In this document: positions 1 to 64,000 of the stretch, piece after piece
Layout of the letters: each line of letters opens with the position of its first letter
How positions within the stretch are numbered: the stretch's first letter is position 1
From: Blepharisma stoltei ATCC 30299
Taxonomy: Eukaryota; Protista; Ciliophora
Length of the DNA stretch: 64,000 bases
Reading direction: 5' to 3'
NCBI GenBank assembly: GCA_965603825.1
Contig: CBFDEM010000048.1
Location: 62,001 to 126,000 of the forward strand
Notes under the pieces: model-generated
Database searches by the model: none
The model's input: only the letters and a program-made list of their open reading frames with translations
What the model was told of the DNA's origin: nothing
Made by a program: the position numbers and the translations under genes

Positions 1-20
1 CGGATAGAGATGAGAGAAAT

Positions 21-1805
21 ATGAAGATAGAGTCAATTCCTTCAGAATCAGAAGCTTTAAATCCAAATATTTCTCAGCAAAGAGTTCAGTTGACATGGGA
101 TGATGTCAATTATAGGGTAACTATCAACCATAAAGAACAAGAAATACTCAAAGGAGTCTCAGGTTTTGCAAATCCCGGCGAATTTCTAGCTATTATGGGT
201 TCGTCAGGCGCAGGAAAAACAACACTTCTTAATCTGCTCGCAGGCAGGATTAATCCTAACTCTCGCAGCTCTGGAACAATTATGGTTAATGGTACAGACA
301 TTCAATCGTTCAATTACAAGAAAATCACTGCATATATCACCCAAATGGACATTTTACTGCCAACTATGACGGTAAGAGAGTCGATCATGTTTTCTGCCAA
401 AATGAGGATCCCAGGGACTGATCAGGAAATCAAGGAAAAAGTTGACACAATAATGGCAGCTTTGAGGCTTGAAAAAGTAGCTGAAAATATTGTAGGGAGT
501 GTCATGGTTAAAGGGATTTCAGGAGGAGAACGCAAAAGAACTTGCATTGCGATTGAAATTATTTCGAATCCGTCTATCATCATTTTAGATGAGCCGACAT
601 CTGGACTTGACAGTTTTACAGCAGAAGTGCTGATTGACTTGCTAAAAGAGCAAGCACGTAATGGAAAAACTGTTATTTCCACAATACATCAGCCAAGTAC
701 TAAGGTTTTCAATAAATTTGACAAATTAATTTTATTAACTGAAGGGTATACCATTTATCAAGGCCCAGCTACAAAATCAAGAAGATACTTCGCCAAATTA
801 GGGTACAAATGTCCTAGGCAAGTAAACCCTGCTGACTATTTTATGAGAATGCTGCATGTAGTCAATAGATATGATAAGACTGAAGAAGAACAAAATTTAT
901 TAGATAAACTAAATGAAGCTTACAAAAAAAATGAGCCAAAGAATGACTCTGACTTATTTTATCTTACACCAATAGAAAGCCACTCAGTATATAGCCTTAA
1001 TTTTCGCTCAAAAATCGCTTTACTATGAAAGCGATCATTTGTTAACGCAGCCAGAAACCCTATGCTTAGTAGAGTGAGGATTATTCAATATGTTATAAAT
1101 GCAACTCTTGTGGACCTTCTATTCCATGGCTTATCAGAAACCCAGAGAGGCCTTCTCAATACTAATGGAGTTCTATTTTTTTCAATAAATATATCAATTG
1201 TATTAACCAATAACTCCTCAGCACTGACTTTCCCAATAGAAAGACCTATATTTTTAAAAGAAATAGGCCAAGGGCTCTATGGCTCAGCTATCTATTATGT
1301 AGCAAAAAACCTTTCAGAACTGCCTATGCAGATCATTGCTCCTCTAATCTATGCACTAATGACTTATTTTGCATTAGGACTTAAATTAACAGCGGGCAAG
1401 TTTTTTACGTATTTTGCAATTTTAATGCTCACGCAAATGTCAGGGGTTGGACTTGGATATTTGGTAGGCGCGTCTACTGAAAATGTGCTATTGGCTCATG
1501 CATTTGCAGCACTTATTCCTAGTGGGCTGATGATTTTTGGAGGAATGTATGGGAATCTAGAAAGCATGAATAACGCGTTTAGCTGAATCCAATATATTTC
1601 ACCGTTCAGTTGGGCATTTAAATCTTTGACGATAAACCAATATAGAGACAACAGCTTTGATTGTAGCCCATCTTGTGATCCTTTAGACAGACTTGGATTT
1701 CATGATCCGCTATGGCAAGATATTATATGTCTGTGTGCTTTAATGCTAGGATATAGAATTCTTGCTTATGTCTTATTGAGAATTGGGCTAAAGAAAAGGT
1801 CATAG
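21..1805 (+). CDS. ABCG (White-like) half transporter, 594 aa
   Basis: Walker A GSSGAGKT, signature ISGGERKR and Walker B IIILDEPTSGLD. ORFs 21-1028 and 1062-1586 are in one frame and are joined by TGA=Trp (LLWKRSF; FSWIQYISPF). The true stop is TAG 1803-1805. Confidence 0.93.
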
Positions 1806-1867
1806 AAAAGCTTAATAAAAATAAATTTTTTAATAAATTTGATGATTTTCTGATTTATCTAATATTT

Positions 1868-2500
1868 TTACTTCAAAGCGTTAAACCTTGACTCCAAATC
1901 ATCTACCGGTGGCGTTTTTTCTTCTTCCATCATTCCATTTTTGATTTTTCCGGTCGGTCCGGAATCTAGCTGCCCTGCTATTTCTACTCCAATTTCACTT
2001 AAAACTTGGTTTACAACATTATCGCTTTCTTCAATATCTCCTTCATTATCAAAGGCCATTTCCATTGCATCTCCCATCATTTCTTCAGTCATTTCCATCC
2101 TCTGATTTTCCCTATTAAAATCTTGCATCATTTTGTTAAGCTCAGGCAAGTTCATTTCTTTGTTAAATTGTGTTAGTGCTGGTGTAATGCCTCTCAAGGT
2201 TTCCGACATAGCCTGCGTTGACCTCATGGTCTGAAGCCTGAAATCTAGTCCTTGTAGCTGAGATTTTAATTCGTAAAATTTCTGAATCTGTTTTCTGACT
2301 CTTACTAAATCTTTGGCCATAACTTTAACAGAACTGATTTGATTTTGTTTAGCAAGTTTTTTGATTTCTGCAATCAATTTTTTTTCTTCGAGCTGAAGAT
2401 GGGACCGTTCACGATCAAGCTCTCTCTGAGCTTTTTTTAAACCTCTGCGGTGAACTCTAAGTTGCTCTTGAGGGGAAAGCTTGGGGTTTGTAGCTCCCAT
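1868..2500 (-). CDS. VPS2: ESCRT-III subunit Vps2/CHMP2
   Basis: Snf7-family pattern AQRELDRER, KVMAKDLVRVR, EMTEEMMGDAM, VVNQVLSEIG and a C-terminal MIM1-like DDLESRFNALK. Confidence 0.93.
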   Translation of the reverse strand: MGATNPKLSPQEQLRVHRRGLKKAQRELDRERSHLQLEEKKLIAEIKKLAKQNQISSVKVMAKDLVRVRKQIQKFYELKSQLQGLDFRLQTMRSTQAMSETLRGITPALTQFNKEMNLPELNKMMQDFNRENQRMEMTEEMMGDAMEMAFDNEGDIEESDNVVNQVLSEIGVEIAGQLDSGPTGKIKNGMMEEEKTPPVDDLESRFNALK

Positions 2501-5500
2501 TTATTTGTAATAAAATGGAATTTTGAGGTGTATTAATATATGATCAGTATGCTTAAAGGTGATAAAACTTGCGTCCCTTAATCTGAAGAAATAATTTTGT
2601 TTTCTAGCATATTAATAAAATATCAGATTTTATTGATTTTATTATATTTGGTCAATTTTTGTTTTAAAATATTAACTTTGAGTTTAATCTTTTAGTTATT
2701 ACTAGAAAAAGCAACAGTTAAAATAATTTATCTTAGAAAGCATTAATTTTAAGGATCTCAAATGCCTATCGATTCTTGCTGAATAGTCTTAGCTTTCGCC
2801 AAACGAAGGCTGTGAGTCCTAAATAATCATAGCTGAGATGCTTTAATCATGATTTATAAGCTTAGTGGGTTGATATTATGATACTAGTAGCCTAGTCATA
2901 TAGCTCAAAGTATTAGTATTTGTGAGGTGCGTAATATCTTAATATATCCCATTATAATCTTTTACAACTCAGTTAGAAAACAGTATCTTTTTTTTATAAG
3001 TAGATAGTTATATTTAAATACTACTCTCTGGCCGCATGAAATACGGTGCACTAAAGATAGTTACTTTGCTAATTTATGCAAAATATTAATTATTTCTGAA
3101 GACAGCTAAATAACTTTCTGCAATTTTCTATTTTAATTTGCAATCTCATTCTTTTAAACAGTCTTTGGACTGCGGATCAAAAACAAATTAATCTTCAATT
3201 TATTAATATTTCGAATCTAATCAAAATTTATTGCAGCGTGTTTCTATTTCTACTGGTAAATACTGTATCTATTTGTTCTATTCCATTTTTATCAATATTG
3301 AGAGCAGATATTTTAATCAATATTAAAAGCAGATATTTTAATCAAAATATGATTTCTGTTGTATATTTTCTAAAATCAATGCAGAAATTTTACAAAATTT
3401 AAGAGATTTTATAATTGCAAATTTAAAAAGTTGATTGGAACGAATAAATTTTTGATAAAATAAAAAATTAGAAAAATCTGAAATCTAAGCGCTAAGGTGT
3501 GGCAGAGTGCCACTATCTTCCACTGTCTAGTAATCCACTTTTTCTATTTTTTAAACTGTATATCGTAGTTCGCTTATGATATAAGCTCCAATTACCATTT
3601 TAGTGCTGTCTTTAATAAGAAATCTGCAAGACAGAAAAGAATTTTTCAATTAGAGTTATTTAACACAGCTAATATAGCTTATTTTTCGGTATTGAGAGTT
3701 TATTCTATTTCGAAGTTCTATAGCATAAAAATTACTTAAATAGAATGATCTAGAAAAAATTCTCAAAAACCCATTTTCTGGCAATTTATTCGAAAATTGC
3801 TTAAAAGCTAATATTTTTGATATTTAGTTTTTATATTTCGAAATTATAAAGGTTGAGTCATCTGAAATTTTTGGGCTTTTTGAAATTATTGAAAATCCTA
3901 AAAATTAATTTTAAGCAAAAGAGCAAAGTTCTTTTATCTAAATATTACTCCTTTGAAGTTTTTTTAATTTTTTGATATTCACATGCACTAAAAAGTGACT
4001 TAAACCTGTAAAAATTAAAGTAGAGCTAATTCAGCTCTTCAATTTAATTTTAAACTTCTAAGACTCGGTTTTGAGGGTATTTATTCAAAAATATGATTTT
4101 TTCAAGTTTAATATTTGATGGCTATCTGAATTTTGCATCAATAATCTAAAACTAAGCCTGCATAATTTAAAAAATTAACCTTTCTATGTTTATAGATCAA
4201 CTATGCATATATATTTACCTTCATATTTATGCTCATATTTCTCAGTATTTTTATTTTTTATATAATATATAAAATGTCATTATTTGAACAACAAGACGAA
4301 TTAGCAAGAGAATCAAATAAATTCTGGATGAATACAAGCTATTTTCCAGAGTCAGCCATTATATTCAGAGATCAAATATATGAAAAGCCCAAAAATAAAG
4401 AAAAAAAGCTTATTGAAGCTATACTCACCAAAGACTCTATTGTTAAAATAAGCAAAAATTGTGTCTTTAAAATGGCCTCAATTCATTGGAAATTAGTCAC
4501 TCCATTTATAGAAGAGCAAAATGGCGAGACTTTTTATGGTTTTACTCTAGGGCATGAAAATTGTAACCGTGATTTTTATGTTAATAATGAAAATTCATTA
4601 AACGATTGGATCAACCATCTACAACAATTCTGTATCATGACAGATTTTGATAATGATTTTGTCATTATTAAAGAGCTAGGAGAAGGGAGCTTTTCCAAAG
4701 TTTACCTTGCAGCAAACTGTTTGACAAAAACGATATATGCTGTCAAAGCAATAAGTAAAGAGACACTTTTTGAGAATTCTGTCAATTTTGTTAACCAAAT
4801 TAATGAAATTGCCTTATTAAGAAAAGTGAATCATCCGAATATTATTAAGCTTCATATGGTATATGAGAACGAAGATTATATATACTTGGTTTTAGACTAT
4901 GCTGAAGGTGGGGATCTCTACCAAAGAATGCTCAAGAAAAATACGCTTTCTGAAGCAGAGGCGTCGATAATTGGGGTTAAGATGCTCGATATTTTAGAAT
5001 ATTTAGAGTCAATGCATATTGTGCACAGAGATATTAAGTTAGAAAACATTCTGTTGACATCAAAAGATAGAATAGATAACTTTATACTTGCTGATTTTGG
5101 GTTGGCAGAAGAACTAAAGGAAGAATCAACAAAAAAGTGTGGCTCGCCAGGCTATGTAGCTCCTGAAATATTAAGAAATCATTCTTACAGCTGTAAAGTT
5201 GATTTATACAGCACTGGAATTGTTCTGTATATTCTTATTTCAGGAAAAATGCCTTTCTCTGGGAGAAATGCTAAAGAAACACTCATAAAAAACAAAGAAG
5301 GGGTAATTAGTTTTCACAACCAAATTTGGAAAAATAAATCTAAAAATGCAATTGATGCGGTTATCAAGCTTACTGAAAAGGAACCAGAATTTAGACCAAG
5401 TCCTAGAGAAGCCTTCGCTCTTCCTTTTTTTAATAGTGGGGCTATAAATAGCACATCATTGCTAAAATTAGACAGCCTTAAAAAGAATTTAGACACCAGC

Positions 5501-5700
5501 CGAGCTAAAAACGAGCCTTTTGAATTATTACTAAGGAATGGCCAAAAAAGTAAGTGCAATGATAAATAAAGATTATGTAATTATACTTTATTTATTTAAT
5601 TACACAAGACTTTCATAATTTCTATTTAGCTATAACAATTCATGATAAAATTCAATGTGTGAAATCTTGAAACTTTCTCATTGAGGTTCTTTTGCTCTCT
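2303..5700. repeat. Tandem segmental duplication, unit 1 (VPS2 5' end, intergenic DNA, kinase)
   Basis: Collinear similarity with 5701-9340 across the VPS2 5' part, the non-coding blocks (e.g. gatctcaaatgcctat, gctttcgccaaacgaag), the kinase CDS and the 3' flank ending tttgctctct. Confidence 0.9.
4274..5569 (+). CDS. Ser/Thr kinase, CAMK group, with N-terminal PH-like region (copy 1)
   Basis: GEGSFS, AVK, HRDIKLEN, DFG and CGSPGYVAPE. The start is placed at MSLFE by alignment with the paralogues (MSVFE). The N-terminal FYV...LNDWINHL resembles the end of a PH domain. Confidence 0.92.
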   Translation: MSLFEQQDELARESNKFWMNTSYFPESAIIFRDQIYEKPKNKEKKLIEAILTKDSIVKISKNCVFKMASIHWKLVTPFIEEQNGETFYGFTLGHENCNRDFYVNNENSLNDWINHLQQFCIMTDFDNDFVIIKELGEGSFSKVYLAANCLTKTIYAVKAISKETLFENSVNFVNQINEIALLRKVNHPNIIKLHMVYENEDYIYLVLDYAEGGDLYQRMLKKNTLSEAEASIIGVKMLDILEYLESMHIVHRDIKLENILLTSKDRIDNFILADFGLAEELKEESTKKCGSPGYVAPEILRNHSYSCKVDLYSTGIVLYILISGKMPFSGRNAKETLIKNKEGVISFHNQIWKNKSKNAIDAVIKLTEKEPEFRPSPREAFALPFFNSGAINSTSLLKLDSLKKNLDTSRAKNEPFELLLRNGQKSKCNDK

Positions 5701-5897
5701 AACTAAATCTTTGGCCATAACTTTAACAGAACTGATTTGATTTTGTTTAACGAGTTTTTTGATTTCTGCAATCAATTTTTTTTCTTCGAGCTGAAGACGG
5801 GACTGTTCACGATCAAGCTCTCGCTGAGCTTTTTTTAAACCTCTGCGGTGAACTCTAAATTGTTCTTTGGGGGAAAGCTTGAAGTTTTTAGCTCCAT
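5701..5897 (-). pseudogene. Truncated, frameshifted VPS2/CHMP2 5' fragment
   Basis: Near-identical to 2303-2500, but with a 1-nt deletion just after the ATG (tagctccat vs tagctcccat) and truncated at the duplication junction. Confidence 0.88.
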
Positions 5898-7863
5898 TTA
5901 TTCGTGATAAAATGGAATTTTGAGGTATATTAGCATATGGTCAGTGTGCTTAAAGGTGATATAATTTGTGTGCTTGTAAGAAACGGATTAAATAGTGCTT
6001 TGTTGAGTTATGAAATAGATGTTTGAAATAATTTTTTTTTTATGTATAAATAAAATATCAGATTTTAATGCTTTTATTATATTTGGTCAATTTTTGTTTT
6101 AAAATATTAACTTTAAGTTTAATCTTGTTAATTATTACTAGAAAAAGTCGTAGTTATAATAATTGATCTTATAAAACATAATAATTTTTTATAGGGATCT
6201 CAAATGCCTATTGATTCTTGCTGAACAGTCTTAGCTTTCGCCAAACGAAGACTTTGGGTCCGAGATAATCATAGTTGAACTGCTTTAAGCATGATTTATA
6301 AGCTTAGTGAGTTGCATTATGATATGAGCGGCCTAGTCATATCACTCAAAGTATTAGTGTCAGTAAGGTGTGTAATATCCTAATAGCTTTCACTAGGATT
6401 TTTTACAACTCACTTAAGAATTTTTGATGCGATTTTAAAGGAAGTAAAACAACATTTGTTTAGATAGTTATATTTAAATGCTACTCTCTGGTTGCATAGA
6501 ATACGGTGCACTTAAGATTTCTCTAAATAAGGGACGAAACTGGGTATGAATTCTCTTTAGTTACCTTAAATTCGCCTTGCTCATAATAAAACAAAATCTT
6601 GGAGCCAATTTCTCTTTCAATATAAATCTTTAATTCTATATTTAATTATGAATTTAAAGAGCTATTTTTATTTGGAATATTATTATTTCTCAAAATGGTC
6701 TAATAATTTTCTTTAGTTTTCTCATTTAATTTGCAACCTCATTCATTTAAACAATCTTTGGACTGCAGGTCAAAGAGCAAAATTGATCTTTAATTATCAA
6801 TATTTTTATTCTAATCAAAATTTACTGCAGCAGGATTTTCCATCTCTACTGGTAAATACTGAATCTAATTTAGCTATTCCATTTTAATCGATATTAAGAC
6901 CAGATCTTTTCATCAAAAATGCTTTCTGTTGGTATATTTTTCGACAATCAAAGCAGAATTTTAGAAAAATTTAAAACATTTTATTGATAAGTTTATATAT
7001 TTACTCAATTTGAATCAAATAAATTTTTAATAAAATAAAAAATTAGAAGAATTAAAAAAAATATTTTGACATCCCACTTTTCAATTTTTTAAACTTATGT
7101 GGTCGTCCGTTTAATAATATTAGCTCCAATCATAATTTTAGTGCTGCCTTTAATTATGAGATCTGCAAAGCAGAAAAAAAATCACTCATAATCTCAGAGT
7201 AATTTAGAGATGTTTCAGCATGAATTATTTTTAGGCATTTAGAGTTTATTCTATTTAGCTTAAAATCACTTAAATAAAATGAATTTGAATAAATTCGAAA
7301 AAAGCCTTTGTTTTGAATTTATTTGTAAAACCAGGCTTAAAACTAATATTCTTGATATGATATTTTTTTATTTCGAAAAGGATTTATGAAGATTAAGCCA
7401 CCTGAAAGTTGTTTTGGAATTTTTTCAACTATTGAAAATTTTTAAAAAATAACTATTAGCAAAAGGGCCTAATTCTTTTATCTAAAAATCAAATTATTTT
7501 ACAGATTTTTAAATTTTTGATATTCAGCATTTATTAAATTAAGTGTCTTTCATGGTAAAAAATTAGTAAATTCGAGTGAAATAATTTAAGAAGAATTCAG
7601 AATGAATTAAAGTAAGAATTATCTAGAATAAATTTAGCTCTTCATTTACTTTTAAACTTCGAAGAATAAGTTGTAACGGTATTTATTCAAAAATCTGCAA
7701 TTTCAAAGATTTTTTTCAAATATCATTTGATTACTGTCTGAATTTTAAATCAATGCTCTAGCACTAAACCTAATTTAAAAAGTTGGCCTTTCTCCGTTTC
7801 TCAGATCAGCCATACATCCATAGTTATGTTCATATTTCTCAGTGAATATACCATTTTTATAAA

Positions 7864-9144
7864 ATGTCAGTATTTGAAAAACAAGACGAATTAGAAAGAG
7901 AATCAAATAAATTCTGGGCAAATACAAACTATTTTCCAGAAATAATCGTTATATTCAGAGATCAACTATATGAAAAGTCCAAAAATAAAGAAAAAAAGCT
8001 CATTGAAGCTATCCTCACCAAAGACTCTATTATTAAAACAAGCAAGAATTCTCTCTTCAAAGCAGCCTCAATTCAATGGAAATTAGTCACTCCATTTATA
8101 GAAGAGCAAAATGGCGAAACATTTTATGGCTTTACTTTGGGGCATAAAAATTGCAACCGTGATTTTTATGTTAATAATGAAAATTCATTAAACGATTGGA
8201 TCAACCATCTACAGCAATTCTGTATCATGACAGATTTTGATAATGATTTTGCCATTATTAAAGAGCTAGGAAAAGGGAGCTTTTCCAAAGTTTACCTTGC
8301 AGCAAACTGTTTAACAAAACAGATATATGCTGTCAAAGCAATAAGTAAAGAGACACTTTTTGAGAATTCTGTCAATTTTGTTAACCAAATTAATGAAATT
8401 GCCTTATTAAGAAAAGTGAATCATCCGAATATAATTAAGCTCCATATGGTATATGAGAACGAAGATTATATACACTTGGTTTTAGACTATGCTGAAGGTG
8501 GGGATCTCTATCAAAGAATACTTAAGAAAAATAGTTTTTCTGAAGCAGAAGCATCAATAATTGGGGCTAAGATGCTCGATATTTTAGAATATTTAGAGTC
8601 AATGCATATTGTGCACAGAGATATTAAGCTAGAAAATATTCTGTTGACATCAAAAGATAGAATAGATAACTTTATACTTGCTGATTTTGGGTTGGCAGAA
8701 GAACTAAAGGAAGAATCAACGAAAAAGTGTGGCTCGCCAGGCTATGTAGCTCCTGAAATATTAAGAAATCATTCTTACAGCTATAAAGTTGATGTATATA
8801 GCACCGGTATTGTTCTATATATTCTTATTTCAGGAAAAATGCCTTTCTTCGGGAGAAATTCCAAAGAAATACTAATAAAAAACAGAGAAGGGGTAATTAG
8901 TTTTCACAACCAAATTTGGAAAAATAAATCAAAAAATGCAATTGATGCTATTCTCAAGCTTACTGAAAAGGAACCAGAATTTAGACCAAGTCCTAAAGAA
9001 GCCTTCGCTCTTCCTTTTTTTAATAGTGTGACTATAAATAGCACATCATTGTCAAAATTAGACAGCCTTAAAACAAATTTAGACACCAGTCGAGCTAAAA
9101 ATGAGCCTTTTACATTATTACTAAGGAATGGCCATAAAAAGTAA
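7864..9144 (+). CDS. Ser/Thr kinase, CAMK group, with PH-like region (copy 2)
   Basis: Close paralogue of 4274-5569 with intact GKGSFS, HRDIKLEN, DFG and APE motifs. Confidence 0.93.
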   Translation: MSVFEKQDELERESNKFWANTNYFPEIIVIFRDQLYEKSKNKEKKLIEAILTKDSIIKTSKNSLFKAASIQWKLVTPFIEEQNGETFYGFTLGHKNCNRDFYVNNENSLNDWINHLQQFCIMTDFDNDFAIIKELGKGSFSKVYLAANCLTKQIYAVKAISKETLFENSVNFVNQINEIALLRKVNHPNIIKLHMVYENEDYIHLVLDYAEGGDLYQRILKKNSFSEAEASIIGAKMLDILEYLESMHIVHRDIKLENILLTSKDRIDNFILADFGLAEELKEESTKKCGSPGYVAPEILRNHSYSYKVDVYSTGIVLYILISGKMPFFGRNSKEILIKNREGVISFHNQIWKNKSKNAIDAILKLTEKEPEFRPSPKEAFALPFFNSVTINSTSLSKLDSLKTNLDTSRAKNEPFTLLLRNGHKK

Positions 9145-9543
9145 GTACAATCATAAATTAAAAATTTTGCCTACGACAATAGGAAATGATACCGAAAGCC
9201 AAATTTTAAAAGCTAATGTAATTAGACTTTTTTATTTAACTATGCAAGGCTTTCATAATTTCTATTTAACTATAGCAAGTCATAATAAAACTCAAGATGT
9301 GAAATCTTAGAACTTTCTTGTCGAGGCTCTTTTGCTCTCTATGGATAAAAGAAACTAGAGATATCGATTAAGGATAGATAATTTTCTAAAATTTCAAACA
9401 ATAATGTAAAATCGTTCTATTAAGGAATTAAGCAAGGATAGCGGAATTTTAGCCACAAAAACAAAATTTCAACGTTTAGACAAATTAATAAGCAATATAA
9501 AGGTTTTTATGATTTTTGAGTTCCATAATTTTTTTTAATATTA

Positions 9544-10980
9544 GTGAGTCTTTTAGAAGTAATGTGATTTACAAATCTAATTCAGGAATTTGAAATCAGT
9601 AGCTATCTCACTTGTTAAAAATACTTGGTTTTGCAGTTGGCCGCGATAACTGTAAAAGAATTTTTTACGTTGAAAGTCTTGAATTGCTGAAAGCGTGATT
9701 TAGCTTTCTCTCCAATTTGTTTTTGACAAATTTCGATGAAGATTTTGAAGTTTTAAAAAATTGAAAGCCGAGCTTCGGATCTTTTTTTATTACTACAAGC
9801 ACTGTAAATAGGAAGACTGCTCTGTAAAATCAATAAGCAAATTGAACCTGCGTGATAGCTAGAAAAAAATCAAATAATCTCACTCGTGAAATAAAAATAA
9901 TGAGGAAAATTGCTTATCCAAATATTGTCAAACTCCATTTTTATATGAAAGCCAGACATTATAAACTTACACTGATATGCATTTTATTATTTTATGATAA
10001 TTTCAAATTATTGAAATATAAGTTTAATTTTAATTTATTAAAGTAGAAAAAGTTGACCTGCAAAGTGCAGCTGATAATTGAATTAAAATTAAAAAAAATT
10101 AACTTATCAAAGAAATTAGCTTTGATAAATTAAATGGAAAAGCATTATTTTCAAAGAATTCTAATATAGCGCTTCAGAGATCGAGCTAGGTATTTTACTT
10201 AAAATAATTTTAACCAATAATCATTATCTTGATGTATAAATTTCAAAGAACTTGCTGTACTTTATCATTAATTATTTATTAAATTCTTATATAAGCTCAC
10301 ACAGAAATGTGGTTTTTATATAATGGAAGAATAAAAAAAAAACTTACCCTAATTAATAATATTTTTAGCTATATTAGTTTTAACTAAACGTTGAAAACAC
10401 AAGTATAGAGCTTTTAGTAAATTAATTTATAAAATTACAGAATTTTTCTCTTATTTGCTTAATAACATGTATGAGAGCTAGAAGAAAAATACCGTGGCAA
10501 ATTTGGCTATTAGACTATTAGATGCCATAAACTTTTTAAGCCAAATTAGCAATGCTCATCTTGATATCAAACTAGAAAATATTTTAATGACTTCGAAAAG
10601 AAATGATTACGATTTCAAATTAATTTTTTTTGAGCTGAGAATCCGCAAGTTAGATGTGGATCTTCTAGATATATATAACTTGAAATATTAGGAAGCTTGA
10701 TTTTTACGCCAGAGCTGATACATTTAGTGTAATGGTTGTTTTTTATATTTTATCATATGGCAAAATGCCATTTTTTGGAAGACACTCGGCTGAAATCCTT
10801 CAGAAAAATCGAGACTGCTTCGTTTCTTTCAATCCTAAAATATAAAAAAAACCATATCAAAAAATGCTATAAATTTCATTTTGAAATTAACTGATCCTAA
10901 TTACAGTGCAAGATCCTCAGCAAGTGATACCTTAAATTATCGCAGGGTCCAGCAACAAATAGATGACAGGCTTGCTTAAA
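9544..10980 (+). pseudogene. Decayed kinase paralogue with an AT-rich internal insertion
   Basis: Fragments in shifting frames with TAA/TAG stops: GFAVGRDNCK, TNFDEDFEV, EIKIMRKIAYPNIVKLH, HLDIKLENILMTSKRNDYDFKL, GKMPFFGR, NAINFILKLTDP. The DFG motif is lost. Boundaries are approximate. Confidence 0.82.
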
Positions 10981-11251
10981 GTGTAAAATCGGCCAGGGCA
11001 ATGATTGAAAATCAAAAATACTCAATAAATTTATATAACTAATATCAATAAAGTTAGCTTTAATTTTCCCAAAAAAGATTGCTTAAAATTTTTTGAAATC
11101 AATTCAAAACTAAATTGGAATATATCATTATCGTTCTTAAAAAATTTTTCTTAGGGAAATTATTAATTAATTTGACAAAAAATTAGATGATGCTAATGAT
11201 ATTTAAAGATATTTGTAACTTAAGTTACCTAAATGAACATTTATTAAATAA

Positions 11252-12073
11252 ATGGCAAAGCAAGAGATCAGCAGTGATACCATTTTCAGAGTTAGCTCTC
11301 ATAGATGAATTCATCCAGACACTAGATTAGTTATAGATTCGCTATGCATAAGCTTGAGAGGAATCTTCTTGGAGCACTTAAACAAGAAGAGCGAGTGTAG
11401 ATTTGTTAGTAATGCTTATTTTTTTACAGATGAGCAAAGGTCTTCTTTTATGGAATCAGAGATTGAAGAAGTCGAAGATCCAAGCAAAATTTCGGCGTTT
11501 TTAGGGCATATTCTTTTGACTATTGATTCTTGTGCAGAAGTCTGTGTATTATTGAAAATATACTTAGACAGATTTTTAAACCTTACTCAGATTCCCTTAT
11601 GTAGCTCAAACTGAAAAGATCTTGTGATGCTCAGCACTCTAACTGCTCAAAGAGTTTACAGCCCTCACTATCTCTGCAATTCAGCCTTTGTACGTTATTT
11701 TCCTGAGCTAGATAAATCAACACTTGATTTCCAGGAAATTGAATTTTTAAGATACTTGGACTACCAAATCAAAATTAACGTTCAAGATTATGATCAGTGC
11801 TTTCATCACCTTTCACTGGTTGCTAAAAATGATGCAAGTTTAAAGTGGAAAATTAGGTCTAAAGATGTTTCAAGGATAATCAAAAGGTCAAAATGGATAC
11901 ATAAAAGTTATGAAGCAAACGATGTAGGAATTGTTAGAGCTCCCAAAATGACTTTAATAGACGTAGATGAGCTGGATGAGTTGGATGAGCTGGATGAGCT
12001 GGATGAGCTGGATGAGCTGGATGAGCTGGATGAGCTGGATGAGCTGGATCTTGAATCTTATAGAATTTGATAA
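11252..12073 (+). CDS. Cyclin Y/PHO80-like cyclin-box protein with C-terminal (DEL)9 repeat
   Basis: One frame with TGA=Trp, ending TGA-TAA. The segment AEVCVLLKIYLDRFL...CSSNWKDLVMLSTLTAQRVY...QEIEFLRYLDYQIKI matches the cyclin Y box pattern. Confidence 0.75.
11966..12046 (+). repeat. Coding minisatellite (GATGAGCTG)9
   Basis: Nine 9-nt units, one of them variant (GATGAGTTG), encoding Asp-Glu-Leu nine times. Confidence 0.97.
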
Positions 12074-12760
12074 AAATTATAAATAATTATTTAAGCATTG
12101 TAATTGGGCAAAGAGTAATTTAAATCTGCTTAGTAGGAAGAATTTAAATTAAACTTAATAATTTCTAGCAGAGCGATGAGTTCACCAGAGGCTTCACTAT
12201 ATAGGTCAGCTACTTCCATATTTGCTTTACGGGTCGCATTAGTTAAAAATGACATGGTCTGTAGATTATGCAGTTTTTGTAGCAATTTTATATTTTCTTG
12301 CAGAATTAGAATTTAGGATAAAGATGCAAAGGATTATCAAATAAGAAATAAATTATAATAAGAATAATAGAAAGCTGCTTTTCTTAATAAAATCAGACTT
12401 TTTCAAAAGAAAAAAACAATTTGCTATTTCCTAAAAATGTGCCTATAAAATTTAAATATTGGAGTTTAAAATAAACTTTTACCATTTTAATACAATATAA
12501 AATTAATAAACTCAAATTATTTAAATGTATCATGCACTTTTGAAATTTAAATTATATAAAGCTTCTTTTAATGCTTATTCATCCCCAGGTTAAAAGCCTA
12601 ATTTGACGAGCAATACCTGATTCCTTAAAACCCCGCATATAAAATGGATAAAATAAGAAATATATTCTGCATATATTAGTTTGACTCATATAAAATTTTA
12701 ACAAAGCTTTGAAAGTTACACTAAAAATTTTTTTTATGTATAAATGCTTAATAAAGCAAA

Positions 12761-14002
12761 ATGTCGGTATTTGAGTCAATAAACAACGATTTTCAAGGTG
12801 TTTACAGGTTTTGAATGCCAGAACACAATCAAAACCCGTTAGGAGTGTTTAAAAGTGAGGCATGAATCAAAAACGAATCAACTTTATTAGAAAAGAGCCA
12901 GTTTTTGATAACTCAAAATTATCTTGTACAGATTATTCCAAACTCAGTTGGTAGAAAAACTTTACTTGATTGGAAAATTATTGAGCCTTTTACAGAAGAC
13001 AATGGGGAGGTGACTAGATATGGATTTTCTGTTGGCCATAGAGGTTGCTCTCAAGACTTTTATGTGGAAAGCGAAGAAAACCTTGATATATGGATTAGTC
13101 ATTTGTCTAAAAAAGGCATAATGACAGATTTTGAAAACGACTTTACAATAGTAAAGGAGATCGGAAACGGCAGCTTTGGCACTGTTTATCTGGTCGTCAG
13201 CAATGAGACTTCTGAATTATTTGCAATGAAATCCATAAATAAGCACAATATCGGCGGAAGCCTGTCTTGCCTCAATAATCTTGTGAACGAAATAAAATTT
13301 ATGAGAACTCTCAATCATCCCAATATTGTAAAGCTCCATTATGTTTATGAAAGCCCAACTCATATATATTTACTTATAGATTATGTGGAAGGAGGAGATC
13401 TTTTTAATCGGATAATAAAAAGAAAAGTTTTTGAAGAGAAAACAGCTGCTATGTTTGCGCAAAAATTTTTAGGAGTACTTGACTATTTAAGCTCTTTTAA
13501 TATTGCTCATAGGGATATTAAGCTAGAAAATATTCTTATGCTGAGTGAGGAGAATGATTATGATTTTAAACTAGCTGATTTTGGCTTGGCAGCAGATGCA
13601 ACTGAGAAATTGTCGCTTCGATGTGGATCTCCTGGATATATAGCGCCTGAAGTACTGAGAAAAAGCCCTTATGATACAAAAGTCGATGTTTTTAGTGCAG
13701 GGGTCATATTATATATTCTACTTAGTGGCAAAATGCCGTTTCCTGGCAAAAATTTGCAAGACACTATAATGAAAAATAGGGATTGCAAGATCTCTTTTTT
13801 ACATCCTTCTTGGAAAAACGTGTCTAAATATGGAGCTGCATTGGTTTTGAAGCTAACTGAGCCAATTCCAAATCTTAGACCTTCAGCAAACGAAGCCTTA
13901 AAAAGCCCTTGATTTGCTCGACAATTAAATCCAGCTCAATTAGCATCTGAGGAGCCACCAACATTAAGGGCGCTTTCTATTAGACCCAGCGAACAAATTT
14001 AA
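12761..14002 (+). CDS. Ser/Thr kinase, CAMK group, with PH-like region (copy 3)
   Basis: Starts MSVFESIN. TGA=Trp at RFW, EAW and SPW(F). Contains GNGSFG, HRDIKLEN, DFG and CGSPGYIAPE. Stop is TAA 14000-14002. Confidence 0.92.
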
Positions 14003-14678
14003 TTCAGTTCATTAATCAGATAAATATTAAATTATAAGAACAATAAAATTATTTACATAGATAACTATTGGTCCAATTTTTATATAAAATATTTCTATAA
14101 CTAAATTTATTATTATATTGTGAAATTTTTATAAAAATTAATTTACTTATGTATTTCTAGAAATTAGTCTTAAAATTTTGATATTAAATCAGATTAAATA
14201 ATTATTATCATATTTAATCACTTTCTATTTATGAGCTTATAGTTAAAGTTGAATATGATTTGAATTAAAAATATTTTCTAGATGTATTTAGAAGAAAAGG
14301 CCACCAGAATAGAATTTTTATTTCATTTCAAAGAGTTTACAGAATATAAGAATCTTATTTCAAGGTTTAATAAGCTGCAAAAAAAAATAGAATAATCTAG
14401 AAAAATGAATTTACATAATAATAGAGTCTAAATATTTGTATTCTATTAGCTTAACTATTCATAAATTATTTTTATTAATCTAAGAGTTTGATGTCGTTCT
14501 ATAAAATTTTCCAGAAATTTCTTAATTTCATATAATTTACTGAAAATTTTTATAAAATCAAAATGACATCCTAGTTAATAGTAGTGGACTAATAAGTAGG
14601 TATTCATGGACAAACCGATATTCAAATTTTACTGATATTTGGAATATATACTAATTGTATTAGGATAATAATAAAATA

Positions 14679-15923
14679 ATGTCAGTATTTGAAGCAATAA
14701 ATACAGAAATTGGAGGTTCCGAAAAGTTTTGGAAGTTTGATCAGAGGCAGAACTTTCAAGAGACCTTTAAAAATAAAGTATATCAGAAATCAAAATCAGG
14801 AATCCTTAAAGAAGTCAATCTTTCATTATGTCAGAACTACCTGGTTAAGGTCGGACCTAATTCAGTAAATAAAAAAACATTATTGGATTGAAAAATCGTT
14901 GAGCCTTTTATAGAAGACAATGGGCAAAATGCTAGATTTGGGTTTTCAATAGGCCATCTAAGCTGATCTAAAGATTTTTATGTAGAAAACCAAGAAACGC
15001 TCGATACCTGAATCCAGCATTTATCCACAGTTGGTATCATGATGGACTTCGAAAATGATTTCTCTATTATAAAAGAGCTGGGTAACGGTGCCTTTGGAAC
15101 TGTATATCTAGCAGAAAGCAATGACACTGCTGAGTTGTATGCGGTGAAATCAATCAGCAAACATGATATAACGGCTAATCCAGCAAACCTTGCAAATCTT
15201 ATCAATGAAATAAAATTTATGAGAAAATTAGACCATCCAAATATAGTGAAGCTTCACTATGTCTATGAAAATCAAACAAATATTTACTTGGTTATTGACT
15301 ATGTAGGAGGTGGTGATTTATTCAAAAGAATAATAAAAAGAAAAGTCTACAGTGAAGAACACATTGCAAAATTTGCTCAAAAGCTGCTGGATGTATTAAT
15401 TTATTTGAACTCATTTAACATTGTTCATAGAGACTTGAAGCTTGAAAACATTTTGATGGTTTCTGAAGAGAACGACTATGATTTCAAGCTAACAGACTTT
15501 GGCCTGGCAGCTGAAGCCACAGAGGGTCTTAGTCTTCGATGTGGATCTCCAGGATACATAGCTCCTGAAATTTTAAGAAAAAACTTATACGATTCAAAAG
15601 TCGATGTTTTTAGTGCAGGGGTGATTTTTTATATACTATTTTCTGGGAGAATGCCATTCCCAGGTAGAAATGCACAAGAAATATTATTAAGAAATCGGGA
15701 CTGCAAAATTTCTTTTTTACATCAGCAAAATCTTTCAAAACTTGCAATGACTTTTATTTTGAGATTGACTGAGCCAATTGCAAACCTTAGGCCTTCTGTA
15801 AAAGAAGCTTTGAATGATCCTTGGTTTGAAAAACAATTAAATTCCGCAGCTTCTCAGAACCATTTGGTTTCAAAAATAGGTAAATTCCAAGCTTGCCGTA
15901 AGATAATGGGAAATATATCTTAA
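14679..15923 (+). CDS. Ser/Thr kinase, CAMK group, with PH-like region (copy 4)
   Basis: ORFs 14679-14891 and 15039-15923 are in frame via TGA (LLD-TGA-KIVEPF, where copy 3 has TGG). Kinase motifs are intact. Confidence 0.92.
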
Positions 15924-16962
15924 GCAGTATAAATAATAAATAGAAATTATTTTTAGAATAAAAACGATATAATTGCAACCTAGTTTATTAGTTTCTTGAT
16001 AGAATTTATCACAATAAATCCTTAGGGCAGATACTATCTCCAAATGAATTAGTCATTAAAGATGTTGGATTAATCACAAAAATTATTATATTTAATAATT
16101 TCAATGTTAAGATAAGTTAAAAAATAAATGATAAAATCAATTTTTTAATGAAATTTGGTGAAGAAAATTGATAATATTTATGTATTATAATTTTCTATAC
16201 CCAAACTAAAATGATGTAAACTGATTAGTTGCATATTGATTTCAGTATTTTTTATTGAATTTTAAATCTATCAGAAATATGAGATATTTAATAATCATTA
16301 ATTGTAAGCAAATAATTTATTAATCTTTAAAAGGAGGCCAAAAAATTCTATTAATCACGATATTTAATAATAATTCTATTTTTGAATAGAGATATTATGT
16401 TAGAAAAATATAATTATTAAATTCTTTGCGAATTTGAATAGTATTTTTTATAATATCTTGCACTCAATTTAATTAATATAATACCCATTTTTATTGAAAA
16501 GGTTGACATTTTTGATAAATCAGCAGCTCATATTTTGGTGAATCAAAATAAGTAGACATTATTGAAAAATTGATTCTTAGATCAATTTTTAAATCAAATT
16601 CATAGTTATTTTAGCATCTGTCCCTTTATTTAAACCAAAAGTATTAAAAAATTCGAAAAATATTCAGAAATACATTAATTAAGTCTGCTGGAATATTTTT
16701 ATTTTCCTTTTTAGGATTATTGCATTTAAAAATAATAAATTCAATAAAATTGACTAATTTCAATAAATGCCATTTGTAACTTATAAAATTCCTTTTAAAC
16801 TAAATTAATACCTAAAAATCATCTTTTTCAAAAAATATGTTAAATTTATTTTGATGGTATATCAAATTGGCAACTATTTATTCTCTAAAATTCAAATTAT
16901 ATAATCATAAAACGCTCAAAATCAAAATTATAGCAAATAAAAAAAGGAAAGCTATAATATAA

Positions 16963-18225
16963 ATGTCAGTATTTGAAGCAATAAATTCAGAATCTCAAGA
17001 TTCTAAGAAGTTTTGGACGCCTGATACAAAGCAAAAATTGGTGGAGACCTTTAAAAATACGGTCTTTCAGAATTCAAAATCAGGTGTACTCAAATCAGTC
17101 AATCTTTTATTAAGCCAGAACTACTTGGTTAAGCTTTGTCCAAATTCAGTAAATAAAAAAACACTATTGGATTGAAAAATCGTTGAGCCTTTCATGGAGG
17201 AAAGCGATGAAGATGCTAGATTTGGATTCTCTGTCGGACATCGAGGCTGTTCGAAGGAATTTTACGTTGAAAATCAAGAAACGTTGGATACTTGACTTAA
17301 GCATTTATCAAAAGTTGCAATTATGACAGATTTCGAAAACGATTTCACAGTTATAAAAGAGCTGGGTAACGGTGCTTTTGGAACCGTATATCTGGTAGAA
17401 TGCATCGACACGTCTGAGATGTTTGCAGTAAAATCCATTAGCAAGCAAAATGTAACTGCAAACCATGTAAATCTCACAAATCTAATGAACGAAATAAAAT
17501 TAATAAGGAAACTCGACCATCCCAATATAGTCAAGCTCCATTATGTTTATGAGAGCTCAACCCATATTTATTTGGTTATTGACTATGTAGAAGGAGGTAA
17601 TTTGTTCTCCAGAATAATTAAAAGAAAAGTTTATAATGAAAAAATTGCTGCAAAATTCACTGAAAAGCTTCTAGGAGTTCTAAGCTATTTGAGCTCATTA
17701 GACATTGCTCATAGAGACTTGAAGCTAGAAAATATTTTAATGGTTTCTGAGGAAAATGATTATGACTTCAAGCTTGCTGACTTTGGCTTGGCAGCTGAAG
17801 TCACTGAAGGACTGCATCTTCGCTGTGGATCTCCTGGGTATATAGCTCCTGAAGTACTAAGAAAGTGCTATTACGGCTCGAAAGTGGACGTCTTTAGTGC
17901 AGGAGTTATTTTGTATATACTACTTTGTGGGAAAATGCCATTCCCAGGTAACAACATACAAGATATTCTTTTAAGAAATCGAGACTGTAAAATTTCTTTT
18001 TCAAGAGAATCTTGGAAAAATGTTTCTAAGCTAGCAACCGCTTTGGTTTTGAAATTGACTGAGCCAGTTGCAAACTTCAGACCTTCAGCCAAAGAAGCTT
18101 TAAGTGATCCTTGGTTTGAGCATCAACTAAACTTTGCCCTTCCTCAACTTCCTTCTGTTCCAAAAGATTCTGCACGGTCTAGGTTTTGCTCAGGGAGATT
18201 AGGAAGTAGTGTGCAAGTTTCTTAA
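16963..18225 (+). CDS. Ser/Thr kinase, CAMK group, with PH-like region (copy 5)
   Basis: ORFs 16963-17175 and 17323-18225 are in frame via TGA=Trp. Kinase motifs are intact. Confidence 0.92.
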
Positions 18226-19979
18226 ACAGTTAAGAGGATAAATTTCTTATAATTTGCTTTTCTTCTTTGATGTTCTAAATAAAATTTTTGAGGATGATAT
18301 TCTAGAAATTCTAAAAGAATTATTTCGCTAAGAAGAGACATAGCTTTTCTTTGAAAATACCAAAGGGAACTATCTTATCAAGCATTTATGTTAAAGGTCC
18401 GTGCCATGTCTTCATAATACATATAAATCTTTTCAGGCCGCTTTAGGCATCAGCCATTAATGAATTAAATGCAAACACTGGTTTTTGCCTTCTAATAAGA
18501 ACTCGAAAAGTAAAAATTATAAATAATTAAAATTGAATGAAAAATATTAACTAAAAGAATAACTAGGGTATTTTCAATATTGCAATATAATGAATTGAAT
18601 AATTAAATTTAAAAAATCTGGAGGTTTTGCAAATATACCTGATAGTGAATAAGCATTTCTAATTGCTACCATAATCTTTTTTTAATAGTGACAGCTAATC
18701 AGATTATTGATTAATTAGGTTTTTAAGGTGTTTATGCTACTCCCAAAAAGAAGGACTAGGCCTATATGAAAGATTAGACCTTTTTGTATCAGAAATATAT
18801 TTATATGAAGGCTCTGTCCACAAAAGCTTTACTGCATAAGTCAAAAAAATTAATTCGTGCCTTGGGCTGGCCTATGTGGATTTTGATATGGTGTCAAATT
18901 TTAGACCTAATAGGCTTTTCATTATAAATACGGATGAAGGCCAACTAGAAATTAAATCAGACTCTTTGGATTGGAAATAAAGGCGCCAAACTTGATAAAT
19001 CCAAGCCTTGGCATGTCTAATCAATTAATACATAGTCAACTATTTATTTACTCTGACCATCTGAGTGCCCTAGCCATGCTGAAAGTACAAAATATTTATG
19101 CGCATTCTTTAAAATAAGGCTAACTTTATTTGCAAAATATGAAATTTTTAATAACAATATATTCAAGAAAAATAAAAAAGCACACTAATCTACCATTAAA
19201 GAGTTGCCTTTCAATTTAAATATTTGGTTCTGTTTTTAGACATCAAGCATTTTAGCATTTTGAAAAATATTCACTTATTATTAAAATTAAATTATTTTTT
19301 AAGCAGGGCACAAATAAAAGGACTTATTCTTAATGGTAGATTTCGCTGGAAAATTCATTTACACCTAATTAATAGACTTTTTTAATCATTTCAGTAGATA
19401 TTACGTGAATTTATTTTGGTTTATTCTTAACCAGACTAATAATTCTTAACATAAGTAAACTAAGGGGTATAAAGAGTACTAAGAACTACTAATCATGAGC
19501 TTTCTAGATAATACTTATTTTATGAACTTTTACTCATCACAGAAGATTATATCTACTATTTCTTACTTCAATTTCTTTTAAGTTAAACTTTTATACTGCA
19601 GTTATGAAGGTGCAAGCCATTTTTTAAAATCCTGAAACTTGATGAATGGAACTAAAAGATAATATTAGAGCTTTTTTTGACTATCATTTCCAAATATTGG
19701 TATTTTTGTTGACTTACGAAACTATATAATATCATCAAAAACACATTTTGTCTTATAAGAGCATGAAAATTAAATAATCTTTTAAAATGATCACTTTAAT
19801 AGTATTTAGATATTTTCTAAAGTCACTAAAGCAACTTCATGAACAATGAAATTATTTCTAATAGTTCAAGGGAGAGTGCTTCAGATCTAATTTTTATTAA
19901 TACCATTGCATTAAAATATATTATAAAACTACTTTTGAAAAATTGTTAATTATTTTTGAAATAGAAATTATACTGATAT

Positions 19980-20774
19980 TTATCCAGATTTGCACAAGCC
20001 AGAGCTTGAATCTTCGCTACTTGACTGAGAAGATTGGCTACTTGAGTTTGCTCCAGCACATCCAGAAGTTGTATTCGCCGAGCTTTCATTACTAGATTGA
20101 GAAGATTGGCTGGTTGAGTTTGCTCCAACACTTGAGCATGCACATCCTGAAGTTTCGTTAGAAGAAGATCCTGAGGATTGTCCAGAACAGCTTGAAGTGG
20201 AGTTTTGTTCAGAGCTTGTAGAATTTATAAGAGGGCAATGGCATATATCTTGGCTTGATTGCGATGAGCTAACAGAAGAAGAAGCATTAGAAGAGGTAGC
20301 ATTGCAATCTTCAACCTCATCATATTCAATGCATTTTATTGAAACCCCTCTTGGACCTCTTTCCCCTTTGTCACCTTTCAAACCTCGAAGTCCTTGTGAC
20401 CCTTGTGCTCCTTGCTCACCTTTTTCACCCTTTAAGCCTTGAGGCCCCTGCTCTCCTTTTTCACCTTTGTCACCTTTGTCACCTTTGTCTCCTTTTGGTC
20501 CTTGGGGTCCTGCAGGCCCTTCTGGACCTTGAGGTCCTCGAGGCCCAGGTGGTCCTTGGTCGCCTTTTTCTCCTTTATCTCCTTTTACAACTTGAGACCC
20601 TTGTTGGCCGCATTGGCTTGTTTGCTGTTGAGGACAAGATTGATTTTGTTGGGATTGTTGTTCTTCTTGAGAGCTACAATCTCCACTTGCTTCTAAGAAT
20701 TGGCTTTTAAAGATACTTGGAGTGATCGCAAAAGCTGTCAACGATAATAGCATCAGAACAATAAGCCTAACCAT
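19980..20774 (-). CDS. Secreted collagen-like protein (Gly-X-Y repeat, Ser/Gln/Cys-rich flanks)
   Basis: Hydrophobic signal peptide [16 protein letters not shown], about 27 uninterrupted G-X-Y triplets (nt ~20340-20582), and a Ser/Cys-rich tail with several N-x-S/T sequons. Confidence 0.88.
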
Positions 20775-21397
20775 ATTAATTATTAATATTCAAATTAATA
20801 ATTTACTTCTGCTATTGTCCATTGAAAACAGTAATAAAATGGTGAGCATGATTTAAAATTTGACAATAATAAGGAGTTTAAGCATTAGTTAAAGTTTTAA
20901 GCTTTTTATTAGAGCTAATATCTAACAGGTGGGATATTTATTGTGACAAAGTGCCATTTTACTGTAATTTTAAGTATTTTCTCTAGCTGAGGAAAGAAAA
21001 TCCAAAAATCAAAAATAATATTGATCTGTTCCTTTCTTTCATGTATTGAAATATTAAAATTGCTGGCTGTGAATAAATAATTTTTATTCATCAATTCTGA
21101 TAATATTTAAAAATATGGAAGACATCAATTAATTTCATAATAATATATGGCTTATCGTAAATCATTTATTTTAAATTCCATCAGCTTTTGGAATTTATTA
21201 AAAATGCAATTCCTATGTCAAGTACCACTTAAATCGAAATTTTCAGGATTTTCACCAAACTTTTAAAAATAATTTTGAACTTAAACAATATACATATTTT
21301 TAGCATCTTTTTATTAAATTTGTAAATAAATATTATAATTAGCCTTTCCACCAAAAAAATATAAATATTGAAATTGTCGTTTATTAATTTCTTATAA

Positions 21398-22948
21398 ATG
21401 TCAAAAGATACAGACTCTCCCAACAAGCTCGAACAACGAGCAAAGGATTTTATGCAGTCCTTTAACACAGAAGACATCAAGCGTCGCAAAGAAGAACAAA
21501 CAGTTGAGCTTCGTAAATCCAAGCGGGCTGATATGGCTAGCAAACGAAGAAATTTCCAAGCGAGCGATCGTGAATGAATCAAAGTGAATGACCACTATAA
21601 GCCATCTTACACCTTAGCAGACCTCCCAGAGCTCCTTGAAGCTATGAAATCTCCTGAACCAGAGCGTAACTTGTACGCTGCTCAAGGATTTCGTAAGCTC
21701 TTAAGTATTGAAAATGAGCCTCCTATCCAAAATGTCATTGATGCAGGAGTAGTCCCAGTTCTCATTGAATTCATAAAAAGACATGATTTTCCTCAGCTTC
21801 AATATGAATCCGCATGGACTATCACAAATATTGCCTCAGGTACACATCAGCACTGTCAGGTCATTGTAGAGAAAGGCTCAATTCCTTTATTAGTAGATTT
21901 ACTTCGATCTTCGAACGAAGAAGTCAAAGAACAAGCTATTTGGGCTATAGGAAATATTGGAGGAGACTCCCCTAATTGTAGGGATACCATATTAAAATAT
22001 GATGGGCTTAATTTGATAATACGGTGTGTAGAGAACTCCAATAAGCCTTCTATGATAAAAAATGGAAGCTGGGCTGTAAGTAATTTATGCCGAGGCAAAC
22101 CATCTGCTGATTATGAACTCGTTAAATGTGCAATTCCATTGCTTGCAAAGATTGTTGAAAGTCATCATGATGCTGACCTTTTATCTGACTGCTTGTGGGC
22201 GCTTTCACATTTAAGTGAAGGAGGGGAAGAAAAAATTACCAATATAATACACAGTGGATGCGTACCAAAAGTCATTCAGCTTTTAGGCCATCATTTATAT
22301 AATATACAGCTTCCTTCTATCAGGATTATTGGAAATATAGTGTCAGGGACTGCCGTGCAAACAGAGTTTGCTATTAGTTTAGGTGCTGCACAAGGATTAT
22401 CGAACTTATTGACATCTTCTAAGAAAAATATCAGAAAAGAAGCCGTGTGAAGCATTTCGAATATTTGTGCTGGCACACAGGAACAGTTAGATTCATTAAT
22501 TAATGCTGATGTCTTTAAAAAATTAGCAAGTATAGTAGAGCACGATGAAAAAATGATCAAAAAAGAAGCAGTTTGGGCTCTTTGCAATGCTGCAGCTGCA
22601 GGAAGGCCTGACCAAGTTTTGCATTTAGTTAATTGTGGCGTGATTCCTGCGCTATGCAGCTTGCTTAATCAAAATGAATCAAAGATAATTACTGTTGCTT
22701 TGGAAGGTATCAATAGGATTTTGAAAAATGGGAAAGAAAGCTTTTCTAATGAACAAGGGACGAATCCATTTGCTGATATTTTGGAAGAATGCGGAGGGTT
22801 AAGTAAACTTGAGGATTTGCAAGAGCATCCTAATAATGCGATTTATGAAAAATCAAGGCAGGTGATAGAAAACTATTTTGAGTTGGAAGCTGATGAAAAT
22901 GACAACTTAATTCAATTAATCAAAGACAATGTGCAGTTTAGTTTCTAA
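21398..22948 (+). CDS. Importin alpha (karyopherin alpha)
   Basis: IBB domain (KRRKEEQTVELRKSKRADMASKRRN) and ARM repeats (LQYESAWTITNIASG, KEQAIWAIGNIGGD). TGA=Trp falls at the conserved KEAVWSISN. Confidence 0.96.
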
Positions 22949-23275
22949 TAGAGATTAAACATTAATTAGAGTATTCATAGAAATCGCTTGCTTATAATTT
23001 TTTTTAAAAATCTTGTTTTAAGGTAAAATATTCTGTGTCTGTTTCATATTGATCTTTGATTTTTTATTTTTTTCTAATTACCGCATTTTTTTATTGATAC
23101 TTAAAAATAAAATCATTATATCTTTTACTGGATTTACGCCTAATAAAGTAAGAAAATTTTGGTTTTATAGCTTTTCCGAGGTTTCCTTATATTAATTTTC
23201 ATAACTGAAAACCGATGAAATAAGCCACTTATATTTTTTTTAAAATTTTTTATTACATCTCTATAAACAATTATA

Positions 23276-23833
23276 CTAAAGTGGCTTTCCAGAACTTTTT
23301 GTCCTTCTATTGTATTTTCTTCTTACACCCGATGCTGGCTCATTTAAATAAGTTGAGGACTCGAAAATCTGATCAACTTGATTGACTATATCTAACGAAT
23401 CTTTTGTCAATGATAAACTCTTTTTAAGAATTTCATCATATTGTGAACTTTCTTTTCCAGAAATAATTTGTTCAACGTCGTTTCCTATTAAAACTTGATC
23501 AAGATTTTCATTTAATTCTTTAGCATCGCTTACTATTGTATTTTTGTCTCTTAAAGGTTTATCTTGAGAGTCATCAATCAGTTTTATAATTTCTTGTATT
23601 TCCTTTAGTTTTTTGCTTATATATTCCTGCTTAGCTTTTAAAATAATTGCTTTGTTTTTTTCTTTTTGTATTGCACAGATCTCGATCCCCTGTTTACAAT
23701 CAGATTTCACAGAATGCAAGCTATGAATTCTCAAAATTAGTTCAGCTCTTATTTTATCTAAGTCTGACAACTGCTCTGTACTTCTCATATCTGCTGCTAC
23801 TTTTCTCGTGCTTTTACTTGCACAAATGCCCAT
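23276..23833 (-). CDS. Helical protein with MGICAS acylation motif, possibly a divergent Vps20/CHMP6-like protein
   Basis: Clean 185-aa ORF with Gly2/Cys4 and a basic-then-acidic helical composition. The segment KEKNKAIILKAKQEY resembles Snf7 family helix 2, but the family call is weak. Confidence 0.55.
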   Translation of the reverse strand: MGICASKSTRKVAADMRSTEQLSDLDKIRAELILRIHSLHSVKSDCKQGIEICAIQKEKNKAIILKAKQEYISKKLKEIQEIIKLIDDSQDKPLRDKNTIVSDAKELNENLDQVLIGNDVEQIISGKESSQYDEILKKSLSLTKDSLDIVNQVDQIFESSTYLNEPASGVRRKYNRRTKSSGKPL

Positions 23834-23968
23834 ATTCTTTATTTTTGTTATTCTTGATTTAAAATTTATTTAATTTCCAAGTGCTAAATGGTATAGAAGC
23901 GAATGAAAATTTTCTGTTTTTCTTTATAGAACCACAAGAGATGATAATCTATGCAAAGTTATTTATAA

Positions 23969-24460
23969 ATGGTAGATAATCAGGAGACAACTGGAGGAAG
24001 AAATTGGAGAAGAACCTTAAGGATCACAAGCATAATTTTGGCAATTTTACTTATAGCGCTAGGAATTTTTAATTTCGGCACAATAGATTTAGGTGATCCG
24101 ATAAATGTGATTTTACCAGTTTATTACGTGTAATTTTGAATTAGGTTTTTTGGCTTAATGATGATTGGAGCTGAAGTCCCATGCAATTTCCTGCTGCAAA
24201 AATTTTTATTTATCTCTGGATATTTTGGAAGAGGAATATTTTATATTTTGTATATGTAATATAGTGTCGGGACTTTATGCATCAGATATCATACAGTTTT
24301 TCAGTTTATAGTTGCAGCTTTTCTGATGGGAGTTGGAATTATTTATATTTTTAGCTCTTGTTCAAGCTGCTATAAAAATTTTGCTGCTCAGAATGATCAA
24401 ATGAAGCAAGAGGAAGAGGCTAAACAAAATTCACAGACAGAACTTAAGCAAAGCATTTAA
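23969..24460 (+). CDS. COPI-associated / TVP15-like small membrane protein, 153 aa, 2 introns
   Basis: Missed by the ORF track. After removing 15-nt introns 24130-24144 and 24250-24264 the frame is open, with hydrophobic helices and FLFISGYFGRGIFYIFVGTL (GRG-x-FY motif). Confidence 0.82.
24130..24144 (+). other. 15-nt spliceosomal intron GTAATTTTGAATTAG
   Basis: GT...AG with A at position 10. Removing it eliminates an in-frame TAA. Confidence 0.85.
24250..24264 (+). other. 15-nt spliceosomal intron GTATATGTAATATAG
   Basis: GT...AG with A at position 10. Removing it eliminates an in-frame TAA and restores FYIFVGTL. Confidence 0.87.
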
Positions 24461-24552
24461 AATTTAATATTTATTTATTATAGATTTAGTTTGGTGATGT
24501 TATGATAAATCATAATAGCATTTCCGGAGTTTATTTCCCCGCAAAAATTATC

Positions 24553-25490
24553 TTAAAATTCTGAATTCCCGGTCACCTAGAAATTGAAATTGTATTGCGA
24601 ATATTTTTCTCCTTTGACCATCATAATCCTAATCCAGATCCTACTTGTGGGAGATCTAAATTCCCTTAAGTCTCTACACTACCAATATCTTTCTTTATCT
24701 AAATTTTGAACTCTAAATTCTTTTCAACTTATAGATCCTGTTTCTCTACCGCTTCCCATATAATTTCTCCTATTTTTGCTACCAAAATATTCATTGTTTG
24801 TGCAGATTTTTCATCATCATTAATCCACATATTAAAAGCTTTGAGGACTTTAGGATAATTGCAAGCTATGCCTAGCCTCTTATATTTCTTCAGATATATA
24901 TCTTTCATGCTATGAGTTTAGGTCATTTTGAGTAATTTTAAACTGTTTTTTGCTTTTCTGTATTATATCGATAGCATCTCTACACGAAATCCCTTCAATT
25001 GACCTTTCTATATCATTTCTCAATCTTGAAATAAGCCTTTTTAACATATATATCAAAAAATTCTAAATCCCCTCCACAATTTTCTCATAAAAAATTTCAA
25101 ATAGCTTTAAGAGCTAGCCCAACTCGTGCCATCTCAGGCTTAATCATTCAAAATTTTGCAAATGTCTTGCAGTTTGGGAATTTTCTGTCCTAATTGTTTG
25201 TCCAGATGTATATACATCAGGCAATGCGCAACAATAAGTTTCTACATTAAGTTGTCCTGAGCATACAAGAAAAGCTGGTTTTCCGAAATATTCTTCATAT
25301 TTATCTTTTCATTAGTCAGATGAAAACTTAAAAGCGATCACGCACCTTCACAGTTGCTAGCGGTAGTGATTGGGAAATTCTCTTTAATTAAAGAATGAAT
25401 CTGTAGCAAAAGCTAGGGCGTTTTTCATTTGGTAGAGAGCACAATTAAATTGGTTCTTGATCTTAAATGAGCTTTCTTGGAAATCAATGG
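24553..25490 (-). pseudogene. Degraded asparaginyl-tRNA synthetase pseudogene (catalytic domain)
   Basis: Ordered minus-strand remnants: [109 protein letters not shown]. They are broken by many frameshifts and TAA/TAG stops. Confidence 0.85.
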
Positions 25491-25621
25491 CTAAATAAAG
25501 ATTTAATTTTTTATAATAATCAGCTATTTATTGAAATCCTACAGTTTTAATATTCAAGTAAAATTCTTTTGATTTGATTTACCCTAAAACTTATGATTTA
25601 TTCAGTGATATCAATATTTTG

Positions 25622-25681
25622 TTTATAAGTGAGGCTCTATCAATATCAGCCTTTATAAGTGAGGCTCTATCAATACCAACC
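25622..25681. repeat. 30-bp direct tandem repeat, 2 copies
   Basis: tttataagtgaggctctatcaata(t/c)ca(g/a)cc occurs twice. Confidence 0.9.
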
Positions 25682-26083
25682 TGATTATAATTTTCATCAT
25701 TATATTTAAAAAATTAAAAATTTGTTTTATATAAACAAACGTCAGAATTGAACAGAAGTGCAAGGTTGAGTATTAAATAAGCTTCTATATAGATAATAAT
25801 CAAGAAAGCACTAAAAATAAATCAGTTTGGTCATAATTTTATAAGATCAGATACAGCAGTAGTAGGAAACCAGGGGAGTGCCATTTTATCAAGTTTGTCT
25901 CCCTTTAAGCAACCAAACCCACATTTTTATTAATTTTCATGTCCAATCAATCAAAATCGGCTGACGTGATCTTATCATCATAATAATTTTTCAAGGTGAA
26001 AAGTTTTTACTTATTGCTCCTAAACCTTTAAAATTTTAATTTTCATAAATCTTATTTTAAAAGTTGGCATTAAAACTATAATT

Positions 26084-27210
26084 ATGGATATTTTCGATAG
26101 AATAGGTGCAAAAGGTGAGAAAATCAATTTTGAAATTGAATTTCACTACATTGAAATTGAGGTTCCACATGAAACTCATGTAAAAATTGAATGGAAAAGC
26201 AGTAAATTTCACTTTAGGCAAAAAGACATGTTCGACAGTTCATCAAATTATACCTGACAGTTTACATGCCAAAGTGGATATTGAAGAAACCTTAACTAAT
26301 ACTCACATGATTTATACAAAAAAGCATTCAACCGTTGATAAAAAAATTGAATTAAAAGTTCTCAAAGAAAATAAAGGAAAAACCGAAGAAATTGGGAAAG
26401 TCGTTTTAAATCTAAGCAGATGCTTAGAAGCCCCTGAAATTGGAAAAATTTACAAAGTAAAAAAATGCAAAGACAAAAATGCTCAAATTTGTCTTTCTGT
26501 TAAAGCTCAAAACATAGGATCTTCAACTCTATCTTCAACGCTAGCAGGGTCAATTATTGAAAATGAGATTATGGAAAATCAGTCAACAGAAGCGTTAGTT
26601 TCTGAAGGAATTTTGAATAGAATTAAAGATATCGAATATCAGATAGAAGATTCAGAAGCAACACTCAACGAAATTTTGAAGGAAAATAAGAAGCTTAGAG
26701 AGCAAATTGATGAAAAAGAAAAGCTTACAGAAAAAATCAAAAAGGCAAAAGAGAAAAAAAATACAATAAAAGAAAAAAGAGAAAAAATGCAAAATGAAAT
26801 AGATGAGATGAATGAAAGCTTATCAAAATTGAAATCTGAAAAAGAAGATAAAAGAATTGAAATGAAAAAAGAATCAGGACTGAAAAAGTGATTGATATTT
26901 AGAAATTATTTAATAAATAAAATATCAGAACTCAAAGAAATTAAAAGAAAACTTAAAAGTGAAGATATAAATAATGAGACTTCAAGCATTTTGGAGAAAG
27001 AAATTCAGTCACTCGTAAATAAAATGTAAGTTTTAGTGCAGCAATTATTCTACAGCTGAAATAGAAAGATTTAAGAATTTATTGTAATTTTAATGTAGAG
27101 AGCCAGCTGAGCTTGCAAGAGAAAGAGATCCTGTAGAAGAAATGATTTTAGATAATATGAGATCATTAAGACAAATTACAAAAAGGTATAGTGCCCAAGG
27201 AAGCTGCTAA
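26084..27210 (+). CDS. NT-C2 (EEIG1/EHBP1-type) domain plus coiled-coil protein, ~359 aa, 3 introns
   Basis: VKIEWKS...KKIELKV...EIGKVVLNLS...KKCKDKNAQICLSV resembles NT-C2 and is followed by a coiled coil. The frame is restored by introns 26202-26217, 27026-27041 and 27084-27098, with one TGA=Trp. The 3' exons are less certain. Confidence 0.72.
26202..26217 (+). other. 16-nt intron GTAAATTTCACTTTAG
   Basis: Joins the frame from ATG 26084 to the frame of ORF 26187-26891. A at position 10. Confidence 0.82.
27026..27041 (+). other. 16-nt intron GTAAGTTTTAGTGCAG
   Basis: GTAAG donor and A at position 10. Removing it eliminates a TAA and opens the downstream coding-like frame. Confidence 0.65.
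27084..27098 (+). other. 15-nt intron GTAATTTTAATGTAG
   Basis: Removes two in-frame TAA codons, has A at position 10, and leaves the frame open to TAA 27208-27210. Confidence 0.7.
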
Positions 27211-27817
27211 AATGTAAAGTCTTTCAGTAAATTTTAATAATTTTCTCTTTTGATTGCTGTGTCTTCTTAACGAGAATAATTTTTTTTTGCAATCAGGTCA
27301 AAATGATAGGCAAAAATTAAAGCCACAATTAAATTTTATTGTTTATTATAAATTGCAAACTATTTATCAAGGAAATGAAGGCTTTAGCATTTAAAAAAAT
27401 TCTTAATAATTTTAGCTCGAATTTTTTTGCTCATAGCTAATGAATATTTTCCTGATATTGCCATTTTTAGCTTCTTTTTAGAAATAATAAACGCATAATG
27501 TATCTTTGGTTCAATAGAATTTGGTTTTGTATCAGATAAATATTTATAAATTGATTAAATTTTGTTGATTTGACTTCATAGCAGTGTGAAGATTTTAATC
27601 AAATTGATGAACTCAGAGCACTAAAGAAAATTTTAATTGAACAAAAAATTTGATAAATTAATAAGAGTAAATTATGGATTTTCTTTAGTATTTAAAATTC
27701 AATTTGTACGTTCCCTGAGGATTTTTTTTGTATACAAATTGCATACAAAGTAGCTTATCTGAGTTCTATCTCTTCTTAAAAAAATAGCTTTTCTGATAAT
27801 TGATTCATTACATAAAA

Positions 27818-30800
27818 ATGCTTAAAGATGATAGTGACTCAACTATAGCCAGCAAAGGTTGTTTGCTGGCAAAAAGCAATAAATGAATTTTCGAAAACCT
27901 TGGCTCCAAGCTTTTAGATACCTTTTGCTCGATTTCAAAGCAAAAATACAGCCCTAAGATTTCAAGAAAAAAACAAATAATCTTTGAGTTGATTATTAAT
28001 TTAATCTCATCATTACAGTTGATGTCTTTGGCTCTATATCCAAATATGCACATACAGTACTGAGATGATTATTTCGATTTTTGAATACTTTTATATTATT
28101 TTCGACTTGATTCAATTTGCATTTCTCTTGATGTTTCCCTTTATTGCACATATGGTCTTACTATATATGTCCTCTCTATTATGCTGTTTTTGGCAATTGC
28201 CTTTAATTTTAAACGTACCAATAAAAATATCCCAAAATTGATGAAATTCATCTGAAGGAAGATAATAAGCTTTGAAATAGAATTATTGCGAGTTCCAAGC
28301 CTAATGATTTTTCTATTTGTTATAAAATATTCAATACTTCATGATGAAAATATTAATGAATATAAAAATCAGCCAGACTCATCAATTTTAAATTATGGTG
28401 CTGTAGGAGTTATATTAAGTATGGTATGCATAGTGATAATAGTGCTTTTAAATATTTATCAAGAACTTCTGCACACAGATATTCGGCATTCATTTTGAAG
28501 TAAAAATATCATCGCCAAAAATGAATCTTCTTTGGATTTATATATACAGTCTTATACTGTTGTTATATGCATTTTATATGTGTTCGTTGGCTCAAACCAT
28601 TCAATTGCCTATCATATTGCAGCTCTTTTATTTCTTACTCATCTTTGCTATCGAATAAATTATGATTTACCATATTACAATGTAATTGGCCACCTTATTC
28701 ACTCATGCAAACTCTTTGAAATTTTAGTTATTTTTCTTATATTTTTAGTTGGAGAGCTAATTGATAATTCCACCATTATAATTGCATTTATGATTTTTTT
28801 GCAGCTTCCGCTCTTTTTGTTAATACACCACAAAGTATATAAATCATATCGAGAATTAAATAGCACAGATAGCTTGAAAGATATTTTGGGCTATAAAGTA
28901 TTCAAAGACCAATATGATGCTGAAAAAAACATCAGAAAATTCCTTTGTAATAAAAACTTGGAGAGTAAAAATGAAATAATTGATTTGTTTTCGAAAATAG
29001 ATAAAGTTCAATTCAAAACAAATGAAAATTTTTCCTTTTGAGAGGTGAACTATTGCTTATATGTCTTAAGAGATGCTAGGGTTGCCAGAATAAAGTTATG
29101 CAATAGGAGAAAATCAAAATCATCTTTTGAAGGCTGTATACAGGCATGGAGAATAAATAAAGCGATAAGAAAATTTGAGCATAAACATCTTTCTGATATA
29201 AATTATTTAGAATATCTAGTCCAATTTGAAAGAGTAAAAAAACTTGATGAAAATTTATGCTACATACTTTTAGATCTATGATCTGCAATATCTCATAGCT
29301 CGCCCTCATATAAAATTCTATTCAAGCTTTGTTTGGAATCCTCCTATGCTATTGAAGAGCTGTCATCACTTTATGAGTCCATGATAGAAAAGCATAAGCA
29401 TATCAAACTTTACGATTTATATATATCATTCCTTGATGGCGTTCTTGGAGATTCAGAGCATGCACTCTTTGTTAGTCAAAGGAAAAATGCCCTTAAAGAT
29501 GCTTCTAGCGAAACAAGTGTACTTAAACAAATAGAGTCTTATGACGACAATAATGGAATTATTTTAATTTCCGCTGAAGAAAAAAGCTTTGGACATATTG
29601 CATGCATAAATGAGAAAGCTGCTGGAATTTTGGAGATTTCTACAAAAGATGCACGCGATGCCTATTTTTTTGACTGAATCCCTAATGTTTTAAGCAAGAA
29701 ACACGAAATCTATTTAAGACAATATTTTGGGAGCTGCTATTCAGCTGAAGTTCTTAGCTCAGCTTATTTCTTGCTAAGAGACAAGGAAGGATTTATTATA
29801 GAAGTTAAAGCTTATGAAAGATTTACAGCCTTTGATGATTTTTTATATTTTTCTTTATCATTTCAGCCTCTAAGTAAGGATCGCCAAGCATTAATTATTT
29901 CAAAAAATGGACAAATTCTTTGCCATACTGAATTTTTTGTTGACACTCTCAGTTATGAAGAGCGGAATACTACAAACAAATTTATTGTTGAAGTCATACC
30001 TGAGCTGGCACACTTTGATTTTTCTAAAAACAGCGAACTGCATATAATAAGGGATCGAAAAAAAATTCAATTGAAATATAGAATTAAGAAAGTAGCTTCA
30101 AAAAAAATTCGATGCATTTATATTATCGACACTGAAAAAAAAAAAATTCTTGATTTTATGGCAGCCCAAAAGAAAAATTTAAATTTCTCAAGGGTAGCTT
30201 TGTTTGATGACATTAAATTTGAAAATCATTTAAATGTACCAGAAATTGAATGCAATACTTTTCCTATGACAAATAAATCACTTATAGAAGATTCATCAAA
30301 GGATATTGCGCTAAATATGAAATGGGATCCAAAATTAAGACGAAGGAGCTATTTGCTAACGAAATTTTTTTTTAAAAATGCAACTGAGCAGATTCAGCGT
30401 TTGGCAAAAAATATAACGAAACTTCAATGGGCTTTATTTGTAGCTGTGATATATATGTAGGTTATTTGTGTATTGGGAACGAATATAGGTGTTTTAATAT
30501 ACACTTATCAGGCTGCAAAATATACTGAATCTCTTCACACTTTCGCTCATTTAGGTGATCAGCTTACTCATTTAAGTATTATTTCAGAATGAGTTAGAAC
30601 AGTCCTTAGTGACATAGAAAGCAGTTCTAATAGTCTCAATGACGATTTAGCAAAGCTTAAAATGTACATTGATGAGTTTGCTATTTCTCAAGGGAATATT
30701 TTGAGTGATTATAAAGACTGAAGCTATTGTTCAAGCTCAGAAATAGTTAAAGAACCAATAATCCCTGTTTTTAGATTTGACAGCAATAATTATGATTTGA

Positions 30801-31996
30801 CAAAAATGAACCTGATTGACACTTTGCAATTTGTTACTAATGCAGTAATCATTATATAGGGCTATCAATTTATATCTAATGTCCAAAATGATGAAAATTC
30901 TGAGAAAGAGGTAAAAGTTATATTTTTTAACTCGCTAGGATTTACTTATGAATATGCCAATCGAGCTTTGGATAGGCTAGTTAGTTGTGAAAAATCAAGA
31001 GTAAAGTCGATGGGAGATAATATTACGTCGTTTTTAATCACGGAGTTTGGAGTTATGATGCTTTTTCTTATTCTCTTGTCCGGATTTATTTATTTTGTCA
31101 ATAGAAGCTATGATAATTTTTTGAATTTATTCAGGAATACTGCTTTACCAAAGTGCATTGATTTGAAGCATAAATATGTAGAAAGGCTTTCGAATATCCA
31201 TGGCGTTGATTTAGATACTGACAATTTATTCAGAAATAATAAAAAAAATCAGCAAAAAAATGAGAATATCCACTCACGACTGTTTTTTAGGTATTTTTTC
31301 AGGCTCTGTGTGCTGCTGATGATAGGTCTTATATATATCCTGGTCACAAAATATTATTTGTATGATGACTGCGAGATCATGATGATTTACCGTCCAGAAA
31401 TCTTGAAAAATTTCATATTTAGAAGGTCTCTGCTATCAAGAATCGGACTGTGGGCTAGAGAAATACATGAGCCTCTTCTTCTTAACTATTTTAACCAATA
31501 TGACATCAGTAGGGTGCCTACTAATGAATTTAACAAAGAAAACGACGAATTTTTCTCAATCCTGAAAAAGCTTGTAACTGACAAAAGATTCATGAAAATG
31601 ATATCAAAAACTTCTCAAGTCGGCATTTTTGAGCATAGAGATAGCCCTTATCCTTTTATAGCCTATGGAACATATACAGCTTCAGAGGTATTTTATCTCG
31701 ATGCAATAAATGCAGCATCTCCAGAAAACAGTAATTACAAAAACGACTTAAATGATTTCTCTAAAAACTTATATATCTTAACAAGTGGCTATCTAAAGAC
31801 ATTTAGCTCAATTGATAATGATTCTGTTCATGCAATCGAGTACGAATTGAATTTTATTATGTACTCCATGATCTCTTTTTCAATCCTAAACTTGTTGATA
31901 TACTTCATATATTATTGGCCATTTTTGCAATTTGAGAAAAAGAAATTCGGTAAGCTTGAAATAATTGCTTCAATTATTCCGAATTACAAAGTGTAA
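27818..31996 (+). CDS. Large multi-TM protein with PAS-like domain (TmcB/PAS family expanded in ciliates), ~1382 aa
   Basis: Six track ORFs lie in one frame, joined by about ten TGA=Trp codons and two 15-nt introns. It has an N-terminal TM cluster, a PAS-like GIILIS...GHIACINEKAAGIL...WIPNVLSKKH segment and C-terminal TMs. Confidence 0.8.
30446..30460 (+). other. 15-nt intron GTGATATATATGTAG
   Basis: Its terminal TAG is the in-frame stop of ORF 29771-30460. Removal continues a TM helix (LFVA|VICVLG). A at position 10. Confidence 0.78.
30845..30859 (+). other. 15-nt intron GTAATCATTATATAG
   Basis: Removes an in-frame TAG. A at position 10. Confidence 0.85.
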
Positions 31997-32707
31997 GACC
32001 TTATTTAGGGAATACAAATTTTCCTTATAATTCAGATTATCTTAAGTATAAATAGGTTTGATAATTTTAGCCGTTATAATAATATTTAAACTCATATAGC
32101 CTGCTGGGTTTTGAGAAACTTTTAAAATTTATAAAGAAGTGCAAGAAATCATCTGTTAATTCTTACTATATATTCTCTAGGCCAAAACTGCAAAAATCTA
32201 AAACAAGTATCAATAGATTTTTGCCATCTCCAATTCAAGTTCAAACAAGCAGCGTTTAGCATTGGAGAATCTTCATCAATAAAGGGCCAAAAACTCAAAA
32301 TGACATAATCCCTCCTTATCCCTCAAATAAATAAAAAATGAGCCTTCCAAGCTATGATTGATGAGAGAAATTATGCAACAATTTATGATAATTTTTAAAA
32401 AAATAAGCATGGAGCTGGCTTCTCAGAAACGAATACCAGCTCATGAAAGAACTAAAAGCGAAGCAATTAGATCTAGAGCTCCTGCATAGCCTTTAAGAGA
32501 AAAGTCTCCAATGAAGTAAAATTTATTTAGAAATATCCAAATGAAATCAAGTGTTATCTTTGTCAACTTATAAAATAACAACTAAAGTTTCACAAGTTTC
32601 GATGAATCCTTCTCAGCAGGATTTTGTGTATGTTTCTAAACAATTAATTGGTTTTGATATAGAAATTATATACAAATAACTTATAGAACTTTTATTTGCT
32701 TTGCAAA

Positions 32708-33439
32708 CTAATCATAATTAGTTACTGGAAGCTCAAGCCCCTCATAGCCAGGGCTTCTTAATCGAGTCATATTGTTTATGAGTCTTCTCTGCTGTATTCT
32801 GAATCTTTGAGCCCAAGGTTCCTGCATAATTCTGTCGAACCAGGCCCACAAATTAGAAAAATCTTCTCCTTCCACAAGATGGCTCCAGAATTGATCTTTC
32901 CAAGCAACAATTCTTTCAACAAATGGAAGTAATATAAGATCAGCCAAAGTAAATTCATTTCTTCCCAGATCTTTGGCCATCAGAAATCCTCCTCCTTCAA
33001 CCAATTCATTAATAGTTCTCAATATTTTCTTAGCTGCTTCAATTTGCTCAGGAGTTCCAGTTGCTCTGAAATGAGGGAAAAGAGTGGCAGGCAGTGCATC
33101 AGAAACAAGTTTTACCTTAATATCAATTAAGGCTTTTTCTAATGGGTTGATTGAGCCGTCAGGTCTTCTTGGGTAAAGAGCTGGGCCTGGAAACGAATCA
33201 AAATATTCAGCAACACAGGCTGAGTCAGAAAGGTGATATTCTTTTCCGTCCTGAACAACTCTGAGAGATGGGACTTTTCCTAATGGATTGACTTCTAGGA
33301 GGAATGATAGCTTATTAACTAAATCCGCTTCTGTTATCTCACATTGTATCCCTTTATACGCTAGTGCGTATAAAGCTCTCTGAGCATAGGGACATAAATA
33401 GTGGATAATGAGCTGCATTCTTTCAGGATTAGATGTCAT
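32708..33439 (-). CDS. Glutathione S-transferase, omega/lambda-like (Cys-GST)
   Basis: CPYAQR active site, NPLGKVPSL, LSDS, TLADL..LPFVER. Confidence 0.9.
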   Translation of the reverse strand: MTSNPERMQLIIHYLCPYAQRALYALAYKGIQCEITEADLVNKLSFLLEVNPLGKVPSLRVVQDGKEYHLSDSACVAEYFDSFPGPALYPRRPDGSINPLEKALIDIKVKLVSDALPATLFPHFRATGTPEQIEAAKKILRTINELVEGGGFLMAKDLGRNEFTLADLILLPFVERIVAWKDQFWSHLVEGEDFSNLWAWFDRIMQEPWAQRFRIQQRRLINNMTRLRSPGYEGLELPVTNYD

Positions 33440-33543
33440 CGTTATTATTATAAAATTGTAATGAAAGTCGTCTACATTTATCTAAATAAATTTTGTCGAC
33501 AATTTTAATATTAAAAAATAACTTTATATTGATTGGCTAAGAG

Positions 33544-34151
33544 CTAATTATAGTTATCTAAATGAAGGCTAAGACCCTATAATTTGGGCTTCTTCTGTAG
33601 ATGACCAATTTTGCGATCCTTCTCAGGTTTGCTCTCATAACTGTTCTATGAGGTTTCAAGCCAAAATCATAAGTTTGATAAATCTCTATCATCAAGATCT
33701 CTTCAAGCTCCGTCTTTTAGTGTATAAAGTCTCTCGGCCATAGGCAATAAAACAATATCTGACAAAGTCAGTTCATTTTTCCCAAAAATCTTCGTCATTA
33801 AGAATCCCTATTTTCAAGAATTTTATAAGATTTGTTCTGGAGTTCCAAATCCTCAAAATTGTTTTTCTATTAGATTTACTGTTCCATTTGGAAATCTTGA
33901 TAGAGGCGGGCAATGAAATAAATCGAAATATTCGAAAAATTTATTGACTTACATATACAATACTCTTTTCCAGATTAGATAGCTCTGCAGTCCTAAAGGA
34001 TTAACCTCAAGGAACCATGATGGCTTTTTGTAAGATTTACTTATATTACTTCGCATTGGATGCATTTTATAAGCTAGTATATAATAAGCTCGCTTAATAT
34101 ATGAAAAAAATAACGAACAAACAGTTGCAATTTCTCAGGAGCAATTGCCAT
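33544..34151 (-). pseudogene. Decayed tandem paralogue of the GST gene
   Basis: Remnants MAIAPEKLQL, CIQCEV, KPSWFLEVNPLG, KNELTLSD, RSPNY...LDNYN* are collinear with the neighbouring GST but contain frameshifts and stops. Confidence 0.82.
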
Positions 34152-34436
34152 TCTAGCTAAAATTTTTTATTAGGATTTATTTCTCCAGATCTGCAAATTG
34201 GAAATTAAATAGTAAAGAAAGAGATTTTTGAGGGGAATATGAAATGATAGGGACTGCAAGGAGTAAGCTCCTAAGAGATCTTGAAATTCAAAGGTAACTC
34301 TGAGTTGCTACTGTCAGATTTTTCCTTCAAGAATATGCAAGTGATACTATCACAAAATTCAAAAGAAATCGGCTTGCATATATTAAAAAATGCAGATAAT
34401 GGGAAATTAATAAGAGCTAATAATAAATAGATTAAA

Positions 34437-35963
34437 TTAAAGCATTTCTGGAGAAAACTCAGGCTCTACTTGCATCGGCAGATCTTCACTGCATTCAAAA
34501 AGCGCAATATAAAGCAAATCATTGGTAAATCTGTCATTTGATTTCAAAAATAACGCTTTATTAAAACAATCCACAGCCTCTTGGATTTGGTTGCTGAAAT
34601 AATAAGCTAGTCCTAATGCTGTATATGTCGAAGCATTTTTTGAGTTCGACTGAATACATTTTTGGTATAATTCAATTGCCTTCGGGTAATTTCTCAATTT
34701 TTGAAAAGTATGAGCATAGTTAAACATCACAGTTTCAGCTGTAGATGTTATGACTCCTTCACATAGTTTCAAAGCTTCTTGCAGCACTTCATTAGCTCTT
34801 ATATATTCTCCTTTTTTATAAAAAACAACTCCAATTTCGTTCCATACAATAGGATCAGCAGAGTTCACCTGCTTAGCTAGCTCAAAAGACATTAAAGCAA
34901 TTCTTAGGTTTTTGGTTCTGAGATATTCCATACCCATAAATAAGTTAGCTAAATAACACCCTGGGAAGAGCCGAGAAACGGTTCTGTAAGCTCGCATTGC
35001 TTGGTCTGACTGGTCTTGCGCTGCATATGTATGGCCGTATGATATTCATGCAGGCAGGTAGTCTCTATCAATTTTATATGATTTTACAAAGAATTTTCTT
35101 GCGTACTCATACTTTTTAATTGCATAATAATAAACTCCAGCTGCGTACCAAGCTGCTGGAGAGTCTGAGTATTCTTTGACCAAATTATGTGACAAGTTAT
35201 ATAATTCTCCAATTTCCCCTAAAGCTGCCATACATCCACAATGCAATGGAACAGCTCCTAGATGATAAGGATCTTCCCTGATGATTTTTGATGAAAGTTC
35301 AAAGGCTTGATTTACTTTATGCGTAGAAAATAGCTGGTTTGCTAAAGCCAGCATTACATCAATGTTACTTTGCAATTGCAGATTTTGCAGCTCCGAGCCA
35401 GGGTTGGAAAAAATCTTTAATTTGGCTTGATAAAATTCCTTAAGCCATTTTTCGTTTTCTAGGTCTAGTTCATCAATAAGCTTGATTTCTTCTTCAGCTG
35501 TAAGAAGCTGTTTGTCTATTAAAGAAGAAAATGCTTCTATACATGTAGGGTCTGATTTTAATGCCAAAATATATTGTTCTGCTGCTAGCTGCTTGCTTTC
35601 TCTGGCTTCATGCGCTTTTCCCATATAAAGATGTTTTAAAAATTGCCAATTAATGTCCTTGTCTGGCTGCTGGACGTTTTCAGATAAAATTCTGATACAA
35701 GTTTGGTAGTCTTTTGAAGCGATTAAGGCTTGAGCTGCTAAGACTTGAGTTTTAATGCTATAATGAAGAAGATTATGCTTTTCAAGAATGTGGGTGACTC
35801 GCGGGTATTCTTTGTTCTGCAAATAGCAAGATGCGAGGAGATAGACAAAGTTGAGATCGCTTTTCCCACTTATTGTGACGAGTTTATCTGCGTAAAATGC
35901 AGCAGACTCGTAGGCTTTCATTTCAAAATGAGAGTTAGCAAGCTTCCATAGCTGATCTTCCAT
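34437..35963 (-). CDS. CDC16: Anaphase-promoting complex subunit 6 (TPR protein)
   Basis: SAAFYADKLV, SPAAWYAAGVYY, YLPA-W(TGA)-ISYGHTYAAQDQSDQAMRAY, LFMGMEY and VWNEIGVV. The two track ORFs are in frame. Confidence 0.9.
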
Positions 35964-36347
35964 TTTCAATAGAGCGGTATAAGATGCTTTGAATTTTTTT
36001 GCAAAAAGAGATAATAATTAGATTGATTTAAACTTAAATCTATCATAATTATTTAGTTAAGCTAAAATGCTTATTAATTGCGAAAATCTCTCAGAAGAAT
36101 AATCTAACTATCAAATTTTAATTGTTTGATGAATAAATAGATAAGCTTGCAAACCCTAAAAGAGTTCTTTTTATACAGCAAATCCATTATTTTAAAACAA
36201 TTGTGTTATTTCTCACTCATCGTAAATCTATTCTTCACAATTAAAATATTTCAATCTCAACTCCTGCCACATCGTAATCTTCTTCTCCAAAAATCAACTT
36301 AACTTCTTCTTGCCTATAGTCCAATCCCACTCAAAACCTATAAAAAT

Positions 36348-39300
36348 ATGATTTCAGTAGTGACTCAAGCCAGCATCAACTTATGCCTGAATTCTGTCCT
36401 GTTTGCTCTTATATCACTTTCCCTATTCCAGAATTTTTTTTCTTTCCTTGATTTCCGCATAGGCCTCAAAACGATCACTCATCTTCTTCAATATGAAGAT
36501 GTCAGGGGGAATGTCTATACCACATTTTACAATTTTGAAAGTTTTGCATGTGGGAAATCAGAAATAGACGGAATCAGAACTGTCTGTGGGAACATCATCA
36601 ACTTTGAAGTTGCCGGGATCATTTATTTGATCGGCGCAGTTTTGCTGCTTTTTTCAATTGGGATCTGTATTTTGAATTTGCTGATGATTTTGCTTATGAA
36701 AGGAAATGCGCTGACTAAAATAAGGATTCCTCACTTCCTAAACGCAGGAGTTTACATACTTATCGCGACTGCTTATTTTTTAATCAGCAACATCGATCAT
36801 TTAGAGCCGCCGAACAATGAAAAAGTTGACATCCAAGCAGAATTCGGCTTAAAGCTGCTCTATATAAACTCCGGCCTTGCAATTTTTACCCTTCTTCACT
36901 ACACTTTTATCAAAAAATTCACAAATCTCGACAACCGAATGCAGCTTTGTTTTAACATTTTTAGCAATTTGCTAGGCAAATTGCCTGAAATAAACCCAAA
37001 AACTAAGCTGATTTCTTCAAGCCAAAGCGAGCCACTTGATATCCAGACAGTGATTCAAGATAAAGTTGGCTTAGAAAACACGTTAAAAGAAAAAGAAGTC
37101 GAAATCCAGACACTGTACAACAAGGTAAAATCAATAGAAAAACAAATGCAGACGCCAGGAGATGAAGAAATTGTGATTGCCCCAGCTTCCTTAAAAGCTA
37201 AAAAGACACAAAAAGTGAAACTCAGAAGCGGAAAAGGGCAACAAAGAAGAGAAGAAATTGTGGAAAACCCAAAAGAAGAAGATTTACAAGGACTTCTTCA
37301 AGAATATACAGAACAAAAAGATAAATGGGAACAAGAGAAAAAAGAGCTGCTAAGGAAACTTGAAGAAAACCCAGACCGAGCTTATGCACAGTCAGCAGAT
37401 CGTGTGAAAAATATTTTAGAAGAAATTAATAATAAGCTAGAAGAAAAAATCGATGACCCAGAAGACAGAAAAAAAATCCAAGACGCCATCAATCAAATAA
37501 AAAATAATTTAAAAAGACCTGGCTCTCCTGAAGAAATGAGCTGGGAACAAGAAAGAAACAGTCTAAATGACGTGATCAATACTCTTTCAGTTGAGCTTGA
37601 AAAGGCTAGAAGCCAAGGAGGAAACACAAAAGCTATTGTCAATGAAAATAAAAGGCTTGCCCAAGAGAACTCAAAACTTCAAGACGATAAAAAAAATATG
37701 CAGTCTTACATAAATGAGCTTGAAATACGAATTGATGAAATTCAATCCCAGCCTGTGTCTAAGCCGCTATTATCACAAGACCAAGAAACTTCTGCACAAA
37801 CACGAAGCTTAATAAACTCTTATAAAGCTCAGTCTGAATCCCAACAAGAAGAAATTGACCGTTTAACAAAAGCGCTAAAACAATATAAGGACCAGATACT
37901 ACAAAATGAAGCAAACTGGGAGAGCTCAGAAAAAAAAATTAGGGATAAAGAATATCAAATAAGGAATATTAATGAAAGACTTGAAGAACAAAAAGCACTT
38001 TTAGATGAAAAAGAGGAAAAATTAAATTTGGTGAAGAAGGAAAGAGATGAAACTAAAAGGATTTTGAGAGATAAAGAAGATGAGCTTGAACAAACTAAAG
38101 CTCAGCTTGCAAACCTACAGAGGGAGATTTCTATTTTGAAGCAAAGTTCGGCAGAGCGTAAAAGTGACCCTGAAATCGAATATTTGACAGCTGAAAAGAA
38201 AGCCTTAGAAGAAAGAGTAAGCCAACTCTCAGCTGACTTAAATAATCAAAACCAAGAAAATAAACTGAATATTCTGAAAAGTAAAGAAGAATTGGCTGGA
38301 AAAGACCAGCTGCTTGAAGAAGAGGAAAGAAAAAACCGCTTAAAAGAGAATAAAATAAAAGGTTTGAATGAAAATTTGGAAGAAATGAGGAATTATTTAG
38401 AAGAAAAAGACAATGTTATAGCCCAAGTTAAAAAAGAAAGGGATGAAGCTAAAAAAAGAATCAAAGAAAATGAAGAAGAAATCAATAATTTGACCTTAGA
38501 AAATTCAAAATTAACAAGAGAAAACATTTTATTCAAAAACTTGCCTGAAGGAAAAATAGAGCAGACAGAGGCTGAAGCTATCAAAGTAGAAAAAGATTTT
38601 CTTAACCAAAAACTAGCACAGGTAAGCCAAACCTTAAAGGAGCAAAGAGAAGCTGCATACCAAATGGAGCTAGAAAATGGAAATTTGGCAGTGCAGAATA
38701 GCCAATTGATGATGAAAATCCAAAATACTGAAGATTCATATAATCAGTTACAAAGAGATGCAGAAGATTTATCAAAGCAGTTAGAAGACTACGATAAAAT
38801 AAAGAAAAAATTGTCAGAAAAAGAAAATTTAATCGACGAACTATCTCTTGCTGTAGACCAGTATAAAAAACAAATTTCTGAACTAAAAGAAAAAATTAGA
38901 GAACTCCAAGAAGCTGATGAAGAAAAAAGCTATTTCCAGCAGCAAACTCAAAAACTTAAAGAAAGTCTTGAAGCCACAAAATCCTCATTGCATGAAGCAG
39001 AGTCCAAAAACGCAGAACTTTACTATTCCGAAGAAGCTCGTCAAAAGCTGCAAACCCAAAACGAAAAATTAAACCAGCTTTTAGATACCGCGAAATCTCA
39101 AATTTCTGAAAATCAAGTTTTAGCCCACCAAAAAGAGTCCGAATGACTTGCAGAAAAGGACAAACTCTTAGAAAATCTCAGTCAGCAGCGTAAAGATGCT
39201 GAGGAAGAAAAAAACAACTTACAGCAGCAAATTCAAAAACTTAAAGAAAACCTCGAAACCGCGAAATCTGCATTACGTGAAGCAGAGTCCAAAAATACAG

Positions 39301-41798
39301 AAATCTTCTATTCAGAAGAATCCCGCCAAAAGCTGCAAACCCAAAATGAAAAATTAAATAAACTTTTAGAGGCTGCAAAGTCCCAAATTTCTGACAGTCA
39401 AGTTTTAGCCCACCAAAAAGAGTCCGAATGGCTTGCAGAAAAGGACAAACTTTTAGAAAATATCAGCCAGCAGCGGAAAGAAGCTGAAGATCTTCACCGA
39501 TCTATTAAATCCAAAGATTTTGAGCTAGAAGAAATGCTAAAAACTGCTCAAGAAGAAAAAGAAATGCTGCATACCCAAGTAAGCAAACTTGCTGATCTTC
39601 TTAAACTTGCTAAAGATAAGCTATTAGACTACGATAACAGAGAGCTCGCCTGGACCAAAGAAAAAGAAGAGCTTAAGCGGCGGATTGACACAAAAGAAAA
39701 AGAAAAGCAAGAAATCGAACAAATGATAGCAAATATGAAAGACCAGTCAGAAGACTCAAAAAAATCAATTGAAGAAAAACTGAAGCTTCAGAATTTAGTA
39801 TCAAAACTAACTGAAGATTTAAACGCTACCAGAAAAGACCTTGAAGAATCAGTAGGAAAATCCTATCGACAAGAAAGTGACTGGGAAAAAGAAAAAAATG
39901 ACTTAATGCACCTCCAAAATCAGCTTAAAAAAGAAGTAGAACAGCTCCACCATAGAATGAAAAACCAAGAAGACTTTTTTGAAAATGAGCTGCAATCGTC
40001 ACAACTTGCAATAGAAAAGCTTAAGGACGATTGCAAAGACTTAAAAACTCAAGCAAAAATACATCAAGACGAAACTTCGAGACTTAACCAAATGAAAGAA
40101 GTCCTTGAAAAAGAAATTTCGGACAAAACCAACCAAATACAAGAATTGTCACAAGTGTCTCTGCAAGGCCCATCTGAAGTAAAAGTAAAGGTCTTAGAAG
40201 AGCAGGTGTCTGATATACAAAAGGCTGCAGGCTATAAAGTAAAAATCCTTGAAGAGCAAGTAGCAGATCTCCAAAGCAGCTTAAATCAGTCAGAAAATAG
40301 GCTGCAAAGCGTAATAAAAGAAAAAGACGAGCTTAGAAACGAGCTCAGCATAAAACACTCAGAGCTTCAATCTATAAGTGAAGAGTGCCAAAACATGCAT
40401 GACCAGCTCTATGAGATTGGCGAAAAACAAAGAACACCAAAAAGCCCTGACCGCGACGAAAGATTTTTTAATCGGTCTCGAGAAGGCAGCTTAGAAAGCA
40501 GCTCACATAGTGCTCAAGATTTAATGATCATTGAAGGCCTAGCCCCAAGTGTTACACAGAATAACCCACTGTTAGAAAATGTTTCTAACCTGCGTAGGGA
40601 GCCTCCTATGACTTATTCAAATGTTTGGAAACTATTTGAAGCTTTAATGCAAGATAAATGTAAGCTGGACAGGCTTGAAATGGCACTAGGAAGACAGCCA
40701 CGCACAATGACGGAATATATGCTAGATTTCGTATATCTTCATTATGGGCTAAAAGCCTTAGCGTTAAAGCAGCTGAAAGCTCTGATAACATCTTTGGAGC
40801 AGCTTTATAAAATTGGTCACCCGTATGGTGTTTTGTTCTGTAGGTTCCTTGGACTTTTCCATCCTCGTCCACTTCCTTATCAAGTCTCAATATATGCTTT
40901 AATTGTCCAAGAACAATTTTCTGTTTTGACTACAAAAATCAAAGAAAAACCTGCGAATTTCACTGAGCAATATGAAATTTTGCAGTTTGGAGGCGTCGCT
41001 TCAATTGTGGATGTTATGGATCTCATAATGAAAATCTGCAGAAACAACAGAGAAGCTGGAGAAAGAATCATAATGCAGCTTCATAGAGATAGGCCTGACA
41101 AGCTAGAATTGACAATCCTCAAAGTATGTGGGACAATGGCTCGTATGGGAAAAAGCTCGGACTATATTTTTGAAGTCTTAGATATAGACCAAGGAGGCTC
41201 AATTGACTACCAAACCTTTATTGACGGGATCAGATTTACACTAAACATTTGGATTACCCAAGAAGAAGGTGAACTTTTATGTGCATTTATTGATGAGCAA
41301 CAAACTGGCTTAATTTCTTATATAGACTGGTACCAAAAAATCAATTTTGTGGAATTCGCTGAGAAAATGTACAGTAAGGTTGCTATGATAACTAAAGCTG
41401 ACTTCTTAAATGCCTTAGTTGATGAGTATGAATATGAAGTTGTCCAAGACTATTACCAATTACGACAGATGATAAGGTTCCCTTCACTTGACATGAATTC
41501 TGTGCTAAGCTTACTGATGCAGATTGACCCAAGCCTTGATGAAGAAGAAGCAATGAAACTGTATAATGAAGCAAGAGAGCACGAAAGAGACGTCAGAGGA
41601 TATGTGAGTCCCGAAGCATTCTGCATTATTGTGCTGAAAAATAGGGTCGGAGGGTATGGAATCGGGATGTTTGATGTATACGCATTAGACCAAGGGTTGC
41701 CGAAAATCAGCTCTGAAGGAGTGAAAAATGAATTGGTTGTAGAAAGAGACTATAAAGGGAAGCTAGAAGTGGATATAAGGAAAAAGTCGAGAAATTAA
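36348..41798 (+). CDS. ~1816-aa protein: N-terminal TM bundle, long coiled coil, C-terminal EF-hand-like region
   Basis: ORFs 36348-39146 and 39534-41798 are in frame through a single TGA. There are hydrophobic helices in the first ~190 aa, an E/K/Q heptads region and an EF-hand loop DIDQGGSIDYQTF. Confidence 0.82.
38915..39485 (+). repeat. Internal 285-nt (95-aa) coding tandem duplication
   Basis: Two units, e.g. caccaaaaagagtccgaaTGActtgcagaaaaggac and ...gaaTGGcttgcagaaaaggac, offset by 285 nt. Boundaries are approximate. Confidence 0.92.
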
Positions 41799-41835
41799 TT
41801 TAAATAAGCTATTTTAAAATGAATTAGTCTTAGTA

Positions 41836-42900
<1,065 letters not shown>

Positions 42901-43033
42901 TTATTGTTAAAATAAACAAAGAGTAGAAATATTTATTTCATATAAATTTTGGGCATAATAGAGTGCTGTAATTAGAAGGCTAAGCATAAAAATATATAAG
43001 AAAACGAAGTATTCGAATAATTTAATAATCAAT

Positions 43034-45493
43034 ATGACAGAGGGCAGAGGAGTTGTATCTAAAAAGGAGCTATCTCCAGGCATCATCTTACACAAAGAAA
43101 TAATCCCAGGCAAAGCAGAAGGTGTAGAGTGCATTTATGAGTTTCGAGTTGAGCTTCAGAGATTAAATACATTGGAATTTACAGTTGATTTTACAGGCTC
43201 CAAAAATGTTTTACTAGACGGAGGGTCTGGGTTAGTAAAATCTACCATTGTTCAAGCTTTTGAAACAACTACAGTCGCAGTATTGAAAATGACTAGACAA
43301 TGGATGCTAAAATCAAAGTTTCGGTTCATAATCCGAGCAGCTCCACGTGCTCTCCAAGAACAATATTTAAAGCGAGAAATTCAAGACCTCAATGCAAAAA
43401 TAGAAAAATCCAAACAAATACTGTCTAAAATCTCAGTAAATTTGTCATCAGTACAAGAAATTGAGCAAGTTTTGACTCAAAAAGGTACGAATTTTCTTGA
43501 TATTGAATTCCCCCCTTTAGATGCGTCAATTTATAGAGAAGTTGATAAAGAGCCATTTGACCAGCTGGTCCATTGAAGAAGGCCAAATGAATTTTTTATA
43601 GTAGACTATGGAGAAGGGCTAAAAGACCCCAGAATCTTTTCTGAAGAAATTGAGCCTTATGATGTTCGCCAAGGACAGTTAGGAGACTCCTGGTTTATGA
43701 GTGCTCTTGCTTCATTAGCAGAAAGGCCAGCTTTAATTGAAAGACTTTTCATTACCAAGCAGGTGAATAGCATAGGGATTTATAGAATCAAATTATGTAA
43801 AAATGGAGAATGGGTCACTGTTACAATTGATGACTATTTTCCTTGCTTTCCGATGGGGCAGCCAATATTTTCAAGGGCTAATGGAAATGAGCTGTGGGTA
43901 CTTATACTTGAAAAAGCTTATGCTAAATTGCATGGACACTATTATTTGTTAAAAGGAGGGTTTGCGAATGAAGGGCTTATTGATTTAACTGGATGTCCAA
44001 CTGCCCAATTTCATTTTCACGACGAAGATATACAAAAACTTATAGAAAGTGGCCAGTTTTGGCTGATGATAAAGGATTTTGACGAAGAAGGGTACATTTT
44101 GTCAGCAAGCACTCAAGGCGAAGAAAGGTGAAACGAAGTCAATTTCCTTGGGACCTTAGAAGCTGGATTATTGCCTGGGCATGCTTATACAATTTTATCT
44201 ATCAAAGAAGCCCAAGGCAATCTTTTAATAAATTTGCGTAATCCATGAGGAAAAATTGACTGAAATGGTGACTGAAGTGATGGGTCAGCTGAATGGACTG
44301 CAGCCATGAAAAGAGAGCTAAACCCTGTCTTTGACGAAGACAACGGGAATTTTTGGATGAATTTTGATGACTTTATTCAGCATTTTTCAACCCTAAATGT
44401 CTGCAGAGTAAAAAACTGGGACGAAGTTAGAATTAAAGGGAAATTTATAAGGGTCCAAGACGTAGAAGACTCAAATATGGAAGTTGTCGTATCTAAGTGG
44501 TATTATAGCGTAGATTTACCTGAAAGGGTCAGGATTTTTATAGGGATTCATCAAGAAGATGAAAGGATTTTTGGGGTTGCTTCTAGAAGACAATATTTAG
44601 ACATAGGGATAGTGGTGCTTAAAAGAATGCCTGATGGGACAGTAAATTTGATAGAATCCAAAGATTTTAGCATTGACCGACAGTGTGAGATGGAGATTTT
44701 ACTAGACCCTGGATCATATATAATTTTGCCAAGGACTTCAGGATGCTTGCTAAGAAGGCCAACTGATGCAGTTCCTGAAAGAATAACTCTGCTTAACAGT
44801 AAAGGAGAGCTTACAGACTTAGCAGAATCCACGATTAATGATATTTTCAGAAAATTTGATATGCTCTTAAACAGAGAGCTTTCTTATACAGAATTTAAAG
44901 GGTTTTATGAGTGTATCAATAGGACTATAAGTGAGGTCGAGTATCGTCAAAAAGTCCTTAAAAAATATTCCTCAACTGAAAATGGGCTAAGCTTAAAAGG
45001 GTTTAAAGACTTTTTTATTGAAAATATCAAAGCTCAAGGCGAAGAGGTAATTTGGGGATGGCTTGAGAGCTTAGGATATGATAGAGAACTATACTCAGTC
45101 AGGTCACGGTGCTTTATTTTGACTTTTCATAGTGTCACTGAAATTTCAGTAACAGTCAGAGACGCCATCCAAACTGATCTAGATAACCGCACCAATGTAC
45201 TTTTAATAGAAAAACAAGGGACTGAGCTAGACAGCAAAACTGGGGTCAGATGTTTTTATTATTTATCCAAAAATGTCCATTGCTACTCATATGGTGTTTA
45301 TAATGAGCAGTCTCAAGCTATAGAAGTTACTTTAGACTGTGGAGGCTCTGATAGCATGGTTTTCAGTACTAAAGGATCATATGTGAAAAAAAGAATCGAG
45401 CCTGGCCAGCTTGAATTCATGCTCCATGCTATGGCAATTCCTAGTGCAGATACCTTTGTGAGATCAGCCAGATGTACATGGCATGCAGTTTAA
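43034..45493 (+). CDS. Calpain-family protein, 819 aa, catalytic Cys replaced by Ser; C2L and EF-hand-like regions
   Basis: FLDIEFPP, HWRRP, QGQLGDSWFMSALA, VTIDDYFP, ELWVLILEKAYAKLHG, GHAY, LRNPWG and GNFWM. Three ORFs are in frame via TGA=Trp. Confidence 0.92.
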
Positions 45494-45508
45494 TTTTAAT
45501 TCTTAATA

Positions 45509-46330
45509 ATGTCTAAAGATTATCATAAACTATACGCATCCAATGAAAACAGTGCTAGAAGCCTGAACTCTTATAAGAAAAAGCTGCTGAATGAAGAATC
45601 AGAAGTCACTGATATTTATCAGACCGAAAATGAAGGAAAACTTGATAAGTGGATCGGATATGAATCAGATGAAGAATCAGAACCAAGACAAAGACTAGAC
45701 TCAGAAAGTGAGGACGAAGAAAACGAAAAAAATGAAGAAAAAATAGTCCAAAGGGCTATTTTTGATGAAAATTCTGAAAAAGTCCAAGTAAGAGAAAGAA
45801 TTGGAAAAGCTGATGTAAAATGGCTTGGGGCGAAGCCAGATAGAACTGAAAAAATAATCACTAATAAAGAAGAATTGCAAGCTGGAAATATAATACATAG
45901 GGATAAGCAAGGCAGAATTTTAGAAGGAGGAATAAATAAAGAGCAGGAGCTGAAAAAGTTAAATGAAGAAAGACTAAATCAATGAAAAAGCGGAGCTGAA
46001 CAAAGGAAGGAAAAAGAAGATATGATAAGGAATATTAAAGCAGAAAAAAATAAACCATTTGCAAGATATGAAATTGAAGAAGACGCTGATCAAGAGTTTA
46101 AAACTAAAAAAAGATTTGGGGACCCAGCTTTGGCATTTCAAGAAAATAGACTAAAAAAAATGAAAACTGAATGCCCTTATAGCTGGGAAAATAGGTTTAA
46201 TATAAAGCCTGGGAGCAAATGGGATGGAAGAGATAGAAGTAATGAATTTGAAAGGAGATGGATGGCAAAACAAGGAAGAAAAGAATGGGAAAAAAGCTTT
46301 GTCTACAAGCAGTTTGCAAGCGAGTTATAA
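45509..46330 (+). CDS. BUD13: Pre-mRNA splicing factor BUD13/CWC26 (RES complex)
   Basis: IHRDKQGR, W(TGA)KSGAEQ, KPFARY, RFGDP and [22 protein letters not shown]. Confidence 0.9.
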
Positions 46331-46451
46331 ACAAAAATAAATAATTTGTAGATTTAAAAGATTCAAATATAGCTAATTTAGAACATTTCTAGCAGAGTTT
46401 AAATATGAAAATAGTCATTGCGGTTTCATTTTAATTTTAATAATAAAATAT

Positions 46452-46757
46452 ATGGGTGCTTGTTACGGAACTCAATCCAAATATATGAAAAATTCAAAGG
46501 TTTGCCATCACAAAAGTGATAGCGAGTATGAAGATGCATATGAGAAGCTTAAACTCCAAAGCAAAAGACAAAAAATTTTAGTTAAAAAAGCAATTGAAGC
46601 TCCGATGCTTAATCTTAGTGAAAATTCACTATATAAGAGAAGGACAATCCTACTACACAACGAGATTCAACCTTCAACAAGTGGATTTGATCATCTTACA
46701 AGGACATTTTCTTCAAGCTCAAGTGTAATAACTATTGAAAGCAAACACATACAATAA
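46452..46757 (+). CDS. MGxC acylated microprotein, family member A (101 aa)
   Basis: MGACY...KKAIEAPMLNLSENSLYKRR; shares its core with five neighbours. Confidence 0.8.
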   Translation: MGACYGTQSKYMKNSKVCHHKSDSEYEDAYEKLKLQSKRQKILVKKAIEAPMLNLSENSLYKRRTILLHNEIQPSTSGFDHLTRTFSSSSSVITIESKHIQ

Positions 46758-48794
46758 ATGTTATATAACGTTAATTAATGTTTATATAATAGAAGTATGA
46801 AATTAATTGAATAATTGGCAATTCATTTCATCTACAATTTGGATTGTTATGAAATAAACTTAAATATCTTTATCTAAGGCTTAATATTCATATAACTGCA
46901 TATGGTAATTAATTAAAGATATTGATTCTTTAATCAAGCCTCTTTGATAAAGTTTAACAGATTTTTTTTGGATTTCCTAGTCATATATATTTAAATAATG
47001 GAGTAATGCGTTACAATATTTTAATAATTAGAAGGATAAAGAAGATTAAAATATCTTAAATTTTATACTGATTATTTTAATTACGGTTTCATTTTTATTT
47101 TCAAGATCTTTTATTATGAAATTTCTTAGTTTTAAATGTACTTATTTTTATATAAATTTCCTTATATAGCTTATTCGTATTTCAGCTTTACGATTTTTTG
47201 TAATAAATATCTTAAAAGATGAAAACAAATAGAAAAATTATATGTTCGGTATTTTGTAAATAAAATACATTTATTCTATTTTTGCTCTTTACTAATGGTT
47301 TAGGCAAAAACATCTAAGAAGTGAAAACTCAAGTTATTTGATAAATAGTTGATAAAATTAATACCCTATAAATAACCATCTTACATACAATTTTGGTATG
47401 AATATGGAAATAGCTTAGTTAAAACTTAAAGCAAGCTCCTTTAATATTTTCTGAAAAATTGGCTATATTAGCAAGGACTTTCATAGTGAACCGAAGTTTT
47501 TCAATAATTTTTATTTTTAAGAAAGAGACTCTCTCGCTATCTCTAAGAATTAAAGTATAACTACTCGAAATCAGAAAATAACCCAGTTTCTGCTTTTAAA
47601 ATAATCATTGAAAGCAGAAAGACCTATTGCATCATTGGCAATTGATTAAATACCTGACTGAATAATAATAATGATCATTATATCTAATTTATAACATATT
47701 CTTAAGAAATAGAAAGCTAGCTTTCTGTTCTCTTCTCATTCGGCTTAATTCTTAATAAATTTATTTCTTTTAACATTGCTATCTAGATAATCAATATCAT
47801 TAACGTTTTGCTGCGTGTTCAATCTAATTCTAGACTCCATATTAAATGCGATAGAAAAGCCAATTTGAATAAGAAATCCTAATAGTCAATTTTTTAGGAA
47901 TGCTCAAGTAAAGTCTTTCCTTCTATGAAGACTGTAATTTTTTCATCAAAAATCTAATTATGCTCTGATTACTTACATTTCATATTAAATAAAGGTTTAT
48001 TGATTATTAGGCTTCTTGACAGTTTTAAAAAATTAGGCTCTTCTCTCAAGACCTATAATTGGCAGATTTATAAAGAAGTTAAGCAGAAATTACAGAAATA
48101 TCATTAAACCTAATGGTTTTTCGGATCGAATGAGATTTATGAAGTTTTCTCCTAACAAAAAATAAATTAAAATAATAGGAAAATTAGCTATTTTTGGAAA
48201 TTGTAAGAAAATATAAACAATAAAATACGAATGAGTCTCATAGACTCTCTCTTCATTATTTAGAGTATATTTAAGATTTTTTCATAATTTATCTTAAATC
48301 TAATGAAAATAGTTACTTTAATAGCATAAAAGCCTAAGAATTAAATTTGAGATAAACTTGCTCATTTAATCACCTGAATAAAAACCCGCAAGGTAATTTT
48401 TATTAAAATTTTTAAAGTCCATTTTGAAAATTATTCAATTAATATTCACCACGATTTTTATTGTAAATTCAAGGAAAGAAGCGATTACTCTATCAAATCA
48501 AAACTCAAAAATTATTCAACAAAAAATTTTTAAAATTGTTTTGAGCATTAAAATACTGCCAATTGCTTCAAATTTACTTAAATCCAGATTTTTATAAAAC
48601 TGAAAATTTTTATTCACAGTTATAAAGCATATGGAAATTTATAAGTAAAAGACTTAGACGTATAATTAATCTCAAAATTCTATAAAATGCATTTTTTTAA
48701 CCTGTCAGCTTACAGCCAGCGTCGGTTTTCATTTGATAAAATCGAGTTTATTTTTGATTACCATTAAATCTCTTCAAGCATATATTTAAAACAA

Positions 48795-49061
48795 ATGGGT
48801 TCGTGCTACGCTAAACAAGAGAAAAGTGCCAAAACCGCAGTCGAACCCACCGATCAATGGAAATCCGGCAACAGAAATTTTCGTCTAAACCGTCGTAAAG
48901 AATTTATAATACAAATGCAAATTATTTATCATCGAAAAGCAGCTGAAGCGCCTATATTGACAATTAATAAAAGCAGCTTGTATCATAAGCGATTAAATAA
49001 GGCTCAAAGTTTGTCAAAAAATGAGAATTTGTATCAAAATCAGGCTGTCAGCTGTTTCTAG
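48795..49061 (+). CDS. MGxC acylated microprotein, member B (88 aa)
   Basis: MGSCY...RKAAEAPILTINKSSLYHKR. Confidence 0.8.
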   Translation: MGSCYAKQEKSAKTAVEPTDQWKSGNRNFRLNRRKEFIIQMQIIYHRKAAEAPILTINKSSLYHKRLNKAQSLSKNENLYQNQAVSCF

Positions 49062-50531
49062 GCTTCATTACAATATCATTAATAATTTAAACTAACAAAA
49101 ATTGATTTAAACGGGCTTTTTCATTGCTTTCTCTCTAATTGCTAATATCTACTTTAGACCTACAAAATAAAAAGATGTTTTACTATATTTTGAGCATCGG
49201 GAAGAAATAATAAAATGGATAATATTCTCAGATTATATAAAACCTTCAAGATAGGGGATTTTATAGACTGAATTACTTCAAAAATAGCTCTTTATTTAAT
49301 ATTTAGACTTTAGAAATGCTTGGTAACACTTTTTAGGAGAAGAATCACTTTATTTTAAAAATTATATTCCCTGAATATTTCTTAGTAGCAATTCAAAATC
49401 TATCATAAAGGCATTAATATTATTATAAATATTTTAAACTGAAAATAGCAGCAAGCTTTAATGCAGACCTTATTACTTGCCCGCCATATTCTTTGATAGT
49501 TTTGCAAATATTTCTATCAATCAAATTCTATAAGGCTTATCAAGCAAGGACTTGAGTTATGACAGTTTTTACTTTAAATAGATATTTAGTCAAGCTGAGA
49601 AGATATAATTTCATTAATTCAAGCCAGTTGGGTATATCTTATAATAAAATTTTATTATTTCATCAAATAAAACCTAATTCTTAAGATTTTATATCATATT
49701 ATCAGTTTTAGTAAAAGAGAACATCTTTAAGTAAGTAAAACTGGCTTTATAATTTGTATTGTTATAATTTGCAAATATGGGATTAAAATTAACTGCAATT
49801 TTTTAATAAAGAACGTAATTGAGTTTAACACAAAGGCTGTATCTCTTAAAATTAAAAAATGCATTATAAAAATTAGAACGCATATTATTTTAAATTATTA
49901 TTTAACTATATTTAAGAATAAATTTGAACCTGGTTTAAGTTTTACATTTATTTATAAGTTGTCTTTCAAAGCTTTTAAGCATCTTTCTTTAAGCACTGTT
50001 TATTAAAATATAAAAGATAAAATATGTTTACTTAGTTTGCTCACTTGATAAAATATCAGTATAAGAGTTGATAAAGAAGTCAATATTACTTCACTGTCTA
50101 TAATTACGTATGACGCAGCAGGCTACGACTTTTTAGCTAAATCATAGAGCTGATTTTCTTTATAATACTAACTTCATTGTAAAAAAACTTTATGGATTTG
50201 CGCATTATGTTTATCTAATACTATATCCTATTTAATTTTCTCAAATTACTCAGAATTTTTTTATTCGGAAATATATAAATTAGGCTATCTCTTTGTCAAT
50301 AATCTTTTTATTATTTGGCAATCATAGAAGCATTAGATCGCTAAAGAATAAATACTTCACAGCAGGATCATTATTTATTTTAACCCAAAACTTTTTTTTC
50401 TTATGCTTGAATTTTCTAAAATATTTTTCGAAATTTTTATTTTCATATGCTCCTTTCAATATAAATCCTCCTTTAGTCCACACTGAAATTTTATCAAAAT
50501 GGATTTAGAAACCATTGAAATAATCTAATTC

Positions 50532-50834
50532 ATGGGAGTTTGCTGCTCAATGAGATTTGACTTAAAAGAACCCAGTGATAACCTCCAGATGAAGAGAGCA
50601 AGACCACTAAGAAACTCAAAGTTGGATTTAAATAGCCAAATCATAATCCAGAAAGAACTTGTAATCAAAAGAAAAGTGCTGAATGCGCCTAAATTAAAAC
50701 TAGACGAAAATCCTTTATATAAAAAGAGACTATGAACCCAAACAAGTTCGTCTGTGAGCCGAAATTTGACTCCAACAAGAAGTTTGGATAATATATTGGA
50801 CACAGGTTCTCCTTCTTTAGTCTCTCCACTATAA
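50532..50834 (+). CDS. MGxC acylated microprotein, member C (100 aa)
   Basis: MGVCC...RKVLNAPKLKLDENPLYKKRL-W(TGA); stop TAA 50832-50834. Confidence 0.8.
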
Positions 50835-51709
50835 CACAAGACTAACTTATTTAAAATTAAAAAAGCTGAATTTTTAAGGGATTTTTAAATTCCCTCTATT
50901 GAAATACAAAATGTTTTTATTATTATTTTATATTCGACGAGTATTCAGTAAGGTCTTTTTTAAATTTTATCCTTTGGATTTATCAAATTGCTAAAAATAA
51001 TCATTAAAAGTAAAAAAATTTGAGCATTATACGAGCTAAATAGTAGACTAAGTATATTAGTAATTACATTTAACTTATAAGGCTTATTAAATAATAAAAA
51101 TTTTAAGATTTACAAAATTGTAAAATTCTTCATTAAGCTGGCTTGCTAAGATAGGCTAAAATTTTTTGCAAAATGGATTATGGTATTTAAAACCTTTCTT
51201 AATATTATAGCTTTAATTATGAAACTGGAATTTTGAATAATAAATAAAACCAAAAAATTGATAAAAAAATATTAGATTGCTTTATAAGTAAGATTTTTTA
51301 CTGGGCTGTAAAAATTATCGTTTATTGAAATTTCATGTAATCGAAAAATATGGAGATTTTACGATAGCATCAAAAAAAAAGGCGAAAGTATCGCACAAGA
51401 ATGAAGTAAAAAATTGCAATACAGGCGTTGCTTTAGAAAATTTGGTTTCAGACTTAATTTAGCAATATTTCACATAGAATTTGAATTTTGATTAGCAGGG
51501 CAAAGATAATAGGGCGCAACAGAAGCAGGTGAAATCTTAAATAAATTTTAGAGATAAGTGCTTCTTAGCAATGATAGCCTATAGTTTATTAGTAATAATA
51601 AATATATAATCATTTTAAGAGTCTTATGCTGCTTAGATTTTATACTAAAATTTTCCATTTGTAAATTCCAGATAATTCCATTAAGTTACAAAATTTTGGT
51701 GGCAATAAA

Positions 51710-51994
51710 ATGGGTTCATGCTACAATACAAATAGAAGGAAGACAAGTGCTTATGCTTTAAAAGAACTTTCTGATTATGAGAAGCTAAAGTTGAACTCAC
51801 GGCACCGATTCTGAAGCAATAAAGCTCAGACGGCTCCAGAATTAAAGCTAAGCGAAAATCCTTTGCTTTTAAGAAGAAAGCTTCGATATCAAGAAAGTCA
51901 ACAGACTCAATGCAGTCAGATGGACTTAATGTCTCCTTCAATATCTTCCCAATATCTCACTGGATCATTGAGTCCAGAATTATTAAATTATTAA
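51710..51994 (+). CDS. MGxC acylated microprotein, member D (94 aa)
   Basis: Not in the ORF track. MGSCY...YEKLKL...F-W(TGA)-SNKAQTAPELKLSENPLLLRR. Confidence 0.8.
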
Positions 51995-52328
51995 TTTAAA
52001 CCTTTGTAAGTAATCTATCCAGTTTCACCTTAGGTAAAATTCCAGCTTAGATATAAAAAGGGTTTTAAAAAATTTATTGGTCTCCTGGACTATTGGCTTA
52101 ATTTCTAAAAATGTCCTATTAAGTCTTAAAATTGAAATATAGTTGCAATATATGAATATTAAATTTCGATCAATATACTTCATAGCTCGTCTGTAATTTT
52201 AGTTAAATTGCAAAACCATCAAAGTTTTTAAAATTATCAACTTAGGTTTGGAGAAAAAATATACAGATCATCATTTTAAAAATTCAATTCTTAATCCCTT
52301 ATTACCCCCCTCATCTATGAATAATAAT

Positions 52329-52409
52329 ATGAGGGACAAGTGGAGGAAGAAAAGGATGAGACGTCTCAAAAGAAAGCGACGAAAGATAATGCAAAAGGCT
52401 AGCCCTTAG
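52329..52409 (+). CDS. RPL41: Ribosomal protein eL41/eS32, 26 aa
   Basis: Translation MRDKWRKKRMRRLKRKRRKIMQKASP* matches the RPL41 consensus. An in-frame upstream ATG at 52317 could add MNNN. Confidence 0.9.
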   Translation: MRDKWRKKRMRRLKRKRRKIMQKASP

Positions 52410-53111
52410 CGAATTTCACAGAGTAAGATCTAATTAATTTTGCTGATAGATATAGATTGAACCATTGAAAAGCTAGAGAGTTGACTAGGCTTATGTTGAA
52501 ATCCACATGCTGTAATCAGAGAAATAATAAACCATTTTAAATTCCTAAAGAACTTTTCCACATTGTTTATGGATCTAATCCCTAAAACATTTATAGTTAC
52601 TTAAGACAGAATGAATTAATCTAATAGAATCCATGATTTCATTTGCTGAATCTGCCTTATTCTTGGTTCAAAAAGCTTCTCAAATTTTTTTAAAAAGCAA
52701 CTCTTTTAGAAAGATAACAGTAAAAATTCAAAGCTTACATCATAATAATTAATATTTTTAACAAAACAAGCAAATGCACTGTTAAATTGAATTCAATTAT
52801 TTTTTATTATCTCCTAAACTTTTTATTAATATTTTAGTTTTGCGGATAGCCAGTGTAGGGATGTAAATAAAAAAAGGTACAGCTTCTTCATCATACCTTA
52901 TAAAATTTAGGGATGATCTTTTCATACTGCATTAAAAAAAGCTCTTAGCTTTACACAAATTGGAGCTAAATGGAAAGCTGGCTTTTACACTATAAAATGG
53001 CATACAATATATAAGCTCATGATGAAAAAATTCTATATGATAAAAGTTTAAATTAATCCAAAAAAATCCAATCAGACGCATATATATTTAAGAAATATTC
53101 ACGAGTTAAGA

Positions 53112-54098
53112 TTAAGGATAAATAATTTTTTGCCTATTTTCCATATATCTCTGGGTCAATATCGTCCTCCCATCAATTCCTTCACTAATAACTTTTTCTG
53201 TATCATTTTTTCCAAGCTGCACCTCCCACTCCAAATTTGTTTGATTAAAATCAAGAGGCACTATTCCGCCTGGCATATTTACGCTTGGGAAAACTACATA
53301 TCTGTAATTCACGTCTGGCCAAGCTGCCATTGCATTATAATAAAACCACATTTGGCCATCATATCCATTGATATCATGAACGCGCTTGAGGACATCTAAA
53401 GTAGTCATATTAGTTTCTGGTGGAAGTGTATAAGGCATGCAGTCAAATATTAAGTCTACTGTAATTTGTGATTGGCTTGGGACTACATCAAGACATCTTT
53501 CTACAGCTGCAAAAACGTCTTGATTTATCATAACACCGCCATCAACCCATGTGCTTCCTTGAAAATTAACTGGTGGGAAATACCATGGAGGGCATGCTGA
53601 ACATGTAATCGCTGTAAGTAAGCCTTCAAGCCCTAAAGATTCATTGAATTGGCCATATATACCTGTATCTAAATTGGTTGAGCCGACTGTAACATTTCGA
53701 TTAACCCCATATATGTATTTTTGATGCAAGGTGTTTACAAGAGGCTTGGTATTGTACAAGCCTCGTTGGAATAAAATTCCTTCAAGAAGGCCACCTTCCC
53801 ATTCAACATAAACGCTCGATGAGCCGTTAAGTGTAAGCCAAGTATTTACTAAAAAGTCTGCCATGGCTTTTTCATTGCCAGGCTTGAATTGGGCTACACC
53901 TCCTGCATTGAGTGCTCCAGTTGAAACTCCGGTTACGACATCTCATGAGATATTGACTGGAGCTGTATAAGCAATTTGCCAAAGAGACCCTGCTTCGAAT
54001 GCCCCATAACTTCCGCCACCTTCTAAAGAAACTGCATAACAGTGAGGATCTGCATAAGCTAGAGAAAGAAAAGAAATTAATATCCCGAGTATTGCCAT
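53112..54098 (-). CDS. Secreted patatin-like phospholipase, 328 aa
   Basis: Signal peptide, oxyanion motif LEGGGSYGA, nucleophile GVSTG and catalytic DGG. One TGA=Trp lies upstream of the track ORF. Confidence 0.9.
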
Positions 54099-54436
54099 TA
54101 TTTCTCCAGGTACAAATATTTGTATTAGATGAGCAATACTCTAATGAATAATGTGTGAAGTAAAAATTTTAGTTATTGATGAGAAATTAAATTAAAAATT
54201 TTTAAATTTCGATGCCAATTAGAGATTTATAAACTAAATATTTGAAATTGTGGAAAAAATTGAAAAGTTTTGCTTAAATACTTAATTAAATTGATTTTTT
54301 ATAAGTTCGCCATGTGATTGGAGGACTAAAAGATGGAATCAATATTTTATGAGTATTTTCATAATTAAAATTTCTTCAAATGTATAGATTAGACTTCATA
54401 TGCATAATAATCAGTCAAATGAATTTTAAATAAATA

Positions 54437-54676
54437 ATGGGATCTTGCTGTGGGTCAAATAATACAAAAATTGCTCCATCTAAAAATGATCAAAATACTA
54501 GCACAGCAGGAAAGCGAAGGTCAAGCAAGCTGCAAAAGTGATTGAAAAAGATGAAAATAGTTCCAAAGCTTCATAAAGCTCAAGATAATCCTTTGTTTAT
54601 AAGAAGGAAAATTTCAAAAAATAAAGATTTTAAACTAGATGATTTAGTAGACGTGCATTACGTCTCAACAAATTAA
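54437..54676 (+). CDS. MGxC acylated microprotein, member E (79 aa)
   Basis: Not in the ORF track. MGSCC...QK-W(TGA)-LKKMKIVPKLHKAQDNPLFIRR. Confidence 0.75.
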
Positions 54677-56100
54677 TGTTAATTATTTCAAAATTTCAAG
54701 ATTATTTGATTTTAATTTTTGTTTTGAGGAGTATTTTTGAATTTAAGCAAAATTAAGCGATTAATTATGGCTTTTAAAAAAATATAAATGAAGAGTTCTA
54801 TTTGTCACTTTTTATTTGCTTGATTTCATTTAATTTTTATCAGAGCCCATGCTATGCAAAAAGTGATTATTGAAACACTTAATTTATAGTTATTCCAAGG
54901 CTTTCAGTATTATAAAGTCTTGATATCTCCTTTCTGATATTGTGAGAAATTCTAAAATTTATCAAGGGCACTCTAATTTATGATGAATAGGCAACTAAAA
55001 TACTCTTTAAACCATATTTTTTGGCTAACCAAATTTCTCCATAGTAGCTATAGAATCTAAAAATGTATCTGATATTGGAACCAAATAATATTTTTCTTCG
55101 GTGATCCAGTTATCTTTAATTTCCTATCTCAAAATGAATTATCAATATTGAAACTTTTAAGCTCTTTTCAGATTAAATTTTGCATTAAGCTGAAATCAGG
55201 TAATACACAAATAAAGCAGAGACATAGTGCTCCTATCAGTGCCATATTTTAAATATATATATAAAATTACAGCTTAATGAAGTATAGCTTGTTCAATTTT
55301 AGCATAGTAGCTTCAACTGATTTTTGAGCTTTATTTTGTCTAGCAAAAAGATTGTGCCTTCATTCTACATAAAATTATTATCATTTGCAATTGTACAAGA
55401 CTGTATTCTTTTGTAACTCTAAAACTATAACACAAAAGGCATAATCACAGCATTATTATTTACATACTTCAGAAAATTATTCTTTTTATCAAATAATAAG
55501 CCAAGTATAAATCTTATTTTTCAATTATTTGGCATCATCCAACAGGAGAAAAATCATCATAGCATTAACTTTTTAAGGCTAAATCGAGGCTTGCAGTCTT
55601 AAAAAAATTGCTGATTTACCAGAAAGCAATAAAAATAATTGTATTAGTCAATTTGGTTAGTGTAAAAATGCCTATTCAATTAGCTAAAGCTATTTTAAAA
55701 GAAAGCTTTCAATTTTTATTTTATTCGGATTATAGACAATAAGAAGAGGCCATTAAACTTCAAGTAAGTTAACTACTTATCACCTTAATAATATTTTCAA
55801 TCAACATTTAAAGTTCCTCGAGTAAATACAAATAATAAAATTATGTTTTCTTCAACTAAATTTAGCGATAGTTTGATATCATATTTTCAACTTAGGGTCA
55901 AGAAATTTAAATCTAATAAATATTTAATTAAAAATATGTTTCAATATCAGTTGCAAATTTTTATTGCTAAAGACTCAATCTCCTCTTCCCTTTCATTTTT
56001 CTTTTGGAAATTTCTTCTTAGTTAAATGATTTTTATAAATACCTCTGAACGACATTTAATATCATGGAAAATCATTGGATTTTAAATAAAAGCAAAAAGA

Positions 56101-56373
56101 ATGGGTTCATGCTGTGCCACTGAAAAGGGCAAGGTTTTACCTTATGTTTTAGATGTCCATGTGCAATGCACACCTTGCGATAATACCAAGCAAGAAATTA
56201 AAAAGAAGATGTGGGTCCAAAAAGCCAAAAATGCACCAAAACTTAATATCAATTCTAACCCTCTATATAAAAAGAGGATGAGTGAAAATCTTACCAGGAG
56301 CAGTCGGACAAGCTTAATATCTAATGAAAGAGCTTCGAGGACGGCTTCTTGCTCGCTGTTATATGGGTTCTAG
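56101..56373 (+). CDS. MGxC acylated microprotein, member F (90 aa)
   Basis: MGSCC...MWVQKAKNAPKLNINSNPLYKKR. Confidence 0.82.
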   Translation: MGSCCATEKGKVLPYVLDVHVQCTPCDNTKQEIKKKMWVQKAKNAPKLNINSNPLYKKRMSENLTRSSRTSLISNERASRTASCSLLYGF

Positions 56374-57383
56374 TGTACAATGTTTAATGTAACTAATTTT
56401 CAGATATTTAAATTAAACTTGTGACCTCTCGTTTGTGATTTCATTGAAAAGATCCAAGTATTATAAATAGACCATGAATTCCATTTACAAAACAGAAAAC
56501 CCAAACCCCAAGCATAACGATTCAAGGATTATGCTTTAGAGGAATAGGAAAAACGTCATAAAAATAAATATAGTAATAATATGATGATTAATGCCCAGGC
56601 TTGAGGGGAGAAAAATTATTAATATGAATAGTTCATAAAATTAAGCTATGAGTTATACTGAATTTAGATTAAAAGATTGCTAGACTCCTTTTATAGAGAG
56701 AATCTTTTACTTATAGTTTTGTTCAGTATCCTCCGTAAAAATGGCTTTAAAGTTGACAAGCCTATGCATTTTATAATTTAAGTCGAAATTATGATTAATA
56801 TAATTAATTTCGAAAAATTAATAGTTTGCTTATATTCGCATCAGCAAGTTTAGCTGTGCAGACTATTTTTGGATTGGGATAGTTAATTGTCTCCCAATTG
56901 AAGTTATTAATCTACTTTAATATCATTATTTATAACTCTTCAGCTATCATTTATTTAATTACTCAACCCAAAGAACATCCAGCATTCAAAAACTTACGTT
57001 TATGAGAAGATATGCAAAGTTTTGGATGCTAAGCGATCTATTTAGCTTGTGTCTTTTGTTATAATTAATCCAAAAAATTATCGCTTAAAGGTTATGAATA
57101 GTTTAGACTCTTTGAAATATCTTTATAGCACATTTAAATATAGAAAGCTTCAAGATTTATTATCCTATTATGGATTTCATCAAGCTTCTCCTTGGTTTCG
57201 CCATTTATATTATTCATATGATAAGCCTGATACAAAGACCAGGCTCTTTTTTTAAAATTTCTCAAAGTCCTGTGCTTCCTAGCTATTCATTTCCAAATTT
57301 TTAAGCTTGTCTATTATATTAGGTATTTCTCATTAGTCATAACAAACTTTAAAAGTTATTTAAAATTAGAAATAAAAATAATT

Positions 57384-58451
57384 TTATAAATTCATGTCAA
57401 CAACCAACTGTGGGCCAAGAGAAGCTCCAATAATCTCAATATTTTTCTCATTCGCAAAATGTCCAGGCCAATAATGGCATGAAGGAACTTCATCAGGAAG
57501 TAGTCCCAGCGATTTATAAGCTGACGCAATCAATTCAGAACAAAAAAAGTTCTTTTCATGCCCAGGCTTTAAATTTTCTCTCTTTTTGAATATTTTTTGT
57601 GGAGTAATTTTGTATCCTTTTCCTTTCACTTTATCAACAAAATCACTTAAAATGTCAAGCATTTTTTGATCCCTTTCTATGTTTAATTTTCTATATACAA
57701 TTCTTGAGTACAATAAGTGTCAATTATACATTAAAAAATCGTCCCAAAATACTATACCGACTCCGTCAAGCCCTGTAGCTTCTAATAGCCCAATCTTGCC
57801 TGAAGAATAACATAGAAGCATTGCAACGTGGTCAAATTTGCTTCGAGTGAGGACTCTTTGCACTTTCGCTGCAATATTTTTGCTTCTAAACAATAAAATA
57901 TCACCCGTTGAAGCTGATTGCCTGAACTGGGCGTCAGAAATCCTGTCAAATTTTCAAAATTCTTTCTTTTGGTTTAAAGTAGCCAAATCCTTCTTTTTGC
58001 CTTCTGACGAATTTATATGAAAATGTAAAGCAAAAGCCCAGTCTGCGAGCTCTTGGGAAGATTTTGCTTTAAGTTCAAGAATCCGTTTTGATCCTAATGG
58101 GAGGATTATTATCGAGCTTGGGCTAGTTGGGTTTATAACTTGTACGTCAACTGTAACTAAATCAAAGTTTATTACGAATGCAGGCTGGTTATCAGTGCTT
58201 TTTCTGTAGTAATATAGTTTTTTGTCCTGCAACACGAAATATCTTCATTGCCAATGATGAAACAGATTTTTTGACCTTTTCTTTAATCAGCCGTCTTTTC
58301 GAGAAAGGTCTGCAGAGGCTGCAAAAGTATTGAATGAAATGTTAGCTTTATTATTTTTAGGAGGGCTTGTATAGGAAAAGCGTCTTTTAGGAGGGTTCTC
58401 AGTGTCAAATAAGGGGAAAGGCTGAAATTCAGATCCAGTTTTGATTGCCAT
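57384..58451 (-). CDS. PH domain fused to permuted papain-like NlpC/P60 (YiiX/YaeF-like) domain, 355 aa
   Basis: PH part: DG-W(TGA)-LKKRS...W.WRYFVL...LKAKSSQELADW. Enzyme part: GDILLF, FDHVAM, LLEAT, FFCSELIASAY, with His preceding Cys. Confidence 0.83.
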
Positions 58452-58961
58452 TTATAGGTGGATTGTTTATAGGAATGAGAGAATTTAATAGTTTTGGAAG
58501 TATTTGGAGGAATATAATCAAAGAAATATAATGATAAATGATTAGGGGTGAGCTATGCTAAAAAGAGACTGAAAAAAAATAAAGGAGCTAATTTTTGATT
58601 TAATCTAGAAAAATATTGTAGCAAAATGAAATGGTATGGTTAAATAATTTAGGCTATCACCATCTGAATCGAAGCAAAAGTATATATATTTCAAAAACAG
58701 CAGACGTATGATGTTGAGAAATTATTTCTGGCAGGCTTATAAAATAGCATTTTTTAAATGGAAAATGCATATAAATATGCATTCTAATTATTAGCTTGCT
58801 TAGCTGAAAAGATCGAAATCATAATAAAGGTTGATAAACTAAAAATAAGTATAAAAAACTTATTTTTGGGAAACATTTTTTGGACTAAATCACTCGTTTA
58901 TTTAAGGTTTAAAACAAATAAATCAAAACTTTATCTTAAATAATGAGTTTATTTTTATAAA

Positions 58962-61106
58962 TTAAATATTAGTTTCTTCTGCATTCACTTTTGTCATTAA
59001 ATCTTTTCTATGTGCTGGCAAGTTGACATCTTGGAATCTCTTAATGAGGGCATCGTATTTTAAAAGCCTCGTTTTCGTTAGTTTCTCTTCATCCTGCTGT
59101 GGGTAGTTTCTATGCAGGGCACTAATATCCTCTAATCGGTGCTGTAAAGTTTGATATGCTCTTGATGGTGGCAAAAACATTAAAATCGCATACAATGCTC
59201 TCAGCAAAAATGGATGCTTATAATATTCCAGCATTTGCATTCTTAGATCTGCATATTTCTTACGAACAAAAATAGGAGAGTCTAACAATTGTACAAGCCT
59301 AGCAAGTTGCTTTAATAGAGAAGGGTCAATATTACAGAGCGATCTAAATTACAATTACAAAATATGCAGCATCTCATACGCTAGTTTATAAGCCTGCACC
59401 AATAATGCCAATGTAAGGGTGGACCCAGGGTTAACTGACCACGTCTTAAACAAAATTTCAAAAAATTCAATGCAATTTGAGTCTTCAGTCTCTAAGCAGT
59501 GCTTTAGTTTTTCTCTTGGGATTTCGAATTCTTGGTCAGTTAGCAACAGATCACTTAAAACTTCTACCATTTTTATAGTAAATTCTTTATTAGCGTCCTC
59601 ACACAAAAGTTCAGCAAAGCTTCTATATACCGTTTCAGTTCCAAGCTCAATGCAAATTGTTTTCACAATTGTGGAGCCATTGGTTTCCATAAGGCTCATT
59701 TTTTCTGAAAATAAGCGTAAAATGCAGCTCATGACAAGATTAAAGTAGCCTTTATATCGAGCAATTTTGCATAAAATAAGCAAAGCTTGGTTTATAATGG
59801 ACTCTTCAGGGTCAAGCAGTCTTGAAGGCAAGGTGTCCATTAAAATGTCGAGAGATGACTCAATTGATTCATTGCTGATCGTTTGCAAGGTAATTATCCA
59901 TTCAAGCACTGCAATTCTAGTCCTTTTAGACTGGTGGTCAATTTTCGACACTAAAACACTTACAAGTCCATCGAAATTTAACGATGGCCCGCTTTCAGAA
60001 TTAAAAAACTTACAAAGTTCCATCAGTTTTGAATTGGTTTTTTCACCTTTTTCCACTATAAAGTTCTCAGAATCTGATAAACATTGTAAAACTGCTTTCA
60101 GGGCGTTAGGAAACTGCTGGACAAGGCTGTTTTTCCCTTTCTCTAGCAGTTCATAAATCCACGTAATTGCTTCACTTCTTACAACTGTGTTTTCATCTTT
60201 TACCATCTTTACCATTGCTTCAATTACAAAGCACGAAAATGCGACATCTCCTTGTGAAATTTGCTGTTTGATTTCTTCTAGTACATCTTTTAAAAAATTA
60301 TAAACAGCCTGTTGGACTTCTTTTATATGACTTTTTAGCATCATGAATAACCCTTCAATAAAATTTGATAAATACTCTAATAAATTGAAGTTAGGTATTG
60401 AGTCAAGCACCCCAAGTCACGACACCAGCATCTGCTGGACATTTGGGTTCCCAGCCCCTGACACCATTTCACTCATGACGCCCATGAACTTGTCTGAATT
60501 AAAAACCGAGCTGTCTGCTTCACATTCAACTAAAATTGTCTTCAATAAACTGTCAAGCTTCTCTGCAGCTCGCTTTACTTCAAGGTCTACATCTGCAAAT
60601 AAATCAATCATAGACTTAAATACATCTGAAAACAGGGGTAAAACCTTTTGACGGCAAACTTTTACTATATTATACATAGACTCTATTGCATAGTAACGGA
60701 CTTTGGAGTCAGAATCTCTGCAGCACCAAATCACAGGACCAATCAGGTCTGGAATATAAGTGTCAGCTTCTTTGTCAGCTGCAAGGGATGATGCAATTGC
60801 AGAATAAGCCATCAAGCCGGCTTTACGAAAGACGTCATTGATGGAGTTTAAGTATTCTTGACGGAAAAATTCTATTGCAGATTTGATGCTGGCGAAGTTT
60901 GAAGAGTCGACTTGCTGCTTGAAAATTTTTTGAAGTTCGTGGCCTGCTTGTTTTCTCTTTTCATAATTTTTGTCAATTAGGTCACGAAGCACAAAATTGG
61001 GAAGGTCACGCTTGAGATCGTCATTTAGTTGGGTTGTGTAGGTAAGTCGCTGGTTGTAGGAGTTAGTTGAAAATTCTGACTGAGATCTCTCGTTCCGATA
61101 TTCCAT
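58962..61106 (-). CDS. VAC14: VAC14 scaffold of the PIKfyve/Fab1-FIG4 complex, ~709 aa
   Basis: LIDKNYEKRKQAG, DSDSKVRYYAIESMYN, AAEKLDSLLK and LVQLLDSPIF...LRMQML...LYAILMFLP. It has one TGA=Trp and one 15-nt intron. Confidence 0.93.
59344..59358 (-). other. 15-nt intron GTAATTGTAATTTAG
   Basis: Removes the in-frame TAA stops between ORFs 59355-60410 and 58962-59288. A at position 10. Confidence 0.88.
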
Positions 61107-61397
61107 AGTTAATATTAATGTGAAAGTGAAGGGCAAAAAGCAAGTATCAGACATTAGATATTGCTTGATAAAGTATGATTATTATAATAATTTCGAATTT
61201 TTGAAGTATTATTTAGAAACAATTATGAGATAATTAGCCTTAGAAATCTAGAAGGTTTTTATAAACTGCATTGCAACTTGAACAATAAGCTGAACAATTC
61301 TATTATATAAATTTGGCTTAAGTCATCTTTTGCACAATACACAGAATTTTCATTATTTTCTCTTTGAATTCTAATAATTTTAGATAAATTATAAAAA

Positions 61398-61922
61398 ATG
61401 CTCCGCAGAGCAACCCTTAAACTCTTTAAACTCACTCGTGGCCCAAAAAAGGGTAAAGGAGGTTCCAAAGAAGAAGTAAAAATTGAACTCACCACAGACA
61501 TTATCAACATTTTCAAAGATCGCTCTGATCCTGAAATCAAGCCTATAAGCGAATATCCTCCATGGCTTGCGCAGCTTGCTAAGCCTATTCCTCATCCCTT
61601 ACATGTCGGCATCAAACTGTATAGAGGCGAAAAATACCCTATGGAGCCAAGAGAAGCCAGAAGACTTACGAAATGGCAAAGAAAAATGAAAATCAAGACC
61701 TGAAATGAAGAATACATTCGCCCAATCGCAAATGACACCTCTCTCGAGCACAAATGGGGCGTACAATTGCCAGGTGGAGAACAATCTGATGAAAATGCTG
61801 ACGACGCTCTAGCACCTTTCTTTAACTTATCCTTAGGATCTGACTGGAAAGCTGAAGTCCAAGAGGAAATAGAAAGACTCAAGCTAAACATAGGACATCT
61901 CAAAGATAAGCAGCTAGGCTAA
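61398..61922 (+). CDS. Mitochondrial ribosomal protein mL54-like, 174 aa
   Basis: Arg-rich targeting-like N-terminus and INIFKDRSDPEIKPISEYPPWL (mL54/L37 motif). Extends through TGA 61701 to TAA 61920-61922. Confidence 0.72.
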
Positions 61923-61935
61923 CTAACTAATTATT

Positions 61936-62535
61936 ATGAAAAAAGATGGGAAAGTTGTGATGCCAACTGTAAAATTCAATGAGAAAGATAAACCTGTGCC
62001 AACATATTGCAGAAAAACATATGAGATGACCAGTGAGATTTTGAAGGAAATGAGAGGACAAATAAAGAGGTATAGAGAGATTGGAGGGAAAAAGAAGAGT
62101 TTTGAAGGGGGAAAGACTTGGTGGGCAAATCAAACTTCGCCATTGCCAAGCAAGCTATATGATGGCAATGAAAGTATAACAGCTTCGCCAAGAATATGCC
62201 GCTTAGAGATAGAAAAGCCAAAAAATGCAAGGATTGTGGGATTTGAGGAGAAAATGATACAGATGAAATCAGAATGGACTGAGACTGCTGATTTGGATAA
62301 GCCAAAAATTGTTGCGTTGAGACCTAAGACACCAAGTTTACATCAAAAAAGAAAGGGTAGAATTAAAAAACAAAGGTCTCTTTCAAGCACTCCTAATCAG
62401 AAGAAAAAGGAAACAGCTCATTTGATATATCATAAGCATAGACTAATAAAAAGAAGACTTTCTTCAGACATCACTCAAGAAGGAATTTTTGATATATCAG
62501 AAATTTTGAATATAACAAATGGGAAAATTAAATAG
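61936..62535 (+). CDS. Hypothetical basic protein, 199 aa
   Basis: Uninterrupted ATG-TAG ORF with coding-like composition; no motif recognised. Confidence 0.6.
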   Translation: MKKDGKVVMPTVKFNEKDKPVPTYCRKTYEMTSEILKEMRGQIKRYREIGGKKKSFEGGKTWWANQTSPLPSKLYDGNESITASPRICRLEIEKPKNARIVGFEEKMIQMKSEWTETADLDKPKIVALRPKTPSLHQKRKGRIKKQRSLSSTPNQKKKETAHLIYHKHRLIKRRLSSDITQEGIFDISEILNITNGKIK

Positions 62536-62663
62536 CCTATGTAGTCCTATATTATGAGTCAAAATTAACTGCTGCCATACTAATAATATTTTTAAGACAA
62601 TTCTTATCTAAGCAATGCTATTATTGATCTAATATTAAGAGAATGCACAATCAAAAAACTTAA

Positions 62664-63437
62664 CTAGTACAAGCTCTCTCTTTTTTGAATAATATATTCA
62701 ATATAAGGCTCCATTGGGTTTTTCATATCTGAAAGCTTTATATCTTTAATTTTCTGTCCTTTATTCGGCTCTCTAGAATATCCCCTTTCACTATTTTTCA
62801 CAGCACTTGTTTTCTTTACAAACTTTTTCATGTCTTCTTTAATTAAATCTCCTTTAGATTGATATTTCAATGAAGAACTTAACGGCCTGATTTTGCTTTC
62901 TGACACCAAGTATGAAACTACATTGGAGTTGATGATTTTTCTTTTAAACCTTTCTGACTTATCTTCGAGCTCTATAGAAACTAGTCTTGGAGATGAAATT
63001 TTGGCTTTAGGGATCAAAAGAGATGAAACTGAAGCTGAGAAAAAGTCCTTTTTTGGCATGTCTAAAGAATATGTACATTTGTTAGGGATCTCTGATACCT
63101 GTGCTCAAACCCTTTCAGAAATCGGAGCTACAAGGTGCCTTTGGAATGAATCCCTATTGCTGAGGAAAATTGGGTTTAAAATGTTGCTTGAATTATGACG
63201 AATCAGCTTTTGAGTTGGGCTGAATTTTCGCTTTATAGGAGGTGAGGAGTCTGAATTCGGCATTGATTTTCTGTGAGTTTTCTGTTTTTCTTGATGAAGG
63301 CTAGAATAAAGCTTAGACAAATCACTAGGTGCTGACGACTTCCAGAAGAGCTTGGCTTTTTGTTCTGGTTTTTCTGAAAGGACTCTTGTTGCAGATTTAG
63401 AATCATTAGAAAAGCGAGAGTGCAAAATAGTGCTCAT
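62664..63437 (-). CDS. Hypothetical Ser/Lys-rich protein, 257 aa
   Basis: ORFs 63105-63437 and 62664-63059 are in frame through TGA=Trp. Confidence 0.65.
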
Positions 63438-63530
63438 TATTTATATGACTCCATGTAGATTTATATGAGGAATAAAAAGCTGAGATAAAGAAAATTTGCT
63501 CGATTATTTGATGGAAAATGAAATTTTAAT

Positions 63531-64000
63531 ATGTTAGGACCTCCATTATGAAAACAAGAACAAGTGAAAGCGTTAAAAGAAAAACTCGCTAACGAAGTAC
63601 GAAACCATAAGCGTGAGCTTAAAAGAATCAAAGAAATCCGTGCTTTAGAGTCAACAAAACGCCGAGAAAGCTTAGAAAGATTATCAGAACTAGAAAGCTC
63701 TTTTGCAGAAATGAAGTCAAAAAGAGACTCCTCATTTTCCTCTACATCTCAAGCTCCAGCTGAGCAAATTCCTTCATTTAGATCTAAAACTACCTCTCCA
63801 TCTCCTATTTATAAAAAGCCTATTGATGACTACTCAATATCTACTCCATATACAGAGCTATCCAAGTCAAACTCCCCATATAAAATCCACCTAGAGCGCG
63901 TCATGCATTTACAAAATCAAGCCAAAAAAATCCTTCTCAAAGAGCGTGACCCTTCTTCAGTTTTGACCAAAATCCATGAAGAGCCAGAACTTAATGCAAA
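63531..64000 (+). CDS. Hypothetical protein, 3'-truncated by the window edge
   Basis: MLGPPL-W(TGA)-KQEQVKALKEKLANEVRNHKRELKRIKE...; the frame is open to the window end. Confidence 0.65.

Follow-up and report, generated by a model that had tools for sequence, protein, structure and literature searches.

Heterotrich ciliates, Stentor, Blepharisma and Spirostomum among them, are models of single-cell patterning, regeneration and ultrafast contraction, processes that are organised at the cortex. Among lipid-anchored proteins described elsewhere, the mammalian AKAP7-alpha (AKAP18-alpha) is 81 aa long and carries myristate on Gly and palmitate on a nearby Cys, the calflagins of trypanosomes are EF-hand Ca2+-binding proteins, and the ISPs of Toxoplasma, about 150 aa long, begin MGN..C.C and contain a folded PH-like domain. 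In apicomplexans, dually acylated IMC proteins, Toxoplasma ISP1–4 and others, reach the cortical alveoli through N-terminal Gly myristoylation and Cys palmitoylation (PMC4337574 and references therein). Here, a 64,000-nt window of Blepharisma stoltei macronuclear DNA, in which Trp is encoded by UGA, is reported to carry six ORFs (members A–F) that, judged from their sequences, are protein-coding genes under purifying selection in an undescribed small-protein family.

Results

With UGA read as Trp, the six + strand ORFs proposed in the initial annotation were recovered where it had placed them (Table 1), and both the N-termini (MGACY, MGSCY, MGVCC, MGSCY, MGSCC and MGSCC for A–F) and the quoted core sequences agreed with the translations. 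Start-to-start distances were 1.18–2.73 kb, in line with the 1.2–2.7 kb given earlier, and the YEKLKL box shared by members A and D is present also in their paralogues on contig C47. In all 41 of the B. stoltei family genes the stop codon is TAA or TAG and in none TGA, and one conserved Trp column is encoded by TGA in some members and TGG in others. ORFs containing TGA entered the analyses as TGA-free pieces, with no joined or spliced models; the public protein set holds a full-length member C (P0040).

Table 1. Positions of the array members, their cores and the upstream element, in nucleotides of the window
Feature	Position	Strand	Protein	Remark
Conserved upstream element (…CGGTTTC…)	46406..46438	+		about 31 nt 5' of the member A ATG
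Member A	46452..46757	+	101 aa	MGACYG...; ORF and translation
Member A core	46554-46643	+	aa 35-64	
Orphan copy of the CGGTTTC element	47069-47101			in spacer
Member B	48795..49061	+	88 aa	MGSCYA...; ORF and translation
Member B core	48903-48992	+	aa 37-66	
Member C	50532..50834	+	100 aa	MGVCCS...; TGA (Trp) at codon 68
Member C core	50640-50729	+	aa 37-66	
Member D	51710..51994	+	94 aa	MGSCYN...; TGA (Trp) at codon 35
Member D core	51788-51877	+	aa 27-56	
Member E	54437..54676	+	79 aa	MGSCCG...; TGA (Trp) at codon 35
Member E divergent core	54515-54607	+	aa 27-57	
Member F	56101..56373	+	90 aa	MGSCCA...; ORF and translation
Member F core	56188-56277	+	aa 30-59	

The six proteins belong together on statistical grounds. 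Against a leave-out profile of 124 family sequences, which excluded the window proteins, they scored 35–63 bits (A, 57.1; B, 57.6; C, 50.6; D, 56.5; E, 35.1; F, 62.8), compared with 5.7–11.6 bits for the best shuffled control (300 shuffles per member). A profile built from the six alone found 35 further genes in the B. stoltei genome (E 4e-21 to 4e-4), which in total contains 41 intact family genes and one fragment. The weakest match of the genome-wide search with the broad profile was member E (E=6.8e-6), an outlier with VP for AP, a loop longer by one residue and K, not L/I, after the invariant Leu. The array of six first described is real, and the family extends beyond it to 41 genes in this genome, a sister array of 13 among them, and to relatives elsewhere.

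An exhaustive profile search of 1.84 billion (1.84e9) protein representatives returned 190 relatives at E<=1e-3, and the 150 matches listed were all proteins of 59–118 aa with an identical layout (family median, 78 aa). One match cluster includes the Stentor coeruleus protein OMJ79068.1, and further relatives lie on uncultured, heterotrich-like environmental contigs, some of them as tandem arrays; on one such contig (L048), a neighbouring dihydrolipoyl dehydrogenase has its best named match in B. stoltei (68%). Some of the environmental contigs carrying the family are GC-rich. In lineages that read TAA and TAG as Gln, members would be missed wherever public ORFs were called with the standard code. 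The breadth of the family was visible only by exhaustive profile search: a word-based search with member F matched F itself and its C47 paralogue alone, and one with a 129-row profile found seven proteins. Contig counts were discarded as a proxy for expression, even a housekeeping B. stoltei protein (P0163) being recorded on only two contigs.

Contig C47 carries an inverted, collinear sister array of 13 genes, and paralogous PH-domain genes adjoin the two arrays. The nearest relatives of members A, B, D and F each fall within this array: C47:672732 for A (45% identity, dN/dS 0.31), C47:667139 and C47:661512 for B, C47:653996 for D (52% identity) and C47:651976 for F (64–65% identity; P0002, ‘unnamed protein product [Blepharisma stoltei]’). 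At the column where member D encodes Trp by TGA its paralogue has TGG, and C47:651976 uses TGA where member F uses TGG. Between the two arrays, the alignable parts are the ORFs and 27–40 nt upstream of them; the spacers do not align. The family may have expanded by tandem duplication, followed by duplication of the entire array.

The proposal that the family is old and under purifying selection was borne out by substitution rates. Among the closest paralogue pairs, dN was 0.12–0.42 with dS saturated, giving dN/dS of 0.04–0.34. For the Stentor coeruleus gene and its near-orthologue, dN was 0.08 and dS 0.19–0.38 depending on method, so that dN/dS for this Stentor-type orthologue pair was about 0.2–0.4, likewise depending on method, and the replacements spare the core except at its variable positions.

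The spacers between the six ORFs, 0.9–2 kb in length, are real and unusual; they may, as the initial annotation proposed, allow independent regulation. The DNA in which the six lie is unusually AT-rich and poor in ORFs, and neither decayed family copies nor further conserved ORFs were detected in the spacers; in the window as a whole, RNA gene searches found no Rfam family and no tRNA. A CGGTTTC element is located 31–37 nt upstream of member A and of both A-type paralogues on contig C47 (668138, + strand; 673030, − strand). In the A subfamily, it may belong to the promoter or to the 5' leader.

The proteins share a layout of an acylation-type N-terminus, a variable basic linker, a core of ~30 residues and a Ser/Thr-rich tail that is conserved within subfamilies only. 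Residue frequencies were tallied on sequences that matched a core regular expression (165/168), of which 162 have an MG start and three look N-terminally truncated. N-myristoyltransferase requires an uncharged, non-aromatic, non-Pro residue at position 3 and, at position 6, one that is small or Ser/Thr. The MG start is shared by the six window ORFs and by every one of the 41 B. stoltei genes; residue 3 is acceptable to the enzyme (S/V/I/N/L/A/C/T/G) in about 159 of the 162 MG-start sequences, and residue 6 is S/T/G/C/A/N in 131. Cys4 is found in 156/162 and a Cys anywhere in positions 3–7 in 158/162, which makes the Gly2/Cys4 dual-acylation signature noted at the outset near-universal, and 142 sequences have Lys or Arg at residues 7–10. 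The resulting consensus is MG-x-C-x-[S/T/G/small], and Lys or Arg usually comes next. A C-terminal Cys or prenylation box is not conserved, occurring in 19/173 sequences, about chance level.

The core consensus is [RK]xx[IVL][FYW]xxK-A-x-N-A-P-x-L-x-[LI]-xx-[NS]-x-L-[YF]-x-[KR]-R. In the logo of the 162 sequences, which were selected by a regular expression in which the Pro and a final [RK] were obligatory and the remaining listed positions were confined to wider residue sets, its main columns are K 96%, A 80%, L 99%, L/I 98%, N/S 100%, L 90% and Y/F 94%. The basic positions K-5, [KR]+12 and R+13 are invariant or nearly so. The region before the core contains 12% K and 7% R, and the tails contain 15% S and 8% T.

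AlphaFold2 modelled the core as a helix, a loop of 9–10 residues and a second helix. In member A, the helices span residues 24–49 and 59–72 (pLDDT 93–98 over aa 31–70), and in member F residues 28–43 and 54–66, with the loop at 44–53 (pLDDT 96–97). The two models were independent and both are helix-loop-helix, with a pTM of only 0.41–0.43. Such high confidence may reflect a module that folds only on binding, or helix propensity driven by the alignment.

Searches of Pfam, the PDB, the ESM Atlas and the literature agreed with the earlier view that this is no named family. At gathering scores, none of 129 members matched Pfam, the six window proteins were likewise blank, and no Pfam family was common to more than one of the 129. 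A sequence-profile search of the PDB gave no match at E<=10, Foldseek against the PDB gave none at E<=0.001, the best Z in a wide VIA-align fold search was 2.8, and nothing in the ESM Atlas rose above noise, whether searched by features or by shape. No paper was found on the Stentor locus tag SteCoe_20966 or on Stentor and acylation, and the public annotations encountered label members just ‘unnamed’ or ‘hypothetical’ proteins.

Discussion

The reading preferred here, with a probability of roughly 0.55, is that the family consists of dually acylated, membrane-tethered adaptors built on one common docking module. Gly2 would be N-myristoylated during translation and Cys4 S-palmitoylated afterwards, and this dual acylation would give stable membrane fixation, most plausibly at the plasma membrane, the cortical alveoli or cilia. 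Held near the bilayer by the linker, the helix-loop-helix module would bind a single conserved partner common to all paralogues, and the divergent linkers and tails could provide paralogue-specific location, regulation or a second partner. Against the adaptor reading, no neighbouring gene co-conserved with the family was found, and the core models combine low pTM with the lack of any fold match. Further, because the pre-core helix is strongly basic, direct lipid binding could explain part of the conservation without a protein partner.

The members might instead be electrostatic organisers of the MARCKS, BASP1 or GAP-43 type. Such a protein would hold directly on to acidic phospholipids through its lipid anchors and basic helix, with the core as a membrane hairpin, and would be released by tail phosphorylation or by Ca2+-binding proteins. 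The Lys and Arg content before the core, the basic core positions, the Lys or Arg that most members have just after the putatively acylated N-terminus and the Ser/Thr content of the tails are all compatible with such a role. However, the near-invariant A-P, L, [LI], [NS] and L-[YF] at fixed spacing go far beyond the specificity that electrostatic lipid binding requires, Ser/Thr beside the basic pair is not conserved (0.04–0.22 against a background of 0.146 across 162 sequences), and inspection of the logo showed hydrophobic and basic residues of the helix without clean separation onto opposite faces. Electrostatic organisation is considered rather unlikely.

More doubtful is the extended proposal that the lipid anchors and the helix-(A-P-x-L-x-L)-helix form a new heterotrich-specific membrane-proximal domain that recruits one cortical component. 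Recruitment would be to the plasma or alveolar membrane, the component would be, for example, contractile, ciliary-row or Ca2+-handling machinery, and the ~40 paralogues would act as cortical addresses.

A version of the docking-motif reading in the initial annotation, in which the core acts as a short linear motif (an NPxY or a basic pseudosubstrate) recognised by a kinase, a phosphatase, calmodulin or a PTB/adaptor protein, is improbable. The [KR]-R pair that follows L-Y looks like a recognition element for basophilic kinases and some members contain RRxS-type sites (e.g. ‘LYQRRAS’ and ‘LYSRRLS’), but S/T occurs at +1 or +2 past the basic pair in just 38/162 sequences, with no enrichment. 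The NPxY (PTB-binding) reading does not survive the wider alignment: its Pro is present in only 18% of 162 sequences and is already missing from members A and B, its Asn is N in 67% and S in 33%, its x position is Leu in 90% and its final position is Tyr in 82% and Phe in 12%; the element conserved in its place is [NS]-x-L-[YF]-x-[KR]-R. The P-x-L-x-[LI] segment is superficially like the calcineurin PxIxIT docking motif, which is defined (ELM pattern) by beta-branched I/V at positions 3 and 5, but here position 3 is Leu in 99% and position 5 is Leu in 65% and Ile in 33%. Moreover, ~30 conserved residues including the upstream helix, modelled with high pLDDT in two members, are longer than a typical motif.

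Finally, that the ORFs are not independent small proteins, but are spurious, belong to longer genes as their first exons or are upstream ORFs, is barely credible despite their unusually AT-rich, ORF-poor setting: dN/dS is well below 1 with conservation confined to the ORF, 150/150 listed relatives are complete proteins ending at stops, no ORF downstream continues any of A–F, and gene models already exist in public B. stoltei and Stentor annotations.

If the adaptor reading holds, a 41-copy, lineage-specific, lipid-anchored family of ~80-residue proteins would supply cortical membrane markers or adaptors for the heterotrichs. More generally, small ciliate proteins of <100 aa can form large selected families that are overlooked by domain databases. 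Because the function is one that we infer, the immediate value lies in a defined, easily testable hypothesis and not in a demonstrated mechanism.

The family can be set against four known systems. It is like MARCKS, BASP1 (CAP-23) and GAP-43 in being, by prediction, acylated, basic, Ser-rich, largely disordered and membrane-associated; those proteins have a loosely conserved basic effector domain, whereas the family has a sharp core of fixed spacing and no conserved phospho-acceptor. The trypanosome calflagins, the comparison made in the initial annotation, likewise carry a myristoyl/palmitoyl signature at the N-terminus, and in both cases the protein may sit at a flagellar or ciliary membrane; unlike them, the family has no EF-hand or other Pfam domain in 129 members. 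Like the Toxoplasma ISPs, its members are small alveolate proteins in paralogous families, but they are 59–118 aa long and show no homology to the ISPs by Pfam, PDB sequence or PDB fold search. The best architectural analogue for how the family might work is AKAP7-alpha, a tiny acylated protein that positions a single short, helical docking module on the membrane. The likeness is of architecture only, and no sequence relationship is indicated, because the matches listed from the profile search were only ciliate-type proteins of 59–118 aa. The AKAP7-alpha module is an RII-binding amphipathic helix, whereas that of the family is a predicted helix, an A-P-x-L-x-[LI] loop and a second helix.

Array genes and their relatives in the genome

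The six small ORFs of the window array (A–F) were all confirmed at the places and with the features ascribed to them by the initial annotation. UGA was taken as Trp throughout because this is the published code of B. stoltei, whose macronuclear genome (64 telomere-to-telomere contigs, 25,711 genes) has short intergenic regions and 15–16 bp introns (PMC9942806). The assembly containing the window (C48:62001-126000) consists of 64 contigs (41.46 Mb), and TGA-containing ORFs entered the analyses as TGA-free pieces only. Within the core, K, P, L, L and R are invariant across A–F. The relationship withstood shuffled controls, with A–F scoring 35–63 bits against a profile of 124 relatives built without the window proteins, compared to a top score of 11.6 bits for composition-preserving shuffles of A–F (n = 1,800). 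The F protein has a paralogue (65% identity) annotated as 'unnamed protein product [Blepharisma stoltei]'.

A profile made from A–F recovered 35 further genes of the same genome, and a 129-sequence profile returned the identical set of 41 intact genes and one fragment. Every B. stoltei family gene has an MG-x-C start, and the 41 stop codons are TAA (n = 34) or TAG (n = 7), with no TGA. Thirteen genes and the fragment form a sister array on another contig (C47; loci L032, L045 and L033) that is collinear with the window array in gene order and inverted in orientation. The nearest relatives of A, B, D and F all lie in this sister array, in matching order, and paralogous 355-aa genes adjoin the two arrays. 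The C47 array is interrupted by two larger ORFs, and one member is on the strand opposite to the rest. Hence at least four distinct subtypes were already arrayed before the segmental duplication, which is old enough to have saturated synonymous sites.

Coordinates of array genes, neighbouring genes and related features (window positions unless a contig is named)
Feature	Position	Strand	Remarks
A	46452-46757	+	101 aa
B	48795-49061	+	88 aa
C	50532-50834	+	100 aa; TGA = codon 68
D	51710-51994	+	94 aa; TGA = codon 35
E	54437-54676	+	79 aa; TGA = codon 35
F	56101-56373	+	90 aa
Array spacers	46758-48794, 49062-50531, 50835-51709, 54677-56100, 56374-57383		nearly ORF-free
...CGGTTTC... element, A	46406-46438
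...CGGTTTC... element, A-type paralogues	C47:668138, C47:673030
...CGGTTTC... element, orphan	47069-47101
ORF with MG-x-C start	23279-23833	-	185 aa
Calpain-type protease	43034-45493
Bud13 splicing-factor homologue	45509-46330
eL41 gene	52329-52409	+	within ORF 52248-52409
Patatin-like phospholipase gene	53112-54098	-	breaks array
355-aa gene	57384-58451	-	PH domain; adjoins window array
355-aa gene, paralogue	C47:649850-650917	+	adjoins C47 array
Sister array	C47:651973-672998		13 family genes, one fragment
Two larger ORFs	C47:664412-666556		interrupt C47 array
Opposite-strand member	C47:668175
Family fragment	C47:669371-669496		profile match
Environmental array	L049:5988-10306		four members, same strand
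DHHC palmitoyltransferase gene	L048:5902-6891

Coding status and selection

In a DNA comparison of the two arrays, only members A, D and F aligned, over their ORFs (68–71% identity) and at most 27–40 nt of upstream DNA; the spacers did not align whatsoever, and no other spacer ORF ≥25 aa was conserved between the arrays. Together with this confinement of conservation to the ORFs, the closest paralogue pairs bear out the proposed purifying selection (dN/dS 0.04–0.34 by NG86; dN 0.12–0.42, dS >1). The less saturated pair of Stentor coeruleus SteCoe_20966 and its near-orthologue, from another run, gives the same answer (dN 0.08; dS 0.19–0.38 depending on method), with only two differences in the core, both at variable positions. 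In a conserved Trp column, TGA and TGG interchange between paralogues: F has TGG and its C47 paralogue TGA, while D has TGA and its C47 paralogue TGG. The small proteins are shown to form a selected, lineage-specific family.

Array surroundings

Short intergenic regions are described for this genome, and the array DNA departs from that pattern. Spacers are 0.9–2.0 kb long with 24–27% GC (small ORFs, 32–40%), and ORFs ≥100 aa cover 15% of window positions 46400–57300 compared to 64–80% on the flanks; in the C47 array the corresponding values are 0–3% and 70–84%, and the L049 environmental array (25% GC) is apparently ORF-poor as well. The spacers were free of Rfam families, tRNAs and repeats, and no decayed copies of family genes turned up in them. 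A ...CGGTTTC... element lies 31–37 nt upstream of the ATG in A and both A-type C47 paralogues. Another copy of the element, in the spacer 300 nt downstream of A, is an orphan with nothing but a 17-codon ORF after it; it may have been left behind by a lost duplicate, a hint of gene birth and death.

The window array also encloses a gene for a patatin-like phospholipase (Pfam PF01734, E = 2e-13), for which the C47 array has no equivalent, and, between this gene and D, the gene of ribosomal protein eL41 (MRDKWRKKRMRRLKRKRRKIMQKASP; Pfam Ribosomal_L41, E = 1.3e-7). Upstream of the array, both the calpain-type protease and the Bud13 homologue contain in-frame TGA codons, which fits UGA as Trp. The ORF at 23279 has an MG-x-C start (MGICASKS...) and is helical-looking, without relationship to the family core or a Pfam match.

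Protein anatomy and predicted structure

The specificity of N-myristoyltransferase and S-acylation of a Cys beside the myristoylated Gly define the canonical dual-acylation signal. Among 162 tallied sequences (the selection regex matched 165/168), the N-terminus has the form of this signal almost universally, in keeping with the initial annotation: MG start in 162/162, Cys4 in 156/162, residue 3 S, V, I, N, L, A, C, T or G (~159/162), residue 6 S/T/G/C/A/N (131/162), and Lys/Arg among residues 7–10 in 142. A basic, weakly conserved linker separates Met1 from the core Pro by 34–70 residues. The core of ~30 residues is, by this tally, sharply conserved across the family, the regex having required P at 0 and R or K at +13 and held other listed positions to broader sets: R/K (−12), I/V/L (−9, 92%), F/Y/L/W (−8), K (−5, 96%), A/D/I/V (−4), N/K (−2), A (80%) or V (−1), P (0), L (+2, 99%), L/I (+4, 98%), N (67%) or S (33%) (+7), L (+9, 90%), Y (82%) or F (12%) (+10), R/K (+12, 82%) and R (+13). 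The Pro of 'NPLY' occurs in just 18% of the 162 sequences, and the NPxY motif proposed for the array does not hold for the family. Tails measure 2–52 residues (median, 18), are enriched in Ser (15%) and Thr (8%) and are conserved only within subfamilies, such as F and its paralogue; there was no Ser/Thr enrichment directly after the basic pair (0.04–0.22 per position compared to 0.146 overall) and no enrichment of C-terminal Cys (19/173).

AlphaFold2 models made with the family alignment predict helix–loop–helix folds in F (helix 28–43, loop 44–53, helix 54–66; block pLDDT 96–97) and A (helix 24–49, loop 50–58, helix 59–72; pLDDT 93–98), with lower values for the N-terminal 25 residues and tails (57–78). 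The ESM Atlas single-sequence model was poor (pLDDT 0.40); therefore the AlphaFold2 confidence derives from the alignment. The modelled fold may be a conformation taken only upon binding. No structural neighbour was found by Foldseek against the PDB (E ≤ 0.001), VIA-align (48,161 chains; best Z, 2.8) or an ESM Atlas shape search (TM ≤ 0.44), and a sequence-profile search of the PDB had zero matches at E ≤ 10. Pfam had no match for A–F and no family common to more than one of 129 members, and the literature searches yielded no paper that treats the Stentor locus tag or small acylated proteins of heterotrichs. As at first reading, no named family was recognised; the family is undescribed, a new sequence family among the lipid-anchored small scaffolds, themselves a known class.

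Occurrence beyond B. stoltei

When 1.84 billion representative proteins were searched exhaustively with a profile, 190 matched (E ≤ 1e-3), and the 150 listed were all 59–118 aa with a uniform layout. About 40 are B. stoltei genes and, as B. stoltei holds only 41 members, the remainder belong to other organisms. One of 30 sampled non-window match clusters includes Stentor coeruleus OMJ79068.1 ('hypothetical protein'); in the others, the proteins are unnamed and come from metagenomes and Logan assemblies. Environmental contigs with family members are eukaryotic and gene-dense. One 25% GC metagenome scaffold (L049), from an uncultured organism, has a tandem array (spacing 1.1–1.6 kb; starts MGGC.. 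/ MGSC..), and its subfamily shares an additional 'LMLREQVM(R/K)AK' helix. Two contigs of 51–54% GC carry one member (L048) and two adjacent members (L051). The dihydrolipoyl dehydrogenase neighbouring the L048 member has its best named match in B. stoltei (68%, compared to 53–57% for other eukaryotes including the ciliate Euplotes), which suggests that the contig comes from a heterotrich or something closely related to one. L048 also bears a DHHC palmitoyltransferase gene 2.7 kb from the family member, with EF-hand genes adjoining, probably by coincidence, because both families are very abundant in ciliates. Given the Stentor member and the heterotrich-like contigs, we take the family to span the heterotrichs at least; members in ciliates reading TAA/TAG as Gln would escape standard-code ORF calls.

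Proposed function

The observations of the initial annotation were thus enlarged as well as confirmed, while its interpretation stands only in part. We infer membrane-anchored docking proteins: myristoylation and palmitoylation would provide a stable seat on a membrane, the core would act as a docking module for a single partner common to all paralogues, and the variable linkers and tails would allow paralogues to diversify. Dual acylation is known to bring alveolate proteins to the cortical alveoli, the Toxoplasma ISP proteins being one case (PMC4337574). The main rival, an electrostatic lipid binder resembling MARCKS/BASP1, has the specificity of the core against it. The core may instead be a linear motif for a kinase, phosphatase or calmodulin, as first suggested, a reading with nothing specific in its support. 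The closest known architectural analogue is mammalian AKAP7-alpha/AKAP18-alpha, an 81-aa protein that is myristoylated, doubly palmitoylated and equipped with a single helical docking module, a likeness of layout and not of homology.
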